A stretch of 64,000 nucleotides of DNA from Candidatus Poribacteria bacterium (lineage in GTDB: Bacteria; Poribacteria; WGA-4E; WGA-3G): assembly GCA_965205025.1 (NCBI GenBank), contig CBDBFU010000012.1, forward strand, positions 160,001 to 224,000, read 5' to 3'. The notes beneath the pieces are model-generated. The model had not been told where the DNA came from. It worked only from the letters and a program-made list of their open reading frames with translations, and searched no databases. Positions 1 through 64,000 of this stretch are shown in pieces; position 1 is the stretch's first letter; each line of letters starts with the position of its first letter. The translations under genes were made by a program, and so were the position numbers.

Positions 1-36
1 ACCTCCTTGAACAAGAGGATAGCACAAAAATAAAAT

Positions 37-64
37 TTACCGAATTAAAAAATTAATCTTCATA
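37..64. mobile_element. One end of MITE family B (partner end not visible in the window)
   Basis: TTACCGAATTAAAAAATTAATCTTCAT resembles the right TIR of the complete copy at 53486-53598 (TTACCGAATTATTATTTTAATCTTCAT). Confidence 0.6.
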
Positions 65-93
65 TGTCATTCATACCGTTGATTCCTTGATTC
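65..93 (-). repeat. Partial copy of the mini-element (AATCAAGGAATCAACGGTATGAA core)
   Basis: 70-92 is the exact reverse complement of the 23-mer at 5814-5836 and 31620-31642. Confidence 0.85.
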
Positions 94-383
94 GAGGGGT
101 GAAAGGTGTATCATTGGATAACATTGATATGACCAGTTCTGCTAATCAAGACCAACTTGAGAACTTTATAAACTGTCCAAACTATTATTATAATAGAATA
201 TAGAATCAAATAAGAATTTATAATCAATTTTATGCTTATTGTATGTTAAATCTGCATAAATATTCCATGTAACCTACATTCCGCAGTTGTTTAATAGGTA
301 TAGAAGTAAAAAATGTCTATTTTCCAGATTCATAACTGCGGAGTGTAGGATTAAATGTTTTGTTTATGATATATAATATAGAT

Positions 384-680
384 ATGAACATTGAAAGAAA
401 ACGAGTAAGCGTATCACTCCCGCCCTCTACACACAACAAAGTCGTAAGCCTCGCAGAGCACCTCGAATGTCTTTCGGAAAAAGAAATACCAAAGCCAACA
501 GAAGCTGTCGCAAAGTCGATACGCTTTATACTCGGATTTTTTGATAATGATGAATTCAAAAAATGCTTGGAAATAGAAAGTGGGATTGATACACTCACAT
601 ACATGCGGAAATGCGTCAATAATGGAATGAAAGAAAGTTTATCGGAATATGAACAGCAGAACAAAGGTAGGAAGAAATAA
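384..680 (+). CDS. Small hypothetical protein, possible ribbon-helix-helix DNA-binding N-terminus
   Basis: ORF 360-680, probable ATG at 384; KRVSVSLPPSTHNKVVSLAE is an alternating beta-strand followed by a helix; hairpin follows the stop. Confidence 0.5.
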   Translation: MNIERKRVSVSLPPSTHNKVVSLAEHLECLSEKEIPKPTEAVAKSIRFILGFFDNDEFKKCLEIESGIDTLTYMRKCVNNGMKESLSEYEQQNKGRKK

Positions 681-715
681 AAAAGGCAGATACCCAAAAT
701 AGGACACCTGCCTTT
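681..715. terminator. Hairpin between convergent genes, probable terminator
   Basis: AAAGGCAG...CTGCCTTT inverted repeat between the stops at 680 and 735. Confidence 0.5.
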
Positions 716-734
716 AGTTCTGTTCGTAACACGG

Positions 735-1712
735 CTACTCACTGTTTTGTTGCTTCAGCTGTCCCCACATTATTTTTTTCTTGCCTTGTGGTGTTACAGA
801 AAGCACATCATCACTTATCCAATCCGGTCCGTAATCATCTACAGCAGGCGTGTTTGTCAGGTTAACCATTTCACCTGTAAAAAGATGATACCGGTAAATG
901 TCATGCGTATCAGCGTTCGGCGGCTTGGCTGAAATCAACAGATATTTTCTGCCCATAAAACACGCACTGTGGAGTATCCAGGTGTCAGGGGTATCTACGA
1001 CTTGCCGTTTGTTTACTTTTATATCATGAATGACAACTTTTGTTGAATGACCATTCCATTCTCTATACAGAACAGACTGACTATCAGCAGACCAACGCGG
1101 AGACCTATGAGTACTTCTCCCGTTACCCTTGACAAGTACATGCTGTCCGCTACCATCGGCACGCATCAGATGGATTGTGGTACGCCCGGTAATGCTGTCT
1201 TGATACGCAATATATTTACCATCAGGGGACCAAGCCACTGATGTTGTCAATGAAACGGTGCGTGTCAGTCGCTGTAACGCTTTTGTTTCGATATTTATCC
1301 GCCAGGCATCTTTTTGAGCAGTTCCCGGTTTGGCAAGCCGGTCGCTTGTGAATACGAGGTGTTTACCATCCGGCGACCACGACGCTATCCATTCGTCATC
1401 ATCTCCCTCGGTAGCCCGAAATTCACCTGTGCCATCGCTATTGATGATAAATACGGCAGCAGAAGGCAATTGCAATGGTGCATTAGGTATAACCGGTCGT
1501 TTTCGCAAAAAAGCGATCTGCTTCCCGTCCGGAGACCAAACAGGCCACAAGACACTCCTCCGGTCTACCCTTTTGACTAATATCTTGGCATTACACCCAT
1601 CATCGTCCATCACATAAATACCTAAGCCATAGGAATCGAAAACGATCTTTGCGTGCGTGAGTGTGGGCAACAAAAATAACAAGAAACATAAGGTGAGACG
1701 TAGCAATCGCAT
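735..1712 (-). CDS. Secreted TolB-like (PD40) beta-propeller protein
   Basis: Signal peptide ending LTHA; repeated WSPDG motifs; C-terminal LSVTPQGKKKIMWGQLK. Confidence 0.85.
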   Translation of the reverse strand: MRLLRLTLCFLLFLLPTLTHAKIVFDSYGLGIYVMDDDGCNAKILVKRVDRRSVLWPVWSPDGKQIAFLRKRPVIPNAPLQLPSAAVFIINSDGTGEFRATEGDDDEWIASWSPDGKHLVFTSDRLAKPGTAQKDAWRINIETKALQRLTRTVSLTTSVAWSPDGKYIAYQDSITGRTTIHLMRADGSGQHVLVKGNGRSTHRSPRWSADSQSVLYREWNGHSTKVVIHDIKVNKRQVVDTPDTWILHSACFMGRKYLLISAKPPNADTHDIYRYHLFTGEMVNLTNTPAVDDYGPDWISDDVLSVTPQGKKKIMWGQLKQQNSE

Positions 1713-1783
1713 GAGTTCCCTCCATTTTTACGGTGTGTCGATAGGCACGGTTGTTACCCCGTGCCTATCGTTATTCTATATAA

Positions 1784-1897
1784 TACCATTTCTATTTAAA
1801 CAGTTCACATTACGAGTACTCTTAGAAGTCCCCCTGATAAGGGGGATTTAGGGGGTTTCTTCAATCAGTAATGAGCAATCATCATTTAAAAATGGTA
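1784..1897. mobile_element. MITE family A (TACCATTT...AAATGGTA) carrying a CCCCCTGATAAGGGGG palindrome
   Basis: 8-bp TIRs, about 114 bp; same termini as 20650-20762 and 53425-53667. Confidence 0.55.
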
Positions 1898-2010
1898 AGC
1901 AATATTAAATAATAATCTTGTGATTTTCGTAGGTGTTCAACCCGTAGGGGCGGGGTTTCCCCGCCCGTCATTGACGCACAATATGCATATTTAATATTGA
2001 AAATTGCTTA
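1896..2010. mobile_element. MITE-like element (TAAGCAAT...ATTGCTTA) carrying a GTAG-type REP
   Basis: Inverted termini; internal GTAGGGGCGGGGTTTCCCCGCCC hairpin at about 1945-1967. Confidence 0.5.
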
Positions 2011-2222
2011 GTTTTTAGTTATTAATTTATAGTTTTTAGTTTGTGTTCTAACCCTAATTTTATTCTTATTTTGATAAATATTATTAAGATGTATTTGTGT
2101 TTTTGTGATATATGTATGTTAGTTGCTATAGATGGATGTTTTCTTCATTTTTTATATTTGATTGGTTTCATTTACTTCTTGTTAATGCCATATACTTTAC
2201 ACCCCCTAACAATACTAAATAC

Positions 2223-2251
2223 TTGACTTTATACTCTGTAGATGCTATAAT
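2223..2251 (+). promoter_or_regulatory. Sigma70-type promoter of groL
   Basis: TTGACT-17 bp-TATAAT with extended -10 TG; GGAGG RBS before 2312. Confidence 0.75.
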
Positions 2252-2311
2252 ACAACAACCTAAATCATACATTACTTAGTACTATTTTAATATATTTGAA
2301 GGAGGTTATTT

Positions 2312-3949
2312 ATGACCGCAAAACAAATAATCTTTGATGAAGCGGCGAGGGTTGCGTTAAAACGCGGAGCAGATATTCTGGCAAATGCTGTCAAAGTAAC
2401 CCTCGGACCACGTGGAAGAAACGTGGTAATACAGAAATCTTTCGGTGCCCCAGTGGTAACCAGTGATGGAGTTTCAGTTGCTAAGGAAATTGAACTTCCA
2501 GATCCCTATGAGAATATGGGAGCACAATTACTTGAATCTATCGCAACTAAAACAAATGATGTTGCCGGAGATGGAACAACAACTGCAACAGTCTTAGGTC
2601 AAGAAATTCTTCATGAAGGTCTTAAGAATGTAACAGCAGGGGCAGACCCAATGCAGTTAAAAATCGGCATTGATAAAGCAGTAAATGCAGCATTGTCTGT
2701 AATTTCGTCACAAAGCCGAGAAGTAAATACGCATGAGGAAATATTACAGGTAGCCTCAATTGCTGCAAACGATCCAGCTAATGATAGTAATATCGGCACA
2801 ATTATCGCTGAGGCAATTGAGAAAGTTGGAAACGATGGTGCAATTACTATTGAGGAAGGTAAAACATCAGAGATTGCAGTTGATATTGTTGAAGGAATGC
2901 AATTCGACCGGGGTTTCTTGTCCCCAAACTTTGTGACTGATCAAAAAGATCAAGTTGTTGAATTCGAGAATCCCTATATTCTTATTAATACAGAAAAAAT
3001 CTCTACAGTAGCAGACCTTGTACCAATTATGGAAAAGGTAATGCAGCTTAATCGACCTTTATTGATTATAGCTGAAGATGTTGAGAGTGAAGCATTATCC
3101 ACTTTGGTTGTTAATGCACTTCGTGGTAATCTACAAGTCGCTGCTGTAAAAGCTCCTGGATTCGGAGACCGACGTAAGGAGATGTTAGAGGATATAGCCG
3201 TATTAACCGGTGGACAAGTCATATCGGAAGACACGGGTATACGTTTAGAAAATATCGTTGTAGGAATGTTAGGAACAGCAAGTAGAATTAGAATTGATAA
3301 AGATAATACAACGATTGTTGGTGGTTTCGGAGTAAAAGAGAACATTGAAGGTCGAGTTACACAGATCCGTCGACAAATTGAAGACACAACTTCTGATTAT
3401 GACCGTGAAAAACTTGAAGAACGACTTGCAAAATTAGCTGGTGGTGTAGCGGTAGTCAATGTCGGTGCTGCTACAGAAATAGAAATGAAGGAAAAAAAAG
3501 CACGATGTGAAGATGCACTATCAGCAACACGTGCCGCTATTGAAGAAGGAATTGTTGCGGGTGGTGGAATTGCTTTACTACGGTCAATTTCTGGAATAGA
3601 CGATCTGGAATTACAAGGCGACCAGGATACTGGACTTAGTATCGTTAGAGAAGCACTACGTTCGCCAGTCCGAGCAATTGCTGAAAATGCTGGATTAGAA
3701 GGTTCGGTTATCCTTTCAAACGTAGAAAGTGGTGAAGGTAATTATGGATTCAATGCAGCATCAGAGGAATATGGAGATCTGATGGAAGATGGTGTAATTG
3801 ATCCAACCAAAGTCGTCCGATCTGCGCTCCAAAATGCTTCAAGTATTGCAGGGTTATTATTGACAACGGAAACTCTAATCACAGAAATTGAGGAACCACC
3901 TGAACTCCCAGAAATGGATCCTCATGCCGGCCATGGCCATATGGACTAA
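2312..3949 (+). CDS. groL: Chaperonin GroEL (Cpn60), His-rich C-terminus, no adjacent groES
   Basis: [35 protein letters not shown] motifs; tail PHAGHGHMD. Confidence 0.98.
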
Positions 3950-3963
3950 CTAATATACTCCTG

Positions 3964-3998
3964 TATGTAAGCACCTGATAATGTAAGGTGCTTACATA
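3964..3998 (+). terminator. Stem-loop after groL
   Basis: TATGTAAGCACCT...AGGTGCTTACATA 13-bp stem. Confidence 0.65.
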
Positions 3999-4003
3999 TC
4001 ACA

Positions 4004-4224
4004 ATGGAAAGTTATAAGGCAGGGAAATATACCCGAATTGTTTGAAGTTAATGCAGAAGTTTCAACACATAATCAATGACGAATTCGTAGTACTCACCGA
4101 CAAACTACCACGCGATAATCAAACAACTCTCACCAAACAATTTCAATTTTTACGAACCAATCCACTTCATCCATCGCTCAGATTCAAAAAAGTGTCAGGA
4201 CGATGGTCCCTCTGTGTCAATTAA
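4004..4224 (+). pseudogene. Degenerate, truncated RelE/ParE-like toxin with antitoxin C-terminal remnant
   Basis: LPRDNQTTLTKQFQFLRTNPLHPSLRFKKVSGRWSL resembles the RelE-fold NPxHPSLxFKK motif; stops early; upstream fragment YKAGKYTRIV*. Confidence 0.55.
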
Positions 4225-4235
4225 AGCGTTCCTAT

Positions 4236-5597
4236 TCACTTATTAAGAATACGCAGTGTTTTCTCGGCGCGAGTTTTGGTAGTTACATCGCCTGCCTTTA
4301 TCGCAAGTTGTATAGCAGTGCGGAGATCTTGCTTTGCTTCCAGTTTCCGCCCTTGTAAAAGAGCCTTCGAAAGTCCCCGATTGAGGTATGCACTGGCATC
4401 ATCAGGATTTAGTCGGATAGCAATGTCAAGATCCGAAATCGCAGCAAAGTATTGTTCCAAATAAGTCTTCACAATTCCCCGATTGATATATGCCTTGGTA
4501 TCATTAGGTTTTAGTCGTATGGCGGTGTCGTAATCAGTGATAGCAGCAGAGTATTGTTTGAAGTAAACCTTCATATTTCCCCGATTGTAGTATGCCTTGG
4601 CATAATCAGGTTCAAGTTGGATAGCAATGTCAAAATCCGAAATCGCAGCAAAGTATTGTTCCAAGTAAACCTTCACATTTCCCCGATTGTAGTATGCCTT
4701 GGCATCATTAGGTTTTAGTCGTATGGCGGTGTCGTAATCAGTGATAGCAGCGAAGTATTGTTCTAACTTTGCCTTCGCAAGTCCCCTATTGTAGTATGTA
4801 CTGGCATAATCAGGTTCAAGTCGTATAGCCATTGTATAGTTTGCGATGGCACCCGCATAATCGCCTAAATCGTACTTTGCATTGCCCCATTGAAAGTAAG
4901 TATCAGCAGATATAGATTGTTCTCTTGGCAATAAGGGTTTTGCTATCTTTGGCTGTTCAAGCAGTTTATTAAGATATTTTGATGGAATAGCGAAATTGAG
5001 ATTCTGTGCATCCAAAGCACGATGAACCGCAACGGAAACTCCAATAACTTCACCCTTTTTGTTTAGCACAGGACCGCCACTGCTTCCTGGTGAAATCGGG
5101 GCAGTCATCTGCAGGCGTTCTTTTGTGTATTTATCGCGACGACTACTAATAATACCATCCGAGAACGTGCCTTCTAAACCTTTCGGGTTGCCGGCAACAT
5201 AAACCGTCGCACCAATTTTTACTATGTCACTGTTGCCGAGAGAAAGTGGCTTGATACCGTAAGAAGTGACCTTTAGAAGTGCGAGGTCATTTGTTTTGTC
5301 CGTTGCTGTAACACCTTCAATTTTGTATGTGGTGTATTTGCCAACTAACTTTGCTGTGCCTTTTGCAGCACCTTCAATGACGTGGTAGTTGGTAGCAATT
5401 AGATTCGGTTTTACAAAGAACCCGCTGCCGATGCCCAAGGTTTTGCCATTGTTATCCTTCATTTCCAAGTATACTGTTGCTGCTAATGCTTTTTCAGCAA
5501 TATCTTCAGCTGGTAGCGTTGTTTGGGTAGGGGCAGTGCTTATTGTGAAAAAGAGGAGTAAAGCTATAATAGCGGATAATTTATGTCTATATTTCAT
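4236..5597 (-). CDS. Secreted trypsin-like serine protease with C-terminal TPR array
   Basis: Signal peptide; TNYHV, DLALL, PGSSGGP catalytic triad; about six 34-aa TPRs; probable start MKYRH. Confidence 0.92.
   Translation of the reverse strand: MKYRHKLSAIIALLLFFTISTAPTQTTLPAEDIAEKALAATVYLEMKDNNGKTLGIGSGFFVKPNLIATNYHVIEGAAKGTAKLVGKYTTYKIEGVTATDKTNDLALLKVTSYGIKPLSLGNSDIVKIGATVYVAGNPKGLEGTFSDGIISSRRDKYTKERLQMTAPISPGSSGGPVLNKKGEVIGVSVAVHRALDAQNLNFAIPSKYLNKLLEQPKIAKPLLPREQSISADTYFQWGNAKYDLGDYAGAIANYTMAIRLEPDYASTYYNRGLAKAKLEQYFAAITDYDTAIRLKPNDAKAYYNRGNVKVYLEQYFAAISDFDIAIQLEPDYAKAYYNRGNMKVYFKQYSAAITDYDTAIRLKPNDTKAYINRGIVKTYLEQYFAAISDLDIAIRLNPDDASAYLNRGLSKALLQGRKLEAKQDLRTAIQLAIKAGDVTTKTRAEKTLRILNK
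4415..4764. repeat. 204-bp-period near-identical TPR duplication
   Basis: 4415-4560 and 4619-4764 align with few substitutions. Confidence 0.8.
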
Positions 5598-5732
5598 AAG
5601 GTGTTCCTTGTGAGTGACACCTGATTTAAGAAGTTTGTCAAATCGGATTAGTAAGGATCTTTGCAAGGATGCACAGATCGGATTCTGTAGATAATGTTTA
5701 GAGTGAGACCTAAAAGTATGTACATACTCTCT

Positions 5733-5899
5733 GGTAGATGTGGTTTCCTAACCCCATCTATGGGACTTTGCAAAACAACGGTTCGGTTAGGAAACCGAAC
5801 CTACCATTCGGTGAATCAAGGAATCAACGGTATGAACGCCTTTTGGTGTTCCCCAGATATGAATGCCGATTAGGCATTCCCAAGGAAACCGAACCTACC
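5733..5899. repeat. REP cluster (GGTAGGTTCGGTTTCCTAACCGAACC family); third copy interrupted by a 70-bp mini-element
   Basis: Degenerate REP 5733-5760, inverted intact REP 5780-5805, split REP TTCGGT|5813-5882|AGGAAACCGAACCTACC. Confidence 0.85.
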
Positions 5900-5953
5900 A
5901 TAGTGTGTAAATAATAAAGACTTTTACTATAAATCCCATAATACTTATCTATC

Positions 5954-6403
5954 CTACCAACCACTATCCCAATCACAGTCTAAACAAAATATCTCAGATG
6001 GACCTAAACACTGAATTCTGTTACTACTACAGGATGGACATTCAGTTATATCATTCTTACCAGCATTTTCAGATTCACGAATGATATTGAGATGGTAGAC
6101 CTTCATCATACCTGAATAACGATGCCCTAAAGGACATCTTATAATGTTAGAACCCTCTTGTTCAAATCGTTCTATCATCTCTCTGAGAAATTTAAGCTGA
6201 TGGTGACAAATCGGACAGGGGTTAGGAACTAATTCTTTTACAACAACAATATCTGTGTCTTCAGAACGAACGGATAATGGCGGGAAGGCAAGTTGATTTT
6301 CAGCTTTGGAGCTATCCGGACTATTACCTTTAGGGGATTTTAGTATTTCGGCAACAACTTTTTCATAACTCTCGGGACTCAGAATTACCGATGTTGGAAC
6401 CAT
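5954..6403 (-). CDS. Hypothetical double zinc-ribbon protein
   Basis: CPIC...CPLGH and CPSC...CLDC; AAAGGTGG RBS before ATG 6403. Confidence 0.6.
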   Translation of the reverse strand: MVPTSVILSPESYEKVVAEILKSPKGNSPDSSKAENQLAFPPLSVRSEDTDIVVVKELVPNPCPICHHQLKFLREMIERFEQEGSNIIRCPLGHRYSGMMKVYHLNIIRESENAGKNDITECPSCSSNRIQCLGPSEIFCLDCDWDSGW

Positions 6404-6699
6404 CGTTCCACCTTTCAAACTGGAAATAAGCTTATAAATGCGATTTAAAATGATTCACTCCTCCTATATTGCAGTGTATCTGTTCCAAATCGGTATTATA
6501 CCTAAGTATGGTTAAAATCTAAGTTGGCTATAACATTTGGATTGTGATAAAAATCAATGTTATCAGTTACTTACTTAAGTTAAACTGATAACTTACTTGC
6601 GTCATAGTAATAGAATGAATAATAAAAGGATAGAATCCAAGGACGTTGGATTCCCAGTCTACTCAACAAACTGTCCTATCTAAAACCACTAACAAAGTA

Positions 6700-7086
6700 C
6701 TATTGGCTCTGTATTTCTACCGGTTTTATAGCAGTTTCACTGGCTAATAATTCTTCACGAGAACGCGATAACGCGGATGGACTCCGTTGTTGTCGGTATG
6801 TATCCTCAGATTGGTGTTTATATAGCATGATGTCATCACCATCACGTTCTATATAATCTCCTGCCATAACAGTAGTCTCAGTTTTTCTCATACTTGTAAT
6901 GAAGTTTATTGATACTTTACCTGATTCAAGTAAATGTATCTGCCATCCATTCTCGGTTTTAACATGGTTAAAACTATGAGTAATATCTATTGACTGTACT
7001 TGTTGTACATTAAAGACAATACCACTCTTAGGGTTGTTATCACTGTTTTCTACTTGATTTTCATTCACTTCGTTTTCGTTAGCCAT
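6700..7086 (-). CDS. Hypothetical protein
   Basis: 128-aa ORF with GGAGG RBS; no motif recognised. Confidence 0.65.
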   Translation of the reverse strand: MANENEVNENQVENSDNNPKSGIVFNVQQVQSIDITHSFNHVKTENGWQIHLLESGKVSINFITSMRKTETTVMAGDYIERDGDDIMLYKHQSEDTYRQQRSPSALSRSREELLASETAIKPVEIQSQ

Positions 7087-7246
7087 TTCTTTCCTCCTAC
7101 CTATAATCGTATACCCAATTTTACCTAAACAAATAGATATTTGTCAAATCAATTTCTGTTTACACTATGTATCAATCTGCTTGTATTGTTCGGGTAATAT
7201 ATGCTATACTGTATACATCCTTGGAATAAAGAGAGGGAAAATATAG

Positions 7247-7927
7247 ATGACTTTTGCCTTTCAAAATATATTAGATTTATCATATATCGTAGATGAAAAC
7301 AGCCCAAGAGAACTACCTATTGACCCTGTCCATATCTATGATCAAGCAACATTAGAAAAAGACGGTTACTTTGAAAGCCGTGTTGATATGTCAGGACATT
7401 GTTCTACACATATTGACACACCTTGTTTAATGTATCCAGATGGTTTTACCGTCGCAGAAATTCCTGAAGAAAAACTATATGGATCTGCAATATTAATGGA
7501 TTTTTCAACAGTAAAAAAACCAAAGGATTCTGTAACCGCAGCGGATATTCAAGATTGGATAGCTGAAAACGGTGATATTCCTAAGGATAGTATCCTCTTT
7601 ATGCGGACAGGTATGGATAGATACGTTTATCAATATAACTTCAACCGAGAATGGATTGGTTTCAGTGAGGATGCAGCAGAATTACTCGTAGAGAAAGGTA
7701 TTAAGGTCATCGGTACAGATGCATGTAGTATTGATGCTGTTGCTGGTCATCCACCACTCCATGATGGTCTACCGCCGGCTCATCTCGTCTTTCTTGGGGC
7801 AGGAATTCCACATGTTGAAGACCTTTGCAACTTAAGCCAATTGCCCACTCATTTTCAGGTAGTGATTGCACCACTTAAACTTGCTCGTAGTTCGGGCGCG
7901 CCAACCAGAGTTTTTGCATTTCTATAA
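7247..7927 (+). CDS. Cyclase family (kynurenine formamidase-like) metal hydrolase
   Basis: HCSTHIDTP, IGTDACSID, VEDL, PLKL-SGAPTRV motifs. Confidence 0.9.
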   Translation: MTFAFQNILDLSYIVDENSPRELPIDPVHIYDQATLEKDGYFESRVDMSGHCSTHIDTPCLMYPDGFTVAEIPEEKLYGSAILMDFSTVKKPKDSVTAADIQDWIAENGDIPKDSILFMRTGMDRYVYQYNFNREWIGFSEDAAELLVEKGIKVIGTDACSIDAVAGHPPLHDGLPPAHLVFLGAGIPHVEDLCNLSQLPTHFQVVIAPLKLARSSGAPTRVFAFL

Positions 7928-7985
7928 TCTAATATAAAGCATATATTCCATGTGATAGCATCACTGCAACACCTATTCAGGTAAA

Positions 7986-9437
7986 ATGGAACTACATATC
8001 CCAGAACCACTCTTAACAACATTACATGAAATTGGGGATATTGCAGGTGAGAATGCTTATCTCGTGGGAGGGTCGGTACGTGATCTATTATTAAAAAGAG
8101 AAAACCTTGATATTGATATTGTTGTTGTAGGTGATGGAGTTCAATTAGCTACAGAGATGCATAGAGTTTGGAAAGGGAAAATACAGGTTCATCAACAATT
8201 CGGCACTGCATCTGTTACACCGGAAAACCCAGATAAACCTAAAGTTGATTTTGTCACAGCACGGTGCGAAACGTATAATAAATCTGGAACGTTACCTAAG
8301 GTAGTTCCTGGTTCAATTACAGATGATGTGCACAGGAGAGATTTTACCATCAACGCATTGGCAATGCAGATAGATACATCCAACTTTGGAACTATCATTG
8401 ACAAGGTTAGTGGTATTAATGATCTTAGAAGCAGGACAATACAAGTACTTCACGAAAAAAGTTATACTGATGATCCAACGCGTATTTTTCGAGCGTTTAG
8501 GTATGCAGGTAGATATAATTTTAACATTACAGAATCAGATCGTAATCTAATTAATGATGCTTTACCATATCTATCAGAAATCAGTGGTGAACGTATACGG
8601 AATGAAATAGATAGAGTTTTACTCGAACCTAACGCACCCCAAATACTAAATGAACTTGCCAAATCCGGTATTTTTAGTACAATATCACCACAATGGAAGA
8701 TCCCACCCTCTTTCCCAGAAGATTTTCAGATAGCACATAAGGCAATTTCTTGGTCATCACAATACATTAAAAAAGATAATATCTGTTCAAACATAATTCT
8801 TTGGATGACCTTATTTGGTATACAAGACAAAACAGGAATACCCACATATATTGTAGAATATCTATGTTTTAGATTGGTATTAGAACACAAACTTGGAAAA
8901 ATTAATGGAGATATAAGACACAAACCATCCACATTTTCAACTAAAGAACTCAATACAATAAATACATCGGAATTTGTGATTGATTTATCAGAAAATATAT
9001 CAAAGGAACATCACAATGGAAAATGGTGTATAATTGACAATGAAAAGAAGAAAACTTTAGTATATGAAGATGGAATTGCATATAAGATTATATCACCAAT
9101 TACTACGTTTCAGTGCTTGTATTCTGTATTAGATTCATTAGATGCAACCATCACATCAAGTGAAATATATCGAATATTAAAACCATATCCTCTTGAGGCA
9201 TTAGTTCTAAGTTTATCTGATCCTAATTTATCAAAAATTCAATACTATAATATAAAAGAGTATTTATTAACCTTGAGATTTGTTCAACCTTTAATTAATG
9301 GAAATGACTTAATACAGTGGGGAGAAAAACCAGGGAAAAACTTTGCTTCTATACTCAAAACCATATTCTCAGAACAATTGGATGGTAACATTAGATCAAA
9401 GTCAGAAGCATATACTTATTTTAAACAAAGCAGATAG
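7986..9437 (+). CDS. Class II tRNA nucleotidyltransferase (CCA- or A-adding)
   Basis: VGGSVRDLL-DIDI, RRDFTINA, DDPTRIFR, ERIRNE motifs. Confidence 0.9.
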   Translation: MELHIPEPLLTTLHEIGDIAGENAYLVGGSVRDLLLKRENLDIDIVVVGDGVQLATEMHRVWKGKIQVHQQFGTASVTPENPDKPKVDFVTARCETYNKSGTLPKVVPGSITDDVHRRDFTINALAMQIDTSNFGTIIDKVSGINDLRSRTIQVLHEKSYTDDPTRIFRAFRYAGRYNFNITESDRNLINDALPYLSEISGERIRNEIDRVLLEPNAPQILNELAKSGIFSTISPQWKIPPSFPEDFQIAHKAISWSSQYIKKDNICSNIILWMTLFGIQDKTGIPTYIVEYLCFRLVLEHKLGKINGDIRHKPSTFSTKELNTINTSEFVIDLSENISKEHHNGKWCIIDNEKKKTLVYEDGIAYKIISPITTFQCLYSVLDSLDATITSSEIYRILKPYPLEALVLSLSDPNLSKIQYYNIKEYLLTLRFVQPLINGNDLIQWGEKPGKNFASILKTIFSEQLDGNIRSKSEAYTYFKQSR

Positions 9438-9496
9438 AAGATAAACTATCTTTTATTACAAAAAACAATTTGGAATTGAATATACTATAATAATCT

Positions 9497-10179
9497 ATGC
9501 TATCAACAGCACAAATATACCAAGCGATCCTTATCGTCACACAATTCATCATACTCCTAACTTTCCATGAATGGGGACATGCGAAATCAGCATATATGTT
9601 GGGGGATTCAACCGCACGCGACAAGGACGGATGTCCCTTAATCCGGCAGTACATATAGATCCGATTGGCACACTGTTCCTACCACTAATTGGGTCATTAT
9701 TTGGTGGGTTCTTTTTTGGTTGGGCAAAACCTGTACCTGTTAATCCATATAATCTCAAAAATCCCAGATTCGATATCATGTTAATTGCTGCTGCAGGACC
9801 ATTGATGAATATTCTATTAACAATTGTATCTTCATCGTAATCAGAGTATTGGAATTAACCATTAACTTCACACCTTATTCATCAACAACACACAATGCTA
9901 TTTACCAATTCATGAAGACTTCTGCTTTGATAAGTGTGTTCCTTGCTGCCTTTAATATGCTACCGCTTTTTCCATTAGATGGATTTAGCGTTGTTAACGG
10001 TTTATTACCAGAACGCGCATCGCGGCAATTTTTCAAAACTTGCTCCTTATGGTATGCCAATTTTAATGCTTTTGTTGTTTGTTCCATATATTATACGTGT
10101 CTACAACCCTCTTCAAATCATTGCTGTAATCAGCTACGCCATCTATGACGGTCTTGGAAAAATTATCGGTGTTTTATAA
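9497..10179 (+). CDS. Site-2 protease (M50 Zn metalloprotease), 3 apparent frameshifts
   Basis: HEWGH, SLNP, GWAKPVPVNP, AAGP and FNMLPLFPLDG motifs spread over successive frames. Confidence 0.85.
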
Positions 10180-10210
10180 AATAATTCCAAAATACGAATA
10201 ATCTACAAGA

Positions 10211-12978
<2,768 letters not shown>

Positions 12979-13114
12979 CTTGTCAATAAAATCGGGATTT
13001 CATACCATTCACTCCAGATACTTCATTCTCATCAATTCAATCATAGTCTAACTTAACTGTGTTAGTTTCTTGTTGTTATAGTAGAATTCCTTCGTCATAA
13101 CATAACTTAAATAG

Positions 13115-13144
13115 TTGCAATATTAGGTTGAATTATGTTATAAT
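13115..13144 (+). promoter_or_regulatory. Sigma70-type promoter of xylA
   Basis: TTGCAA-18 bp-TATAAT with extended -10 TG. Confidence 0.55.
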
Positions 13145-13176
13145 TTGGCAAAGAGAATTCATTTAGGAGATAATGC

Positions 13177-14349
13177 ATGTCAGATCAGTATCTGCCCAAA
13201 CCTGAACATAAATTTACTTTCGGGTTATGGACAGTTGGAAACCCCGGCAGAGATCCTTTCGGAGATATAGTCAGACCCACCTTAAAAACCTACCTACAGC
13301 GTTCAAAAGTTAAGTGAATTAGGGGCATACGGCGTTAACTTACACGATAACGACCTTGTTCCATTTGACGCCACTCCTACAGAACGCGACAAGATTGTTA
13401 ATGAATTCAAAAAGGCACTGAGTGACCATGGAATGAAAGTTCCAATTGGCTACTACCAACTTATTTTACCATCCTATTTTCAAAGATGGTGCCTTCACTT
13501 CTAACAATCCTAAGGTAAGAGCATTTGCAATACAGAAAAACGTTAAATGCGATAGATCTTGGGGTTGAACTCGGAGCAACAGTCTATGTGTTTTGGGGTG
13601 GTCGAGAAGGTGCTGAAGTTGATGCTGCTAAAGATGGTCCCGATACTGTTAAATGGAACCGTGAGGCGATGAACTATTTTACCCATTATGTGAAAGACCA
13701 AGGGTATGATCTGAAGTTCGCATTAGAAGCAAAACCTAACGAACCTCGTGGGGATATATATTTACCTACAACTGGTCATATGCTTCATTTCATTGAAACT
13801 CTTGATCATCCAGAAATGGTAGGTGTTAACCCCGAATTTGCACATGAAACAATGGCAGGTTTGAGTTTTTTACATGGGGTGGCACAAGCCTATGAATCAG
13901 GGAAACTCTTCCACATTGACCTAAATGATCAGAAAATGAGTCGTTTCGACCAAGATCTTCGGTTCGGTTCAGAAAATATAAAAGCTGCATTCTTTCTCGT
14001 AAAATTCCTTGAGGATGTCAACTGGGATGGAAATAGACATTTCGATGCACATGCCTACCGTACAGAAGATGAACAGGGGGTATGGGACTTCGCTGCGGGT
14101 TGTATGCGGAGTTATCTGATTTTAAAAGAAAAAGCACAACGTTTTAATGAAGACACTGAAATCCAAGGGATAATCTCTGATCTACGTTCACGTGATCCTG
14201 AATTGGAATCTCTTATGGCAAACTATAGTGCTGAGAATGCTGCCAAACTCAGAAACATTGACTTCCAACCAGATAGCATTGCTCAAATAGGTCTTGGCTA
14301 CGAAAAGTTAGATCAACTTACCTTTGAGGTATTAACTGGGGTCAGGTAA
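13177..14349 (+). CDS. xylA: Xylose isomerase (short, Streptomyces/Thermus type), 2 or more apparent frameshifts
   Basis: [60 protein letters not shown]. Confidence 0.93.
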
Positions 14350-14397
14350 CTCTGTAATAGGTATCCACTATACGAAACTATAGTTGGAGTATCGCCT

Positions 14398-16305
14398 ATG
14401 AGTACACTTTTTATTGCTGTATTAAGTTTTTTCGGCTTTATTGTCGCCTATCATACCTATGGAAAGTGGCTTGCCAGAAAAATATTCGGTTTAGATCCTC
14501 AAGCAAAAGTTCCCAGCCAAGAATTAAAGGATGATGTAGATTATGTTCCTACAAAAAAGGAAATCATTTTCGGACATCATTTCACCAGTATTGCGGGAAC
14601 AGGTCCAATAGTTGGTCCGGCAATTGCTGTCTTTTGGGGATGGTTACCCGCACTCCTTTGGGTTGTAATTGGATCGGTATTTATTGGTGCTGTTCATGAT
14701 TTTGGTGCGCTCGTTGTTTCCCTCCGCAATCGAGGACAAAGTGTCGGTGAAGTAGCCGGCAGAATGATCGGTCCTCGTGCCAAGTTTCTATTTCCTCATC
14801 GTACTATTTATGGGTTTGACCATTGTTCTCGCTATCTTCGGGTTGGTCATTGCCCTCATTTTTTCATATTACCCTGAATCTGTTCTTTCTGTCTGGGTTG
14901 AGATTCCACTCGCTGTCATCATAGGGGTTTGGATCTATCGTAGGGGTGGGAAACATCCTTATTCCATCTATCATTGCTCTCGGTATAATGTATATTGCAA
15001 TGGCAGTTGGAGCATACATTCTTCCAGTTGACCTTGGTAATTGGTTCGGTATACCTCTACTCAGTCAATCTTACGTAAATGTTGTGGTGATATGGACTTT
15101 AGTACTATTTGTATATTGCTTTATTGCATCAGTATTACCTGTTTGGACACTCCTACAACCCCGAGATTTCATTAACAGTCATGAATTAGTCTTAGCATTA
15201 GTACTACTTGTACTCGGATTAGCAGTTGCAGGTTTGACAGGTAAAGCAGATTTATTCTCATCCGCACCTGCTGTAGCTTCAGACATACCTCCAGACGCCC
15301 CACCAATTTGGCCATTCCTTTTCATAACAATTGCCTGTGGTGCAGTCAGTGGATTCCACTGTATGGTTAGTTCCGGCACTTCAAGTAAACAGATTGCCTC
15401 CGAAGGAGATGCACAGTACGTGGGATACGGTGCAATGCTACTTGAGGGTGGTCTTGCAGTCGTGGTTATAATTGCTTGTTGTGCGGGTATCGGTATGGGA
15501 GTATTTAACCGTACTCCGGATCCAAATAGTGCTGCAGGATATACATTCCAACCCATCCTTAAGGAAGGGAGTACACAAGCCGTTATCCAACAAGATGCTT
15601 GGAGAACGCGGTACGCTACTACTTCTACTATTACAAAACAGGACGGAACAACAGAAGTTGTTGGTGGATGGGAAAGCCATAAACTTAGAGAGAAGGTGAG
15701 TGCATTTGTTGATGGGGGTGGGGAATTTTCTGGCATCTCTTGGGATACCTCTAAAAATGGGTATCGCAATTATGGCAGTACTTGTAGCGAGTTTCGCTGC
15801 AACAACACTTGATACCGCAACACGATTGCAACGGTATGTTATTCACGAACTGGCTCAAACTGCAAACATAAAACCATTGACAAACCGTTATATTGCCACT
15901 GGATTCGCATTACTTTTTGCTGCTGCTGTGGCATTACTTCAAGGACCGAGTGGTCCCGGGAGTGGTGGATTGACACTTTGGCCGTTATTCGGGGCAACGA
16001 ATCAGTTATTGGCAGGATTAGCATTTATGGTTATTGTCTTTTATCTGATTCGACGGAATAAACCCTTATGGTTTGCCTTCCTACCGATGGTAGTAATGCT
16101 CCTTATGCCTGCTTGGGCAATGTTATACCAAATGTTTGTCCCAGAGACCGGATGGTTAGCAAAAGGAAATTATATATTATTTGGGTTCGGTATTATAGTG
16201 GAATCATTACAAGTGTGGATGGTTATTGAGGGTATCCTCGCATGGCGTAATGCAAGAGGAAATTACCCTGAATTACCTCAGTTACAAGCGGTAATTTCAA
16301 AGTAG
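14398..16305 (+). CDS. cstA: Carbon starvation protein A family transporter, 3 apparent frameshifts
   Basis: FGHHFTSIAGTGPIVGP, GAVHDF, LLQPRD, FITIACGAVSGFH, TTLDTATRL, WPLFGATNQLLA. Confidence 0.9.
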
Positions 16306-16439
16306 TATATAGAATCTCAGTTCCACTGCATAAAGTCGATATCCTTCCTATTCTTCTTCAATCCAACATACGTTATAGAGCACCCCTATATTCTTCATTT
16401 GAACCACACAGTTATATTCCTATATTACTGGTAGCTGTG

Positions 16440-17715
16440 TCATTCGGTGTGTAAAGCTTCAATAGGAGATAATAATGAGGCTTTTATTGCAGGGTACAAT
16501 CCAAAGACGACACCTATTGTAGATGAGAATAGAATGGATATTAATATCCATTCTATTGAAATAGTTGCTGGCCAGTAGGGAACAATCTTGACAATCCTAA
16601 CCGCAAGGTATGCTGCACCTTTACTAAATAGTAAACTCAAGAAAATTCCAAGAATTCCACCACTCATACACATCATAACTGCTTCTATTAGAAACTGCAT
16701 GAGTATATCTGTATGTTTGGCACCAACAGCCTTCCTTAATCCAATCTCACGAGTTCGTTCCGTAACAGAAACTAACATTATATTCATTATACCAATACCA
16801 CCAACAAGTAGGGAAAAACCGGCAATACTACCCAATGTAATTTTTAAAACTGTGCTAATCTTATCAAGTTGCCTCATCCCTGATTTCATATCCCAAAATT
16901 ACAAAAAAGTCATCTTTGTTCCGATGTCGTTTTCTAATTGATGTTTTTACCTCCTCCATTGCGGATGGTATATCTGAAACATCTTTTGTCTGTATGGACA
17001 ACATCTGAATCTTATCTGTCCCCGTGAATCTCATCTGAGTCGTTGTTATTGGGATGAAGATCTGTGCATCTAAACTAAATCCAAATCTAAGATATCTTTT
17101 ACGAGGCACCATTGATCCAATAACTGTTAGCCGTTCCTTCTTACGGTTATTACCTGCCCCTCTGGCAATCTTTATCTCCCTACCAATAGGAGATGTGCTG
17201 CCAAATAGATCCGAGGCAATCTCTGCACCAAGCACACAAACTCTCGCTGCATTTTCAATATCCTCCTCCGATAAAAACCGTCCTTCTTGAATATCCCAGT
17301 CCATTGCTTCTGAGTAAGTAGAATTCACACCATTATAACTTGTACGTACTTCTGCACCCCCAGAAACCTGTACAAGCACATTACCCCAGGCAGGAATCCG
17401 TGGAACTGTTAGTGTCACTGAAGGACATTCCGCCTCAATTGCCAATACATCCTCATACTTGAAATACTCATTGGTACGGTTTGTAACCCAAACATCACCT
17501 ACTTTCTTGATGTTAATACAATACATGGTGAATTGGTTTACACCCCCTTGTTTACGCGCTTCTTCAAGTACTATAGTCTTTGCTCCATTCCCAATCGCGA
17601 CCATAGCTAACACAGATGCCACACCAATGATAATACCCATTATTGTTAATAAGGAACGTAATTTGTTTGCAATGATTAATGAGAATGCAATAGAGATACA
17701 ATTAATAATCCGCAT
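16440..17715 (-). CDS. MacB/FtsX-type ABC transporter permease, 1 frameshift near 16890
   Basis: NKLRSLLTIMGIIIGV, LLVGGIGIMNIMLVSVTERTREIGLRKAVGA, FGLYPA-PIEAL. Confidence 0.9.
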
Positions 17716-17749
17716 GCTGAATTGTCATTATAGATTAAGATAACAGAAA

Positions 17750-20518
17750 TTATGATTCAGTGCGTTTGATGCGAAGCACGCCACTCCTTGCTGTTCCAAC
17801 GGAAAAAGCATCCCCCTCAACAACCAAGCAGGTTATAGTATCTGGAATTTCAGGTACAATCTGTTCCCATATACCAATCTCCTTCTGAAAATGAAAAATC
17901 CCTTTCTCATTCGCACCATACACTGTATCCTCTGTTGTATCTAAAGACTCAATTATTAAATTGGTACCGTCTTTATTAGTGAGTGCATGCCAAACAATAC
18001 CATCATCTGAATTAAAAACCCCTTTATCAGTAGCAACATAAACGGTTGACCCATTAAAAACAATCTGTTTATAGTGTAAACCCGATTGTGGTAAATTGTC
18101 TGTAATGTTGTTCCAACTATCACCACCATCAAGTGATTGTAGAAGATGTCCATCCCGTTTACCGACATATACAGTCTTACCTGATGTGCCAAGTTTGAAA
18201 CCCTGTGCCATGTTTTCTCTTGAGAGTTGGCATGTTTCTTCTACTTTTGTATCAAACCATTCTTCATCACCAGGTTTCCATCTGAAGAGTTTGTAATTGA
18301 ATTCCATGTAGTACGTTTCACCAGAAACAGCAAAGCCACCGTATAATCCTTCAAGTATCAATTCGTATGAAAGTTGATGATCTCCCTGAATTTGCTCCAA
18401 CTTTTTTAAGAAGCACTCAGCACCATATTCTGGATTCTCTTCTATCACCTTTGATGTTAAGGGTTTATGGTCAGTTTCAGGAGTTGAAGTGAAGGTGAGT
18501 AGAATGCCTTGGCCCGACAATCGATGACTATTGAATGGAAATGTTGCTTGACCAAAAACGTACCACATCAACTTAGACGAACTTAGAGCAGGCATCTCTT
18601 CAATAGGCACTAAAGCATCTTTCTCAGGAATTAAACGATAATATATGGTCTCACAATTTCGTCTTATTCCTTTAGCATACAAAACACCATCAACTGCTGA
18701 AATTTGTACAATCTGTGGCGTATCATCTGCATATTTCAATAAGAAACGTTGGGGGATTTCAATAGTATACTTATCCAATTCAATCTCAACAGTAGTCCAT
18801 GAACTACCACCATCTATTGATTTAACAACACTTCCCGCAACTATGGCATATAGTGAATCTGGAATTTGTGAATCTGCGTTGGGTTTAAAACTGACTAAGT
18901 TATCGACTCTACATTCAATTCTTGAATTGAATCTGTGCCAAGTTTTTCCTCCATCTAATGAACGGTGAATACCTGTTATACCACCTGTATAGAACGTGTT
19001 TTCATCTATTGCTACAGCAGAATTCACACTAAACTTCTTAGGTGTTATACCTGAAGATTTAACAGAATTCCAAGTGTTGCCATAGTCGACTGAACGAGCC
19101 ACCATACCTTCATCCCCGCAAACCAACAAGAGTGTTTTTCCATAGGTAAGCAGTTTTATATTAGGTAATGATCTCATAAAATTCGTAGTATCAGACGGTG
19201 TTATATCTTCCCATGAATCACCATTATCTGATGACCGCAAGACCCACCAAGAATCTTTAGTAAAATCATGATATTCTTCACTGTTGCTCCCCATTATTCC
19301 ATCTGTACCAAAAATATCTACTGAAACTGCAACATAGATATGGTTATCGGACACCTCCAAAGAACATACATGAACAGGAACATCTATGGGTAACAAGATC
19401 TGTTCCCATGTTCCTTCTATACAACGATAGATGTTAGAATAGGATGTTGCAAACAGAGTATCTTGACATATTCGGAACAATCTGATTTCAGAATTATCTG
19501 TCAAGTGTTTTTCTAAGCCTTTATTGAGATTTACCCACGAAGACCCACTGTCAACAGATTGAAAAACACCTTGATTGAGTGAAAGATAAAATGTATTCTC
19601 AGCGATTAACAACTCTCTTGCCAATCCATCTGGACAAGGACCGACAGAATCCCAAGTCTTACCTTGATCGGTAGATGCGAATAATTCATCAGATGGAATA
19701 ATATATAGAGTTCCGTTGTGTTCGGCAATAGGTATATCCCCGTGTGTCTCTTGTAGTAAATCTGTGTTAACAAGCTGCCACTCATTTTCAGTTGATGGTA
19801 ATTTATAAATATCCTTATACCCCATAACAGCATAAAGTGTTCTATCTGATGTGATAGCTAACGTACCTACTGAAGCTGCTACTCCCGGTTCATTCATCTG
19901 TATCCACTGCATAATATTCTCCGTAAGATTGTCGGGATGTTCAAAACCACCCAATGTTTTCCGTACCATCTCTTCCTCCTTTTTTAATCGCTTTCTCGCA
20001 CGGTGTAGTCTACTTTTGATCGTATTCAACGGCACCTCTAAAAAATCACTAATATCTTCACAACGCATTTCACCAAGATAGTGAAGCGTTATCACAGTCT
20101 GTTCATTTGCAGGTAATTTGTTAAGAAGGTGTTTCACAACCTTATGCCGTTTTTCTGTTGCCTTAACTTCCCTCTGTTCATCAAGATACCGTTTATAGTA
20201 CAATCTTTCTATTTCCCCTTCAGGTATAGTTTCAATAGATGTAATCGGAGGGTGTGTTTTTCTATAATAGGCATAACAACAATTCTCAACAATGGTTTGT
20301 AACCATGCAGCAAATCGGTTCGGTTCTCTAAGTGTATCAAGTTTTTTATATGCCTGAAGAAAAGTATCCTGTGTTATTTCCTCTGCGAGATGGAAATCCC
20401 CCATCATCCGCCAGGCAAAGGCATGAATCTGCTTTTGGTATCTTCTCACTAAATTCGTAAATGCCTCTTGGTTACCACTTAGAATTTCTTGAATGAGTTT
20501 AGCATCGTTATTTTTCAT
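17750..20518 (-). CDS. ECF sigma factor fused to BNR/Asp-box (YCF48/Vps10-like) beta-propellers
   Basis: AEEITQDTF, FAAWL, TIKSRLHRARKRL; many SxDxGxTW Asp-boxes; no obvious TM helix. Confidence 0.9.
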   Translation of the reverse strand: MKNNDAKLIQEILSGNQEAFTNLVRRYQKQIHAFAWRMMGDFHLAEEITQDTFLQAYKKLDTLREPNRFAAWLQTIVENCCYAYYRKTHPPITSIETIPEGEIERLYYKRYLDEQREVKATEKRHKVVKHLLNKLPANEQTVITLHYLGEMRCEDISDFLEVPLNTIKSRLHRARKRLKKEEEMVRKTLGGFEHPDNLTENIMQWIQMNEPGVAASVGTLAITSDRTLYAVMGYKDIYKLPSTENEWQLVNTDLLQETHGDIPIAEHNGTLYIIPSDELFASTDQGKTWDSVGPCPDGLARELLIAENTFYLSLNQGVFQSVDSGSSWVNLNKGLEKHLTDNSEIRLFRICQDTLFATSYSNIYRCIEGTWEQILLPIDVPVHVCSLEVSDNHIYVAVSVDIFGTDGIMGSNSEEYHDFTKDSWWVLRSSDNGDSWEDITPSDTTNFMRSLPNIKLLTYGKTLLLVCGDEGMVARSVDYGNTWNSVKSSGITPKKFSVNSAVAIDENTFYTGGITGIHRSLDGGKTWHRFNSRIECRVDNLVSFKPNADSQIPDSLYAIVAGSVVKSIDGGSSWTTVEIELDKYTIEIPQRFLLKYADDTPQIVQISAVDGVLYAKGIRRNCETIYYRLIPEKDALVPIEEMPALSSSKLMWYVFGQATFPFNSHRLSGQGILLTFTSTPETDHKPLTSKVIEENPEYGAECFLKKLEQIQGDHQLSYELILEGLYGGFAVSGETYYMEFNYKLFRWKPGDEEWFDTKVEETCQLSRENMAQGFKLGTSGKTVYVGKRDGHLLQSLDGGDSWNNITDNLPQSGLHYKQIVFNGSTVYVATDKGVFNSDDGIVWHALTNKDGTNLIIESLDTTEDTVYGANEKGIFHFQKEIGIWEQIVPEIPDTITCLVVEGDAFSVGTARSGVLRIKRTES

Positions 20519-20553
20519 ATTTATCTCCTACACGGAATCCTCTTATGATATAC

Positions 20554-20585
20554 AGATACATTTAAATATGAAATGGTTGCATAAA
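20554..20585 (-). promoter_or_regulatory. Putative ECF-type promoter (GCAACC...GTATCT)
   Basis: TTTATGCAACCATT-12 nt-GTATCT upstream of the ECF gene; the 14-mer is identical to 35124-35137. Confidence 0.55.
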
Positions 20586-20649
20586 ATGCAATTATTGAAA
20601 GGAGAATGGCTTTTTTAATAGGAAGGTAGATAATAGAAGATTATACTAA

Positions 20650-20762
20650 TACCATTTTTGATGATTGAAGGCTCTTTTTATGTAGCATAAACTTCCAGTT
20701 TGTGCAGTATTTCAAAGCATGAATATCAACCATTCATGGGATAGACATTTATGGAAATGGTC
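20650..20762. mobile_element. MITE family A carrying REP GTAGCATAAACTTCCAGTTTGTGC (uninterrupted form)
   Basis: TACCATTT...AAATGGT termini; colinear with the outer parts of 53425-53667. Confidence 0.75.
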
Positions 20763-20851
20763 TAATAAGGAAAGATTAAATGTTGATCAGATACAATCTT
20801 GGAATTACGTATTGGTATTATGTGTTTTTTATTCTGCTTCGAAAATTGATT

Positions 20852-21514
20852 CTATCCAAGATTGATATTGCTATTTAAGATTTCTTTTGCTCTTATATAA
20901 TCTTCAGGGGTATTGATATTAACAAATGAAAGACCTTCAGGGTCATAAGGCTGCCATTCTTTAGGTGAAAGGTTCAGACTATTGATCCGTTCTCTGAGTG
21001 CATGAACTCTATAATCGGATTCATCAAACATCTCTTCAATAAACGGCAAACATCGCTTAGAATAGACCGCACATAGTGTTTGGTAGGTTATACCTGTATC
21101 CTTTTTCTGATTTTTCTTCTCAGGGTTAGGAATTTTCGTAGTATAAGGGATTACAGCATCATATTCTCCTAAAACTGATATTAGGTATTTTAATAGATCC
21201 GAATTGAGGAACGGACTATCACAACCAACACATAGAACGGTATCATTGGAAGCATAAGTTAACCCTGTGTGTATGCCTCCTAAGGCACCTGTATTTGGCA
21301 CAATATCGCTAAACATTTTTAGTTTTAAATGTGCATATTCAGCAGGATTGTTTGTTATTAATAAAAGCTCATCTGCTATAGGTTGTAGACAACCAATTAT
21401 ATGACCTATAAGGGTATTGTTTCCGAGTTGAAGTAACGCCTTATTCTCCCCCATCCTTTTGCTTTTTCCGCCTGCTAGAATTACAGCTGTTACCATCTGG
21501 TTATTCTTGTTCAT
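20852..21514 (-). CDS. mobA: Molybdenum cofactor guanylyltransferase
   Basis: ILAGGKSKRMGENKA, GALGGI, CDSPF, FVNINTPED. Confidence 0.92.
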   Translation of the reverse strand: MNKNNQMVTAVILAGGKSKRMGENKALLQLGNNTLIGHIIGCLQPIADELLLITNNPAEYAHLKLKMFSDIVPNTGALGGIHTGLTYASNDTVLCVGCDSPFLNSDLLKYLISVLGEYDAVIPYTTKIPNPEKKNQKKDTGITYQTLCAVYSKRCLPFIEEMFDESDYRVHALRERINSLNLSPKEWQPYDPEGLSFVNINTPEDYIRAKEILNSNINLG

Positions 21515-21584
21515 AGGAAAGGTTAAACAAACGTGAGTTTAATAAAACAGATATTAATGCTCGGTGCGGTTAGGAAACCGCACT

Positions 21585-23037
21585 ATAGGCGTCAATTTTA
21601 GAAAAAGGATGTCTGATTTTTCAATAATAATTATTGTTAAGTGAAAACATCTCCTATATAATGTATAAAAATATTACCTTTTACTTTATACAAGAGGTGT
21701 TTCCAATGAATACATTATCACAGGTTCCTGAAAAAATGCAACAGATTCTAACAACCATTGCTGATGAAGCAGCCCTTGAAACAGGATTTTGCAAAAGAAA
21801 TCGAAAACTTGCGGGGAGTCATTTTGCTCAGACACTTATTTATAGTTGGTTAGAAAATCCTGATGCCACCTATACTCAACTTACACATACTGCTGCTTCT
21901 CTCGGTACTCCAATCTCACGACAAGCGATTGAACAACGATTTACTGCTGAAGCTGCACAAACCCTCAAAGCAATCCTTGACGCGGCTGCGTCCGAAGTGA
22001 TTTCTGCGGATCCACAAGTTCTCCCACTCCTTGAACAGTTCAACGGTATCTATATACAAGATAGTTCTTGGATAACACTCCCTGATACGCTTCACGATAT
22101 TTGGGAAGGTGCCAGTAAAAAGGATTATCCGAACAAATCCGAACTGAAACTCCATCTACGCTTCGATGTTGCTACAGGGACATTCGAACACTTTCAACTC
22201 ACCAACGGCATCACCGCTGATAGCACTGTAGAAAAACAGATTGACCGGCTCCCCCAAGGGAGTTTACGCCTTGCGGATCTCGGTTATTTTTCGCTACAAA
22301 CCCTTCAAGAACTTACGGACGAAGGGGTCTTTTGGATTTCACGGTATAAAGTTAGGTGTTCGGTTTTTGACAATACAGGAAAGCCTCTTTGTTTACATAA
22401 ATGGCTCAAGTTTCAGACCGAAAACATTATCGAAACAGATATTTTCATAGGTTCAAAAAAGCGGATGAAAGTAAGATTAGTAGCTCAGAGACTCTCCGAA
22501 GAAGAAACCGAAAAACGACGACGAGATATCAACTATCGTGCTAAACGAAAGCATACACAAGCATCACAGGCACGACTCCAACTCGCAGGTTGGAATATCT
22601 ACATTACAAATATTGGAACGGATCAACTCACCGCTGAACAGATATGTGTCATTGCGCGGATTCGATGGCAGATCGAGTTGATATTTAAGTGCTTTAAAAG
22701 CCTTGGAAAAGTAGACACATCACGAAGTAAAAAACCGTATCGTATTCTATGTGAAATATATGCTAAACTGATCGCTGCAATCATTCGGCATTGGGTGATG
22801 TTGGTCATAGGATGGCGATGTTTACGGCATAGTTTATCGAAAACAGTAGAGCTTATTACGTCCTACACACGCACAATCACAATAAGCTTTCGCAAGTCAA
22901 AGAGACATCTTAGAGAGACATTTGATGAGATAAAACAAGTATTCGAAAACGGGTGCTACATTGAAAGAAGAGCTAATAGAAAAACAACATTGGAATATCT
23001 TGAAAATGCTACAAAAAACCGCTAAATTGACGCCTAT
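21585..23037 (+). mobile_element. IS4-family insertion sequence flanked by a duplicated REP hairpin
   Basis: 14-bp perfect TIRs ATAGGCGTCAATTT/AAATTGACGCCTAT; GGTGCGGTTAGGAAACCGCAC at 21563-21583 and 23038-23058. Confidence 0.9.
21706..23025 (+). CDS. IS4-family DDE transposase
   Basis: IQDSS, LADLGYF, RIRWQIELIFK (YREK-like; the usual Y is replaced). Confidence 0.9.
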   Translation: MNTLSQVPEKMQQILTTIADEAALETGFCKRNRKLAGSHFAQTLIYSWLENPDATYTQLTHTAASLGTPISRQAIEQRFTAEAAQTLKAILDAAASEVISADPQVLPLLEQFNGIYIQDSSWITLPDTLHDIWEGASKKDYPNKSELKLHLRFDVATGTFEHFQLTNGITADSTVEKQIDRLPQGSLRLADLGYFSLQTLQELTDEGVFWISRYKVRCSVFDNTGKPLCLHKWLKFQTENIIETDIFIGSKKRMKVRLVAQRLSEEETEKRRRDINYRAKRKHTQASQARLQLAGWNIYITNIGTDQLTAEQICVIARIRWQIELIFKCFKSLGKVDTSRSKKPYRILCEIYAKLIAAIIRHWVMLVIGWRCLRHSLSKTVELITSYTRTITISFRKSKRHLRETFDEIKQVFENGCYIERRANRKTTLEYLENATKNR

Positions 23038-23134
23038 GGTGCGGTTAGGAAACCGCACCTACCGGGTCTATAGGAGTGATAATTTTGGATAAATGAAGAT
23101 TATTGCCTATTATCAAACTCACCTTAAACAGAGA

Positions 23135-24523
23135 CTATTGAGTATTTTTATTTACAAGGTTCGGTCCAAATCGACTTTCCATCCGGGTTCGTAAATCTCT
23201 AACTAAATGTTGTTCTGTATCAGCGATATTGTTCAATTCGTCTGGATCTTCATCAAGATTGTACAATTCAATGAACCCATCACTGTCTTCAATTAATTTA
23301 TAGGTATCCGTCCGAATACAACTGAATTTACGAAGTTTACCTACAGTTTCGCTACGGTGGTTTTCACTTTCACCACGGAGGACTGGGGCAATTGAGAGAC
23401 CGTCGATATTTTCCAAAACAGGCACGTCCGCGAAGTCACAGATTGTCGGGTTTAGATCAATTAGTTCAACTAAATCATCTGAAATCCCATTCCCTTCTAT
23501 TCCAGGTCCCGCTACGATTAATGGTACACGGAGAGATGCTTCATACGCTACACTCTTTGTATATAAACCGTGGTCACCAAGCATTTCACCATGATCACTT
23601 GAATAAATTATGTATGTGTTATCAAGGATGCCACGTTCTTCAAGTGCATTTAGCATCATACCTATCTGATCATCAATTAGTTCCGTTGCTGCACAATACT
23701 GACGTCGCGTAATAGCAATCTCTTCAGGCGTTAAATTGACAGTGCGTTTTCGCACCCATTCAGGTTTACCATTCATATCATCAATTATAGGATCCGGCAT
23801 ATCGGCGTCACGATACTTGTCTCCGTATTCTGTTGGGGGATCAAACGGGTCATGTGGACCGACGAAACTTACAAATAAGTGCCACGGAAAATCATCAGGT
23901 ATATTTTCAATAAAATCTGTCGCCCTTCTACCGATATAGGTATCCTCAAAATCTTCTGTTGAGAGGACAGAATCATAAGACCCTCCCTTAATCCATCCAT
24001 TCTTTGAACGATTTCGATAATCACGATAGAATGTTTCTAATAGACCTTTCTCCTCAAGATAGTGTGTATAGGGACCAATAGGTGTTGCTGATTTGCCAGC
24101 ATGCATTTTGCCTTCACACTCCTCTGGGTGTGTGAATCCCCAACTGTAGGTACGCGGACGATCGCCAAAACGACCATTGTAACCATCCGGTTTTGCAAGA
24201 TCCAATTTACCTACACAACCGACACGGTAGCCGTTGTCACGGAGTTGTTGATAATAGGTCGGTACGGTAGACGGAAGAAAACTGCCATTGTCAAGTGATC
24301 CTAACCGTGAAGGCTGTATCCCGGATGCCAATCCTATTCGTGATGGTGCACATACTGGAGCATTCGTCGTACAATTTGGAAAAGTTACCCCCATCTCAGT
24401 TAATCTACGTAGATTTGGGGTGTTAAGAGCTTCAGGGGCATTTTCATGTGTTTCTACATAGTCGTATCTATGTTGGTCAGACATTATAAAAAGTACGTTA
24501 GGTCTATCTGTTTTTCTACTCAT
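23135..24523 (-). CDS. Formylglycine-dependent sulfatase (choline-sulfatase-like)
   Basis: PNVLFIMSDQHR, CAPSR, PHDPFD, SDHGEMLGDH. Confidence 0.92.
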   Translation of the reverse strand: MSRKTDRPNVLFIMSDQHRYDYVETHENAPEALNTPNLRRLTEMGVTFPNCTTNAPVCAPSRIGLASGIQPSRLGSLDNGSFLPSTVPTYYQQLRDNGYRVGCVGKLDLAKPDGYNGRFGDRPRTYSWGFTHPEECEGKMHAGKSATPIGPYTHYLEEKGLLETFYRDYRNRSKNGWIKGGSYDSVLSTEDFEDTYIGRRATDFIENIPDDFPWHLFVSFVGPHDPFDPPTEYGDKYRDADMPDPIIDDMNGKPEWVRKRTVNLTPEEIAITRRQYCAATELIDDQIGMMLNALEERGILDNTYIIYSSDHGEMLGDHGLYTKSVAYEASLRVPLIVAGPGIEGNGISDDLVELIDLNPTICDFADVPVLENIDGLSIAPVLRGESENHRSETVGKLRKFSCIRTDTYKLIEDSDGFIELYNLDEDPDELNNIADTEQHLVRDLRTRMESRFGPNLVNKNTQ

Positions 24524-24695
24524 ATATAATTACTCCAGTATGATTTTCATCATTGGTATAGTTTATTAAGTTTAGGATTGTAGTATTGAATATTATACAT
24601 GACATATATCTATGCTTCAAACATTATCGTCATGCGTGTGTAAAGTTTTTGGCACTAAACCTTACGCTGCTTATTTTCGCATCTCACACCTCTTC

Positions 24696-24739
24696 TGTAG
24701 GAGCGACCTCCTGGTCGCGACCGGGAGGTCGCTCCTACA
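24696..24739. repeat. 44-bp GTAG-type REP palindrome
   Basis: TGTAGGAGCGACCTCCTGGTCGCGACCGGGAGGTCGCTCCTACA, one G-T mismatch. Confidence 0.85.
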
Positions 24740-24773
24740 AGTAAAGTGTCAAATTAAATCTAAAATTTACTAT

Positions 24774-26232
24774 CAATACCTTCGCCAAAAACACTTGAAT
24801 AAAAAGGGTGTTTGTCCTAAAGTTTTAAAATATCATTTTAACTTAGAAAGGACACACACCCATGCCAGAAATTATAGCATTATTTACTGTATTTAATCTA
24901 TGTTTATCCACTACTATGATCCGCCAGTTATGTCAAGTTGTATTTGCCCTGCTTGCGATGACAGGTCAGGTCACAATGTTAAATATCTCCCGTTGGACAT
25001 CAAAAGGAGGGAGTTATCGTACGATACAACGCTTCTTTAGCACAGATCTCCCTTGGCCAAAGATGTGTTGGCTCTTTTTCAAAAAATATCTGTTTGATCC
25101 TAAAAGTTTGTATATCCTTGTAGCAGATGAAGTCACGGTGTCAAAAACTGGGAAAAAAACTTATGGTATAGATCGCTTCTTCTCCTCATTACATGGAAAA
25201 CCGATTTCCGGTTTGTCATTTTTAGCGGTGTCCTTAGTAAGCGTCAAAGACAGGTGTTCTTACCCAATGATGATGGAACAAATCGTGCGTAGCAACGCAT
25301 CAGCCAATATGGATGTGTCTGCAATCGAAGATCAGGAGAATACACAGAAAGCCATAACAAAACGAGGGCGTGGTCGCCCCAAAGGGAGCCTGAATCGAAA
25401 CAAAAAGGATGTTGTGTTCAGCAATACTTTGAAACAACTTCAAACTATGGTGAAATCATTTCTCAAACAGATGGGAGATTGTATCAAACTCCGTTATTTT
25501 GTGCTTGATGGATATTTCGGACACAATAATGCGCTACAAATGGTATCACAATGTGGTCTCCATCTCATTTCAAAACTTCGCACAGATGCTGCGCTCTATT
25601 ATCCACCAACGACACCGTATAAAGGTCGTGGACGCCGCGCCCTCTATGGGGATCGTTTCAATCCACAACAAATGGATAACAAATGGCGTGTCTCTGTTGA
25701 AACAACCGATAACATCAGAACCGAAGTGTATCAAGTACACTTGCGTCATAAGCAGTTTGCGGATCCTCTCAATATTGTTTGTCTTCTCAAGACGCATCTG
25801 CTGACAGGACAAAAATCACACGTGTTATTGTTTAGTTCTGACCTAAAACTGAGTGCTCTAAAGATGATTGATTATTACTCCCTTCGTTTTCAAATAGAGT
25901 TTAACTTCAGAGACGCAAAACAGTATTGGGGGTTGGAAGATTTTATGAATGTCAAAAAAACACCTGTGAACAATGCAGCAAACTTATCCTTGTTTATGGT
26001 AAATGTGAGTGCGAAAATGGCAAACACATTTCGGTCTAATAACACGGCGTGTAGCGTATTAGATTTGAAAGCAAAATACCGAGCTATGAAGTATTTAGAG
26101 GAAACATTAAAAATACTTCCGCAAAAACCTGAACCTATTGTTATTGAGCAAATCACACAGCACCTTAGTTCTATCGGTGCTATTCATCACACACAGTTAG
26201 AACTAAGCACAGGATAATTGGCGAAGGTATTG
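24774..26232 (+). mobile_element. Insertion sequence, IS701/IS4-like
   Basis: 15-bp perfect TIRs CAATACCTTCGCCAA/TTGGCGAAGGTATTG; 4-bp flanks CTAT/TTAT (imperfect). Confidence 0.88.
24862..26217 (+). CDS. DDE transposase
   Basis: VADEV, VLDGYFG, YSLRFQIEFNFRDAKQ; RGRGRPKGS AT-hook-like insert. Confidence 0.9.
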   Translation: MPEIIALFTVFNLCLSTTMIRQLCQVVFALLAMTGQVTMLNISRWTSKGGSYRTIQRFFSTDLPWPKMCWLFFKKYLFDPKSLYILVADEVTVSKTGKKTYGIDRFFSSLHGKPISGLSFLAVSLVSVKDRCSYPMMMEQIVRSNASANMDVSAIEDQENTQKAITKRGRGRPKGSLNRNKKDVVFSNTLKQLQTMVKSFLKQMGDCIKLRYFVLDGYFGHNNALQMVSQCGLHLISKLRTDAALYYPPTTPYKGRGRRALYGDRFNPQQMDNKWRVSVETTDNIRTEVYQVHLRHKQFADPLNIVCLLKTHLLTGQKSHVLLFSSDLKLSALKMIDYYSLRFQIEFNFRDAKQYWGLEDFMNVKKTPVNNAANLSLFMVNVSAKMANTFRSNNTACSVLDLKAKYRAMKYLEETLKILPQKPEPIVIEQITQHLSSIGAIHHTQLELSTG

Positions 26233-26301
26233 TTATATGATACACAATTAAATTTCCAGATAAGTTTATAGTTATATTCAAAGATCAATCAGTGGGGTTA
26301 T

Positions 26302-29238
26302 ATGATGACAGAGAATAGTGTCCTACTCATTCATAGGGTTTTGGATGGGGATGAAGAAGCATTTACCTCTTTGGTTCAAATGTACCAGAAGAGAATACAT
26401 GCACTTGCTTGGCGGAAAATAGGAGATTATCATATAGCTGAAGAAATAACACAAGACACTTTTCTTCAAGTATACAAAAACCTTTCTACCCTCAGTAATC
26501 CCAAACAATTTGATGGTTGGCTGTATGTAATTGCCAATCGTTTATGCATAAATTGGATACAACGACATAAGACACCAATGCAGTCCATAGATGCTACCCC
26601 GACTCATGAAGTTGAAAAGGTATATTCTCACAAGTATGAGTCGGAGCAACGAGAGAAGGAAACCCTTGAACGTTATAGTGATATTGTAAAAAATCTACTC
26701 GAGAAACTACCAGAAAGTGAACGCACCGTAATTACGCTCTATTATTTCGGAGAAATGACTGCGAAGGAGATAGGTAAGTTCTTAGGTGTATCGGTAAACA
26801 CAATTAAGAGTCGACTGCGAAGAGCACGAAACCGTTTGAAACAGGATGAACCGATGATACGTGAAGCCATCACGCATTTCCAAATATCTCCTACCCTATC
26901 AGAGAATGTCTTGCGTGAAGTTTCTCGACTTCAACCCAATTCACCTTCTGGTAGTAAACCGTTTATCCCATGGGTATTAGGTACAACGACTGCTGCATTA
27001 CTTTTACTATTGCTGGGAACTGGCAGTCAATACTTTACCCGTCATCAGTCACCCTATAGTTTGGATTCCCAATCTGAGATGTCAGTGGATATCGTAGATT
27101 CTGCAATAGTCAATGATAATGAATCCAAACTGGATCTTCGAAATCATGAAAAGGATGTATCCGATATTGTCGGCAAAGGAAATGAAGGAAGTAAGGAATT
27201 AGAACAAGTGTCAACCGATCAAGGCAACTTAATCACAGATCAACACATTCAAGATGCAGTCCGTGATGTTTTACCACAATGGGATTTACCAGTAGGTGTC
27301 AAAGCAAGACTTGGTAAAGGAAAACTTCGCGATATGGAGTATTCTCCTGATGGAACATTACTTGCTGTTGCAGGACCTGTGGGAATTTGGTTGTATGACG
27401 CAAAAACGCTTCAGGAACTTGATCTACTTGTTCATTCACATGATGTAATTGGTATTAGGAGTTATAGGATTGAAAGTATATCTTTTAGTCCTGATGGTAG
27501 AACCCTTGCAAGTTGTAACTCCGGTTTTATCGCATTGTGGGATATTGAATCAAGGAAACGGATCAGTACTCCTACAACAGAGTATATTGGATCTGATAGT
27601 ATTTTATTTAGTCCGGATGGGAAGACTCTTGCAGGGATAGATCATAAAGAGGTGCATTTATTTGATGCAAAAACTGGAAAACTTAAGAGAACTATTCCAG
27701 AACAACCAGATTATATAAATTGCATTGCATTTAGTGTGGATGGACAGACAATTGCTACCGTTGATCGTGATGGACAAATTCGATTCTGGGACACTAACAC
27801 TGGTAAGGTAAAAGACACACTTGGAACACACAAGAAAGCTGTAAAAAGTGTTAAGTTTAGTCCGGATGGTAAAACCATCGCTACCAGGAATATAGATGGC
27901 AAGGTGCGATTATGGAATGCTGATACTAAACGACTTGAGAATACACTCTCTATACATAAAAAGTCGATTTACGATGTAGCGTTTAGTCCAGATGGGAATA
28001 CCCTCATAACAGAAAGTTCAGACAAGACAATTCGTCTATGGAATACAAAAACAGGTAACAAGGTCAAGGTAGTTGATTTTGGTGATAATGTTGATCAGGT
28101 ATTGTTTAGTCCTGATGGTAATACGATTGCAACTGCCAGTAGACATCATTCTATACAACTGTGGGATGCAAAATCTGGGATACTTAATAAAAAACTTGAT
28201 GGACATGCTTACCCTGTAACAGGTCTCTGGTTTAGTCCAGATGGTGAAACTCTGGCGAGTACGACTACTGATAATACTATCCGGTTATGGAATGTAAAGA
28301 CACTCCAACTTAAGAGTGTTCTTACAAATCAATTCTTCTTAGATAAAAATCAGGAACAAAAAGCGTATGTTGAGAACGTAGCGTTTAGTCCAGATGGTAA
28401 AATTCTCGCAAGTGCTGCAGGTGAGAAGAATAATCCTTCAGATTTGCTTGAGGAAAATTACCAAAATTTGCGTGGAAGTAATAACATCCTGCTATGGGAT
28501 ACAGAAACTGGAAGACAGGTAAATACACTAAAGGGACATATAAGTTATGTTGAGTGTATTGCTTTTAGTCCAGATGGACAGACACTTGTGAGTGGTAGTC
28601 AGAAAGGTAATATGCATTTCTGGCATGTCAGAAACGGTAAACATAGGAAGACAATTGACTTACACAATGAAAGTATTACAAGCATTTCGTTTAGTCATAA
28701 TGGACAGGTAATTGCTTACGGGAGCCACAACGGAACCGTTTCCTTATTAGACGTAAACACTTATGAGAATATCAAAACCTTTACTGGTCATGTAAATGAA
28801 GTTAGGACACTCACTTTTAGTCCGGATGGTCAAACTCTTGCAAGTACGGGTGTGGATAGTACGCTTCGTTTATGGGATGTTTCCACAGGACAACAGAAGA
28901 TGGGACTAACAGGTTATTGGCTCAATGGGCGTATGGGAACATTTTGGAATGTATTTTTCCATCCGGATGGAAAAGTGGTAGCAAGTGAAAGTGGAAGTTC
29001 CCAATTGGGTAACCACCACCTGTGGGGTAAAATACATTTATGGGATGTTATCAGTGGACAGCATAAGCATGTAATCACGAGTGATATCTCTAAACCATTA
29101 AGTGCTGCTATCAGTCCGGATGGAAAAACAATAGCACAAGGTAACTATGAAGGTACGGTATTCTTGTGGAATATTCCATCTCTATCAGATAATGATAACT
29201 CTGAAAAATTAACACATAAGATTGAAAAGTCTAACTGA
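26302..29238 (+). CDS. ECF sigma factor - TM helix - WD40 repeat fusion
   Basis: AEEITQDTF, TIKSRLRRARNRL; hydrophobic WVLGTTTAALLLLLLGTG; more than 12 FSPDG/WD repeats. Confidence 0.92.
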   Translation: MMTENSVLLIHRVLDGDEEAFTSLVQMYQKRIHALAWRKIGDYHIAEEITQDTFLQVYKNLSTLSNPKQFDGWLYVIANRLCINWIQRHKTPMQSIDATPTHEVEKVYSHKYESEQREKETLERYSDIVKNLLEKLPESERTVITLYYFGEMTAKEIGKFLGVSVNTIKSRLRRARNRLKQDEPMIREAITHFQISPTLSENVLREVSRLQPNSPSGSKPFIPWVLGTTTAALLLLLLGTGSQYFTRHQSPYSLDSQSEMSVDIVDSAIVNDNESKLDLRNHEKDVSDIVGKGNEGSKELEQVSTDQGNLITDQHIQDAVRDVLPQWDLPVGVKARLGKGKLRDMEYSPDGTLLAVAGPVGIWLYDAKTLQELDLLVHSHDVIGIRSYRIESISFSPDGRTLASCNSGFIALWDIESRKRISTPTTEYIGSDSILFSPDGKTLAGIDHKEVHLFDAKTGKLKRTIPEQPDYINCIAFSVDGQTIATVDRDGQIRFWDTNTGKVKDTLGTHKKAVKSVKFSPDGKTIATRNIDGKVRLWNADTKRLENTLSIHKKSIYDVAFSPDGNTLITESSDKTIRLWNTKTGNKVKVVDFGDNVDQVLFSPDGNTIATASRHHSIQLWDAKSGILNKKLDGHAYPVTGLWFSPDGETLASTTTDNTIRLWNVKTLQLKSVLTNQFFLDKNQEQKAYVENVAFSPDGKILASAAGEKNNPSDLLEENYQNLRGSNNILLWDTETGRQVNTLKGHISYVECIAFSPDGQTLVSGSQKGNMHFWHVRNGKHRKTIDLHNESITSISFSHNGQVIAYGSHNGTVSLLDVNTYENIKTFTGHVNEVRTLTFSPDGQTLASTGVDSTLRLWDVSTGQQKMGLTGYWLNGRMGTFWNVFFHPDGKVVASESGSSQLGNHHLWGKIHLWDVISGQHKHVITSDISKPLSAAISPDGKTIAQGNYEGTVFLWNIPSLSDNDNSEKLTHKIEKSN

Positions 29239-29249
29239 AGTCTACTTCT

Positions 29250-31418
29250 ATGATACGTAAAATAAGTATTTCTCTCTTGTTAATTACTGTTTTATCCATT
29301 TTGTTAATTTCCGTTATTGCAAAACGACAAGAGCGTGTGGTCATTGAAGATCTAATCATTGATTCGCCTCAACGATATTTACCGAATGATGATGTTATGG
29401 CACGGGTTGGCAAAGGTAGCATCAATAAAATAAAATATTCACCTGATGGTACAATCTTAGCGGTGGCAACAGGTATTGGGTTATGGCTCTATGATGCAAA
29501 TAATACTGATGAACTTGCTCTGTTGATGCCACATACATCAAATATAACCTGTATGTGTTTCAGTCCCGATGGAGAAACACTCGTTACTGGAAGCAAAGAT
29601 GAAATTGTTCGACTATGGGACGTTAAAACTCGAACACTCAAACAGATTTTTAGAGGACACACTATAGAAGTCTTTAATGTAGCGTTTAGTCTTGATGGTA
29701 AGACACTTGGAAGTGCATCAAGAGGGGAAATCAATATATGGGATATTCAGACAAGCACACATAAGAAAATTATCAAGAATCCATTCAATCCTTCCAATTG
29801 GTATAACAGTGGCTCACAACTATTCTATGTTGGAAATACACTAATTTTTGCTGAGGTTAGTAATAATGATAAGAAAGTTGAATTCATCAATATTAACAAA
29901 GTTGAAGGATTCTATATTAACAGAGAAAAGCAAGAGAGTACAATCTATGATTTGGAGGATTTTAGTAGAATATTTTTCAGTCCCAATGGCAGTTTACTCG
30001 CAACGGTATCATATAATACCATTCACCTTTTGGATGTTCACAACCAGAAAGACCAAATTATAAAAATAGACAATCGTGCTATTGCCGATGTATCTTTCAG
30101 TCCGGATGGTAAGACGCTTGCTGTTGTTAGTTTTGAATGGATAATTTATTTATGGGATATTGATACGGGGAAAGTAAAAGATACGATCAATCTACATACA
30201 GTTAAAATTTCTCGATTAACCTATAGTCCAGATGGATCAACCATTGTTAGTTGGGGAAACGATGGAATTATACGATTCTGGGATCTTACTACAAAAGAAC
30301 TGGTCAACACAATTACGGGACATATGGGTTGGTGGGATTTCTCATTGAGTCCTGATGGATATAATATAATAGGCTATGGAGGTAGTAAAACAATACATTT
30401 ATGGGATGCAAACATTGGTAAGCATCAGAAATCACTTACAGGACATAAGGAGACGATTTACAGTGTTGATATCAGTCCAGGCGGAACTACAATTGCAAGT
30501 AGCAGTAATGACAAGACTATACGTCTTTGGAATCTGAATACAGGGGAAGTAAGAAAAATTATGAGGGGATATAGGAATCCAGTAGATAAACTATTGTTTA
30601 ATCAAGATGGACATATACTTGCAACCGTAGATACGGAGCATAATATCCGATTATGGGATACGGCATCAGGTAAATATCTGATAACTCTAAATGGAATGAC
30701 AGACGCTGGTATTATAACGATGGCGTTTAGCAGTGATAGAAAGACTCTAACAAGTGTTGGATACGCTCACAAATTTTATGTAGGGAAACTTCATGTATGG
30801 AACATTAATACAGGAGAATTAAAACATGAAATAAGTATAAATCCTACAAATGGATATAGTGCTTCCTCATTTAGTAGTAAAGTACTATTTAGCCCTGATG
30901 GACAGACACTTGCCATAACGCTATCAAAAACTCCTTCTGACAACTCAAGAAGGGTTCATGCAATAGTTTTATGGGATGTCCGAACTGGAAAAATCAAACA
31001 CACTCTTACTGGACATAGAAACGATGTCTCGAGTATATCCTTTAGTTCTGATGGTAATACTTTGGCAAGTGGAGGGGATGATAAAACGATCCGAGTGTGG
31101 GATCTTGCCACTGGTGAGGAAAAACTGCTACTTTCGGATCCACAATGGCATCAAATTCTTTCAGGTGGTTTTGGTTTCGTTTCGCAACTGTCCTTTAGTC
31201 CAGATGGTCGTATTCTTGCAAGTGGAATTTCTGAAGGGGTAATCTACCTATGGGATATAGATACTGGAGAGCAGACAAAGATTCTCAAAGGACATACTGG
31301 ATATATGAGGAAGTTAACTTTTACTAAAGAGATGAAAACTCTTATGAGTCACAGTAGTGATGGAACTGTACTAATATGGGATATCTCATCGATAATGAAA
31401 ACTGCAGACGATAATTAA
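29250..31418 (+). CDS. Exported or anchored WD40 repeat protein
   Basis: N-terminal hydrophobic segment; repeated GH...FSPDG...WD; starts 11 bp after the ECF gene. Confidence 0.9.
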   Translation: MIRKISISLLLITVLSILLISVIAKRQERVVIEDLIIDSPQRYLPNDDVMARVGKGSINKIKYSPDGTILAVATGIGLWLYDANNTDELALLMPHTSNITCMCFSPDGETLVTGSKDEIVRLWDVKTRTLKQIFRGHTIEVFNVAFSLDGKTLGSASRGEINIWDIQTSTHKKIIKNPFNPSNWYNSGSQLFYVGNTLIFAEVSNNDKKVEFININKVEGFYINREKQESTIYDLEDFSRIFFSPNGSLLATVSYNTIHLLDVHNQKDQIIKIDNRAIADVSFSPDGKTLAVVSFEWIIYLWDIDTGKVKDTINLHTVKISRLTYSPDGSTIVSWGNDGIIRFWDLTTKELVNTITGHMGWWDFSLSPDGYNIIGYGGSKTIHLWDANIGKHQKSLTGHKETIYSVDISPGGTTIASSSNDKTIRLWNLNTGEVRKIMRGYRNPVDKLLFNQDGHILATVDTEHNIRLWDTASGKYLITLNGMTDAGIITMAFSSDRKTLTSVGYAHKFYVGKLHVWNINTGELKHEISINPTNGYSASSFSSKVLFSPDGQTLAITLSKTPSDNSRRVHAIVLWDVRTGKIKHTLTGHRNDVSSISFSSDGNTLASGGDDKTIRVWDLATGEEKLLLSDPQWHQILSGGFGFVSQLSFSPDGRILASGISEGVIYLWDIDTGEQTKILKGHTGYMRKLTFTKEMKTLMSHSSDGTVLIWDISSIMKTADDN

Positions 31419-31596
31419 TGTGTTAACTTAATGGTAGGAGAAACTCCGTTTTCAATCGAATCCCAATTTTCGTCATTTCTGTAAAAACTCAGAAACATCA
31501 ATACTCTTACTGCTAATAGAACTAAATGGTTAATATAACGACTTGTGTTTAGTTCACTAATTGTATTTTCTGTTTTCACGAAGTTTAAATTCTATG

Positions 31597-31715
31597 CTAT
31601 AAACATTTCGTCCCTACCAAATCAAGGAATCAACGGTATGAATGCGCGTATGGCATTCCCCGGGACTCAAGAGATGTGTATAGTTTTTCTATAAACATTC
31701 CGTCCCTACGGGACT
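31597..31715. repeat. REP pair (CTATAAACATTcCGTCCCTACGGGACT); first copy interrupted by a 44-bp mini-element
   Basis: Intact copy 31689-31715; split copy GTCCCTAC|31618-31661|GGGACT. Confidence 0.85.
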
Positions 31716-31896
31716 AAAAAACGGTTTAACTGACGAAAGATATTCTATAAACCTTTATTGTTGTGTAACGATTGGTTACAAAAAGTTATCTAGCACAACG
31801 CGTTAATATACATTATCTAAATACACAAGACAGGAAAGAAGAAATATGTAATAATAAAGGTTGAATGACTTATTCTAAAATACATACATACCATAC

Positions 31897-33300
31897 ATGA
31901 AATACTACATACATATAATACTCATTCTTCTCGTTTTATTTGCTTCTAATTCTATCAGTCAAGTTAAATCTCAAGTAACCGGACACTGGGAAGGAACGAT
32001 AGATGTTCCTAACCAACCATTGAACGTTAAGATAGACCTTTCAAAAAAAGATGGTAGTTGGAACGGTACAATCGACATCCCCACTCAAGGGGCAATAGGA
32101 TTATCGTTGTCCGAATTTCAAATTGATGAAACTGAAGAAATACCCAATGTAAGATTCTCTATTAATGGTGTGCCGGGTAATCCTACCTTTGATGGACAGC
32201 TACAAGAGCAGATCATCAAAGGAAAATTCACACAAGCAGGTTTTACATTCGATTTTCATCTTTCACGAGAGAAAATTGCCGGTCCATCCAGACCACAAGA
32301 ACCGAAACCACCCTTCCCATACAAAATTGAAGAAGTTGAATATAAGAATGGAACTGTTAATCTTGCTGGCACACTAACCTTACCCGCCAGTGCTGGACCT
32401 TTCCCCGCTGTACTACTTATCACTGGAAGCGGTTTGCAGGACAGAGATGAGACGATATTTGGACATAAGCCATTTTGGCTAATTGCCGACTTCCTTACCC
32501 GCGCGGGTATCGCAGTACTCAGAGTTGATGATCCCGGCATTGGTAAATCAACACAGCACCCCAAACCTCCTACAACCGCAGATTTTGCTACTGACGTAGA
32601 CGCCGGAGTTGCCTTTCTTAAGAAAGATAAGAGAATTGCATCTGTAGGGTTGATCGGTCACAGTGAAGGTGGGGCAATTGCATCTATTGTCGCAAGTCGA
32701 AATGATGATGTTAAGTTTACTGTTCTCTTAGCAGCACCGGGAGTAGTCGGTTCGGAACTCCTCCGAAAACAGAATCAGCGAATTTACGATGCAATGGGGT
32801 TTGAAGAGGAACGTAAACAAGCATTAATGACACTACTTGATAGTCTATTTACAATTTTAACTTCGGATAAACCAGATGCTGAAGTGCATCCGCAGGTGAG
32901 TATAATTGTACGTAAACAATTTGAACTAAACGGTATACATGCTGACAAAGTGGATGATAGAATGGTGCAGGCATCAGTTAAACAAGCACTAAATCCATGG
33001 ATGCGATATTTTCTTACCTTCAATCCACAACCTTATTTACGCAAAATTAAAACACCTGTTTTAGCACTTAACGGTGAGCTTGATGTACAAGTTGATGCGG
33101 AACAAAATATAACTGCTATTGCACATGCACTTGAACAAGGTGGGAATCAATACGTGACAATACATCGTATACCAGAACTAAACCATCTCTTTCAACATGC
33201 AAAAACAGGATTAGTCAATGAATATGCCGTAATTGAGGAGACCATCTCACCAGAAGTATTGAAACTCATTAAGGACTGGATACTCTCATTGAAACAATAA
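31897..33300 (+). CDS. Secreted alpha/beta hydrolase (S9/S15-like)
   Basis: GSGLQDRDE, GHSEGG nucleophile elbow, GELDVQV, LNHLFQ. Confidence 0.9.
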   Translation: MKYYIHIILILLVLFASNSISQVKSQVTGHWEGTIDVPNQPLNVKIDLSKKDGSWNGTIDIPTQGAIGLSLSEFQIDETEEIPNVRFSINGVPGNPTFDGQLQEQIIKGKFTQAGFTFDFHLSREKIAGPSRPQEPKPPFPYKIEEVEYKNGTVNLAGTLTLPASAGPFPAVLLITGSGLQDRDETIFGHKPFWLIADFLTRAGIAVLRVDDPGIGKSTQHPKPPTTADFATDVDAGVAFLKKDKRIASVGLIGHSEGGAIASIVASRNDDVKFTVLLAAPGVVGSELLRKQNQRIYDAMGFEEERKQALMTLLDSLFTILTSDKPDAEVHPQVSIIVRKQFELNGIHADKVDDRMVQASVKQALNPWMRYFLTFNPQPYLRKIKTPVLALNGELDVQVDAEQNITAIAHALEQGGNQYVTIHRIPELNHLFQHAKTGLVNEYAVIEETISPEVLKLIKDWILSLKQ

Positions 33301-33548
33301 CTTAAGAGGAATTAAGAAATTACCTAACTCAAATATACTTTTCATTGATATTACCCTTCTTTATCTGGTATACTGGTAACATACAGAACATTAAAAGACC
33401 CAAAATAAAATACACCATTATTCGTTCAAGGCTTGCTAAGAAATAATTTTGCCAAAACATATAAGGAATTAATTCCTAATAATCCAATCTACCTTATTAT
33501 ATTTTCCTATAGCACCTTCCGAATATTACATTGAGGTCGACAACGACT

Positions 33549-35051
33549 ATGTTTCGATCAAAAAAAATATTTGTCCTACTTCTTACGGGTATCGTTTTCT
33601 GTCTATTTGTCATATATATTACCGATACCGTTAGCCAATCCTATCAACGAAAAAAGACATATACTGATAAGCAATCCTATCAGGAGAATAGACCTTCAAA
33701 CCGTAGATATTATCCTAAACGACAAAGACGTTTTCATTCTCCATCCTCAACATTAAGTGGTCCTTGGAAACATACATCAAATCTACCGCTTGTAATAATT
33801 GATACAGACGGTAAGTGGATACCAGATGAACCGAAAACTCCTGCTCAAATGAAGATTATATACGATGAGTCTGGCGGTAGAAATAGTTTGAATAGTGCAC
33901 ATATTCATTTTGATGGAAAAATTGGCATTGAGATAAGAGGACAGACATCCCAAATGTTTCCAAAGAAACAGTATGGGATTGAAATTCAAGATGATACAGG
34001 TAATGACAAAGATGTCTCTATACTTGAAATGCCAGCAGGTTCAGACTGGGTGTTGAACGGTCCATATAGTGATAAAAGTTTGATGCGGAATTACTTGGCG
34101 TATGAGTTTAGTAATCGTATCGGTAGATATGCCACTCGAACCAGATTTGTGGAAGTTTTCCTCAATACAAGTAGAGATAAGGATATAGATGCACAACATT
34201 ATGTCGGTGTATATTTGTTTATAGAAAAAATAAAACGGGGAAAAGACAGAGTGCCTATTCAATCTTTACAACCAACCCATAAGGATATTCCAGAGATCAC
34301 TGGGGGGTATATGTTGAAGATAGATAAAAGTGATCGTCAAGAGACTTTTTTCTTTACAAATCATGATACACGTTTAGCTTATGTATATCCTAAAGAACGT
34401 AATATGAACTGGGAGCAGAAGCGGTGGATACACAGATATATGAACGATTTCGAATACGCTTTATCCAGTAGTCAATATAAAGACCCAAATATTGGTTATG
34501 CAAAGTATATTGATGTTGATTCATTTATTGATCATTTTATAATCAATGAGTTATTCAAAAATACTGATGGGTTTCGGTATAGCGCGTATATGTATAAAGA
34601 TAGAAATGGCAAATTGAATATGGGACCTGTCTGGGATTTCAATTTATCTATTGGAAATACGATATTCCATCAAGGTTGGGAAACAGATTCTTGGTTGATC
34701 TATACAAATCCTGTCCCATTCTGGTGGCATCGATTAATAACGGATGATAACTTTAAACAGAAACTTGTCAAAAGATGGAAGTCTCTCCGAAAGGAAGAAT
34801 TGTCCAATTCAGCTCTACTTAATGAAATAGACCGGACAGCAGAATACCTATCGGAAGCACAGAAACGAAACTACCAAAGATGGCCCGTTTTACGATATAC
34901 ACTTTTTGGTAATCCCGGACCCGGTTCGCCAACCTATCAGGGACAGGTAAATGACCTGAAAAATTGGCTCAAAACTCACTTACAATGGATGGATACGAAC
35001 ATCGAAAAATTACCTGGCAGATCCCAATATGTACGAAGACGTCGATATTAA
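33549..35051 (+). CDS. CotH kinase family protein
   Basis: IRGQTS-FPKKQY, DWVL-DKSLMRN, NTDG, GPVWDFN. Confidence 0.9.
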   Translation: MFRSKKIFVLLLTGIVFCLFVIYITDTVSQSYQRKKTYTDKQSYQENRPSNRRYYPKRQRRFHSPSSTLSGPWKHTSNLPLVIIDTDGKWIPDEPKTPAQMKIIYDESGGRNSLNSAHIHFDGKIGIEIRGQTSQMFPKKQYGIEIQDDTGNDKDVSILEMPAGSDWVLNGPYSDKSLMRNYLAYEFSNRIGRYATRTRFVEVFLNTSRDKDIDAQHYVGVYLFIEKIKRGKDRVPIQSLQPTHKDIPEITGGYMLKIDKSDRQETFFFTNHDTRLAYVYPKERNMNWEQKRWIHRYMNDFEYALSSSQYKDPNIGYAKYIDVDSFIDHFIINELFKNTDGFRYSAYMYKDRNGKLNMGPVWDFNLSIGNTIFHQGWETDSWLIYTNPVPFWWHRLITDDNFKQKLVKRWKSLRKEELSNSALLNEIDRTAEYLSEAQKRNYQRWPVLRYTLFGNPGPGSPTYQGQVNDLKNWLKTHLQWMDTNIEKLPGRSQYVRRRRY

Positions 35052-35123
35052 TTACGGTAGTAACCCCAGTTCAATGTTAGCAATTATGACCTTTCAGTAA
35101 TTTTCTGAACTATTGAATGCATA

Positions 35124-35156
35124 TTTATGCAACCATTACTACCTGAAATAGCGTCT
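35124..35156 (+). promoter_or_regulatory. Putative ECF-type promoter of the MoxR cluster
   Basis: TTTATGCAACCATT-13 nt-GCGTCT, matching the AAC (-35)/CGT (-10) pattern of ECF promoters. Confidence 0.6.
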
Positions 35157-35352
35157 TAAAACTAAGAGAAATGAAACTTGGTTAGAATTTTTCTACAAGA
35201 AGAATAATTTATGGAGTAAACAGGAAATCACAGTTTACGTAACTAATGTGTCAAAATATTTGTAGATTTTTCTATGAATTTCTGAAGAAAAACTAAAAAC
35301 TAACAACCAATAACTAACAACTATCAACCAATTAACAATCCAAGGATTAATA

Positions 35353-36369
35353 ATGCAAACACCACAACATAACGACCAAATGGATGCCGATGATGTTGCC
35401 GCAATTGATGAACTTAGAAAAGTATACGGCGAATTAAAAAGTACGCTGCACAAGATCATCATTGGACAAGAGCAAGTCATAGAAAACTTAGCAATCTGTC
35501 TCTTTTCTCAAGGACATGCCCTATTAATGGGTGTACCCGGATTAGCAAAAACACTATTAGTAAGTTGTTTCGCTGATACAATGGCATTATCTTTCAGAAG
35601 AATACAATTTACCCCCGATTTAATGCCTATGGACATCACGGGTACTGATATCCTACAGGAAATCCCTGGCGGAAAACGAGAGTTTGAGTTCGTCAAGGGA
35701 CCACTCTTCGCTAATCTTATCCTTGCCGATGAAATTAACAGAGCTCCTTCAAAAACACAAGCAGCCATGCTTGAAGCCATGCAGGAATATAAGATTACTG
35801 TTATCGGGAGGACATACCAGTTGGATCCACCTTTCTTTGTACTTGCAACACAAAACCCAATTGAACAGGAAGGAACATATCCACTACCAGAAGCACAATT
35901 AGATAGGTTCATGTTCAGAATTGAAGTAGATTATCCAAATCGTGTGGAAGAAATCGAAATTGCCAGAACAACAACAGGTATGTCTCTACCGACTTTGGAT
36001 CATGTAATCACAGGTGATCAAGTCCTGGCGTTTCAGAATCTTGTACGCCGTGTCCCAGTTCCGGAGCACATCTTTGAATTTGCTGTGGACTTAGCAAGAA
36101 GTACGCGTCCAAAAGGTGATGCTGCACCAGAATGGTTAAAACCGCTTGTAGCCTGGGGAGCCGGACCACGCGCAGTTCAATATCTAATTCTTGGGGCAAA
36201 AGCCCGCGCAGCACTTAGTGGTAGTTATATGGCACGGCTTGAAGATATCGTTGCAGTTGCAAATCCGGTATTAGGACACAGAGTCATCACATCTTTTGCT
36301 GCTGAATCGGAAAACATTACCAGTGGAGACATCGTTGACCGTCTTGTAGAAGAACTTTCTGAGAACTAA
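35353..36369 (+). CDS. moxR: MoxR-family AAA+ ATPase
   Basis: GVPGLAKT, RIQFTPDLMP, ADEINRAP-KTQAA-LEAMQE, ATQNPIEQEGTYPLPEAQLDRF. Confidence 0.95.
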   Translation: MQTPQHNDQMDADDVAAIDELRKVYGELKSTLHKIIIGQEQVIENLAICLFSQGHALLMGVPGLAKTLLVSCFADTMALSFRRIQFTPDLMPMDITGTDILQEIPGGKREFEFVKGPLFANLILADEINRAPSKTQAAMLEAMQEYKITVIGRTYQLDPPFFVLATQNPIEQEGTYPLPEAQLDRFMFRIEVDYPNRVEEIEIARTTTGMSLPTLDHVITGDQVLAFQNLVRRVPVPEHIFEFAVDLARSTRPKGDAAPEWLKPLVAWGAGPRAVQYLILGAKARAALSGSYMARLEDIVAVANPVLGHRVITSFAAESENITSGDIVDRLVEELSEN

Positions 36370-36540
36370 TATCGCTTCTGTGTTTTGGCATCTATCAATG
36401 AACCAGAATAACTAATCTTGCTATGTAAGGATTTAACTATATAAATCCTACAGAGTCTGTTGAATTACTTTATTAGATCACAATCATCAAAAAGATGCTC
36501 AACGGTCTAAAAACTATTAACTAAAAACTAACAACTATTT

Positions 36541-37443
36541 ATGGCAATACAACTAAAACGAGATTACCTCGATCAGAAAGTTCTTGAACGTCTATCAACA
36601 TTGGAACTACATGCTCGTTTACCGATGATAGGAAGTGTCGCGGGGAAACATCGCAGTCCAATTCGAGGTTCAAGCCTTGAATTTGCTGAATACCGAAAAT
36701 ATGTTCCCGGCGACGATACCCGAAGACTTGATTGGCGTGCTTATGCACGAAATGATCGGTATTATATTAAAGAATTTGAAGCAGATACAAACCTACGCCT
36801 ATGCCTTATTGTTGATACCAGTGGATCGATGGGTTTCGCGAATAACGGGATGAGTAAACTTGATTATGCCCGAAGGATCGGTGGTACATTAGCATATATT
36901 GCTGCACTACAAGGGGATGCAGTAGGACTTTATTGTGCTGGTGAACAATTTCATAAAGAAATACCACCAAAACGGAGCGCAACACATCTTGGGGCAGTAC
37001 TTGATGAACTCGGATCTGTGGAACCTACAGGTGAAACCGGATTAGTAGATATACTCCACGAAACGGCTGAACGTGTTCCGCAACGCGCAATGATTATTAT
37101 ACTATCTGATCTCTTTATTGATCCTGAAGAAGCGCGAAGTTGTTTTGAACATCTCCGATTTCGTAAACACGATGTTGCTGTCTTTCATCTTATGGAGCAA
37201 AACGAACTCGATTTCGAATTTGACCGTCCTATGCGATTTGTTGATTTAGAGGGAGGAGAACCTGTATTAGCAGATCCACACATCATAGGAACGCAATATC
37301 GGAGAGCAATAGAAACCTATATACAGAATATGGATGAAGTTATCCGTGATACAGAGATTGACTATCATAGGGTAAATATACACGAAGATTACGGAGACTT
37401 ACTGGCTCGATTCCTCTTAGGACGCACACCTAAAAAGCAATAA
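36541..37443 (+). CDS. DUF58 (vWA-like) protein
   Basis: GSSLEFAEYRKYVPGDDTRRLDW, VDTSGSM, ILSD. Confidence 0.92.
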   Translation: MAIQLKRDYLDQKVLERLSTLELHARLPMIGSVAGKHRSPIRGSSLEFAEYRKYVPGDDTRRLDWRAYARNDRYYIKEFEADTNLRLCLIVDTSGSMGFANNGMSKLDYARRIGGTLAYIAALQGDAVGLYCAGEQFHKEIPPKRSATHLGAVLDELGSVEPTGETGLVDILHETAERVPQRAMIIILSDLFIDPEEARSCFEHLRFRKHDVAVFHLMEQNELDFEFDRPMRFVDLEGGEPVLADPHIIGTQYRRAIETYIQNMDEVIRDTEIDYHRVNIHEDYGDLLARFLLGRTPKKQ

Positions 37444-37458
37444 AGAGGAATAGCATTT

Positions 37459-37608
37459 GGCTTTCAGCTTTCAGCCATCAGTATTCGGCTATCAGTCTCA
37501 CTTTAATAAATCAAACCATTATATTAAAGACAATGCTTGTCTATTTAATAAAGAAAATACGAACAGAAGGATAAATTGCTGACAGCTGATTGCTGATAGC
37601 CAATAGCC
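37459..37608. repeat. Inverted heptamer repeat arrays
   Basis: GGCTTTC AGCTTTC AGCCATC AGTATTC GGCTATC ... GACAGCT GATTGCT GATAGCC AATAGCC. Confidence 0.7.
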
Positions 37609-37612
37609 AAAT

Positions 37613-39628
37613 ATGAATTTCCTACAACCACTTACATTATTTGCACTACCTTTAATACTACTCCCAATAATTATACACCTCATTAACCAACGCAGACACC
37701 GAACCGTTCCTTGGGCAGCAATGATGTTCCTCATAACCGCAAAACGTATGAGTAAAGGAATGGCGCGGCTAAGGCATATCCTCATATTACTTATGCGAAC
37801 ATTGGCTATCGCAGCACTCATCTTTGCAATCAGTCGACCCTTATCAGGTGGATGGCTCGGTAGCATTGGCATGACAAAACCGGATGTCACTATGGTGCTA
37901 CTCGATAGATCCGCAAGCATGGAAACCCAAGATTTACAAGCCAATGAATCAAAAAGAACTACAGCACTAAAAAAGTTAGCTGATTTACTAAAACAAGGGG
38001 ATTACGGAAATAACCTCATTCTAATTGACAGTGCAACCGGAAAACTTCAAGATGTTGATTCACCAGATGCATTACTAAGCCTTCCCATGACCCAAGCCAG
38101 CGCAACTACTGCCGATATTCCCAGTATGCTCGAAACAGCATTAACCTATCTAAAAGCGAATAACTCCGGACGTGCAGAAGTATGGATATGTTCAGATCTA
38201 AGAGAGAATGATTGGGTAGTTAATAGTGGTCGATGGGATGCACTACACAACGAATTTACACAATTAGAAGGTATTCATTTTTTCTTATTAGCATATTCAG
38301 AAATACCTGAAAACAATCTATCGGTTAGAGTCAATAACATACAACGGTGGCAACACGGCAACGAAGCTGAACTCATACTCGATATAAGAGTTCGTACTGA
38401 AGGGTATAACACTGGTATACCTAAGATCCCAATTGAGTTTGATGTCAATAATGTCCGTTCTGTCGTGGAGGTGGAACTTGATGATCAAGGGGCATCTATA
38501 CAAGGACATCGAATTCCAATTGAAGGAACACTTAAAACCGGTTGGGGATCTGTTGGACTACCCGGTGATGCAAACCCATTGGATAATCGATTCTTCTTTG
38601 TATTCTCTGAACCACCTGTAAGGAAAACCGTTATTGTTAGTGATAGTGCAAACATAGGTGAAGCTTTCCGGCGTGCCCTTGCAATTCCAGCAGATTCTCG
38701 ACTGCAACATCAAGCGGATGTTGTCCCTGTAGAACGCATAGCGGAGATTGATTGGGTAAACACGGCACTATTAATATGGCAAGCAGCATTACCGGATGGA
38801 TTGGTTGCTGAACAGATCCAGAACTTCGTAAACGAAGGAAAGGCTGTTTTCTTTTTCCCACCAAGTAAGAATACAGGTCTTCAATTTTATGAATCGCAGT
38901 GGGATGAATGGAATAGCGGAGATGGTGGCAATCCGAATGAGATCTCATGGTGGCGCGGCGATACCGATATTTTAGCTCATGTAGATAGTGGTGATCCCTT
39001 ACCTCTAAACGAACTGCGTACATTTCGATATCGTACCCTTGAAACGAATGGAACAACTTTAGCAAGATTCAGCAATGATGCTCCCCTTATATCATATATA
39101 CCAACAGATCGCGGCGCAGTGTATTTCTGTAGTACTTTACCAACAGCACAATACTCATCTTTTGAACGGGACGGTATAACGTTTTATATCATGTTGAATC
39201 GTGTGTTAGCACAAGGGAGTAGTGCATTAGCAATGGCTGCTCAACGCAATGCATCTTTAGACCTATTTAGTGATAATAATCAATGGAAGACCGTTGCTCC
39301 TGAAGGGAAAGTAGAATCGCTATCACAACGCGGCTTACATGCAGGAGTCTATCAAAATGAAGATCAATGGGTTGCAGTCAATAGAGATGAAGAAGAAGAT
39401 ACTGCTAAGGCAGAACCCAATGAGAAAGTGGATGGACTGTTCACGGACTTGTCATATAGACGAATAGATGTTGAAGTTGGGGATACCTCTTCATTAGCAA
39501 GTGAACTCTGGCGGACATTTCTCATTGCTATGATTGTAGCACTCATCCTTGAAGCATTCTTTAGTCTACCAAGTAAAAAAGTTGAAACCAATCCACAGTT
39601 AGACTTCGCTACTGCAGAAGGAGATTAA
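37613..39628 (+). CDS. BatA N-terminal double-TM plus vWA domain protein
   Basis: LPIIIHLINQRR-VPWAAMMFL, LLDRSASM MIDAS, ICSD; C-terminal TM. Confidence 0.88.
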   Translation: MNFLQPLTLFALPLILLPIIIHLINQRRHRTVPWAAMMFLITAKRMSKGMARLRHILILLMRTLAIAALIFAISRPLSGGWLGSIGMTKPDVTMVLLDRSASMETQDLQANESKRTTALKKLADLLKQGDYGNNLILIDSATGKLQDVDSPDALLSLPMTQASATTADIPSMLETALTYLKANNSGRAEVWICSDLRENDWVVNSGRWDALHNEFTQLEGIHFFLLAYSEIPENNLSVRVNNIQRWQHGNEAELILDIRVRTEGYNTGIPKIPIEFDVNNVRSVVEVELDDQGASIQGHRIPIEGTLKTGWGSVGLPGDANPLDNRFFFVFSEPPVRKTVIVSDSANIGEAFRRALAIPADSRLQHQADVVPVERIAEIDWVNTALLIWQAALPDGLVAEQIQNFVNEGKAVFFFPPSKNTGLQFYESQWDEWNSGDGGNPNEISWWRGDTDILAHVDSGDPLPLNELRTFRYRTLETNGTTLARFSNDAPLISYIPTDRGAVYFCSTLPTAQYSSFERDGITFYIMLNRVLAQGSSALAMAAQRNASLDLFSDNNQWKTVAPEGKVESLSQRGLHAGVYQNEDQWVAVNRDEEEDTAKAEPNEKVDGLFTDLSYRRIDVEVGDTSSLASELWRTFLIAMIVALILEAFFSLPSKKVETNPQLDFATAEGD

Positions 39629-39633
39629 AACAT

Positions 39634-39692
39634 CGTCAATTGAAGCGTCTTTAGCCAAATTGACACCTATCGTTCAGTTTCTTAACTGAACC
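39634..39692. mobile_element. Degenerate mini-derivative of the IS4 ends next to a degenerate REP
   Basis: CGTCAATT...AAATTGACACCTAT followed by GTTCAGTTTCTTAACTGAACC, the same order as the IS right end at 23024-23058. Confidence 0.55.
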
Positions 39693-39775
39693 AAATACAT
39701 AAAGTGCGGATAAATAAACACGAATAAGACCACTGAGAACTAAGCCAATAACTTAATTGGAGACAAATATATAAA

Positions 39776-41983
39776 ATGCAGGATCAACAAGGTTACCTAC
39801 AATTCTTCACCGACAACACAGTTATTATAACAGGAATAATTATTGTGCTGGTTACCGCTGTATTATGTGGGTTAGCATGGTATCGAAGCGGATTCCGTAA
39901 TAAAATTGGGTTGCTTGAACTACTTCGATTAGTTCTGGTCATACTCGTAGTTTTAACACTAAATCAACCTGAATGGTTAGAATCACAACCTCCAGAACAA
40001 CGTTCCACGCTTGCTGTCCTATGGGATAAATCCAATAGTATGCAAACACGGGATGTAATTAATGAAGAAAACGGTACATCCGAACGCAAAACACGAGCTG
40101 AAACTATTGAACCCTTGATAACTGAAGAAGCATGGCAGCTACCTGATGATTCTGAACTAAATGTCGTTTTCGAACCCTTTTCTTCTCAATTAGATCCTCC
40201 AGAAGAGGGAACAGACATAAACGCAGGTATGTCACACGTTTTAGAGACACACAGCAATCTACGTGGTGTAGTATTACTTTCCGATGGAGATAGGAATATC
40301 GGCAACTCACCAGTTGACGCAGCAACACGGTTTCACATGAAGGGAATACCTGTTTTTACAGTTGGCGTCGGTAGTAAAGTTCCTCTGCCAGATCTGGAGT
40401 TAGTCAGCATGAACGCCCCTACCTACGGTGTTACAAAAAAAGAACTTCGTATACCCTATGTGATTCGAAACACCATGGGACAGGATAGGGAGGTTACCCT
40501 TACACTATCAATTAACGATAAAAGTATAACGACTAAGGTAATCACTGTTCCAGCAATGGGACAATCACAGGATAATGTGTCTTGGACGCCACAAGAAACT
40601 GGTGAATATGATATTAAGATTACACTTGCAAAAGATGCTCAAGAATTAATCCCTGAGAATAACGAACTTTCAGCACCAATATCCATTCGTGAAGAACAGT
40701 TGAAAATACTTGTCATTGAATCCTATCCAAGATGGGAGTACAGATATCTAAGAAATGCATTAGAACGGGATGCTGGTGTTAATGTATCCTGTTTGCTCTT
40801 CCATCCAAAATTACCGCAAATGGGAGGAGGTCGTAGTTATATAGATCGTTTTCCTGACGCAAGAGAACTTAGCGAATTTGACGTGGTGTTTCTCGGAGAT
40901 GTCGGTATTGATGCTGATCAACTCACGGTTGAACAAGCACAAGATCTACGGCAACTGGTAACCGCACAAGCTGCAGGTATTGTTTTCATACCGGGACGTA
41001 CTGGTGCGCAAGAATCTCTAACGATTGGTCCTCTCGCAGATCTTTATCCTGTTGTGTTAGATCCCGCTGTGCCGAAAGGAATTGGTTCAAATATACAAGG
41101 TTATTTCGCACTCACAGAACCCGGGCAACGAAGTCTATTAACCCGTCTTAGCGATACTGATCTTACCAATAGTGAGGTATGGCAAGCATTACCCGGATTC
41201 TTTTGGTATGCAGGTATCCAACGGGCAAAAGTTGGTACAGAAATATTGGCAGTACATGATCAGGTCGCTACTGCATCAGGACGGGTTCCACTTATTGTCA
41301 CCAAAACTTACGGTACAGGTAAAGTCCTATTTATGGGTACAGACAGTGCATGGCGTTGGAGACACGGGGTTGAAGACAAATACCATTATCGCTTCTGGAG
41401 TCAAGTCGCACGATGGATGGCATACAGACGCCAAATGGCACAAGGTGAATCTATACGACTATTCTTCGCACCAGATAGACCAAGTGTAGATGATGTAGTG
41501 ACATTAAACGCAAACGTAATGGATAATGTTGGAGGTCCATTGGACAGAGGTACAGTAATTGTACAAGCAATATCACCCGCCGGTAAAACAGAGACAATAC
41601 GATTACAACCAGGCACTGATGATGCATGGGGATTATTTGTTGGAACGTTTTCACCAAAGGAAGCAGGGAATTACAAACTCATAGCAAGTAGTAGCGAGAC
41701 AGGTGCATCTGTAGAGACAGACCTATCCGTTCAAGGTCTAAATCGCGAACAACAAGGTAAGTTAGCGCGTTTTGATGTGCTTGAAGAAATTGCTAATATC
41801 ACCGATGGAAAAATGGTCACTATATCGGAAGTATCAAGTTTGTTAGATCATCTCGCAGCCTTACCAGAACCGCAACCAATTGTTCAACGGACACGAATCT
41901 GGGCACATCCGTTGTGGGGAGGATTGCTAATATTACTCCTCGGTGTCTTCTGGGTCGCACGCAAAATGGTCGGTGCAATATAG
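39776..41983 (+). CDS. Membrane protein with vWA-like and GATase-like domains
   Basis: WDKSNSM, LLSDG, PRWEYRYLRNALERD, YGTGKVLF-WRWR-FWSQ; N- and C-terminal TMs. Confidence 0.82.
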   Translation: MQDQQGYLQFFTDNTVIITGIIIVLVTAVLCGLAWYRSGFRNKIGLLELLRLVLVILVVLTLNQPEWLESQPPEQRSTLAVLWDKSNSMQTRDVINEENGTSERKTRAETIEPLITEEAWQLPDDSELNVVFEPFSSQLDPPEEGTDINAGMSHVLETHSNLRGVVLLSDGDRNIGNSPVDAATRFHMKGIPVFTVGVGSKVPLPDLELVSMNAPTYGVTKKELRIPYVIRNTMGQDREVTLTLSINDKSITTKVITVPAMGQSQDNVSWTPQETGEYDIKITLAKDAQELIPENNELSAPISIREEQLKILVIESYPRWEYRYLRNALERDAGVNVSCLLFHPKLPQMGGGRSYIDRFPDARELSEFDVVFLGDVGIDADQLTVEQAQDLRQLVTAQAAGIVFIPGRTGAQESLTIGPLADLYPVVLDPAVPKGIGSNIQGYFALTEPGQRSLLTRLSDTDLTNSEVWQALPGFFWYAGIQRAKVGTEILAVHDQVATASGRVPLIVTKTYGTGKVLFMGTDSAWRWRHGVEDKYHYRFWSQVARWMAYRRQMAQGESIRLFFAPDRPSVDDVVTLNANVMDNVGGPLDRGTVIVQAISPAGKTETIRLQPGTDDAWGLFVGTFSPKEAGNYKLIASSSETGASVETDLSVQGLNREQQGKLARFDVLEEIANITDGKMVTISEVSSLLDHLAALPEPQPIVQRTRIWAHPLWGGLLILLLGVFWVARKMVGAI

Positions 41984-42071
41984 TTGTAATTTAATACAAC
42001 ATCTATTGTACATACTGATATAATACACCAAGTCTAAGCTTATGCTAATCTGAATCTCCTTTGAGGATTCT

Positions 42072-43244
42072 ATGCAAGGATCAAATATCAGAGAACTTTT
42101 TTATATAACACATATTGATAATCTTAGTTCTATTCTGTCACTGGGAGTTTATTCTCATGAGAAAATTGAAGGTGGAGAAGTACACTCGACACCTATTTAT
42201 GATACTAATATAGTTACTCGACGTGGAGAAAAAACAACCCCAAATGGTAGAAATCTATGGTCCTATGCAAATCTTTATTTTCAACCACGTAATGCGATGA
42301 TGTACCGCGTTGTCCATGAAAAAGACTGTGCCAATTTAGCGGTTGTTGGAATTAAGACGAATATATTGACTGAAAATGGTGTATATATCACCGATGGAAA
42401 TGCTGCACATGATTCAACACAATTTTATCTTCCAAATGAAGGGATGGGTGTACTTAACAAACAATGGTCAATAATTCAAAATCAGTGGTGGAATAGAGAT
42501 GACGGATCTAAACGCAAGATTATGGCAGAATGTCTAATTCCAAGTCAGGTCAATCCTGATTATATTCAAGCCGTTTATGTTGCTAACAACTCAACGCGAG
42601 AAAAAGCTCAAAGTATATTAGGTGATTCAAACATTCCAATTAGCACACAGCCAGACATGTTTTTCCAACCTTACAGTCGTACAAAAATTGGTGCAAATAT
42701 TTCCTTAATTGATGGAGATATGTTCTTTTCAAATCTTCAGACACTAACTATTAGCGTTAATCTACAAGGTATTATGGGAAAAGGATTAGCTTCACGCGCG
42801 AAGTATCAATTTCCGGATGTCTATGTTGCCTACCAAGATGCTTGTCGATCAAAAAGAATCACTGCAACAAGACCATTTCTATACAAACGTGAAAGTTCAT
42901 TGGATGATGAATTGGCTGATCTGGAAACACCACTTGTTACATCTAATGCTGTAAAGTGGTTTCTCCTATTTGCAACAAAACGCCGTTGGAGGGACAACTC
43001 ACGGATGGATGATGTTGAAGGGGGGCTTAAATGGGTTCGAGACAATTATCAAAAACAAGGAATTAAATCTCTTGCTTTGCCGGCACTCGGTTGTGGATTA
43101 GGTGGTTTGGATTGGAAGACAGTTGGACCACTGATGTGTAAATTTCTACATGGAATTGATATCTTGGTTGCCATCTATTTGCCCCAAGAATCTAAAATTG
43201 AGGATCAATATAAAACAGAATCACATCTTCTATCATCTAAATAG
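42072..43244 (+). CDS. DarT-like DNA ADP-ribosyltransferase fused to a DarG-like macrodomain
   Basis: N-terminal YITHIDNL-IL, YANLYFQPRNAMMY, TDGNAA, MAECL; C-terminal GDMF, VNLQGIMGKGLA, FATKRRW, ALPALGCGLGGLDW. Confidence 0.88.
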   Translation: MQGSNIRELFYITHIDNLSSILSLGVYSHEKIEGGEVHSTPIYDTNIVTRRGEKTTPNGRNLWSYANLYFQPRNAMMYRVVHEKDCANLAVVGIKTNILTENGVYITDGNAAHDSTQFYLPNEGMGVLNKQWSIIQNQWWNRDDGSKRKIMAECLIPSQVNPDYIQAVYVANNSTREKAQSILGDSNIPISTQPDMFFQPYSRTKIGANISLIDGDMFFSNLQTLTISVNLQGIMGKGLASRAKYQFPDVYVAYQDACRSKRITATRPFLYKRESSLDDELADLETPLVTSNAVKWFLLFATKRRWRDNSRMDDVEGGLKWVRDNYQKQGIKSLALPALGCGLGGLDWKTVGPLMCKFLHGIDILVAIYLPQESKIEDQYKTESHLLSSK

Positions 43245-43522
43245 TCAGTATTGTGAATTTTTATAAATTCGAAAAAGTGTCTATAAACCCAGTCTGTGAC
43301 AGGTGGAATCGGGTAATATGTAGTGTCACACCGTGTGACAAAAAGTGTAACATTTTACGCTTTTGTGTGAATTATAAAATATGAACAACATTCAAACAAC
43401 TTACAGACTGTTAGAACGACCTATTCATTGAAATCCAGAACGAATTAAAGGTATAATCTATAAACAACTGATAACTTTAAACTTACTGCTAATCACTAAC
43501 AGGTATAATACCGGAGGTGTTT

Positions 43523-46500
43523 ATGAACCAAACACATTCAAAAGAAAACAATATCAACCTACCTCCACGAATGAAATCTGCCCTTAACCAATACAAGAAA
43601 AGGGTATGGATAATTAAACTCGCAGAGGGAACTTTAGCTGCTCTCTTCGGGCTCATCATATCATATCTCGTTGTTTTTGGATTAGATCGACTCTTTGATA
43701 CACATGCACTCCTACGCGGACTCATCCTGATTGTTGGGATGATTGGAATGGTTGTATTTTTACCATTAAAATATTACAACTGGGTTTGGAAAAACCGCCA
43801 TCTTGAAGGTATCGCACGATTATTGCAGCGAAAATATCCACGATTTGGTGACCATGTACTGGGTATCATTGAACTCGCATCAAATAGATCAGATAAATAC
43901 TCCAGTCCCGCATTAATATCTGCTGCTATGCAGCAGGTTGACGAAGAGGTTGCAAAACATAATCTGGCAGAGGCTGTTCCAATGCCACGCCACAGACGAT
44001 GGGCATTAGCCGTAGGTATCCCATTAATAATCATCATTATCGGTATACTAATTATTCCTGCACCAAGTCGCAATGCTTTAGCGCGATGGTTAACACCATG
44101 GCGAAAGGTCGAACGTTATACTTTCGCACAATTGGATGGAGAGACAAACAAACGTGTTGTTGCCTATGCGGAACCTTTCAATGTGAATGCACAGTTAAAA
44201 GAGAACTCACCTTGGAAACCTGAATCAGGACAAGCACAATATGCAGACCAAAATCCTGTAGTTGCAGAGCGGGACGAGTCAAGCTATAAGTTTGAATTAC
44301 CACCACAGACAGAAGATGGAAAACTAAATCTCCGCATAGGGGATGCAAGACGTGCCATACCTATCGAACCTAAATTACGTCCAGCCCTAAAAGAATTGAT
44401 TGCTAAAGTACAACTTCCTGAATACTTACAACGTCCTGAACCAGAAACAGTTGATATTCGTGGGGGAATAATTAACATCGTAAAAGGCAGTAGTGCAACC
44501 TTAGAAGCAACAATTACACGTGAACTATCCGAAGCAACATTAAATAATCGTCCGCAAAAGGTTGATGGAACACGCATAATTACTGAACCAATATCCAATG
44601 ATACCACTACTGAAATACAACTTGCATGGAAAGATAATTATGGACTTACAGCATCAGCGCCTCAAATACTTCAATTTGAGGTTAAAGAAGATGATACACC
44701 ATCAGTTACATTAGGTAAACTTAAGAATAATCAAGTTGTTCTTTCTACTGAAGTACTCACATTTGAAATTCAAGCTGATGATGACTACGGTGTAAAAAAG
44801 GTCGGTTTGGAATGGAAAGGTATTGAGAGTCCAATCCAAAATCCTGAACCTGACGAAGGAGAGAAAACCGTTTCGGCGGGTTCACCTACATCAGAATCTC
44901 TAATCGTTCCTGCCACCTTTTCTATTGAGCGAGAAAAAATACGTCCTCAAAGTTTTCGTCTAAGAGCGTATGCTGAAGACTATTTTCCAAATAGAGAACG
45001 AACATATTCTCCACAGATTGTACTCCACGTTCTCGGTCCGACAGAGCATTTTAAATGGGTCATCGGTCAGATGCAACTCTGGGCAAGTGCTGCAAAAGAT
45101 GTACACGATAGAGAATTACAACTACATCAAAAAAATCTTGAATTACGTGACATGACACCTCAGCAATTGGATACACCAGCACAACGTAAAGTTTTGCAAA
45201 ATCAGGCAGCCGCAGAACGAACAAATGCTGCAAAACTTGATAGTCTAATAGGCTCCGGTGTTGAACTTCTTCAAGAAGCTACAAAAAATGATGAATTTGA
45301 TCCCGATCAACTCAACTCATGGGCAGAAATGCTCAATAAATTAGAAGAAATCGCTGGTAAGAAAATGCCTTCTGTCGCTGACTTACTCGCACAAGCAGCT
45401 CAAGCACCCGGACAACAGGGCAATCAGAATCCTTCTGAAAGTAGTCAACAAGATCCATCTCAAAATACATCGGCTCAAAACGGTCAGCAATCTCAGGGGA
45501 CTAATAATTCAGAATCACCATCGGATAATGCTATCGCTGATACAAAAAAGTATGGTCCTGATGATATTTTTTCTGCTGAAGATGCTGAAGAATCAGAGGA
45601 GACAGATGATCCTAACAAACCCGGAAATGTTGCCGGTGTAGACCGAAGCAAACCTGCTGCCGGGGAGAGTCCAGGAACTGCACCCCCTAATAATCCTGCT
45701 CCTACTGTGGGAGATGTTGAATCTGGGTTTAATAAACCTGAAAAACCTAATGATGCACCCCCAGGACAAATGGTCGGCGGGTTGGGACTTGCTACCACTA
45801 CTCTCAAAGGAAGCGGTAGAGAAGAACAAGAAAACGAACAAGATGAACAAGATCCATCAGCATCTGATTTTGTTATTCAAGCTGTTGAAATTCAAAAAGA
45901 ATTGTTGGATGCTTTTTCTGAAGTATCTGATGAGATTAAAAGACTGCTCGCGGGATTAGAGAATAGTACATTTGTAAAAAGATTGAAAGCTGCTTCAAGA
46001 AAACAGATTGATGTCGCAGTTGACCTAAACAAAATGGATGCCTTCGGTCTTGCAAATAGAGCATCAAACAATCAGGAACAACGTAAACGAATTGCATATA
46101 TAGAGGATACCGAAGCAAAGACTGTGAATACTATTATACAAGATATGGCAGCCTATGTTGATCGAAGACCAAATGAAGCTTATTTGCGTGTACTCAAAGA
46201 AATGGAAGATGCTACCGTCGCTACTGAAATGAAGGCTATTATTACTGCAATCAATAGAAATATGGTCGGTGTTTCTACAATTGAAGCTGAATATTGGGCG
46301 GATACATTCGACAGATGGGCTGAACAACTCGTCGGACCGATGCCACCCCCATCAGGTGAAGGAGGTTATATGGAATTACCTAACTTACCTCCAGAAATTA
46401 TACTAAGGGTATTGCGCGTCATTGACCGTGAAATGCAATTGCGAGAAGAAACACGCGAAGTTGAACAAGCAAGAAATGCACTTACAGAGGATGAATATTA

Positions 46501-46951
46501 CCTAAGAAGTGAACCATTAAGTGATACACAATACGATCTCGCTGAAGAAACTCTGGAGATAGCAGAAGAGATATTATTGCTACCTGATGCGGATACACCA
46601 TTTATACAGCAACAATATCAAAAAGTAGCAAGGGCTGCTGAGGTGATGGATGAAACTGAGTCTATTCTCGCGACACCAGAAACTGGTCCTAAAGCTATCG
46701 CAGCAATAACTGAAGTTATTGAGATATTACTGGAAACAAGACGTACACCCAATACTCCGCCTATTACAAATGCTCCACCTGCAACAGCAGCAGCAATAAT
46801 GTTAATGGGGGCTGGGGATGGTGATGATTCTGGACAAGCATTCATAGAGAAACGAGCACCTCAACAAACTATAGGTAGAGCAGGTCGTGTCTTACCTGAA
46901 GAATACCGACAAGGTTTAGATGTATATTTCAATATCTTAGAGGGAAATTAA
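43523..46951 (+). CDS. Large membrane-anchored coiled-coil protein (DUF4175-like) of the MoxR cluster
   Basis: Three N-terminal TMs, ADDDYG motif, Q/S/P-rich linker, C-terminal LPEEYRQGLDVYF. Confidence 0.75.
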   Translation: MNQTHSKENNINLPPRMKSALNQYKKRVWIIKLAEGTLAALFGLIISYLVVFGLDRLFDTHALLRGLILIVGMIGMVVFLPLKYYNWVWKNRHLEGIARLLQRKYPRFGDHVLGIIELASNRSDKYSSPALISAAMQQVDEEVAKHNLAEAVPMPRHRRWALAVGIPLIIIIIGILIIPAPSRNALARWLTPWRKVERYTFAQLDGETNKRVVAYAEPFNVNAQLKENSPWKPESGQAQYADQNPVVAERDESSYKFELPPQTEDGKLNLRIGDARRAIPIEPKLRPALKELIAKVQLPEYLQRPEPETVDIRGGIINIVKGSSATLEATITRELSEATLNNRPQKVDGTRIITEPISNDTTTEIQLAWKDNYGLTASAPQILQFEVKEDDTPSVTLGKLKNNQVVLSTEVLTFEIQADDDYGVKKVGLEWKGIESPIQNPEPDEGEKTVSAGSPTSESLIVPATFSIEREKIRPQSFRLRAYAEDYFPNRERTYSPQIVLHVLGPTEHFKWVIGQMQLWASAAKDVHDRELQLHQKNLELRDMTPQQLDTPAQRKVLQNQAAAERTNAAKLDSLIGSGVELLQEATKNDEFDPDQLNSWAEMLNKLEEIAGKKMPSVADLLAQAAQAPGQQGNQNPSESSQQDPSQNTSAQNGQQSQGTNNSESPSDNAIADTKKYGPDDIFSAEDAEESEETDDPNKPGNVAGVDRSKPAAGESPGTAPPNNPAPTVGDVESGFNKPEKPNDAPPGQMVGGLGLATTTLKGSGREEQENEQDEQDPSASDFVIQAVEIQKELLDAFSEVSDEIKRLLAGLENSTFVKRLKAASRKQIDVAVDLNKMDAFGLANRASNNQEQRKRIAYIEDTEAKTVNTIIQDMAAYVDRRPNEAYLRVLKEMEDATVATEMKAIITAINRNMVGVSTIEAEYWADTFDRWAEQLVGPMPPPSGEGGYMELPNLPPEIILRVLRVIDREMQLREETREVEQARNALTEDEYYLRSEPLSDTQYDLAEETLEIAEEILLLPDADTPFIQQQYQKVARAAEVMDETESILATPETGPKAIAAITEVIEILLETRRTPNTPPITNAPPATAAAIMLMGAGDGDDSGQAFIEKRAPQQTIGRAGRVLPEEYRQGLDVYFNILEGN

Positions 46952-46971
46952 ATCACCTATCAGAAACATCT

Positions 46972-47940
46972 ATGGAAAAACAGAAGAATGCTATTCCTTT
47001 TGAGATGTTTGCCAGTTTCAAAAGAATTGAGAATGGAAATCCGATTATTGCATTATCACCTCCATTATGGGCAGCAGCAACACACGCCATCGTTGTTGAT
47101 GATACGGTTCATTATATCTGGTGTAAACGTGAAATACCTATTTCCATTGATACTGGAAAAAGACAGGTCCGTTGGGTAATGATGCACGCAACGGCACCAA
47201 CAGATGATCTTACAAATATCACACAGGATGCTCGAAACCCTATACTTGAACCAACAATAAACGAATTCGATAACGCTTCTGTCGAATATCCCTTCCCATT
47301 CTTAAATCCTGCTGATGGGAAGTATTACATGTATTACCGGGGATCAGGGAAAACAACTCCTGAGCAAACGGGTTTACTTGTAAGTGATGGGGATCTTGGA
47401 AAATGGGAACGTGTCAAATCAACACCTGTCATTCCAGCTGATACAGAACACGAACAATTTGGATCTACGCACCCTTCCGTGGCAATTGATGGTGATACGA
47501 TTCATATAATATATACAGGAAAGGCAACAAAGTCATTCGGTGAAGGATTGACGATGTGTCATGCAACCGCTCCAATAAATGATCCATCAGCAGTGACAAA
47601 AAACCCAAATAATCCAGTTTTTACTGGCAGCGGGGAAGAATGGGATTCAAAAGCAGTACGTGAAACAGAATTATACAAAGGTCCAAACTATTATCATATA
47701 CTCTATGGTGGATTTGACGGAGATGTCTGGCGTATAGGTCATGTTCGTACCCGTGATTTTCACGAATTTGAACCAAATCCCTATAACCCGGTGTTTACAC
47801 CATCCGAAAATCCTGAACACTTCGATTGTGATGGTGTTCTAACAGGGCAGATCATAAAAATAGATCAGACTTACTATATGTTATACGCAGGTAAAAAGGG
47901 ACAAGAATGGCAAACAGGACTCGCAACTATCTCTGTATGA
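46972..47940 (+). CDS. Glycoside hydrolase-like five-bladed beta-propeller (GH32/43/130-like)
   Basis: Repeated NP(I/V)(L/F), YYMYY-G, YYMLYAG, GLA; no signal peptide. Confidence 0.7.
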   Translation: MEKQKNAIPFEMFASFKRIENGNPIIALSPPLWAAATHAIVVDDTVHYIWCKREIPISIDTGKRQVRWVMMHATAPTDDLTNITQDARNPILEPTINEFDNASVEYPFPFLNPADGKYYMYYRGSGKTTPEQTGLLVSDGDLGKWERVKSTPVIPADTEHEQFGSTHPSVAIDGDTIHIIYTGKATKSFGEGLTMCHATAPINDPSAVTKNPNNPVFTGSGEEWDSKAVRETELYKGPNYYHILYGGFDGDVWRIGHVRTRDFHEFEPNPYNPVFTPSENPEHFDCDGVLTGQIIKIDQTYYMLYAGKKGQEWQTGLATISV

Positions 47941-47950
47941 GGAGAACAAT

Positions 47951-49717
47951 ATGATTCGTAGAAGTTTCCTAATTATTCTGATGATAACTGGAATATGTAC
48001 CTTTGATTTCATTTCCTATGCACAAGACAACATTCCTAAAGGGGCAACCATTACAGTTGAGCTATCTGAAGCAGCAGCAGAACAAATACCCATTGAAGGC
48101 GCCGAGATTAAGCTTATTAGTTCAGACAATAAGGAGTATATAAAGAAATCAGATGCAAATGGTAAATACAAATTTACAGGTATTCCTGCTGGTCGATACA
48201 CTATCAACATCACAAAAAAAGGCTACCGAGACAGATTAATAAAACCCGTGGTACTAAGTGAAGGTGGAGAAGGGTATCAACATATTAAAATGATCAAAGG
48301 GAACATTGTACCGCATCCTATACTGGTTAATGTTAAACCCGATACAAAGAGATTGGAGACTTTAATACAACATATTAGCAAAGAAATTGGGCAATTATAT
48401 GGATTGGATGAAACCACTTTGAATAACCTACAAAAATCTGTTATGGACACTGTAAAAACTAAAATTAATAAAGATGGTAGTCTGCTTAATCAGGCGTATT
48501 CACAAGCATCAGCAGAGGGAAATCTCGGTTTATTAGTCTTGTTATTGGCACATCAGGACCTCAATGCCTCTTTTGCCAATTATCTAACTGAAACACAACT
48601 ACAAAGTTATATCAATTCTACAAAGAAGCGTCGACAACAAGTACGAAAGGCTTTTGCTGATATTTTCACTTTATATTTGGATCAGGTACTTTCATTTTCA
48701 CCGAATCAACGTGAAGACATAACAAAATTGTTATACAAATGGACAGATGGGAAATTATATATTATATCGAATCATATATTTACGGGTTCTTTGACTCAAA
48801 CTATAGTGGATTTTCTGCATGGTAGTACACATGGATCATTCAAGCAAATTATAACTGGAGATCAATATGAGATATGGAAAGAAATAGAAAAGTTAACGAA
48901 GTCTCTAAATGAAATGCTTATCATTGAACGCATTCAATTCGGTAAGAAGGTAGTAGTAAAACAAAAAAAGAGAAAAGTAAGTATAGAAAAGTTAAAAACA
49001 GAAAATCTGATAGAGATGATTCTTCACACACATACAAAACGGGTCCATACAAAACGGGTCAGAACTCTAAACGATTCAGTCGCAAAACGCTTTGCATTGG
49101 TGAATAAAGGAATTGTTGAACAGTACGTTGAAAAACAGAATAGAATTGTAATTAGAAGAACACCATTTATGGTTACTTATGCGGAATTATTTTTCTCAGC
49201 AGTAACCGAGCAAATTCCTCGAAATGTGGCTCTCCAACAACTGAAAGCTCTTCAAAAAGACTATTGGGAAGATTCCTTTTCTAACGATGGAGAAGGTGTA
49301 GCGGTTGTTGAAGATGAAAAGTTTGATGCTATGATTCAGGCTGTTAAGCAAACTCTTTTCAATCAAACCTTATTACAGAATGTATTCAATATAGTCACCG
49401 AACCAATCTATCAACAGACTATCAAAGATACATTATCTGAAGCTGAGTATGAAGAATATAGGAAACGACAGATAGAAATTCAGACAATGCGTCAACGTGC
49501 TGCACAAAATCTTGTGGTTGAATTTCTTGATATGCACATACTTCTTAACCCCATGCAGCGAAGAAAAATAGAGGAAATTGCATCCAAACTAACTATACCC
49601 ATGCTGAACGGAATAGGATTGCAATTTATGTTTCTTGAACTATATCTTAATATCAATCCGGATGATTTGAGTCCCTGGCAGCAGAATACGCTCAAACAAG
49701 GAGTTCTTTTAAAATGA
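47951..49717 (+). CDS. Secreted protein with carboxypeptidase-regulatory-like domain and helical C-terminus
   Basis: PIEGAEI-SDANGKYKF-IPAGRYTI-KKGY; 15-bp tandem duplication at 49031-49060. Confidence 0.75.
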   Translation: MIRRSFLIILMITGICTFDFISYAQDNIPKGATITVELSEAAAEQIPIEGAEIKLISSDNKEYIKKSDANGKYKFTGIPAGRYTINITKKGYRDRLIKPVVLSEGGEGYQHIKMIKGNIVPHPILVNVKPDTKRLETLIQHISKEIGQLYGLDETTLNNLQKSVMDTVKTKINKDGSLLNQAYSQASAEGNLGLLVLLLAHQDLNASFANYLTETQLQSYINSTKKRRQQVRKAFADIFTLYLDQVLSFSPNQREDITKLLYKWTDGKLYIISNHIFTGSLTQTIVDFLHGSTHGSFKQIITGDQYEIWKEIEKLTKSLNEMLIIERIQFGKKVVVKQKKRKVSIEKLKTENLIEMILHTHTKRVHTKRVRTLNDSVAKRFALVNKGIVEQYVEKQNRIVIRRTPFMVTYAELFFSAVTEQIPRNVALQQLKALQKDYWEDSFSNDGEGVAVVEDEKFDAMIQAVKQTLFNQTLLQNVFNIVTEPIYQQTIKDTLSEAEYEEYRKRQIEIQTMRQRAAQNLVVEFLDMHILLNPMQRRKIEEIASKLTIPMLNGIGLQFMFLELYLNINPDDLSPWQQNTLKQGVLLK

Positions 49718-50811
49718 TTATAGACAAAGGAAAATACGGATTCACTAATATCCATACATTTTTCACAGGACTACTCAGTTTCCTAATAATATGTATGTTG
49801 CCTATTGAATTCGCAAGAGCACAAGATGCAACACTACGGTTTGGTACAGGAGTGCCACCCGCTGTCAGAAGTATCAATGACAGAAGTTTACGATACTTGG
49901 CAACGACACAATTAGAGGATGGAAGTTGGAGAGCAAGTCAATCCGGGGCTGGAATAATCGGAATATGTGTCATGGCTTTTATGGCAAGTGGCGAAGATCC
50001 AGATTACGGTCCCTATGCAGAAAACATACGCAGATCTTTGCGGAATATCATCTCAAAACAGAATTCAAAGACAGGATATATGCAGGGGTCTGGACACGGG
50101 TCAATGTATCACCACGGATTTGCTACATTAGCTCTTTCCGAAGCTTATGGGGTTGTAAGTGATGATTTGCTTTGGAAGGATAGTAACATTCCTGAGAATC
50201 GAAGAAGAACTATTGGTGAATCTTTAGAACTCGCTGTTCGATGTGTACTAACATCACAAGAGAAAAACCCATGGGGAGCATGGAGATATTCTCCTCAAGC
50301 ACGAGATGCTGATACCACTGTCGCAGGTACAGTTCTTATGGGAGTACTCGGGGCACGAAACGCAGGGATTGAAATACCAAACGAAGCTGTCAACAAAGCT
50401 CTCAACTTCTTCCAGACATGTACAATGCGGGATGGATCTGTATCATATACACCAGGAAGAAGTCATGGCGGTGGTGTCACACGCGCAGCAATTGCCGTAC
50501 TTGTTTATTCTATTGGAAAGAGGAAAGATACTCCTGAGTACAAGTCAACTTCAGAATTTATTGTCCGTAGAAAAGACTATTCTACACAAGGCAGCTATCA
50601 ATTTTACACTTTGTATTATATGGCGCAAGCACTATTTCAATGTGATTTTAAAGCATGGCAGTCTTGGAATCAGCGAACTATTGAAAAACTACAACAGATG
50701 CAACAAGCAGATGGTAGTTTTAATAGTAACCATGGGAAAGCCTATGGTACCGGCATGGCTGTTCTTACCTTAGCCTTAAACTATCGACTACTACCTATTT
50801 ATGAAAGATAA
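49714..50811 (+). CDS. Prenyltransferase/squalene-oxidase-repeat (alpha/alpha barrel) protein
   Basis: LRYLATTQLEDGSW, MYHHGFATLALSE, GAWRY, QQADGSF; LPIYER terminus. Confidence 0.85.
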   Translation: MIIDKGKYGFTNIHTFFTGLLSFLIICMLPIEFARAQDATLRFGTGVPPAVRSINDRSLRYLATTQLEDGSWRASQSGAGIIGICVMAFMASGEDPDYGPYAENIRRSLRNIISKQNSKTGYMQGSGHGSMYHHGFATLALSEAYGVVSDDLLWKDSNIPENRRRTIGESLELAVRCVLTSQEKNPWGAWRYSPQARDADTTVAGTVLMGVLGARNAGIEIPNEAVNKALNFFQTCTMRDGSVSYTPGRSHGGGVTRAAIAVLVYSIGKRKDTPEYKSTSEFIVRRKDYSTQGSYQFYTLYYMAQALFQCDFKAWQSWNQRTIEKLQQMQQADGSFNSNHGKAYGTGMAVLTLALNYRLLPIYER

Positions 50812-50843
50812 ATACGAAAATCTTATGTAATTTGGAGAGAACC

Positions 50844-53273
50844 ATGAGAAAGTGCCTAATTCAAAATGTCATTATCCTTATATTATTAACTGGACTGTGG
50901 ATACCTACAACCGTTTTGTCACAGGAAACCCATTTACGATGGAATAATGGAGATTCTCTTCCAGGTAAGTTGATTCAAGGTGAACACGATCTCATTCGAT
51001 GGTCATCACCGTTCTTCTCAGATGAACTGGTTATTGATGTTGACGCAATAAATTCAATTGTATTCCCGCAAATACCTGTTGATGCTACAGAAACTTTCCG
51101 TATAGGAACCGTAACGGGTGATTCATTTATCGCAGATATTATTGATTCTGATGATAGTACTTTGCTTTGTAAAAGTCAACGTTTCGGAGAATTCCGTTTG
51201 AAACGTTCTGCTATTTATTCATGGGAGAATCGTGAGCATTCAAGGTTAATATTTGATGGTACCCATTTATCTTCTTGGAGTGTAAATAACAAAAATCGAA
51301 ATATTAACAAACAAGATAGACCTAATCAGCTTCAACATGAAGATTGGAATACGGATCGAGCAGGACATCCACACACAAACAAGCAAAAATCAAATATCTT
51401 TTATCCTATTGAATGGCCCCAAGGTTTTGAAATCGATTTTGAAATCTCATCCTCACTCCGTCCCCCAGGGTTCGTTTTCTCACTTGGTAAGAATCTATAT
51501 GAAGCATTACGGATTGAAACATGGGTTAATGAATTGGTCGTTGTTCAAGGAACACTTTTTGAATCGGTGATGAAAATTGAACCTGATCGGAGAAGTTTCC
51601 GTTTAAGGCTTGCTTATGACCAACCAAGTCAACTCCTCAAGCTTTTCGATCAGAATGGGAACTTACTCCTTGAATTAAATGAAGTCGTGCAAACAGTCGA
51701 ATCTGCTGGGGTCTATGTATATAACCGAGGAAATGATCTCACGATACAACGGTTGCGCGTCTATAGCCAATCTGAGTTTGCATTGAATCGACAGGTAGAT
51801 TTTACAAAACCGCGTGTTCATATGATGAATGGAGAGATACATTATGGACAGTTGTATGTTGATAATGGAATTACTTATGTCAGAAAATCTGATGGTCTGA
51901 CAAAAGACATAAATCTACAGGATGTTGATCGCGTTGTCATACCCGGGATGAAAAAGACTGAAATTGATCAACACGCTGCATTGACATATGTTGACGGTAC
52001 TATTATCTCAGGAAAGATTGAGAGGTTAAATTCAGATTCAGTTATTCTGAACACTGCATTTACTACAGAACCAGTATCCTGTTCTTATGAAGGCGTAGAA
52101 AGACTCCGTTTTCATTCGAATACGAATACAAAACAAGATACTGGAGATTTTGATAAAATGTTTTTTCAAACAGGTAGTCTAAAAGGACACGTCATTTTTG
52201 ATAACAATGATCCATCTCTAATTAGATGGAAACCTGTAGGTGGAATGGCACCATTAAGACTAACAAATTTACGATCTCTACGCATACAACGGAATAACAA
52301 AAGCGTTTCAAGATTACAATCTTTTGATATTAAGAAATTTCCACATCTATTACATCTCCAAAACGGCGAAGTTATACCATGTAGAATAGATTCTTATGAT
52401 AAAACTAATATCGGGTTTGAATCTCCTCTTCTAAAAACAACCACTATAAATACCTCCTTTGTCAAAGGGCTTGAGTTTACACGCGGAAAAACACACGGTA
52501 GAAAAGAAAACCGAAACCCAATTACAATTACTGGTGGCGATAAGCATCGAATTATACTTGAAGATGGAAGAATTATTGAGGCAGATATACTAAGAGAAAA
52601 AGAGGGAGAAGTCAATATAGTAATTAATGAAAATAAAGTAATGGCAGGTAATGTAAAATTCGTTATAGCAGGAAAAGGGATTGAAAACGATGCAGAGATT
52701 CTAAAACGTGGGGTTGAGTTGTTCTTTGATCCACTTGAGACAAAACCTGATAAATTGGACAAGAAATTAGAACGAGCTTTAATTGTACCCAGATTTAGTC
52801 GGGATAATCCACCAAAACATCTACTCATAGCAAATAATGGTGATATAAAACGAGGAACTTTATTAGCTTTCAACGGAAAGACTATCCAGTTTGAATCTAA
52901 ATTAAATATTTCCACAATTCCAATAAACAGAATTGCACGTATTGTAGATATTAGTGATGAGAAGACTGAAAAGGTAAAAAAACAGAATCAACAAGAAATT
53001 GTCAAACAAGAATCCCCTTTAATCACTAAAGAGAATAAGCCTTTATCAGAAATTCGGTTCGCTTTGATTCATAACCCAATTGTTATTTTTGAACCTAATA
53101 AGGTTAAAGGGGAAAGACTGTTAGGTACATCCGCTATTTATGGAGATATATCTATTCCACTTCAAAACATACAATATATCCATTTTGGAGAAAAAGCAAA
53201 ATCATTCAAATCCGTTTTTGCTGATTGGGTTGTCCGTCCAGCAAAAGAACCAGGATTAAGTGCTGATCGATAA
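50844..53273 (+). CDS. Large secreted hypothetical protein with repeated L-x-NGD/E-x-I-x-G modules
   Basis: Signal peptide; NNGDSLPG, MNGEIHYG, QNGEVIPC, NNGDIKRG. Confidence 0.75.
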   Translation: MRKCLIQNVIILILLTGLWIPTTVLSQETHLRWNNGDSLPGKLIQGEHDLIRWSSPFFSDELVIDVDAINSIVFPQIPVDATETFRIGTVTGDSFIADIIDSDDSTLLCKSQRFGEFRLKRSAIYSWENREHSRLIFDGTHLSSWSVNNKNRNINKQDRPNQLQHEDWNTDRAGHPHTNKQKSNIFYPIEWPQGFEIDFEISSSLRPPGFVFSLGKNLYEALRIETWVNELVVVQGTLFESVMKIEPDRRSFRLRLAYDQPSQLLKLFDQNGNLLLELNEVVQTVESAGVYVYNRGNDLTIQRLRVYSQSEFALNRQVDFTKPRVHMMNGEIHYGQLYVDNGITYVRKSDGLTKDINLQDVDRVVIPGMKKTEIDQHAALTYVDGTIISGKIERLNSDSVILNTAFTTEPVSCSYEGVERLRFHSNTNTKQDTGDFDKMFFQTGSLKGHVIFDNNDPSLIRWKPVGGMAPLRLTNLRSLRIQRNNKSVSRLQSFDIKKFPHLLHLQNGEVIPCRIDSYDKTNIGFESPLLKTTTINTSFVKGLEFTRGKTHGRKENRNPITITGGDKHRIILEDGRIIEADILREKEGEVNIVINENKVMAGNVKFVIAGKGIENDAEILKRGVELFFDPLETKPDKLDKKLERALIVPRFSRDNPPKHLLIANNGDIKRGTLLAFNGKTIQFESKLNISTIPINRIARIVDISDEKTEKVKKQNQQEIVKQESPLITKENKPLSEIRFALIHNPIVIFEPNKVKGERLLGTSAIYGDISIPLQNIQYIHFGEKAKSFKSVFADWVVRPAKEPGLSADR

Positions 53274-53424
53274 TCTTCGTTAATCGTTTTCCTTACCAAA
53301 CTATATGTCTCTTGTACGAAGATTTCTGATCCAAATTTGCTTTTGGGTAGTAGAAAATTCCAGTCCATAATTTTATTCTTTCTAACGTCACCATTCATCA
53401 TCTGAAATTACTATACCCATTTCT

Positions 53425-53667
53425 TATACCATTTCTGGTAATTAAAGTCTCATTAATAGAATCTCTTTAATGTAGCACAAACTTCATGAGGATTAAGTTT
53501 TAAATTCGGTAATTCCCATTTTTCCAAACTTGGTAGGTTCGGTTTCCTAACCGAACCGAATTTCTAACACATTACCGAATTATTATTTTAATCTTCATCC
53601 AGTTTGTGTAGTATTTCAAGACATAAATATCACCTAAACATGGGAGAATCATTTATAGAAATGGTAT
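53425..53667. mobile_element. Nested element: MITE A > REP loop > MITE B > REP
   Basis: Outer TATACCATTTC/GAAATGGTATA; inner ATGAGGATTAA...TTAATCTTCAT at 53486-53598; REP at 53532-53557. Confidence 0.8.
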
Positions 53668-53926
53668 AATTTCCACTTGAATACTTTTTGAAATATAAGA
53701 TTTTCCTTAATCAAATGCTTAACATTTGATAAAATAAAGGATAATCACATCCTCATCATACTTCCATTTAACATAAGCAGAACTATCACAATCCTATTTT
53801 TCTATTGAGATTGGGATACAAAAGGTAAACATCGAAATAACGAATTTACTTCAATAGATACCCAATTTACTCGTTATCTTGTGTAAATACAAATAAAAAT
53901 AACACCAACGAAAAGGAACACCAGAT

Positions 53927-55387
53927 ATGGATAAAAGACCCAATATATTGTGGTATTGTACAGACCAACAACGATTCGATACAATTGGTGCGTTAGGAAA
54001 TAAACATATTCGCACCCCCAGACTAAATGAACTTGTCCGTAAATCAGTCACATTTACGCATGCATATTGTCAATCTCCTATCTGTACACCTTCACGCGCA
54101 AGTTTCATGACGGGGATGTATCCTTCAACGCTGAGTGTTACAGGAAATGGTAACCCCGTTTTTCCGCAATACTATGAAGATCGTCTGATTTCTCATGTAC
54201 TCGCACAAGAGGGATACGATTGTGGATTAATAGGAAAACTACATCTCGCAAGTGCTTATGAGGCGCAGGAAAACCGAGTTAACGATGGATACCGGTATTT
54301 TCAATATAGCCACGACCATGGAAAACCGAAAGCGTTTGGACACGAATATGCTGAGTGGGTACGAGAACAAGGAGAAGACTTGGCAGACATATTATCAAAC
54401 AGAGTGGTCAACCAAAATCCTAAGAAGAAGACTGGACAGTTTCCTGAACCTACACCTGATTCTGATAACATACCACCACATCTACATCAGACTTATTGGT
54501 GTACAGAAAAAGCAATTGAATTCATAAAGAAGAATAGAAGAAAAGATCAACCGTGGATGCTAAATATCAATCCATTTGATCCACATCCAGGATTTGACGC
54601 TCCATGGGAATATTACCGACGGTATGATCCAGAAACTTTACCCGGTCCATACTTTGAAGACACCGATATACCATTTCAGAATAAATTAACCGAAGCAGGT
54701 ATTGATTTTCAATCTAAAGCAACACACCCATCTGAGTTTGATGGGAAACAGGTACAGGCTTCTTATTACGCTATGATTGAACAAGTTGACCATGAGTTTG
54801 GACGAATCCTCGATTTTCTCGATGCAGAAAACCTTCGTGATAACACTATAATTATATTTACTTCTGATCATGGAGAATCTCTCGGTGACCACGGACTACT
54901 CTACAAAGGCTGTCGTTTTTACGAAGGATTAGTAAGAGTTCCACTTATTATTTCAATGCCAACCCGTTTTCTCGCGGGTATATATAGTCATGACCTTGTT
55001 GAACTTATTGACATTGTCCCTACCCTGTATGAACTGTTGGAAATTGATATTCCCTATTATGTTCAGGGTAAACCCCTAAATCAGATAATGCGTGGTACTG
55101 TTTTTCACAATGAACACCGTGAAGCAGTCCGTTCAGAATTCTTCGGTGCATTAGCTACAGCCGATCAAACACATGCCACAATGTATAGAGATCAACGATG
55201 GAAGCTCGTTGTATACCATCAGAAAGGAATATGCGAACTCTATGATCTTCGGCACGATCCATGGGAACATCATGATCTCTCGGAAGATAATGATTATCAG
55301 GACATCAAGTGGGAACTGATGCAGAAAAGTTTCGATGCAACTGTTTATGCACACCCACAAATGATACCACGTGTCGCGTCCCATTAA
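53927..55387 (+). CDS. Formylglycine-dependent sulfatase
   Basis: PNILWYCTDQQR, CTPSR, GKLHL, PHPGFD, SDHGESLGDH. Confidence 0.92.
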   Translation: MDKRPNILWYCTDQQRFDTIGALGNKHIRTPRLNELVRKSVTFTHAYCQSPICTPSRASFMTGMYPSTLSVTGNGNPVFPQYYEDRLISHVLAQEGYDCGLIGKLHLASAYEAQENRVNDGYRYFQYSHDHGKPKAFGHEYAEWVREQGEDLADILSNRVVNQNPKKKTGQFPEPTPDSDNIPPHLHQTYWCTEKAIEFIKKNRRKDQPWMLNINPFDPHPGFDAPWEYYRRYDPETLPGPYFEDTDIPFQNKLTEAGIDFQSKATHPSEFDGKQVQASYYAMIEQVDHEFGRILDFLDAENLRDNTIIIFTSDHGESLGDHGLLYKGCRFYEGLVRVPLIISMPTRFLAGIYSHDLVELIDIVPTLYELLEIDIPYYVQGKPLNQIMRGTVFHNEHREAVRSEFFGALATADQTHATMYRDQRWKLVVYHQKGICELYDLRHDPWEHHDLSEDNDYQDIKWELMQKSFDATVYAHPQMIPRVASH

Positions 55388-55464
55388 CACACTAATACCA
55401 ATTTTGTATAACCTTACCACCCTACAAATTGGTAATTGATACTTCATTCGCAAGGTGTGAATAG

Positions 55465-57378
55465 ATGACTGTAAGAGCCATACTCATCGGTTTAGCACTT
55501 GTCATCTTACAAACGGCAATCACACCATATAATGACTACTACCTTCAAGGGACAGATATCTCAGGAAATCATTTCCCTTTAGGTGCGGTATTCACCCTCA
55601 TATTCCTTACCTTATTTATCAATCCCATCCTAAAGAAAGTTCTACCCCGAGCAATGTTAAATCCCAGAGAATTAATTGTAATTTGGGTGATGATGGTAGT
55701 TAGTTCAGCAATTCCTTCTAAAGGAATGATAGGTTTCTTGCTCCCCTATTTAGCCGCACCAGTCTATTTTGCAACCCCAGAAAATGAGTGGGCAGAGACG
55801 CTTCATTCTCACTTCCCTGAATGGTTAATAGTATGGGATAAACAAGCTGTTACGAATTTCTATGAGGGCGAATCCTCTGTGCCGTGGATACCTTGGATGA
55901 AGCCAATCCTTGTCTGGTCTGCTTTCATACTCTTATTCTATTGTGTCACAATCTGCGTTTCGATTGTCATACGAAAACAGTGGGTAGAACGCGAAAGGTA
56001 TGTATTCCCACTCGTATCTATCCCTGTAGAGATGGTTCAACAAACATCTGGAAATATAAAGCTAAATGGTTTCTTTAGGAAACGTCTTATCTGGATAGGT
56101 TTCGGTATCGCAGCAGCATTCCATCTACTTAATGGATTGCACGAATACTTCCCTGCTATACCGTCTATTCCAAATAGATACGATTTATATACACCATTCA
56201 CTGAACGTCCCTGGATTGTGATGAGATGGTGGCCGCAATTCAGGTTCTTTTTATATTTCTCGGTAATAGGAATAACCTACTTTCTGGCAACAGAAATCTC
56301 CTTTAGTTGTTGGTTCTTCTTTCTCTTCTTTAAGTTACAATATATCATCATAAACGCATTTGCAATTCCCATCAGTCCTTGGATCAGTGCCAGAGGACAA
56401 ACCATGGCTGCCTATGTAATAATGGTTATCGCCTTTCTCATAAACAGTCGCGCACATATCAAAGATATAATACTGAAGTCTTTCCAACCTTCAAATTCTA
56501 CTTCAATGATTGATGATTCTGATGAAGTGCTCTCCTATAGAAGTGCATTCTTTGGTGGAATCATCAGTTTTCTACTACTAACTGCTTTATGTGTTTATGC
56601 TGGCATGTCGTTTTGGGTTGCCTGTAGTATCATCATACTCTTTTTAATTGCATCCACAGCACTGTCTTGGATGGTAGTAAACGGTGGAATGCTACTAATA
56701 CAGGCACCAATGTATCCTGTAGAATATTTTGAGATAATTACTGGTTCAAGAATCATAAATGCCAGTAGTTTAGCACTATTGGGTTTTCAAAGAGTTATGA
56801 TGCGGGATTGGGGAGGTATATTGATGCCGAGTGTATTGCACGGGTTCAAAGCATCTGATCCAGTAGGGCTAAAACGAAAGAGTCTGTTCTTTGTAATGGC
56901 AATATCTATGGTTGTCGCAATCGGGGTTTCCTATGTGGCATCACTCCCATTGATATACGAAAAAGGAGGGTTAAATTTACAGCACGGTCCTTTTGTTGGT
57001 GCTCCGCGATACTTTAATCATATGGTTTCTCTAATTCAATATCCAAAAGATCCAAAAATGGGAGAAGCATATAGCATGTTATTAGGGGCGGGAATTACAT
57101 CTTTTTTATTGATAATGCAACGCCAATTTATGTGGTGGCAAATACACCCAATTGGGTATGTCATGGGTGCTGTTTATTCCTCCTATTTTCTGTGGTCATG
57201 TATGTTCGTCGGTTGGCTATTGAAGTACTTAATACTCAAAACAGGAGGAATCGGATACTATAGAAGACTCCGACCCGTATTCATGGGATTAATTATTGGA
57301 GAGTTTGGGATTATTGGAGCATGGATGGTTCTGGGGATATTTACTGGTGTTAATTACCATAATGCACTACCGGGATAA
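55465..57378 (+). CDS. Polytopic membrane protein (DUF6785-like, probable transporter)
   Basis: Many TM segments; RKQWVERERYVFP, WWQIHPIGY, LRPVFMGLIIGE. Confidence 0.7.
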   Translation: MTVRAILIGLALVILQTAITPYNDYYLQGTDISGNHFPLGAVFTLIFLTLFINPILKKVLPRAMLNPRELIVIWVMMVVSSAIPSKGMIGFLLPYLAAPVYFATPENEWAETLHSHFPEWLIVWDKQAVTNFYEGESSVPWIPWMKPILVWSAFILLFYCVTICVSIVIRKQWVERERYVFPLVSIPVEMVQQTSGNIKLNGFFRKRLIWIGFGIAAAFHLLNGLHEYFPAIPSIPNRYDLYTPFTERPWIVMRWWPQFRFFLYFSVIGITYFLATEISFSCWFFFLFFKLQYIIINAFAIPISPWISARGQTMAAYVIMVIAFLINSRAHIKDIILKSFQPSNSTSMIDDSDEVLSYRSAFFGGIISFLLLTALCVYAGMSFWVACSIIILFLIASTALSWMVVNGGMLLIQAPMYPVEYFEIITGSRIINASSLALLGFQRVMMRDWGGILMPSVLHGFKASDPVGLKRKSLFFVMAISMVVAIGVSYVASLPLIYEKGGLNLQHGPFVGAPRYFNHMVSLIQYPKDPKMGEAYSMLLGAGITSFLLIMQRQFMWWQIHPIGYVMGAVYSSYFLWSCMFVGWLLKYLILKTGGIGYYRRLRPVFMGLIIGEFGIIGAWMVLGIFTGVNYHNALPG

Positions 57379-57535
57379 TGCTACCTGGTATTCGACTTCT
57401 ACCTTGGAATGATGTCTTTTCACGGTGTTTCTGTAGTGTGACTCAATGAATTGGTATATATGATAGAGATCATGTTATAATTCTCTAAATTACCATTACA
57501 GAATTATAATCACATATCACAATTTGGATAGAAAA

Positions 57536-58195
57536 ATGTCAGCTCAAAATGCATCCAATACTGAAAAACTTACTCTAAAATACTTGGAAGTAGAAGAGAT
57601 CACAATTACTGGTTCAGAGAATATACCTGATACAGCATTTCGTGCTGCCAAGCAGATTATATTAAAGATAACTTCTAAACATCCAGATATCCTTAACTAT
57701 CTATCAGGATATGAATGCATTCTTGTTGCACCGGAGGAGTGTGTACAGGCATCTGTAAGATGGAAAGAAGGACACTTCAAATCATCGGCAGGTTTGGCAA
57801 TTGGACCGCGAAACGATTTGGGGTTCCCCGGACGGTTAGCTGCTTCTATCGTATGGCGGAAAAAACCAAGTATGCGCGTATTTATTCACGAATTTGGACA
57901 CGCAATCGGTTTTGTCATATCACAGATTGATACGCAGTATGAGCTATTATTACAACGAGCTTATAATAAAGCAATAGAATTGGGATTATGGCAAGATGAA
58001 CCTTTTATTAAGAGAATAGGAAGACCGGGTCATGATCCTGTCGCTGAGTATTGGGCAGAAGGTGTTCGTAGGTGGTATTCATACGGTAAGGGACACAAAT
58101 TCAAATCCAGAGAGGAATTTAAAAAATATGATCCAGGACTAACCCATTTGTTAACTCGTTGGATATCCAACGAGGAGATTCCTCTAACTTACTAA
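57536..58195 (+). CDS. Zincin metallopeptidase-like protein (lethal-factor/MtfA-like motif order)
   Basis: IHEFGHAI, EYWAEGV, KKYDPGL. Confidence 0.7.
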   Translation: MSAQNASNTEKLTLKYLEVEEITITGSENIPDTAFRAAKQIILKITSKHPDILNYLSGYECILVAPEECVQASVRWKEGHFKSSAGLAIGPRNDLGFPGRLAASIVWRKKPSMRVFIHEFGHAIGFVISQIDTQYELLLQRAYNKAIELGLWQDEPFIKRIGRPGHDPVAEYWAEGVRRWYSYGKGHKFKSREEFKKYDPGLTHLLTRWISNEEIPLTY

Positions 58196-58410
58196 TATAG
58201 AATTTGTCAATTCGATGTTTACAGGTGGGTGTGTAAAGTAATTGTCACTTTACTTAACACCAATGATATCTCAATTTCAATTCATCCAGTCTGAATTTCG
58301 AGAATTACAGATTATTCTTCACTACTATAATTTTCGACAATTCTATTTCAAGGGGTAACTGAGAATCTAATGATAAGTCTATTTTTTGGAGTTTCTATAT
58401 CAAAAATACC

Positions 58411-58483
58411 GTACTCCAGCGGAGTACTATGTCTATAGAAAACAATATCGGAACAGTCTGACACTCCAGCGGAGTGCTATGTC
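58411..58483. repeat. Direct pair of REP-like palindromes ACTCCAGCGGAGT-CTATGTC
   Basis: Copies at 58411-58433 and 58461-58483. Confidence 0.75.
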
Positions 58484-58879
58484 CCAATACACTTCGTATG
58501 AAAAACATATAAGTACTTAATTCATACTTAAGTTATAGTGTAATTAACGTATGTGATTCACGGAGAATTGGTCTACTTAAATTATAAACCCTTATAGAAT
58601 AAGGGCTCGTAAAATTGCTCCGTGAAGGTTTCCGTGAAAGTGCTATCATTTCAAAATGATAGATATTAACACTTTTTCCATTCACATTATCCATACATCT
58701 AACATAATTAGGTATTTATCTCACTTTGAAAGTATAAGTAGCATTTGTGGTATCCAGATACAATAGCAGCGTAATGTTTAATGACAGAAACTTTACACAC
58801 CCGATTGCCTTTCGTAGATTGATAAATATATATAGATGTGATATACTTTTTCCATAATTTATACAAGGAATTAATGTAA

Positions 58880-59797
58880 ATGAATACGGATAATGGCAAA
58901 GATGTTCAACAAAAGGACTTACCTGACGGAGCAAAATATCGACTTGGGAAGAGTAGTATTACAGGTAATGTAGTTTTTTCACCAGATGGTACACAACTAT
59001 CTGTTTGTGGTGATATAGGCACTTGGATATATGATGCACAGAGTGGAGACGAGGTAAGCCTTCTCGCGGGACATAGAGAGTATGCATGGAGTGTAGCATA
59101 TTCACCTGATAGTGGTACAGTAGCGACAGGAACCTATGAAGAGTTATGGTTATGGGATAGTTCTACAGGACTCCCAAAAACCACATTGAAAGAACATACT
59201 GACCATGTACGATCACTTGCTTATTCCCCTGATGGAACTACTATCGCGAGTGGTGGGGCTGATAATCTAATCATTCTATGGGATACTGAAACAGAGTCGG
59301 TAAAATCAACTTTAAAAGGACACACAGGATCAGTAAGGAGTATTGCTTATTCCCCTGATGGTAGTATCATTGCAAGCGCGAGTTCCGATGAATCTGTTAT
59401 TTTATGGCAAGCGGCATCGGGGAAATCTAAAGTGACACTCAAAGGACATACACACGTGGTAAATTCTGTGGCATATTCTCCTGATGGAGAAACGATTGTT
59501 ACAGGAAGTTCCGATGGTACTGTGCGTTTGTGGGATGCTTTCACAGGACAACGTAAGAGTACATTAGCAGATTATAAGTTTTATATATGGAGTGTTACAT
59601 ATTCCCCCGATGGTAACACAATTGCTGTCGGTGGTAGAGATGGTGCTGTCCGTTTCGTTGATCCTTCTTCAGGTGAATCAAATTCTGAACTAAAAGGACA
59701 CATTGGTTCAGTGAGAAGTATCGCTTTTTCTCCTGATGGTAGCTTATTGGCAAGTGGTAGTGAAGACCATTCTGTACTTTTGTGGGATCTAAGTTAG
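58880..59797 (+). CDS. Cytoplasmic WD40 beta-propeller protein
   Basis: About 7 GH-YSPDG-WD repeats. Confidence 0.92.
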   Translation: MNTDNGKDVQQKDLPDGAKYRLGKSSITGNVVFSPDGTQLSVCGDIGTWIYDAQSGDEVSLLAGHREYAWSVAYSPDSGTVATGTYEELWLWDSSTGLPKTTLKEHTDHVRSLAYSPDGTTIASGGADNLIILWDTETESVKSTLKGHTGSVRSIAYSPDGSIIASASSDESVILWQAASGKSKVTLKGHTHVVNSVAYSPDGETIVTGSSDGTVRLWDAFTGQRKSTLADYKFYIWSVTYSPDGNTIAVGGRDGAVRFVDPSSGESNSELKGHIGSVRSIAFSPDGSLLASGSEDHSVLLWDLS

Positions 59798-59848
59798 TAG
59801 AATCTTGTGGAATTGTAATTGTTTTGATTGATGATGGGAGATGACATA

Positions 59849-60532
59849 ATGCAAAAGACAATACAGGCAGTGCCGTCAATTTTCTATCCTGAATCAGATG
59901 GGAAACCTATGGCAGAAACTGAAGTTCATCGGGACTTGATGATTGATTTTATACAGATGCTTAAACATCATTACAGAGATCGTGAGGATGTCTGTATTTC
60001 TGGCAATATGTTTATGTACTATGAAGAAGGTGACGCAACGAAGTCTGTAGCACCAGATGTTTTCGTTGCTTTTAGTGTCGCGAAAAAGCAACGTAGGACA
60101 TACTTGACTTGGGAGGAAGGACGTACACCTGATTTTGTGTTAGAGGTAGCAAGTCCAAGTACTTTTAAAGATGACATGAGAAAAAAGAAAGAACTCTACG
60201 CTTCTGTGCTTGAGGTGAAGGAGTATTTCATCTATGACCCACTTGGGGAAATCGTACCCAGTTTCATTGGATTTCGTTTGGATGAAGGTGTTTATGAAGA
60301 GATCGATTTTCTAAATGACCGGTTACCATCGTCTGTATTAGGTTTGGAGTTAGGAGAACGGGAAGGTATATTAAAATTATATAATCCGACTACATCCGAA
60401 TGGTTACAAACAATGCCAGAAAGAGCAGAAACCGCTGAAGTTAGAGCAGAAACCGCTGAAGTTAGAGCAGAAACCGCTGAAGCTGAATTAGAAAAAGCTT
60501 TAGAAGAAATTGAACGTCTTCGTGGAAAATAG
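59849..60532 (+). CDS. Uma2 (DUF820) PD-(D/E)xK nuclease-like protein with coiled-coil tail
   Basis: YPESDGKPMAET, APDVFV, PDFVLEVAS, EYFIYDP. Confidence 0.9.
   Translation: MQKTIQAVPSIFYPESDGKPMAETEVHRDLMIDFIQMLKHHYRDREDVCISGNMFMYYEEGDATKSVAPDVFVAFSVAKKQRRTYLTWEEGRTPDFVLEVASPSTFKDDMRKKKELYASVLEVKEYFIYDPLGEIVPSFIGFRLDEGVYEEIDFLNDRLPSSVLGLELGEREGILKLYNPTTSEWLQTMPERAETAEVRAETAEVRAETAEAELEKALEEIERLRGK
60422..60484 (+). repeat. 21-bp coding tandem repeat x3
   Basis: AGAGCAGAAACCGCTGAAG(T/C)T x3, encoding RAETAE(V/A). Confidence 0.9.
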
Positions 60533-60657
60533 CAAATAATGAAACTAACGATGTATTCGCTAAAATCAGTAATTATATATCAATTCTATGGAAACACTTG
60601 CAAGGTTTTCTGTAGCAACGATATACTGAATTATATCATAACAAGTTAATTGTTCGA

Positions 60658-62352
60658 CTACACTCGCATTACAACAGGTAGGACTAAAGGACTCCGTCGC
60701 ATCTGTTCGGTGAAAAATCTACGGAGAGCCGTTCGAATTTCATCCTGAATTGTTTCTGTTTCGTGCTTCTGTTCATCACTGAGATTTTCGATAACTCTCC
60801 GCGTGATTTCTTTCGCTTCTTCCACAAGTTCTTCAGATTCATCCATATATACAAAACCACGAGAAACTATTTCTGGTTCGGTTGCTATCGCACCACCATC
60901 ACTATGCATGACAATAATCGGTATAACCATACCATCTTGGGAAAGCTGAATTCTATCCCGTAATACGATATCTTCAAGTCCAATCTCCGGTTTCCCATCC
61001 ACCAATACTCTCCCTGATCGTCCCTCACGTTCATATACTTCACATGAATTAGCGGTGAGTTGTATGAGTTCACCGTCTTCTGCAACCCTAATATTATCTG
61101 CTGGTATCCCAACAGATTCAGCGAGTTCGGCATGTCGGATTAAATTTTGGTATTCACCGTGAATTGGGATGAAGAATTCTGGTTGTAGCAGATTTAACAT
61201 CAGTTTAAGATCTTCAGATGCCCCATGACCAGAAACATGCACATTTGCATTCTTTTCATGGAAAATATTAGCTCCGCGTCTAAGTAGATGATTAATTACA
61301 TTTCCAATGGATCTCTCATTTCCCGGAATCTGTCGGGCTGATATGACAACAGTGTCATTTGGTTCAATCTTCAAGAATGGATGATTGTCAAGGGCTAATA
61401 ATGCTAATGCTGATCTCGGTTCACCTTGACTACCAGTAGTAAATACCACGACCTCATCTGGTTTGAACATTGTCGCTTCACGCGCATCAATCAGAAAGTC
61501 CGGATTCATATCAAGATAACCAAGATCCATTGCAGTGCGGATATTATTGGTAAGAGAACGACCCGTAACAGCAACAAGACGCCGATGCTTTTCTGCCAAA
61601 TCAACAAATTGTTGGATTCTGTGAAGACTTGAGGAGAAGGTGCAGAGAAATAATTGTTGTTCAGTATTTTGAAAGATATTGTCTACAGCATCGTAAATGC
61701 TTCGTTCGGATGGAGTTTGACCAGGCCAGTTCGCATTTGTGCTATCTGAAAGCAGAAGGAGGACACCGTCACCACCTAAACGTGCAAGGGTTTGAATATC
61801 GGATAGTTTGCCATCCACTGGTGTTGTGTCAAATTTGAAGTCTCCTGTATGGACAATTATACCGGCAGGAGTGTGAAGTGCTATTGCTACGGCATCTGGT
61901 ATACTGTGCGTAACATAAATGAATTCAGCCGAAAAATCTCCTAATTCTACCTGATCACCCGGTTCAATTACATTCAATTGTGCTTCTGCCAAAACACCAT
62001 ATTCTTTTAACCGACCTGTTGCTATTGAAAGTGTTAACTGTGTGCCGTAAACAGGAGCATTAATCTGTTGTAGGACATACGCTAAAGCACCAATGTGATC
62101 CTCATGACCATGTGTTAGAAGGATTCCACGAACTTTTTCTTGTCTTTCAACCAGATAATGGATATCTGGGAAAATCAGATCAACACCGGGCATGTCTGAA
62201 CTGGGTAACATGAAACCTGTGTCAATGACAAGGATGTCATTTTCGGTTTCATAGACCATCATGTTTAACCCGAATTCTCCTAATCCTCCTAATGGAATTA
62301 TCGATATATTATGGTTAGATATGTTATCACTCCTATAAAATGTATTTGTCAT
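60658..62352 (-). CDS. rnj: Ribonuclease J
   Basis: PLGGLGEFGLNM, THGHEDHIG, HTGDFK, GSQGEP, HVSGH, PIHGE. Confidence 0.96.
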   Translation of the reverse strand: MTNTFYRSDNISNHNISIIPLGGLGEFGLNMMVYETENDILVIDTGFMLPSSDMPGVDLIFPDIHYLVERQEKVRGILLTHGHEDHIGALAYVLQQINAPVYGTQLTLSIATGRLKEYGVLAEAQLNVIEPGDQVELGDFSAEFIYVTHSIPDAVAIALHTPAGIIVHTGDFKFDTTPVDGKLSDIQTLARLGGDGVLLLLSDSTNANWPGQTPSERSIYDAVDNIFQNTEQQLFLCTFSSSLHRIQQFVDLAEKHRRLVAVTGRSLTNNIRTAMDLGYLDMNPDFLIDAREATMFKPDEVVVFTTGSQGEPRSALALLALDNHPFLKIEPNDTVVISARQIPGNERSIGNVINHLLRRGANIFHEKNANVHVSGHGASEDLKLMLNLLQPEFFIPIHGEYQNLIRHAELAESVGIPADNIRVAEDGELIQLTANSCEVYEREGRSGRVLVDGKPEIGLEDIVLRDRIQLSQDGMVIPIIVMHSDGGAIATEPEIVSRGFVYMDESEELVEEAKEITRRVIENLSDEQKHETETIQDEIRTALRRFFTEQMRRSPLVLPVVMRV

Positions 62353-62434
62353 TTGTATGTTATATCAGTCTGTCTACTTATATAATGGATATCTACATAC
62401 TTATCACTAATTTATAGTTCAATTTTTGACACAC

Positions 62435-63460
62435 TTATTTCCAATCAAGGTGAGAGAAATCGTAATTTGTTGATGTGATTTGCTGCAGATTTCCCGTTAA
62501 TACATCAACAATAAAAATCTCACTTGTACGCCTGCGATCCGAATCTGAACCAATAAAAGCAACCTGACGACTATCAGGAGACCATACTGGGGCACGACCT
62601 GCATATAGACTTAAGTTAATATACCCACTAAATTGTCCGTTTTCCACTTTGGCAACGCATACATTTCCAGATGTAATAAATAATATCTTCTTACCATCTG
62701 GGGACCATTTTTCGACCTTATCACAGGGTGGTTCGTTGCGCTGCAGATACCAAGTCCTACCCATACTGACAACATCTGGTTCTGCAAGTGCCAAATACCC
62801 ATCTGTGATAAATGCTATCCAATTTTTGTCTGGTGACCACTCTGGCCAATTTGTCCCTTCTGGTAATACTTCAAGCAATCTCCTATGAGGTTCTTTTACC
62901 TTTTTACCGTTTACATCCCAATGTAACCATCCTTTTGTCCACCGTTCACTCCGCCATCGTTTAATTTCTCCATCAACAGTTACCACCCAATTCTCTAAAC
63001 GATCTTTGGGACGATCAATTTCGACCACTACCAATACAGCGTCGTTATTGGGTGACCACCAAAAATCATGTATAGCAAACACCTTCTTGATAAGACGTTT
63101 CTTCTCTGTGCCATCAGAAAACATGATGTATAACGACTTTGCTTCGTCAATACCAGAAATGTATGCTATTCGTTTCCTATCCATTGAGATTTTTGGCATA
63201 CGCGAAATACCATTATCCGTTAGTTTGCTATAATTTGTTCCATCTGGATTCATTATACCGATGTTATACTGGTAGAAATCCCACCATTTCTTAGTATCCC
63301 TTCCTTTCTCCAGACGTCCCGTTGAGGCACGAAAACCGTCTTCAGTTAAAAAAGGTTCACGGACTGCAAAGACCAATTTACCCGCAGATTCCTCTGCAGA
63401 CACAATCCCATTTGCTATGAGAACTAATATGAGAATTCCGAGAAGATTCTTAATTTGCAT
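62435..63460 (-). CDS. Secreted TolB-like beta-propeller protein
   Basis: Signal peptide; WSPD repeats. Confidence 0.8.
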   Translation of the reverse strand: MQIKNLLGILILVLIANGIVSAEESAGKLVFAVREPFLTEDGFRASTGRLEKGRDTKKWWDFYQYNIGIMNPDGTNYSKLTDNGISRMPKISMDRKRIAYISGIDEAKSLYIMFSDGTEKKRLIKKVFAIHDFWWSPNNDAVLVVVEIDRPKDRLENWVVTVDGEIKRWRSERWTKGWLHWDVNGKKVKEPHRRLLEVLPEGTNWPEWSPDKNWIAFITDGYLALAEPDVVSMGRTWYLQRNEPPCDKVEKWSPDGKKILFITSGNVCVAKVENGQFSGYINLSLYAGRAPVWSPDSRQVAFIGSDSDRRRTSEIFIVDVLTGNLQQITSTNYDFSHLDWK

Positions 63461-63511
63461 AATTTCTTATTATCCTAAAGTGAGTTTGGTGTATGAGAAC
63501 TGTAATAGATA

Positions 63512-64000
63512 TTAAACAACGATATTAACCAAATTATTCTTTGACACAACTATTACTTTTCTGATCGTCTTCCCTTCAATAAACTTTTGTATTTTTTCAT
63601 CGGCAACTGCGGCTTCTTCTTTCTGTTCGTCGGTTGCTTCCGCAGGGAGTTGTAGACGGCTCCGAAGTTTTCCGTTTACTTGCACAACTATAGTGATGGT
63701 AGCTGTTTCAAGAATACTTTCGTCGTATTCTGGCCATGTAGTATGTGCTATAAATCCTGATTCACCGAGACGATGCCACAATTCTTGGGTGATATGAGGA
63801 GCATAGGGCGCAAGTAAACGCAGGAAGATTTTAACTGTCTCTGTAGATAGTGATTTTTCTTGAGTTGCAGCATTGACGAATATCATCATTTGGCTAATTG
63901 CCGTATTCATCTTATCTACCGATTCGGTATCTACAGTAACTTGTTTGATGGTTTTATGGAGTTCTCTCCAAAGCTCAGAGTCATCTGAACCTGGGCGGTC
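63512..64000 (-). CDS. leuS: Leucyl-tRNA synthetase, C-terminal part (gene extends beyond the window)
   Basis: NTAISQMM, LAPYAPHITQELW, WP, VVQVNGKLR, KVIVV-LVNIVV. Confidence 0.95.
   Translation of the reverse strand, partial: DRPGSDDSELWRELHKTIKQVTVDTESVDKMNTAISQMMIFVNAATQEKSLSTETVKIFLRLLAPYAPHITQELWHRLGESGFIAHTTWPEYDESILETATITIVVQVNGKLRSRLQLPAEATDEQKEEAAVADEKIQKFIEGKTIRKVIVVSKNNLVNIVV

Follow-up and report, generated by a model that had tools for sequence, protein, structure and literature searches.

DarT proteins ADP-ribosylate thymidine in single-stranded DNA (ssDNA) and thereby block replication, and the macrodomain of the partner protein DarG reverses this mark (PMC5179494, the part available to us). 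According to the same text, the Taq DarG macrodomain rescues DarT toxicity even when the C-terminal domain is missing (PMC5179494). The closest described system in which both activities would be carried by one chain is PDB entry 7OMU, a chain of 406 residues that was released on 2021-06-23 under the title "Thermosipho africanus DarTG in complex with ADP-ribose". We take 7OMU to be the entry of Schuller et al. 2021 (Nature 596:597). No functional account of a fused DarT-macrodomain protein was found in the literature searched; the paper of the 7OMU depositors and its supplements lay outside this scope and may describe activity. The portions of PMC9411070, PMC11125620, PMC11543638, PMC8883491, PMC5179494, and PMC8053099 that were available made no mention of a DarT fusion, and in the literature searched the term "DarT-Macro" was applied to the gene pair, not to the fusion.

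The DNA analyzed here (the window) is a stretch of 64,000 nucleotides from a Candidatus Poribacteria bacterium, and it contained an uninterrupted open reading frame of 390 codons with zero internal stops that was predicted to encode both a DarT and a DarG-type macrodomain (Table 1). The DarT profile of Pfam was matched over its full length (profile positions 1-201 of 201, E 2.8e-46) with 158.2 bits, which is above the Pfam cut-off of 22.5 bits, and the PADLOC DarT profile was matched by residues 7-198 (E 1.5e-40). In the second half of the protein, residues 210-385 corresponded to positions 2-159 of the 329 positions of the PADLOC DarG profile (E 2.4e-43), and the Macro profile of Pfam gave a partial match to residues 302-352 (E 3.5e-6). 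The DarG macrodomain chains 5M31 (E 1.2e-19) and 5M3I (E 4.5e-17) could both be aligned from residue 207 onward, TARG1 (4J5R) was matched with an E-value of 1.7e-6, and Foldseek matched the macrodomain to DarG 5M3E with a TM-score on the target of 0.84. The NCBIfam profile toxin_DarT (NF048013) was covered from position 1 to 204 of 204 (99.7 bits), and antitoxin_DarG (NF048014) from position 1 to 160 of 338 with nothing matched beyond (135.4 bits); both scores fall under the respective equivalog cut-offs of 150 and 250 bits. The C-terminal DarT-binding domain of DarG is absent, as judged from the PADLOC and NCBIfam DarG profiles, because the fused protein terminates five residues past the macrodomain, at residue 390.

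Table 1. Positions in the window of the fused gene, its parts, and the neighboring features.
Feature	Position	Strand	Basis or remark
MoxR-type AAA_3 ATPase	from 35353	+	Pfam neighbor scan
DUF58 protein	from 36541	+	Neighbor scan
BatA-N protein	from 37613	+	Neighbor scan
CARDB protein, 735 aa	39776-41983	+	Directly upstream of the fused gene
TGATATAAT, candidate extended -10 box	42016..42024	+	Pattern match only
GAGGA, likely ribosome-binding site	42062..42066	+	6-10 nt before the ATG
Fused DarT-macrodomain gene (single-chain DarTG)	42072..43244	+	Single 390-aa ORF, ATG start
DarT (DUF4433) ADP-ribosyltransferase domain, residues 10-198	42099..42665	+	PF14487; FYITH N-terminal, R51, TDGNAA, E153 in MAECL
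Junction QPYSRTKI, about residues 199-206	42666..42689	+	End of the DarT profile to first macrodomain strand; no stop
DarG/TARG1-type macrodomain, residues about 207-385	42690..43226	+	PADLOC DarG and PDB chain alignments; K303 in ATKRRW
1144-aa protein	from 43517	+	Downstream of the fused gene; no Pfam match

The original prediction, which was made from the letters of the sequence, had described a DarT and a DarG-type macrodomain in one chain, with no stop at the linker and no DarG C-terminal domain. The Pfam, PADLOC, NCBIfam, and PDB alignments agreed with the one-chain architecture, the open 390-aa frame with the continuous linker, and the DarG profiles, which were matched over their first half alone, with the missing C-terminal domain. 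All of the motifs that it had named (MAECL with E153, TDGNAA, YFQPRN, GDMF, MGKG, ATKRRW with K303, and GCGLGG) were found in the translation. The range that it had given, 42016..43244, was correct at its end and not at its start, which is the first position of the proposed -10 box and not of the gene. Two methionines within the ORF, Met196 and Met217, could be considered as starts of a free macrodomain, and neither has a well-spaced Shine-Dalgarno box. Upstream of the gene, a GAGG-like box was present at the place of the likely ribosome-binding site in six of the eight aligned relatives, and the other two had GAGA or GGAA. The gene had also been credited with an extended -10 box of its own. 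The sequence TGATATAAT is indeed present, but the promoter scan and its conservation gave no support: the ten promoter-like sites in 41700-43700 (vs. 7.3 ± 3.2 in shuffled sequences) did not include it, and among the eight aligned relatives it was exact in one (L003), carried one mismatch in another (L004), and was unrecognizable in the other six. The sequence is a plausible but unsupported candidate for a -10 box. No terminator was found in 41700-43700, and no Rfam match was obtained in 41900-43600 at E-values up to 1.

The window protein was colinear with 7OMU (residues 6-387 vs. residues 23-404, E 6.5e-126), which was also the top match in Foldseek (E 1.3e-40, 48% identity in the structural alignment). 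The AlphaFold model of the window protein was mediocre (mean pLDDT 70.7, pTM 0.59), and its superposition on 7OMU therefore reached a TM-score of 0.55 with an rmsd of 8.1 Å. Domain packing as in 7OMU would hold as a feature of the homolog and goes beyond what the model of the window protein supports; the model yielded no insight that the solved homolog had not already given. A two-pattern scan in which each species was represented by one genome detected relatives of the fused gene in 256 species genomes from several phyla, and the 80 retained loci belonged to Poribacteria, Nostocales and other cyanobacteria, Planctomycetota, Acidobacteriota, Caldilineaceae, and Calditrichaceae. When 1.84 billion cluster representatives were searched, 93 clusters were obtained at E-values up to 1e-30; among the clusters listed were some 25 proteins of about 385-420 aa in which both halves were matched with 38-55% identity. 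Some members of the family already carry the NCBI names "DarT ssDNA thymidine ADP-ribosyltransferase family protein" or "DUF4433 domain-containing protein". The window protein shares the chain of ~390-406 aa and the conserved junction of the fused DarTG of the T. africanus type. The one-gene architecture had been put forward as new, and this claim fell in view of a solved structure (7OMU) and occurrence in hundreds of genomes: the gene is an ordinary further member of a known, crystallized, and widespread fused DarTG family.

It is very probable, to judge from these relationships, that the gene represents a naturally fused DarTG of the T. africanus type and encodes a self-neutralizing module for reversible ADP-ribosylation of ssDNA. 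The architecture, the intact catalytic residues, the conservation, and the genomic setting are findings of the analysis; the activity of each half, its substrate, a trigger, and a role in defense are predictions. The DarT domain would transfer ADP-ribose from NAD+ onto an ssDNA base, most probably thymidine as in DarT that is paired with a macrodomain, and the macrodomain would remove the mark by means of its catalytic lysine. Thymidine is suggested as the modified base because the eraser is of the DarG/TARG1 type and because R51 lines up with a Thermus DarT arginine, which presumably has a catalytic role. Base specificity is not readable from the sequence, since the DarT half is remote from both the DarT2 and the DarT1 structures, as it is from the characterized DarT proteins in general (7OMV, E 9.2e-5; 7YK3, E 3.7e-3; 8BAQ, E 6.3e-3). 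Writer and eraser would be made 1:1 in cis, and the fused protein may for this reason be self-neutralizing at rest, the covalent link standing in for the DarT-binding C-terminal domain of the two-gene DarG. Net modification of DNA would be expected only if the balance tips through inhibition of the macrodomain, an excess of ssDNA substrate, or a conformational trigger, and it could stall replication and arrest growth or keep an invading genome from replicating. The original prediction envisaged that the toxin is released by cleavage or by a phage factor that inhibits the macrodomain, and this is purely conjectural.

The fused gene is located inside a MoxR-DUF58-BatA cluster and on the same strand. 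No credible defense-family match was obtained among the 14 neighbors scanned, two of which gave doubtful PADLOC matches (a WD40-repeat protein against HEAT-ARM_XIII, and a match to Cas6_IIIa at E 4.8e-4), and the defense-island context that was to be looked for was not encountered. A glycoside-hydrolase-like gene follows the gene for the 1144-aa protein, and a sulfatase is also among the neighbors. In the 5.66-Mb, 95%-complete assembly, no further DarT or DarG-like macrodomain was found. Full-length open copies of the fused gene were present in 16 of 24 genomes of the same genus, with 68-90% identity. When the loci of nine relatives were compared, both flanks were the same in six, one flank was the same in two, and neither in one; within the genus, the identity of the fused protein was about 75% vs. 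84% and 74-77% for the flanking proteins. Two genomes (G012 and G023) had an empty site, with the flanking genes adjacent at distances of 84 and 276 bp, in a third genus member the upstream flank was not found near the downstream flank, and a relic of residues 1-71 was left between the flanks in another (G014). Beyond the genus, 16 genomes from the three remaining families of the order were searched, and the fused gene was found in one of them. In three same-genus genomes, a stand-alone DarT gene was located directly before a divergent fused gene (four modules). The flanks that are common to the genus, the empty sites, the relic, and the rarity outside the genus indicate that the fused gene is a solo accessory gene that was inserted between two genes of the MoxR-DUF58-BatA cluster, has been passed on stably at this site within the genus, and is occasionally lost.

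The surroundings of the gene in other phyla were compared at 37 of the 80 fetched loci, where 72 immediate neighbors were scanned; this set excluded near kin of the window that share its flanking genes, Nostoc loci that are near-duplicates, and one locus without a called gene. No conserved partner gene emerged, as no family recurred across phyla at these loci, and none of the 72 neighbors matched DarT or Macro. Neighbors of the restriction-modification or helicase type occurred at four of the 37 loci, a HhH-GPD (base-excision) gene was located directly downstream at two, and in Nostocales a conserved upstream Ser/Thr kinase gene overlapped the fused gene. The remaining loci had ordinary metabolic genes as neighbors.

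These data bear on whether the gene could be a domesticated chromosomal regulator that reversibly marks host DNA, for example in the control of replication or dormancy, rather than a mobile toxin-antitoxin or anti-phage module. The syntenic site that is fixed in the genus, a divergence like that of the neighbors, and the orientation shared with the MoxR-DUF58-BatA cluster would fit such a role, as would the unusually high cross-phylum identity of the fused family (58-67%), the mostly housekeeping neighbors elsewhere, and the overlap with the kinase gene in Nostocales. However, the gene is dispensable, given the two empty sites and the relic. Its presence in one of the 16 genomes searched from the other families of the order, together with its scattered distribution across phyla, points to horizontal spread, as is seen for accessory and defense genes, and its GC content (about 0.35-0.38) is below that of the flanks (0.41-0.45). 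A regulatory role is considered unlikely. In a specific form, which is decidedly unlikely, the gene would be a long-resident chromosomal gene and no mobile defense cassette, wedged in the MoxR-DUF58-BatA cluster and inherited together with it, and its writer and eraser would jointly mark host ssDNA with ADP-ribose in a transient manner and thereby gate replication or dormancy; if this were true, the cross-phylum conservation, the housekeeping neighborhoods, and the coupling with the kinase in Nostocales would reflect regulatory DNA marking.

The predicted catalytic residues were compared in an alignment of 25 members, that is, the window protein and 24 homologs. E153 aligned with Ala in the crystallized proteins 7OMU, 7OMV (Thermus DarT), 7YK3 (Mycobacterium tuberculosis DarT), and 8BAQ (Escherichia coli C7 DarT1), which we take to be engineered Glu-to-Ala mutations. 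It was retained in 24 of the 25 members, and R51, H14, D108, and G109 were invariant in all of them. E153 is equivalent to E160 of Taq DarT, a conserved Glu whose replacement in the E160A mutant renders the toxin non-toxic (Jankevicius et al., 2016, PMC5179494, available part). The exception among the 25 is the natural homolog P0015, which has Ala at this position, and transferase activity is therefore not indispensable everywhere in the family. In the macrodomain, K303, N230, K237, and G342 corresponded by alignment to K80, N22, K29, and G119 of Taq DarG and were invariant (25/25); K303 aligned with the first K of TKKHW in 5M31. Mutants at these four Taq DarG positions exhibited a marked loss of hydrolysis, the strongest among the mutated positions in the text available (PMC5179494). 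The catalytic Glu and Lys of the original prediction are thus in place, as supported by both the alignments and the conservation. On average, the window protein was 63% identical to the 24 homologs in its DarT half and 80% identical in its macrodomain half, and both halves are under purifying selection.

Altered specificity had also been proposed on the basis of two His positions that differ from characterized enzymes, and it found no support. Position 10 was Y in 20 and F in five of the 25 members, and position 305 was variable (K in 12, H in eight, N in two, Q in two, and R in one). R305 corresponds to H82 of Taq DarG, and the activity of the H82A mutant was little or not affected (Jankevicius et al., 2016, PMC5179494, available part). 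The two His deviations are not meaningful, because both positions vary in the family and the H82A change is near-neutral.

The higher conservation of the macrodomain half would also be expected if the protein acted mainly as an eraser, with the DarT half serving as a module that targets ssDNA or another substrate, or as a weak enzyme, and the whole as an orphan antitoxin or repair protein that takes ADP-ribose off DNA and counters DarT toxins or phage ADP-ribosyltransferases from other sources. The Ala in P0015, the fused genes that follow a stand-alone DarT and could be its antitoxin, and the base-excision genes directly downstream at two loci would agree with this. However, the retention of E153 together with the four invariant DarT residues would be surprising in a dead domain, no other DarT was found in the window genome, and the fused paralogs beside stand-alone DarT genes have retained the Glu motif. 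A protein of this kind is thus considered very unlikely, and the self-neutralizing fused DarTG is kept as the preferred reading.

The reality of the fusion itself was evaluated on assemblies and homologs. Contigs of two runs were identical to the window over 41900-43400 and are possibly its own source. A contig of 17,379 nt from another study spanned 41900-43231 with 65 substitutions and no gaps. Two minor variants were observed in run X3: in one contig (depth 6.5 of 33), a 1-nt deletion was compensated by a 1-nt insertion (42175/42180), and another contig (depth 3.4) omitted 106 nt at 43099-43206. The best 120 of 2476 homologs were 312-404 aa in length and colinear with the window protein; 119 of these 120 covered at least 98% of it with 63-94% identity, and 110 carried both Pfam annotations. 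Full-length matches in the genomes of 17 relatives were all open frames without an internal stop. At the junction, P194, F197, F198, Q199, and P200, as well as I210, were invariant in all 25 family members, so that from its conservation the junction seems to be structurally fixed and not a flexible tether. Two of the checks proposed with the original prediction, namely confirmation of the junction, here on contigs, and a search for full-length fused homologs, came out in its favor: the independent contig was free of indels across the gene, and the homologs were found. Although a frameshift-rich block had been reported elsewhere in the window, an assembly or sequencing error that joins adjacent darT and macrodomain-only darG genes has practically no probability left and is refuted by this contig, the colinear homologs, the open copies of the 17 relatives, including those of the same genus, and the crystallized full-length homolog 7OMU.

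A transferase and a macrodomain in one chain are known from other ADP-ribosylation systems. In PARP14, an ADP-ribosyl transferase is joined to a hydrolase of the macrodomain type. SirTM and a Zn-macrodomain, likewise an ADP-ribosyl transferase and a macrodomain hydrolase, also occur in a single chain (PMC11490716, available part). Unlike the window protein, both of these have protein substrates and a transferase of a different family. Human TARG1/C6orf130, a terminal ADP-ribose glycohydrolase, belongs to the same macrodomain subtype and likewise has a catalytic Lys (4J5R and 2EEE, E about 2e-6; Foldseek TM on target 0.73-0.79), but it is eukaryotic and consists of a macrodomain that is not joined to a transferase. 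Toxin and neutralizing domain are joined in one chain in the CapRel type as well, which we assume to be the fused, phage-activated toxin-antitoxin of the passage in PMC11481870. CapRel differs in its folds and chemistry, which are unrelated, and the phage trigger is a feature of the CapRel type. A fused toxin-antitoxin whose neutralizing part is disabled by a phage protein is thus a known precedent (PMC11481870, available part).

The two-gene DarTG systems of Thermus aquaticus, M. tuberculosis, and EPEC, as well as DarTG2, share with the window protein the two enzyme families and their catalytic residues, Glu in DarT and Lys in the DarG macrodomain. In contrast, the window has one gene that lacks the DarG C-terminal DarT-binding domain and has a DarT half of remote similarity. 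This C-terminal domain is said to act by ssDNA mimicry, as reported by Deep et al. in 2023, and DarTG reportedly has an anti-phage role, as described by LeRoux in 2022. For the fused form, the question is its cellular role and the way in which a toxin half that is covalently joined to its eraser would ever become free. The stable inheritance at one site in sponge-associated bacteria, the usual occurrence alone among ordinary genes, and the pairs of "stand-alone DarT plus fused DarT-macro" in some relatives can serve as guides to this question.

The closest system is the DarTG of Thermosipho africanus (7OMU), in which, as in the window protein, a DarT domain is connected by a short and conserved junction to a DarG-type macrodomain in a single chain that lacks the DarG C-terminal domain. 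It differs in that it belongs to a different phylum, is 48% identical, and has, in the crystallized chain, Ala where the window protein has E153. Since the one-chain form has already been crystallized and its relatives have been sequenced by the hundreds, the gene adds a member, not a principle, to the known DarTG systems.

The fused gene, which encodes the DarT domain and the macrodomain in one chain, was missing from the syntenic site in three genomes of the same genus (G014, G012, and G023). A relic of the fused protein, corresponding to residues 1-71, was left at this site in G014 (locus L109), and the sites in G012 and G023 were empty of the gene, with 84 bp (L105) and 276 bp (L106), respectively, between the same flanking genes, which in the window encode a 735-aa CARDB protein and a 1144-aa protein. 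Furthermore, a natural homolog with 75% identity to the window protein (P0015) was intact apart from the replacement of the catalytic glutamate of the DarT half by alanine (MAACL vs. MAECL).

The intergenic region downstream of the fused gene contained a dispersed repeat and a promoter-like site (table). The repeat core consisted of 8-bp inverted arms (TGTCACAC and GTGTGACA) followed by AAAAAGTGTAAC, and approximately 100-150 bp around it were common to six other copies. A pattern search allowing up to three mismatches identified 105 copies in the window's own genome (54 forward and 51 reverse), whereas the reversed pattern, used as a control, yielded none. At the core, contig depth rose from about 20-47 to 1700-3600 in all four runs. 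The core had no match in an Rfam search; possible identities are a REP- or MITE-like element and a binding site for a regulator. The 1144-aa gene, which lies downstream of the inserted fused gene, may have a promoter of its own because the TTGAAA-18-TATAAT site is located 60 nt upstream of its GTG start. Elsewhere in the window, a series of short ORFs may correspond to the "frameshift-rich block" named in the original prediction.

Features of the window in addition to the fused gene
Feature	Window position	Description
Short-ORF series	12265-16305	159-288 aa, one strand, part of them overlapping
Dispersed-repeat core	43323-43357	intergenic, begins 79 nt past the fused-gene stop
TTGAAA-18-TATAAT promoter-like site	43428-43457	11/12 match, top-scoring in the scanned region

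In Nostocales, a Ser/Thr protein kinase gene (377-396 aa) was located directly 5' of the fused gene, with its identity based on a Pfam scan for loci L038 and L042, and on an ORF of equal size only for L041, L047, L049, and L057. The two genes are on the same strand and are separated by a few bases or overlap by four bases at the fused-gene start codon, thus suggesting that they are co-transcribed.

Genomes of the same genus as the window harbored a second, divergent fused DarT-macro gene (L093 in G006, L094 and L095 in G011, and L096 in G010), the product of which was 50-60% identical to the window protein. Immediately upstream was a stand-alone ORF of 210-228 aa that encodes DarT only, and the catalytic glutamate motif was present in both proteins; at L097 (G015), just a short DarT relic preceded the divergent fused gene. 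Judging from this gene arrangement, the stand-alone DarT and the divergent fused gene would form a three-domain "DarT plus DarT-macro" module, of which we are aware of no earlier description.
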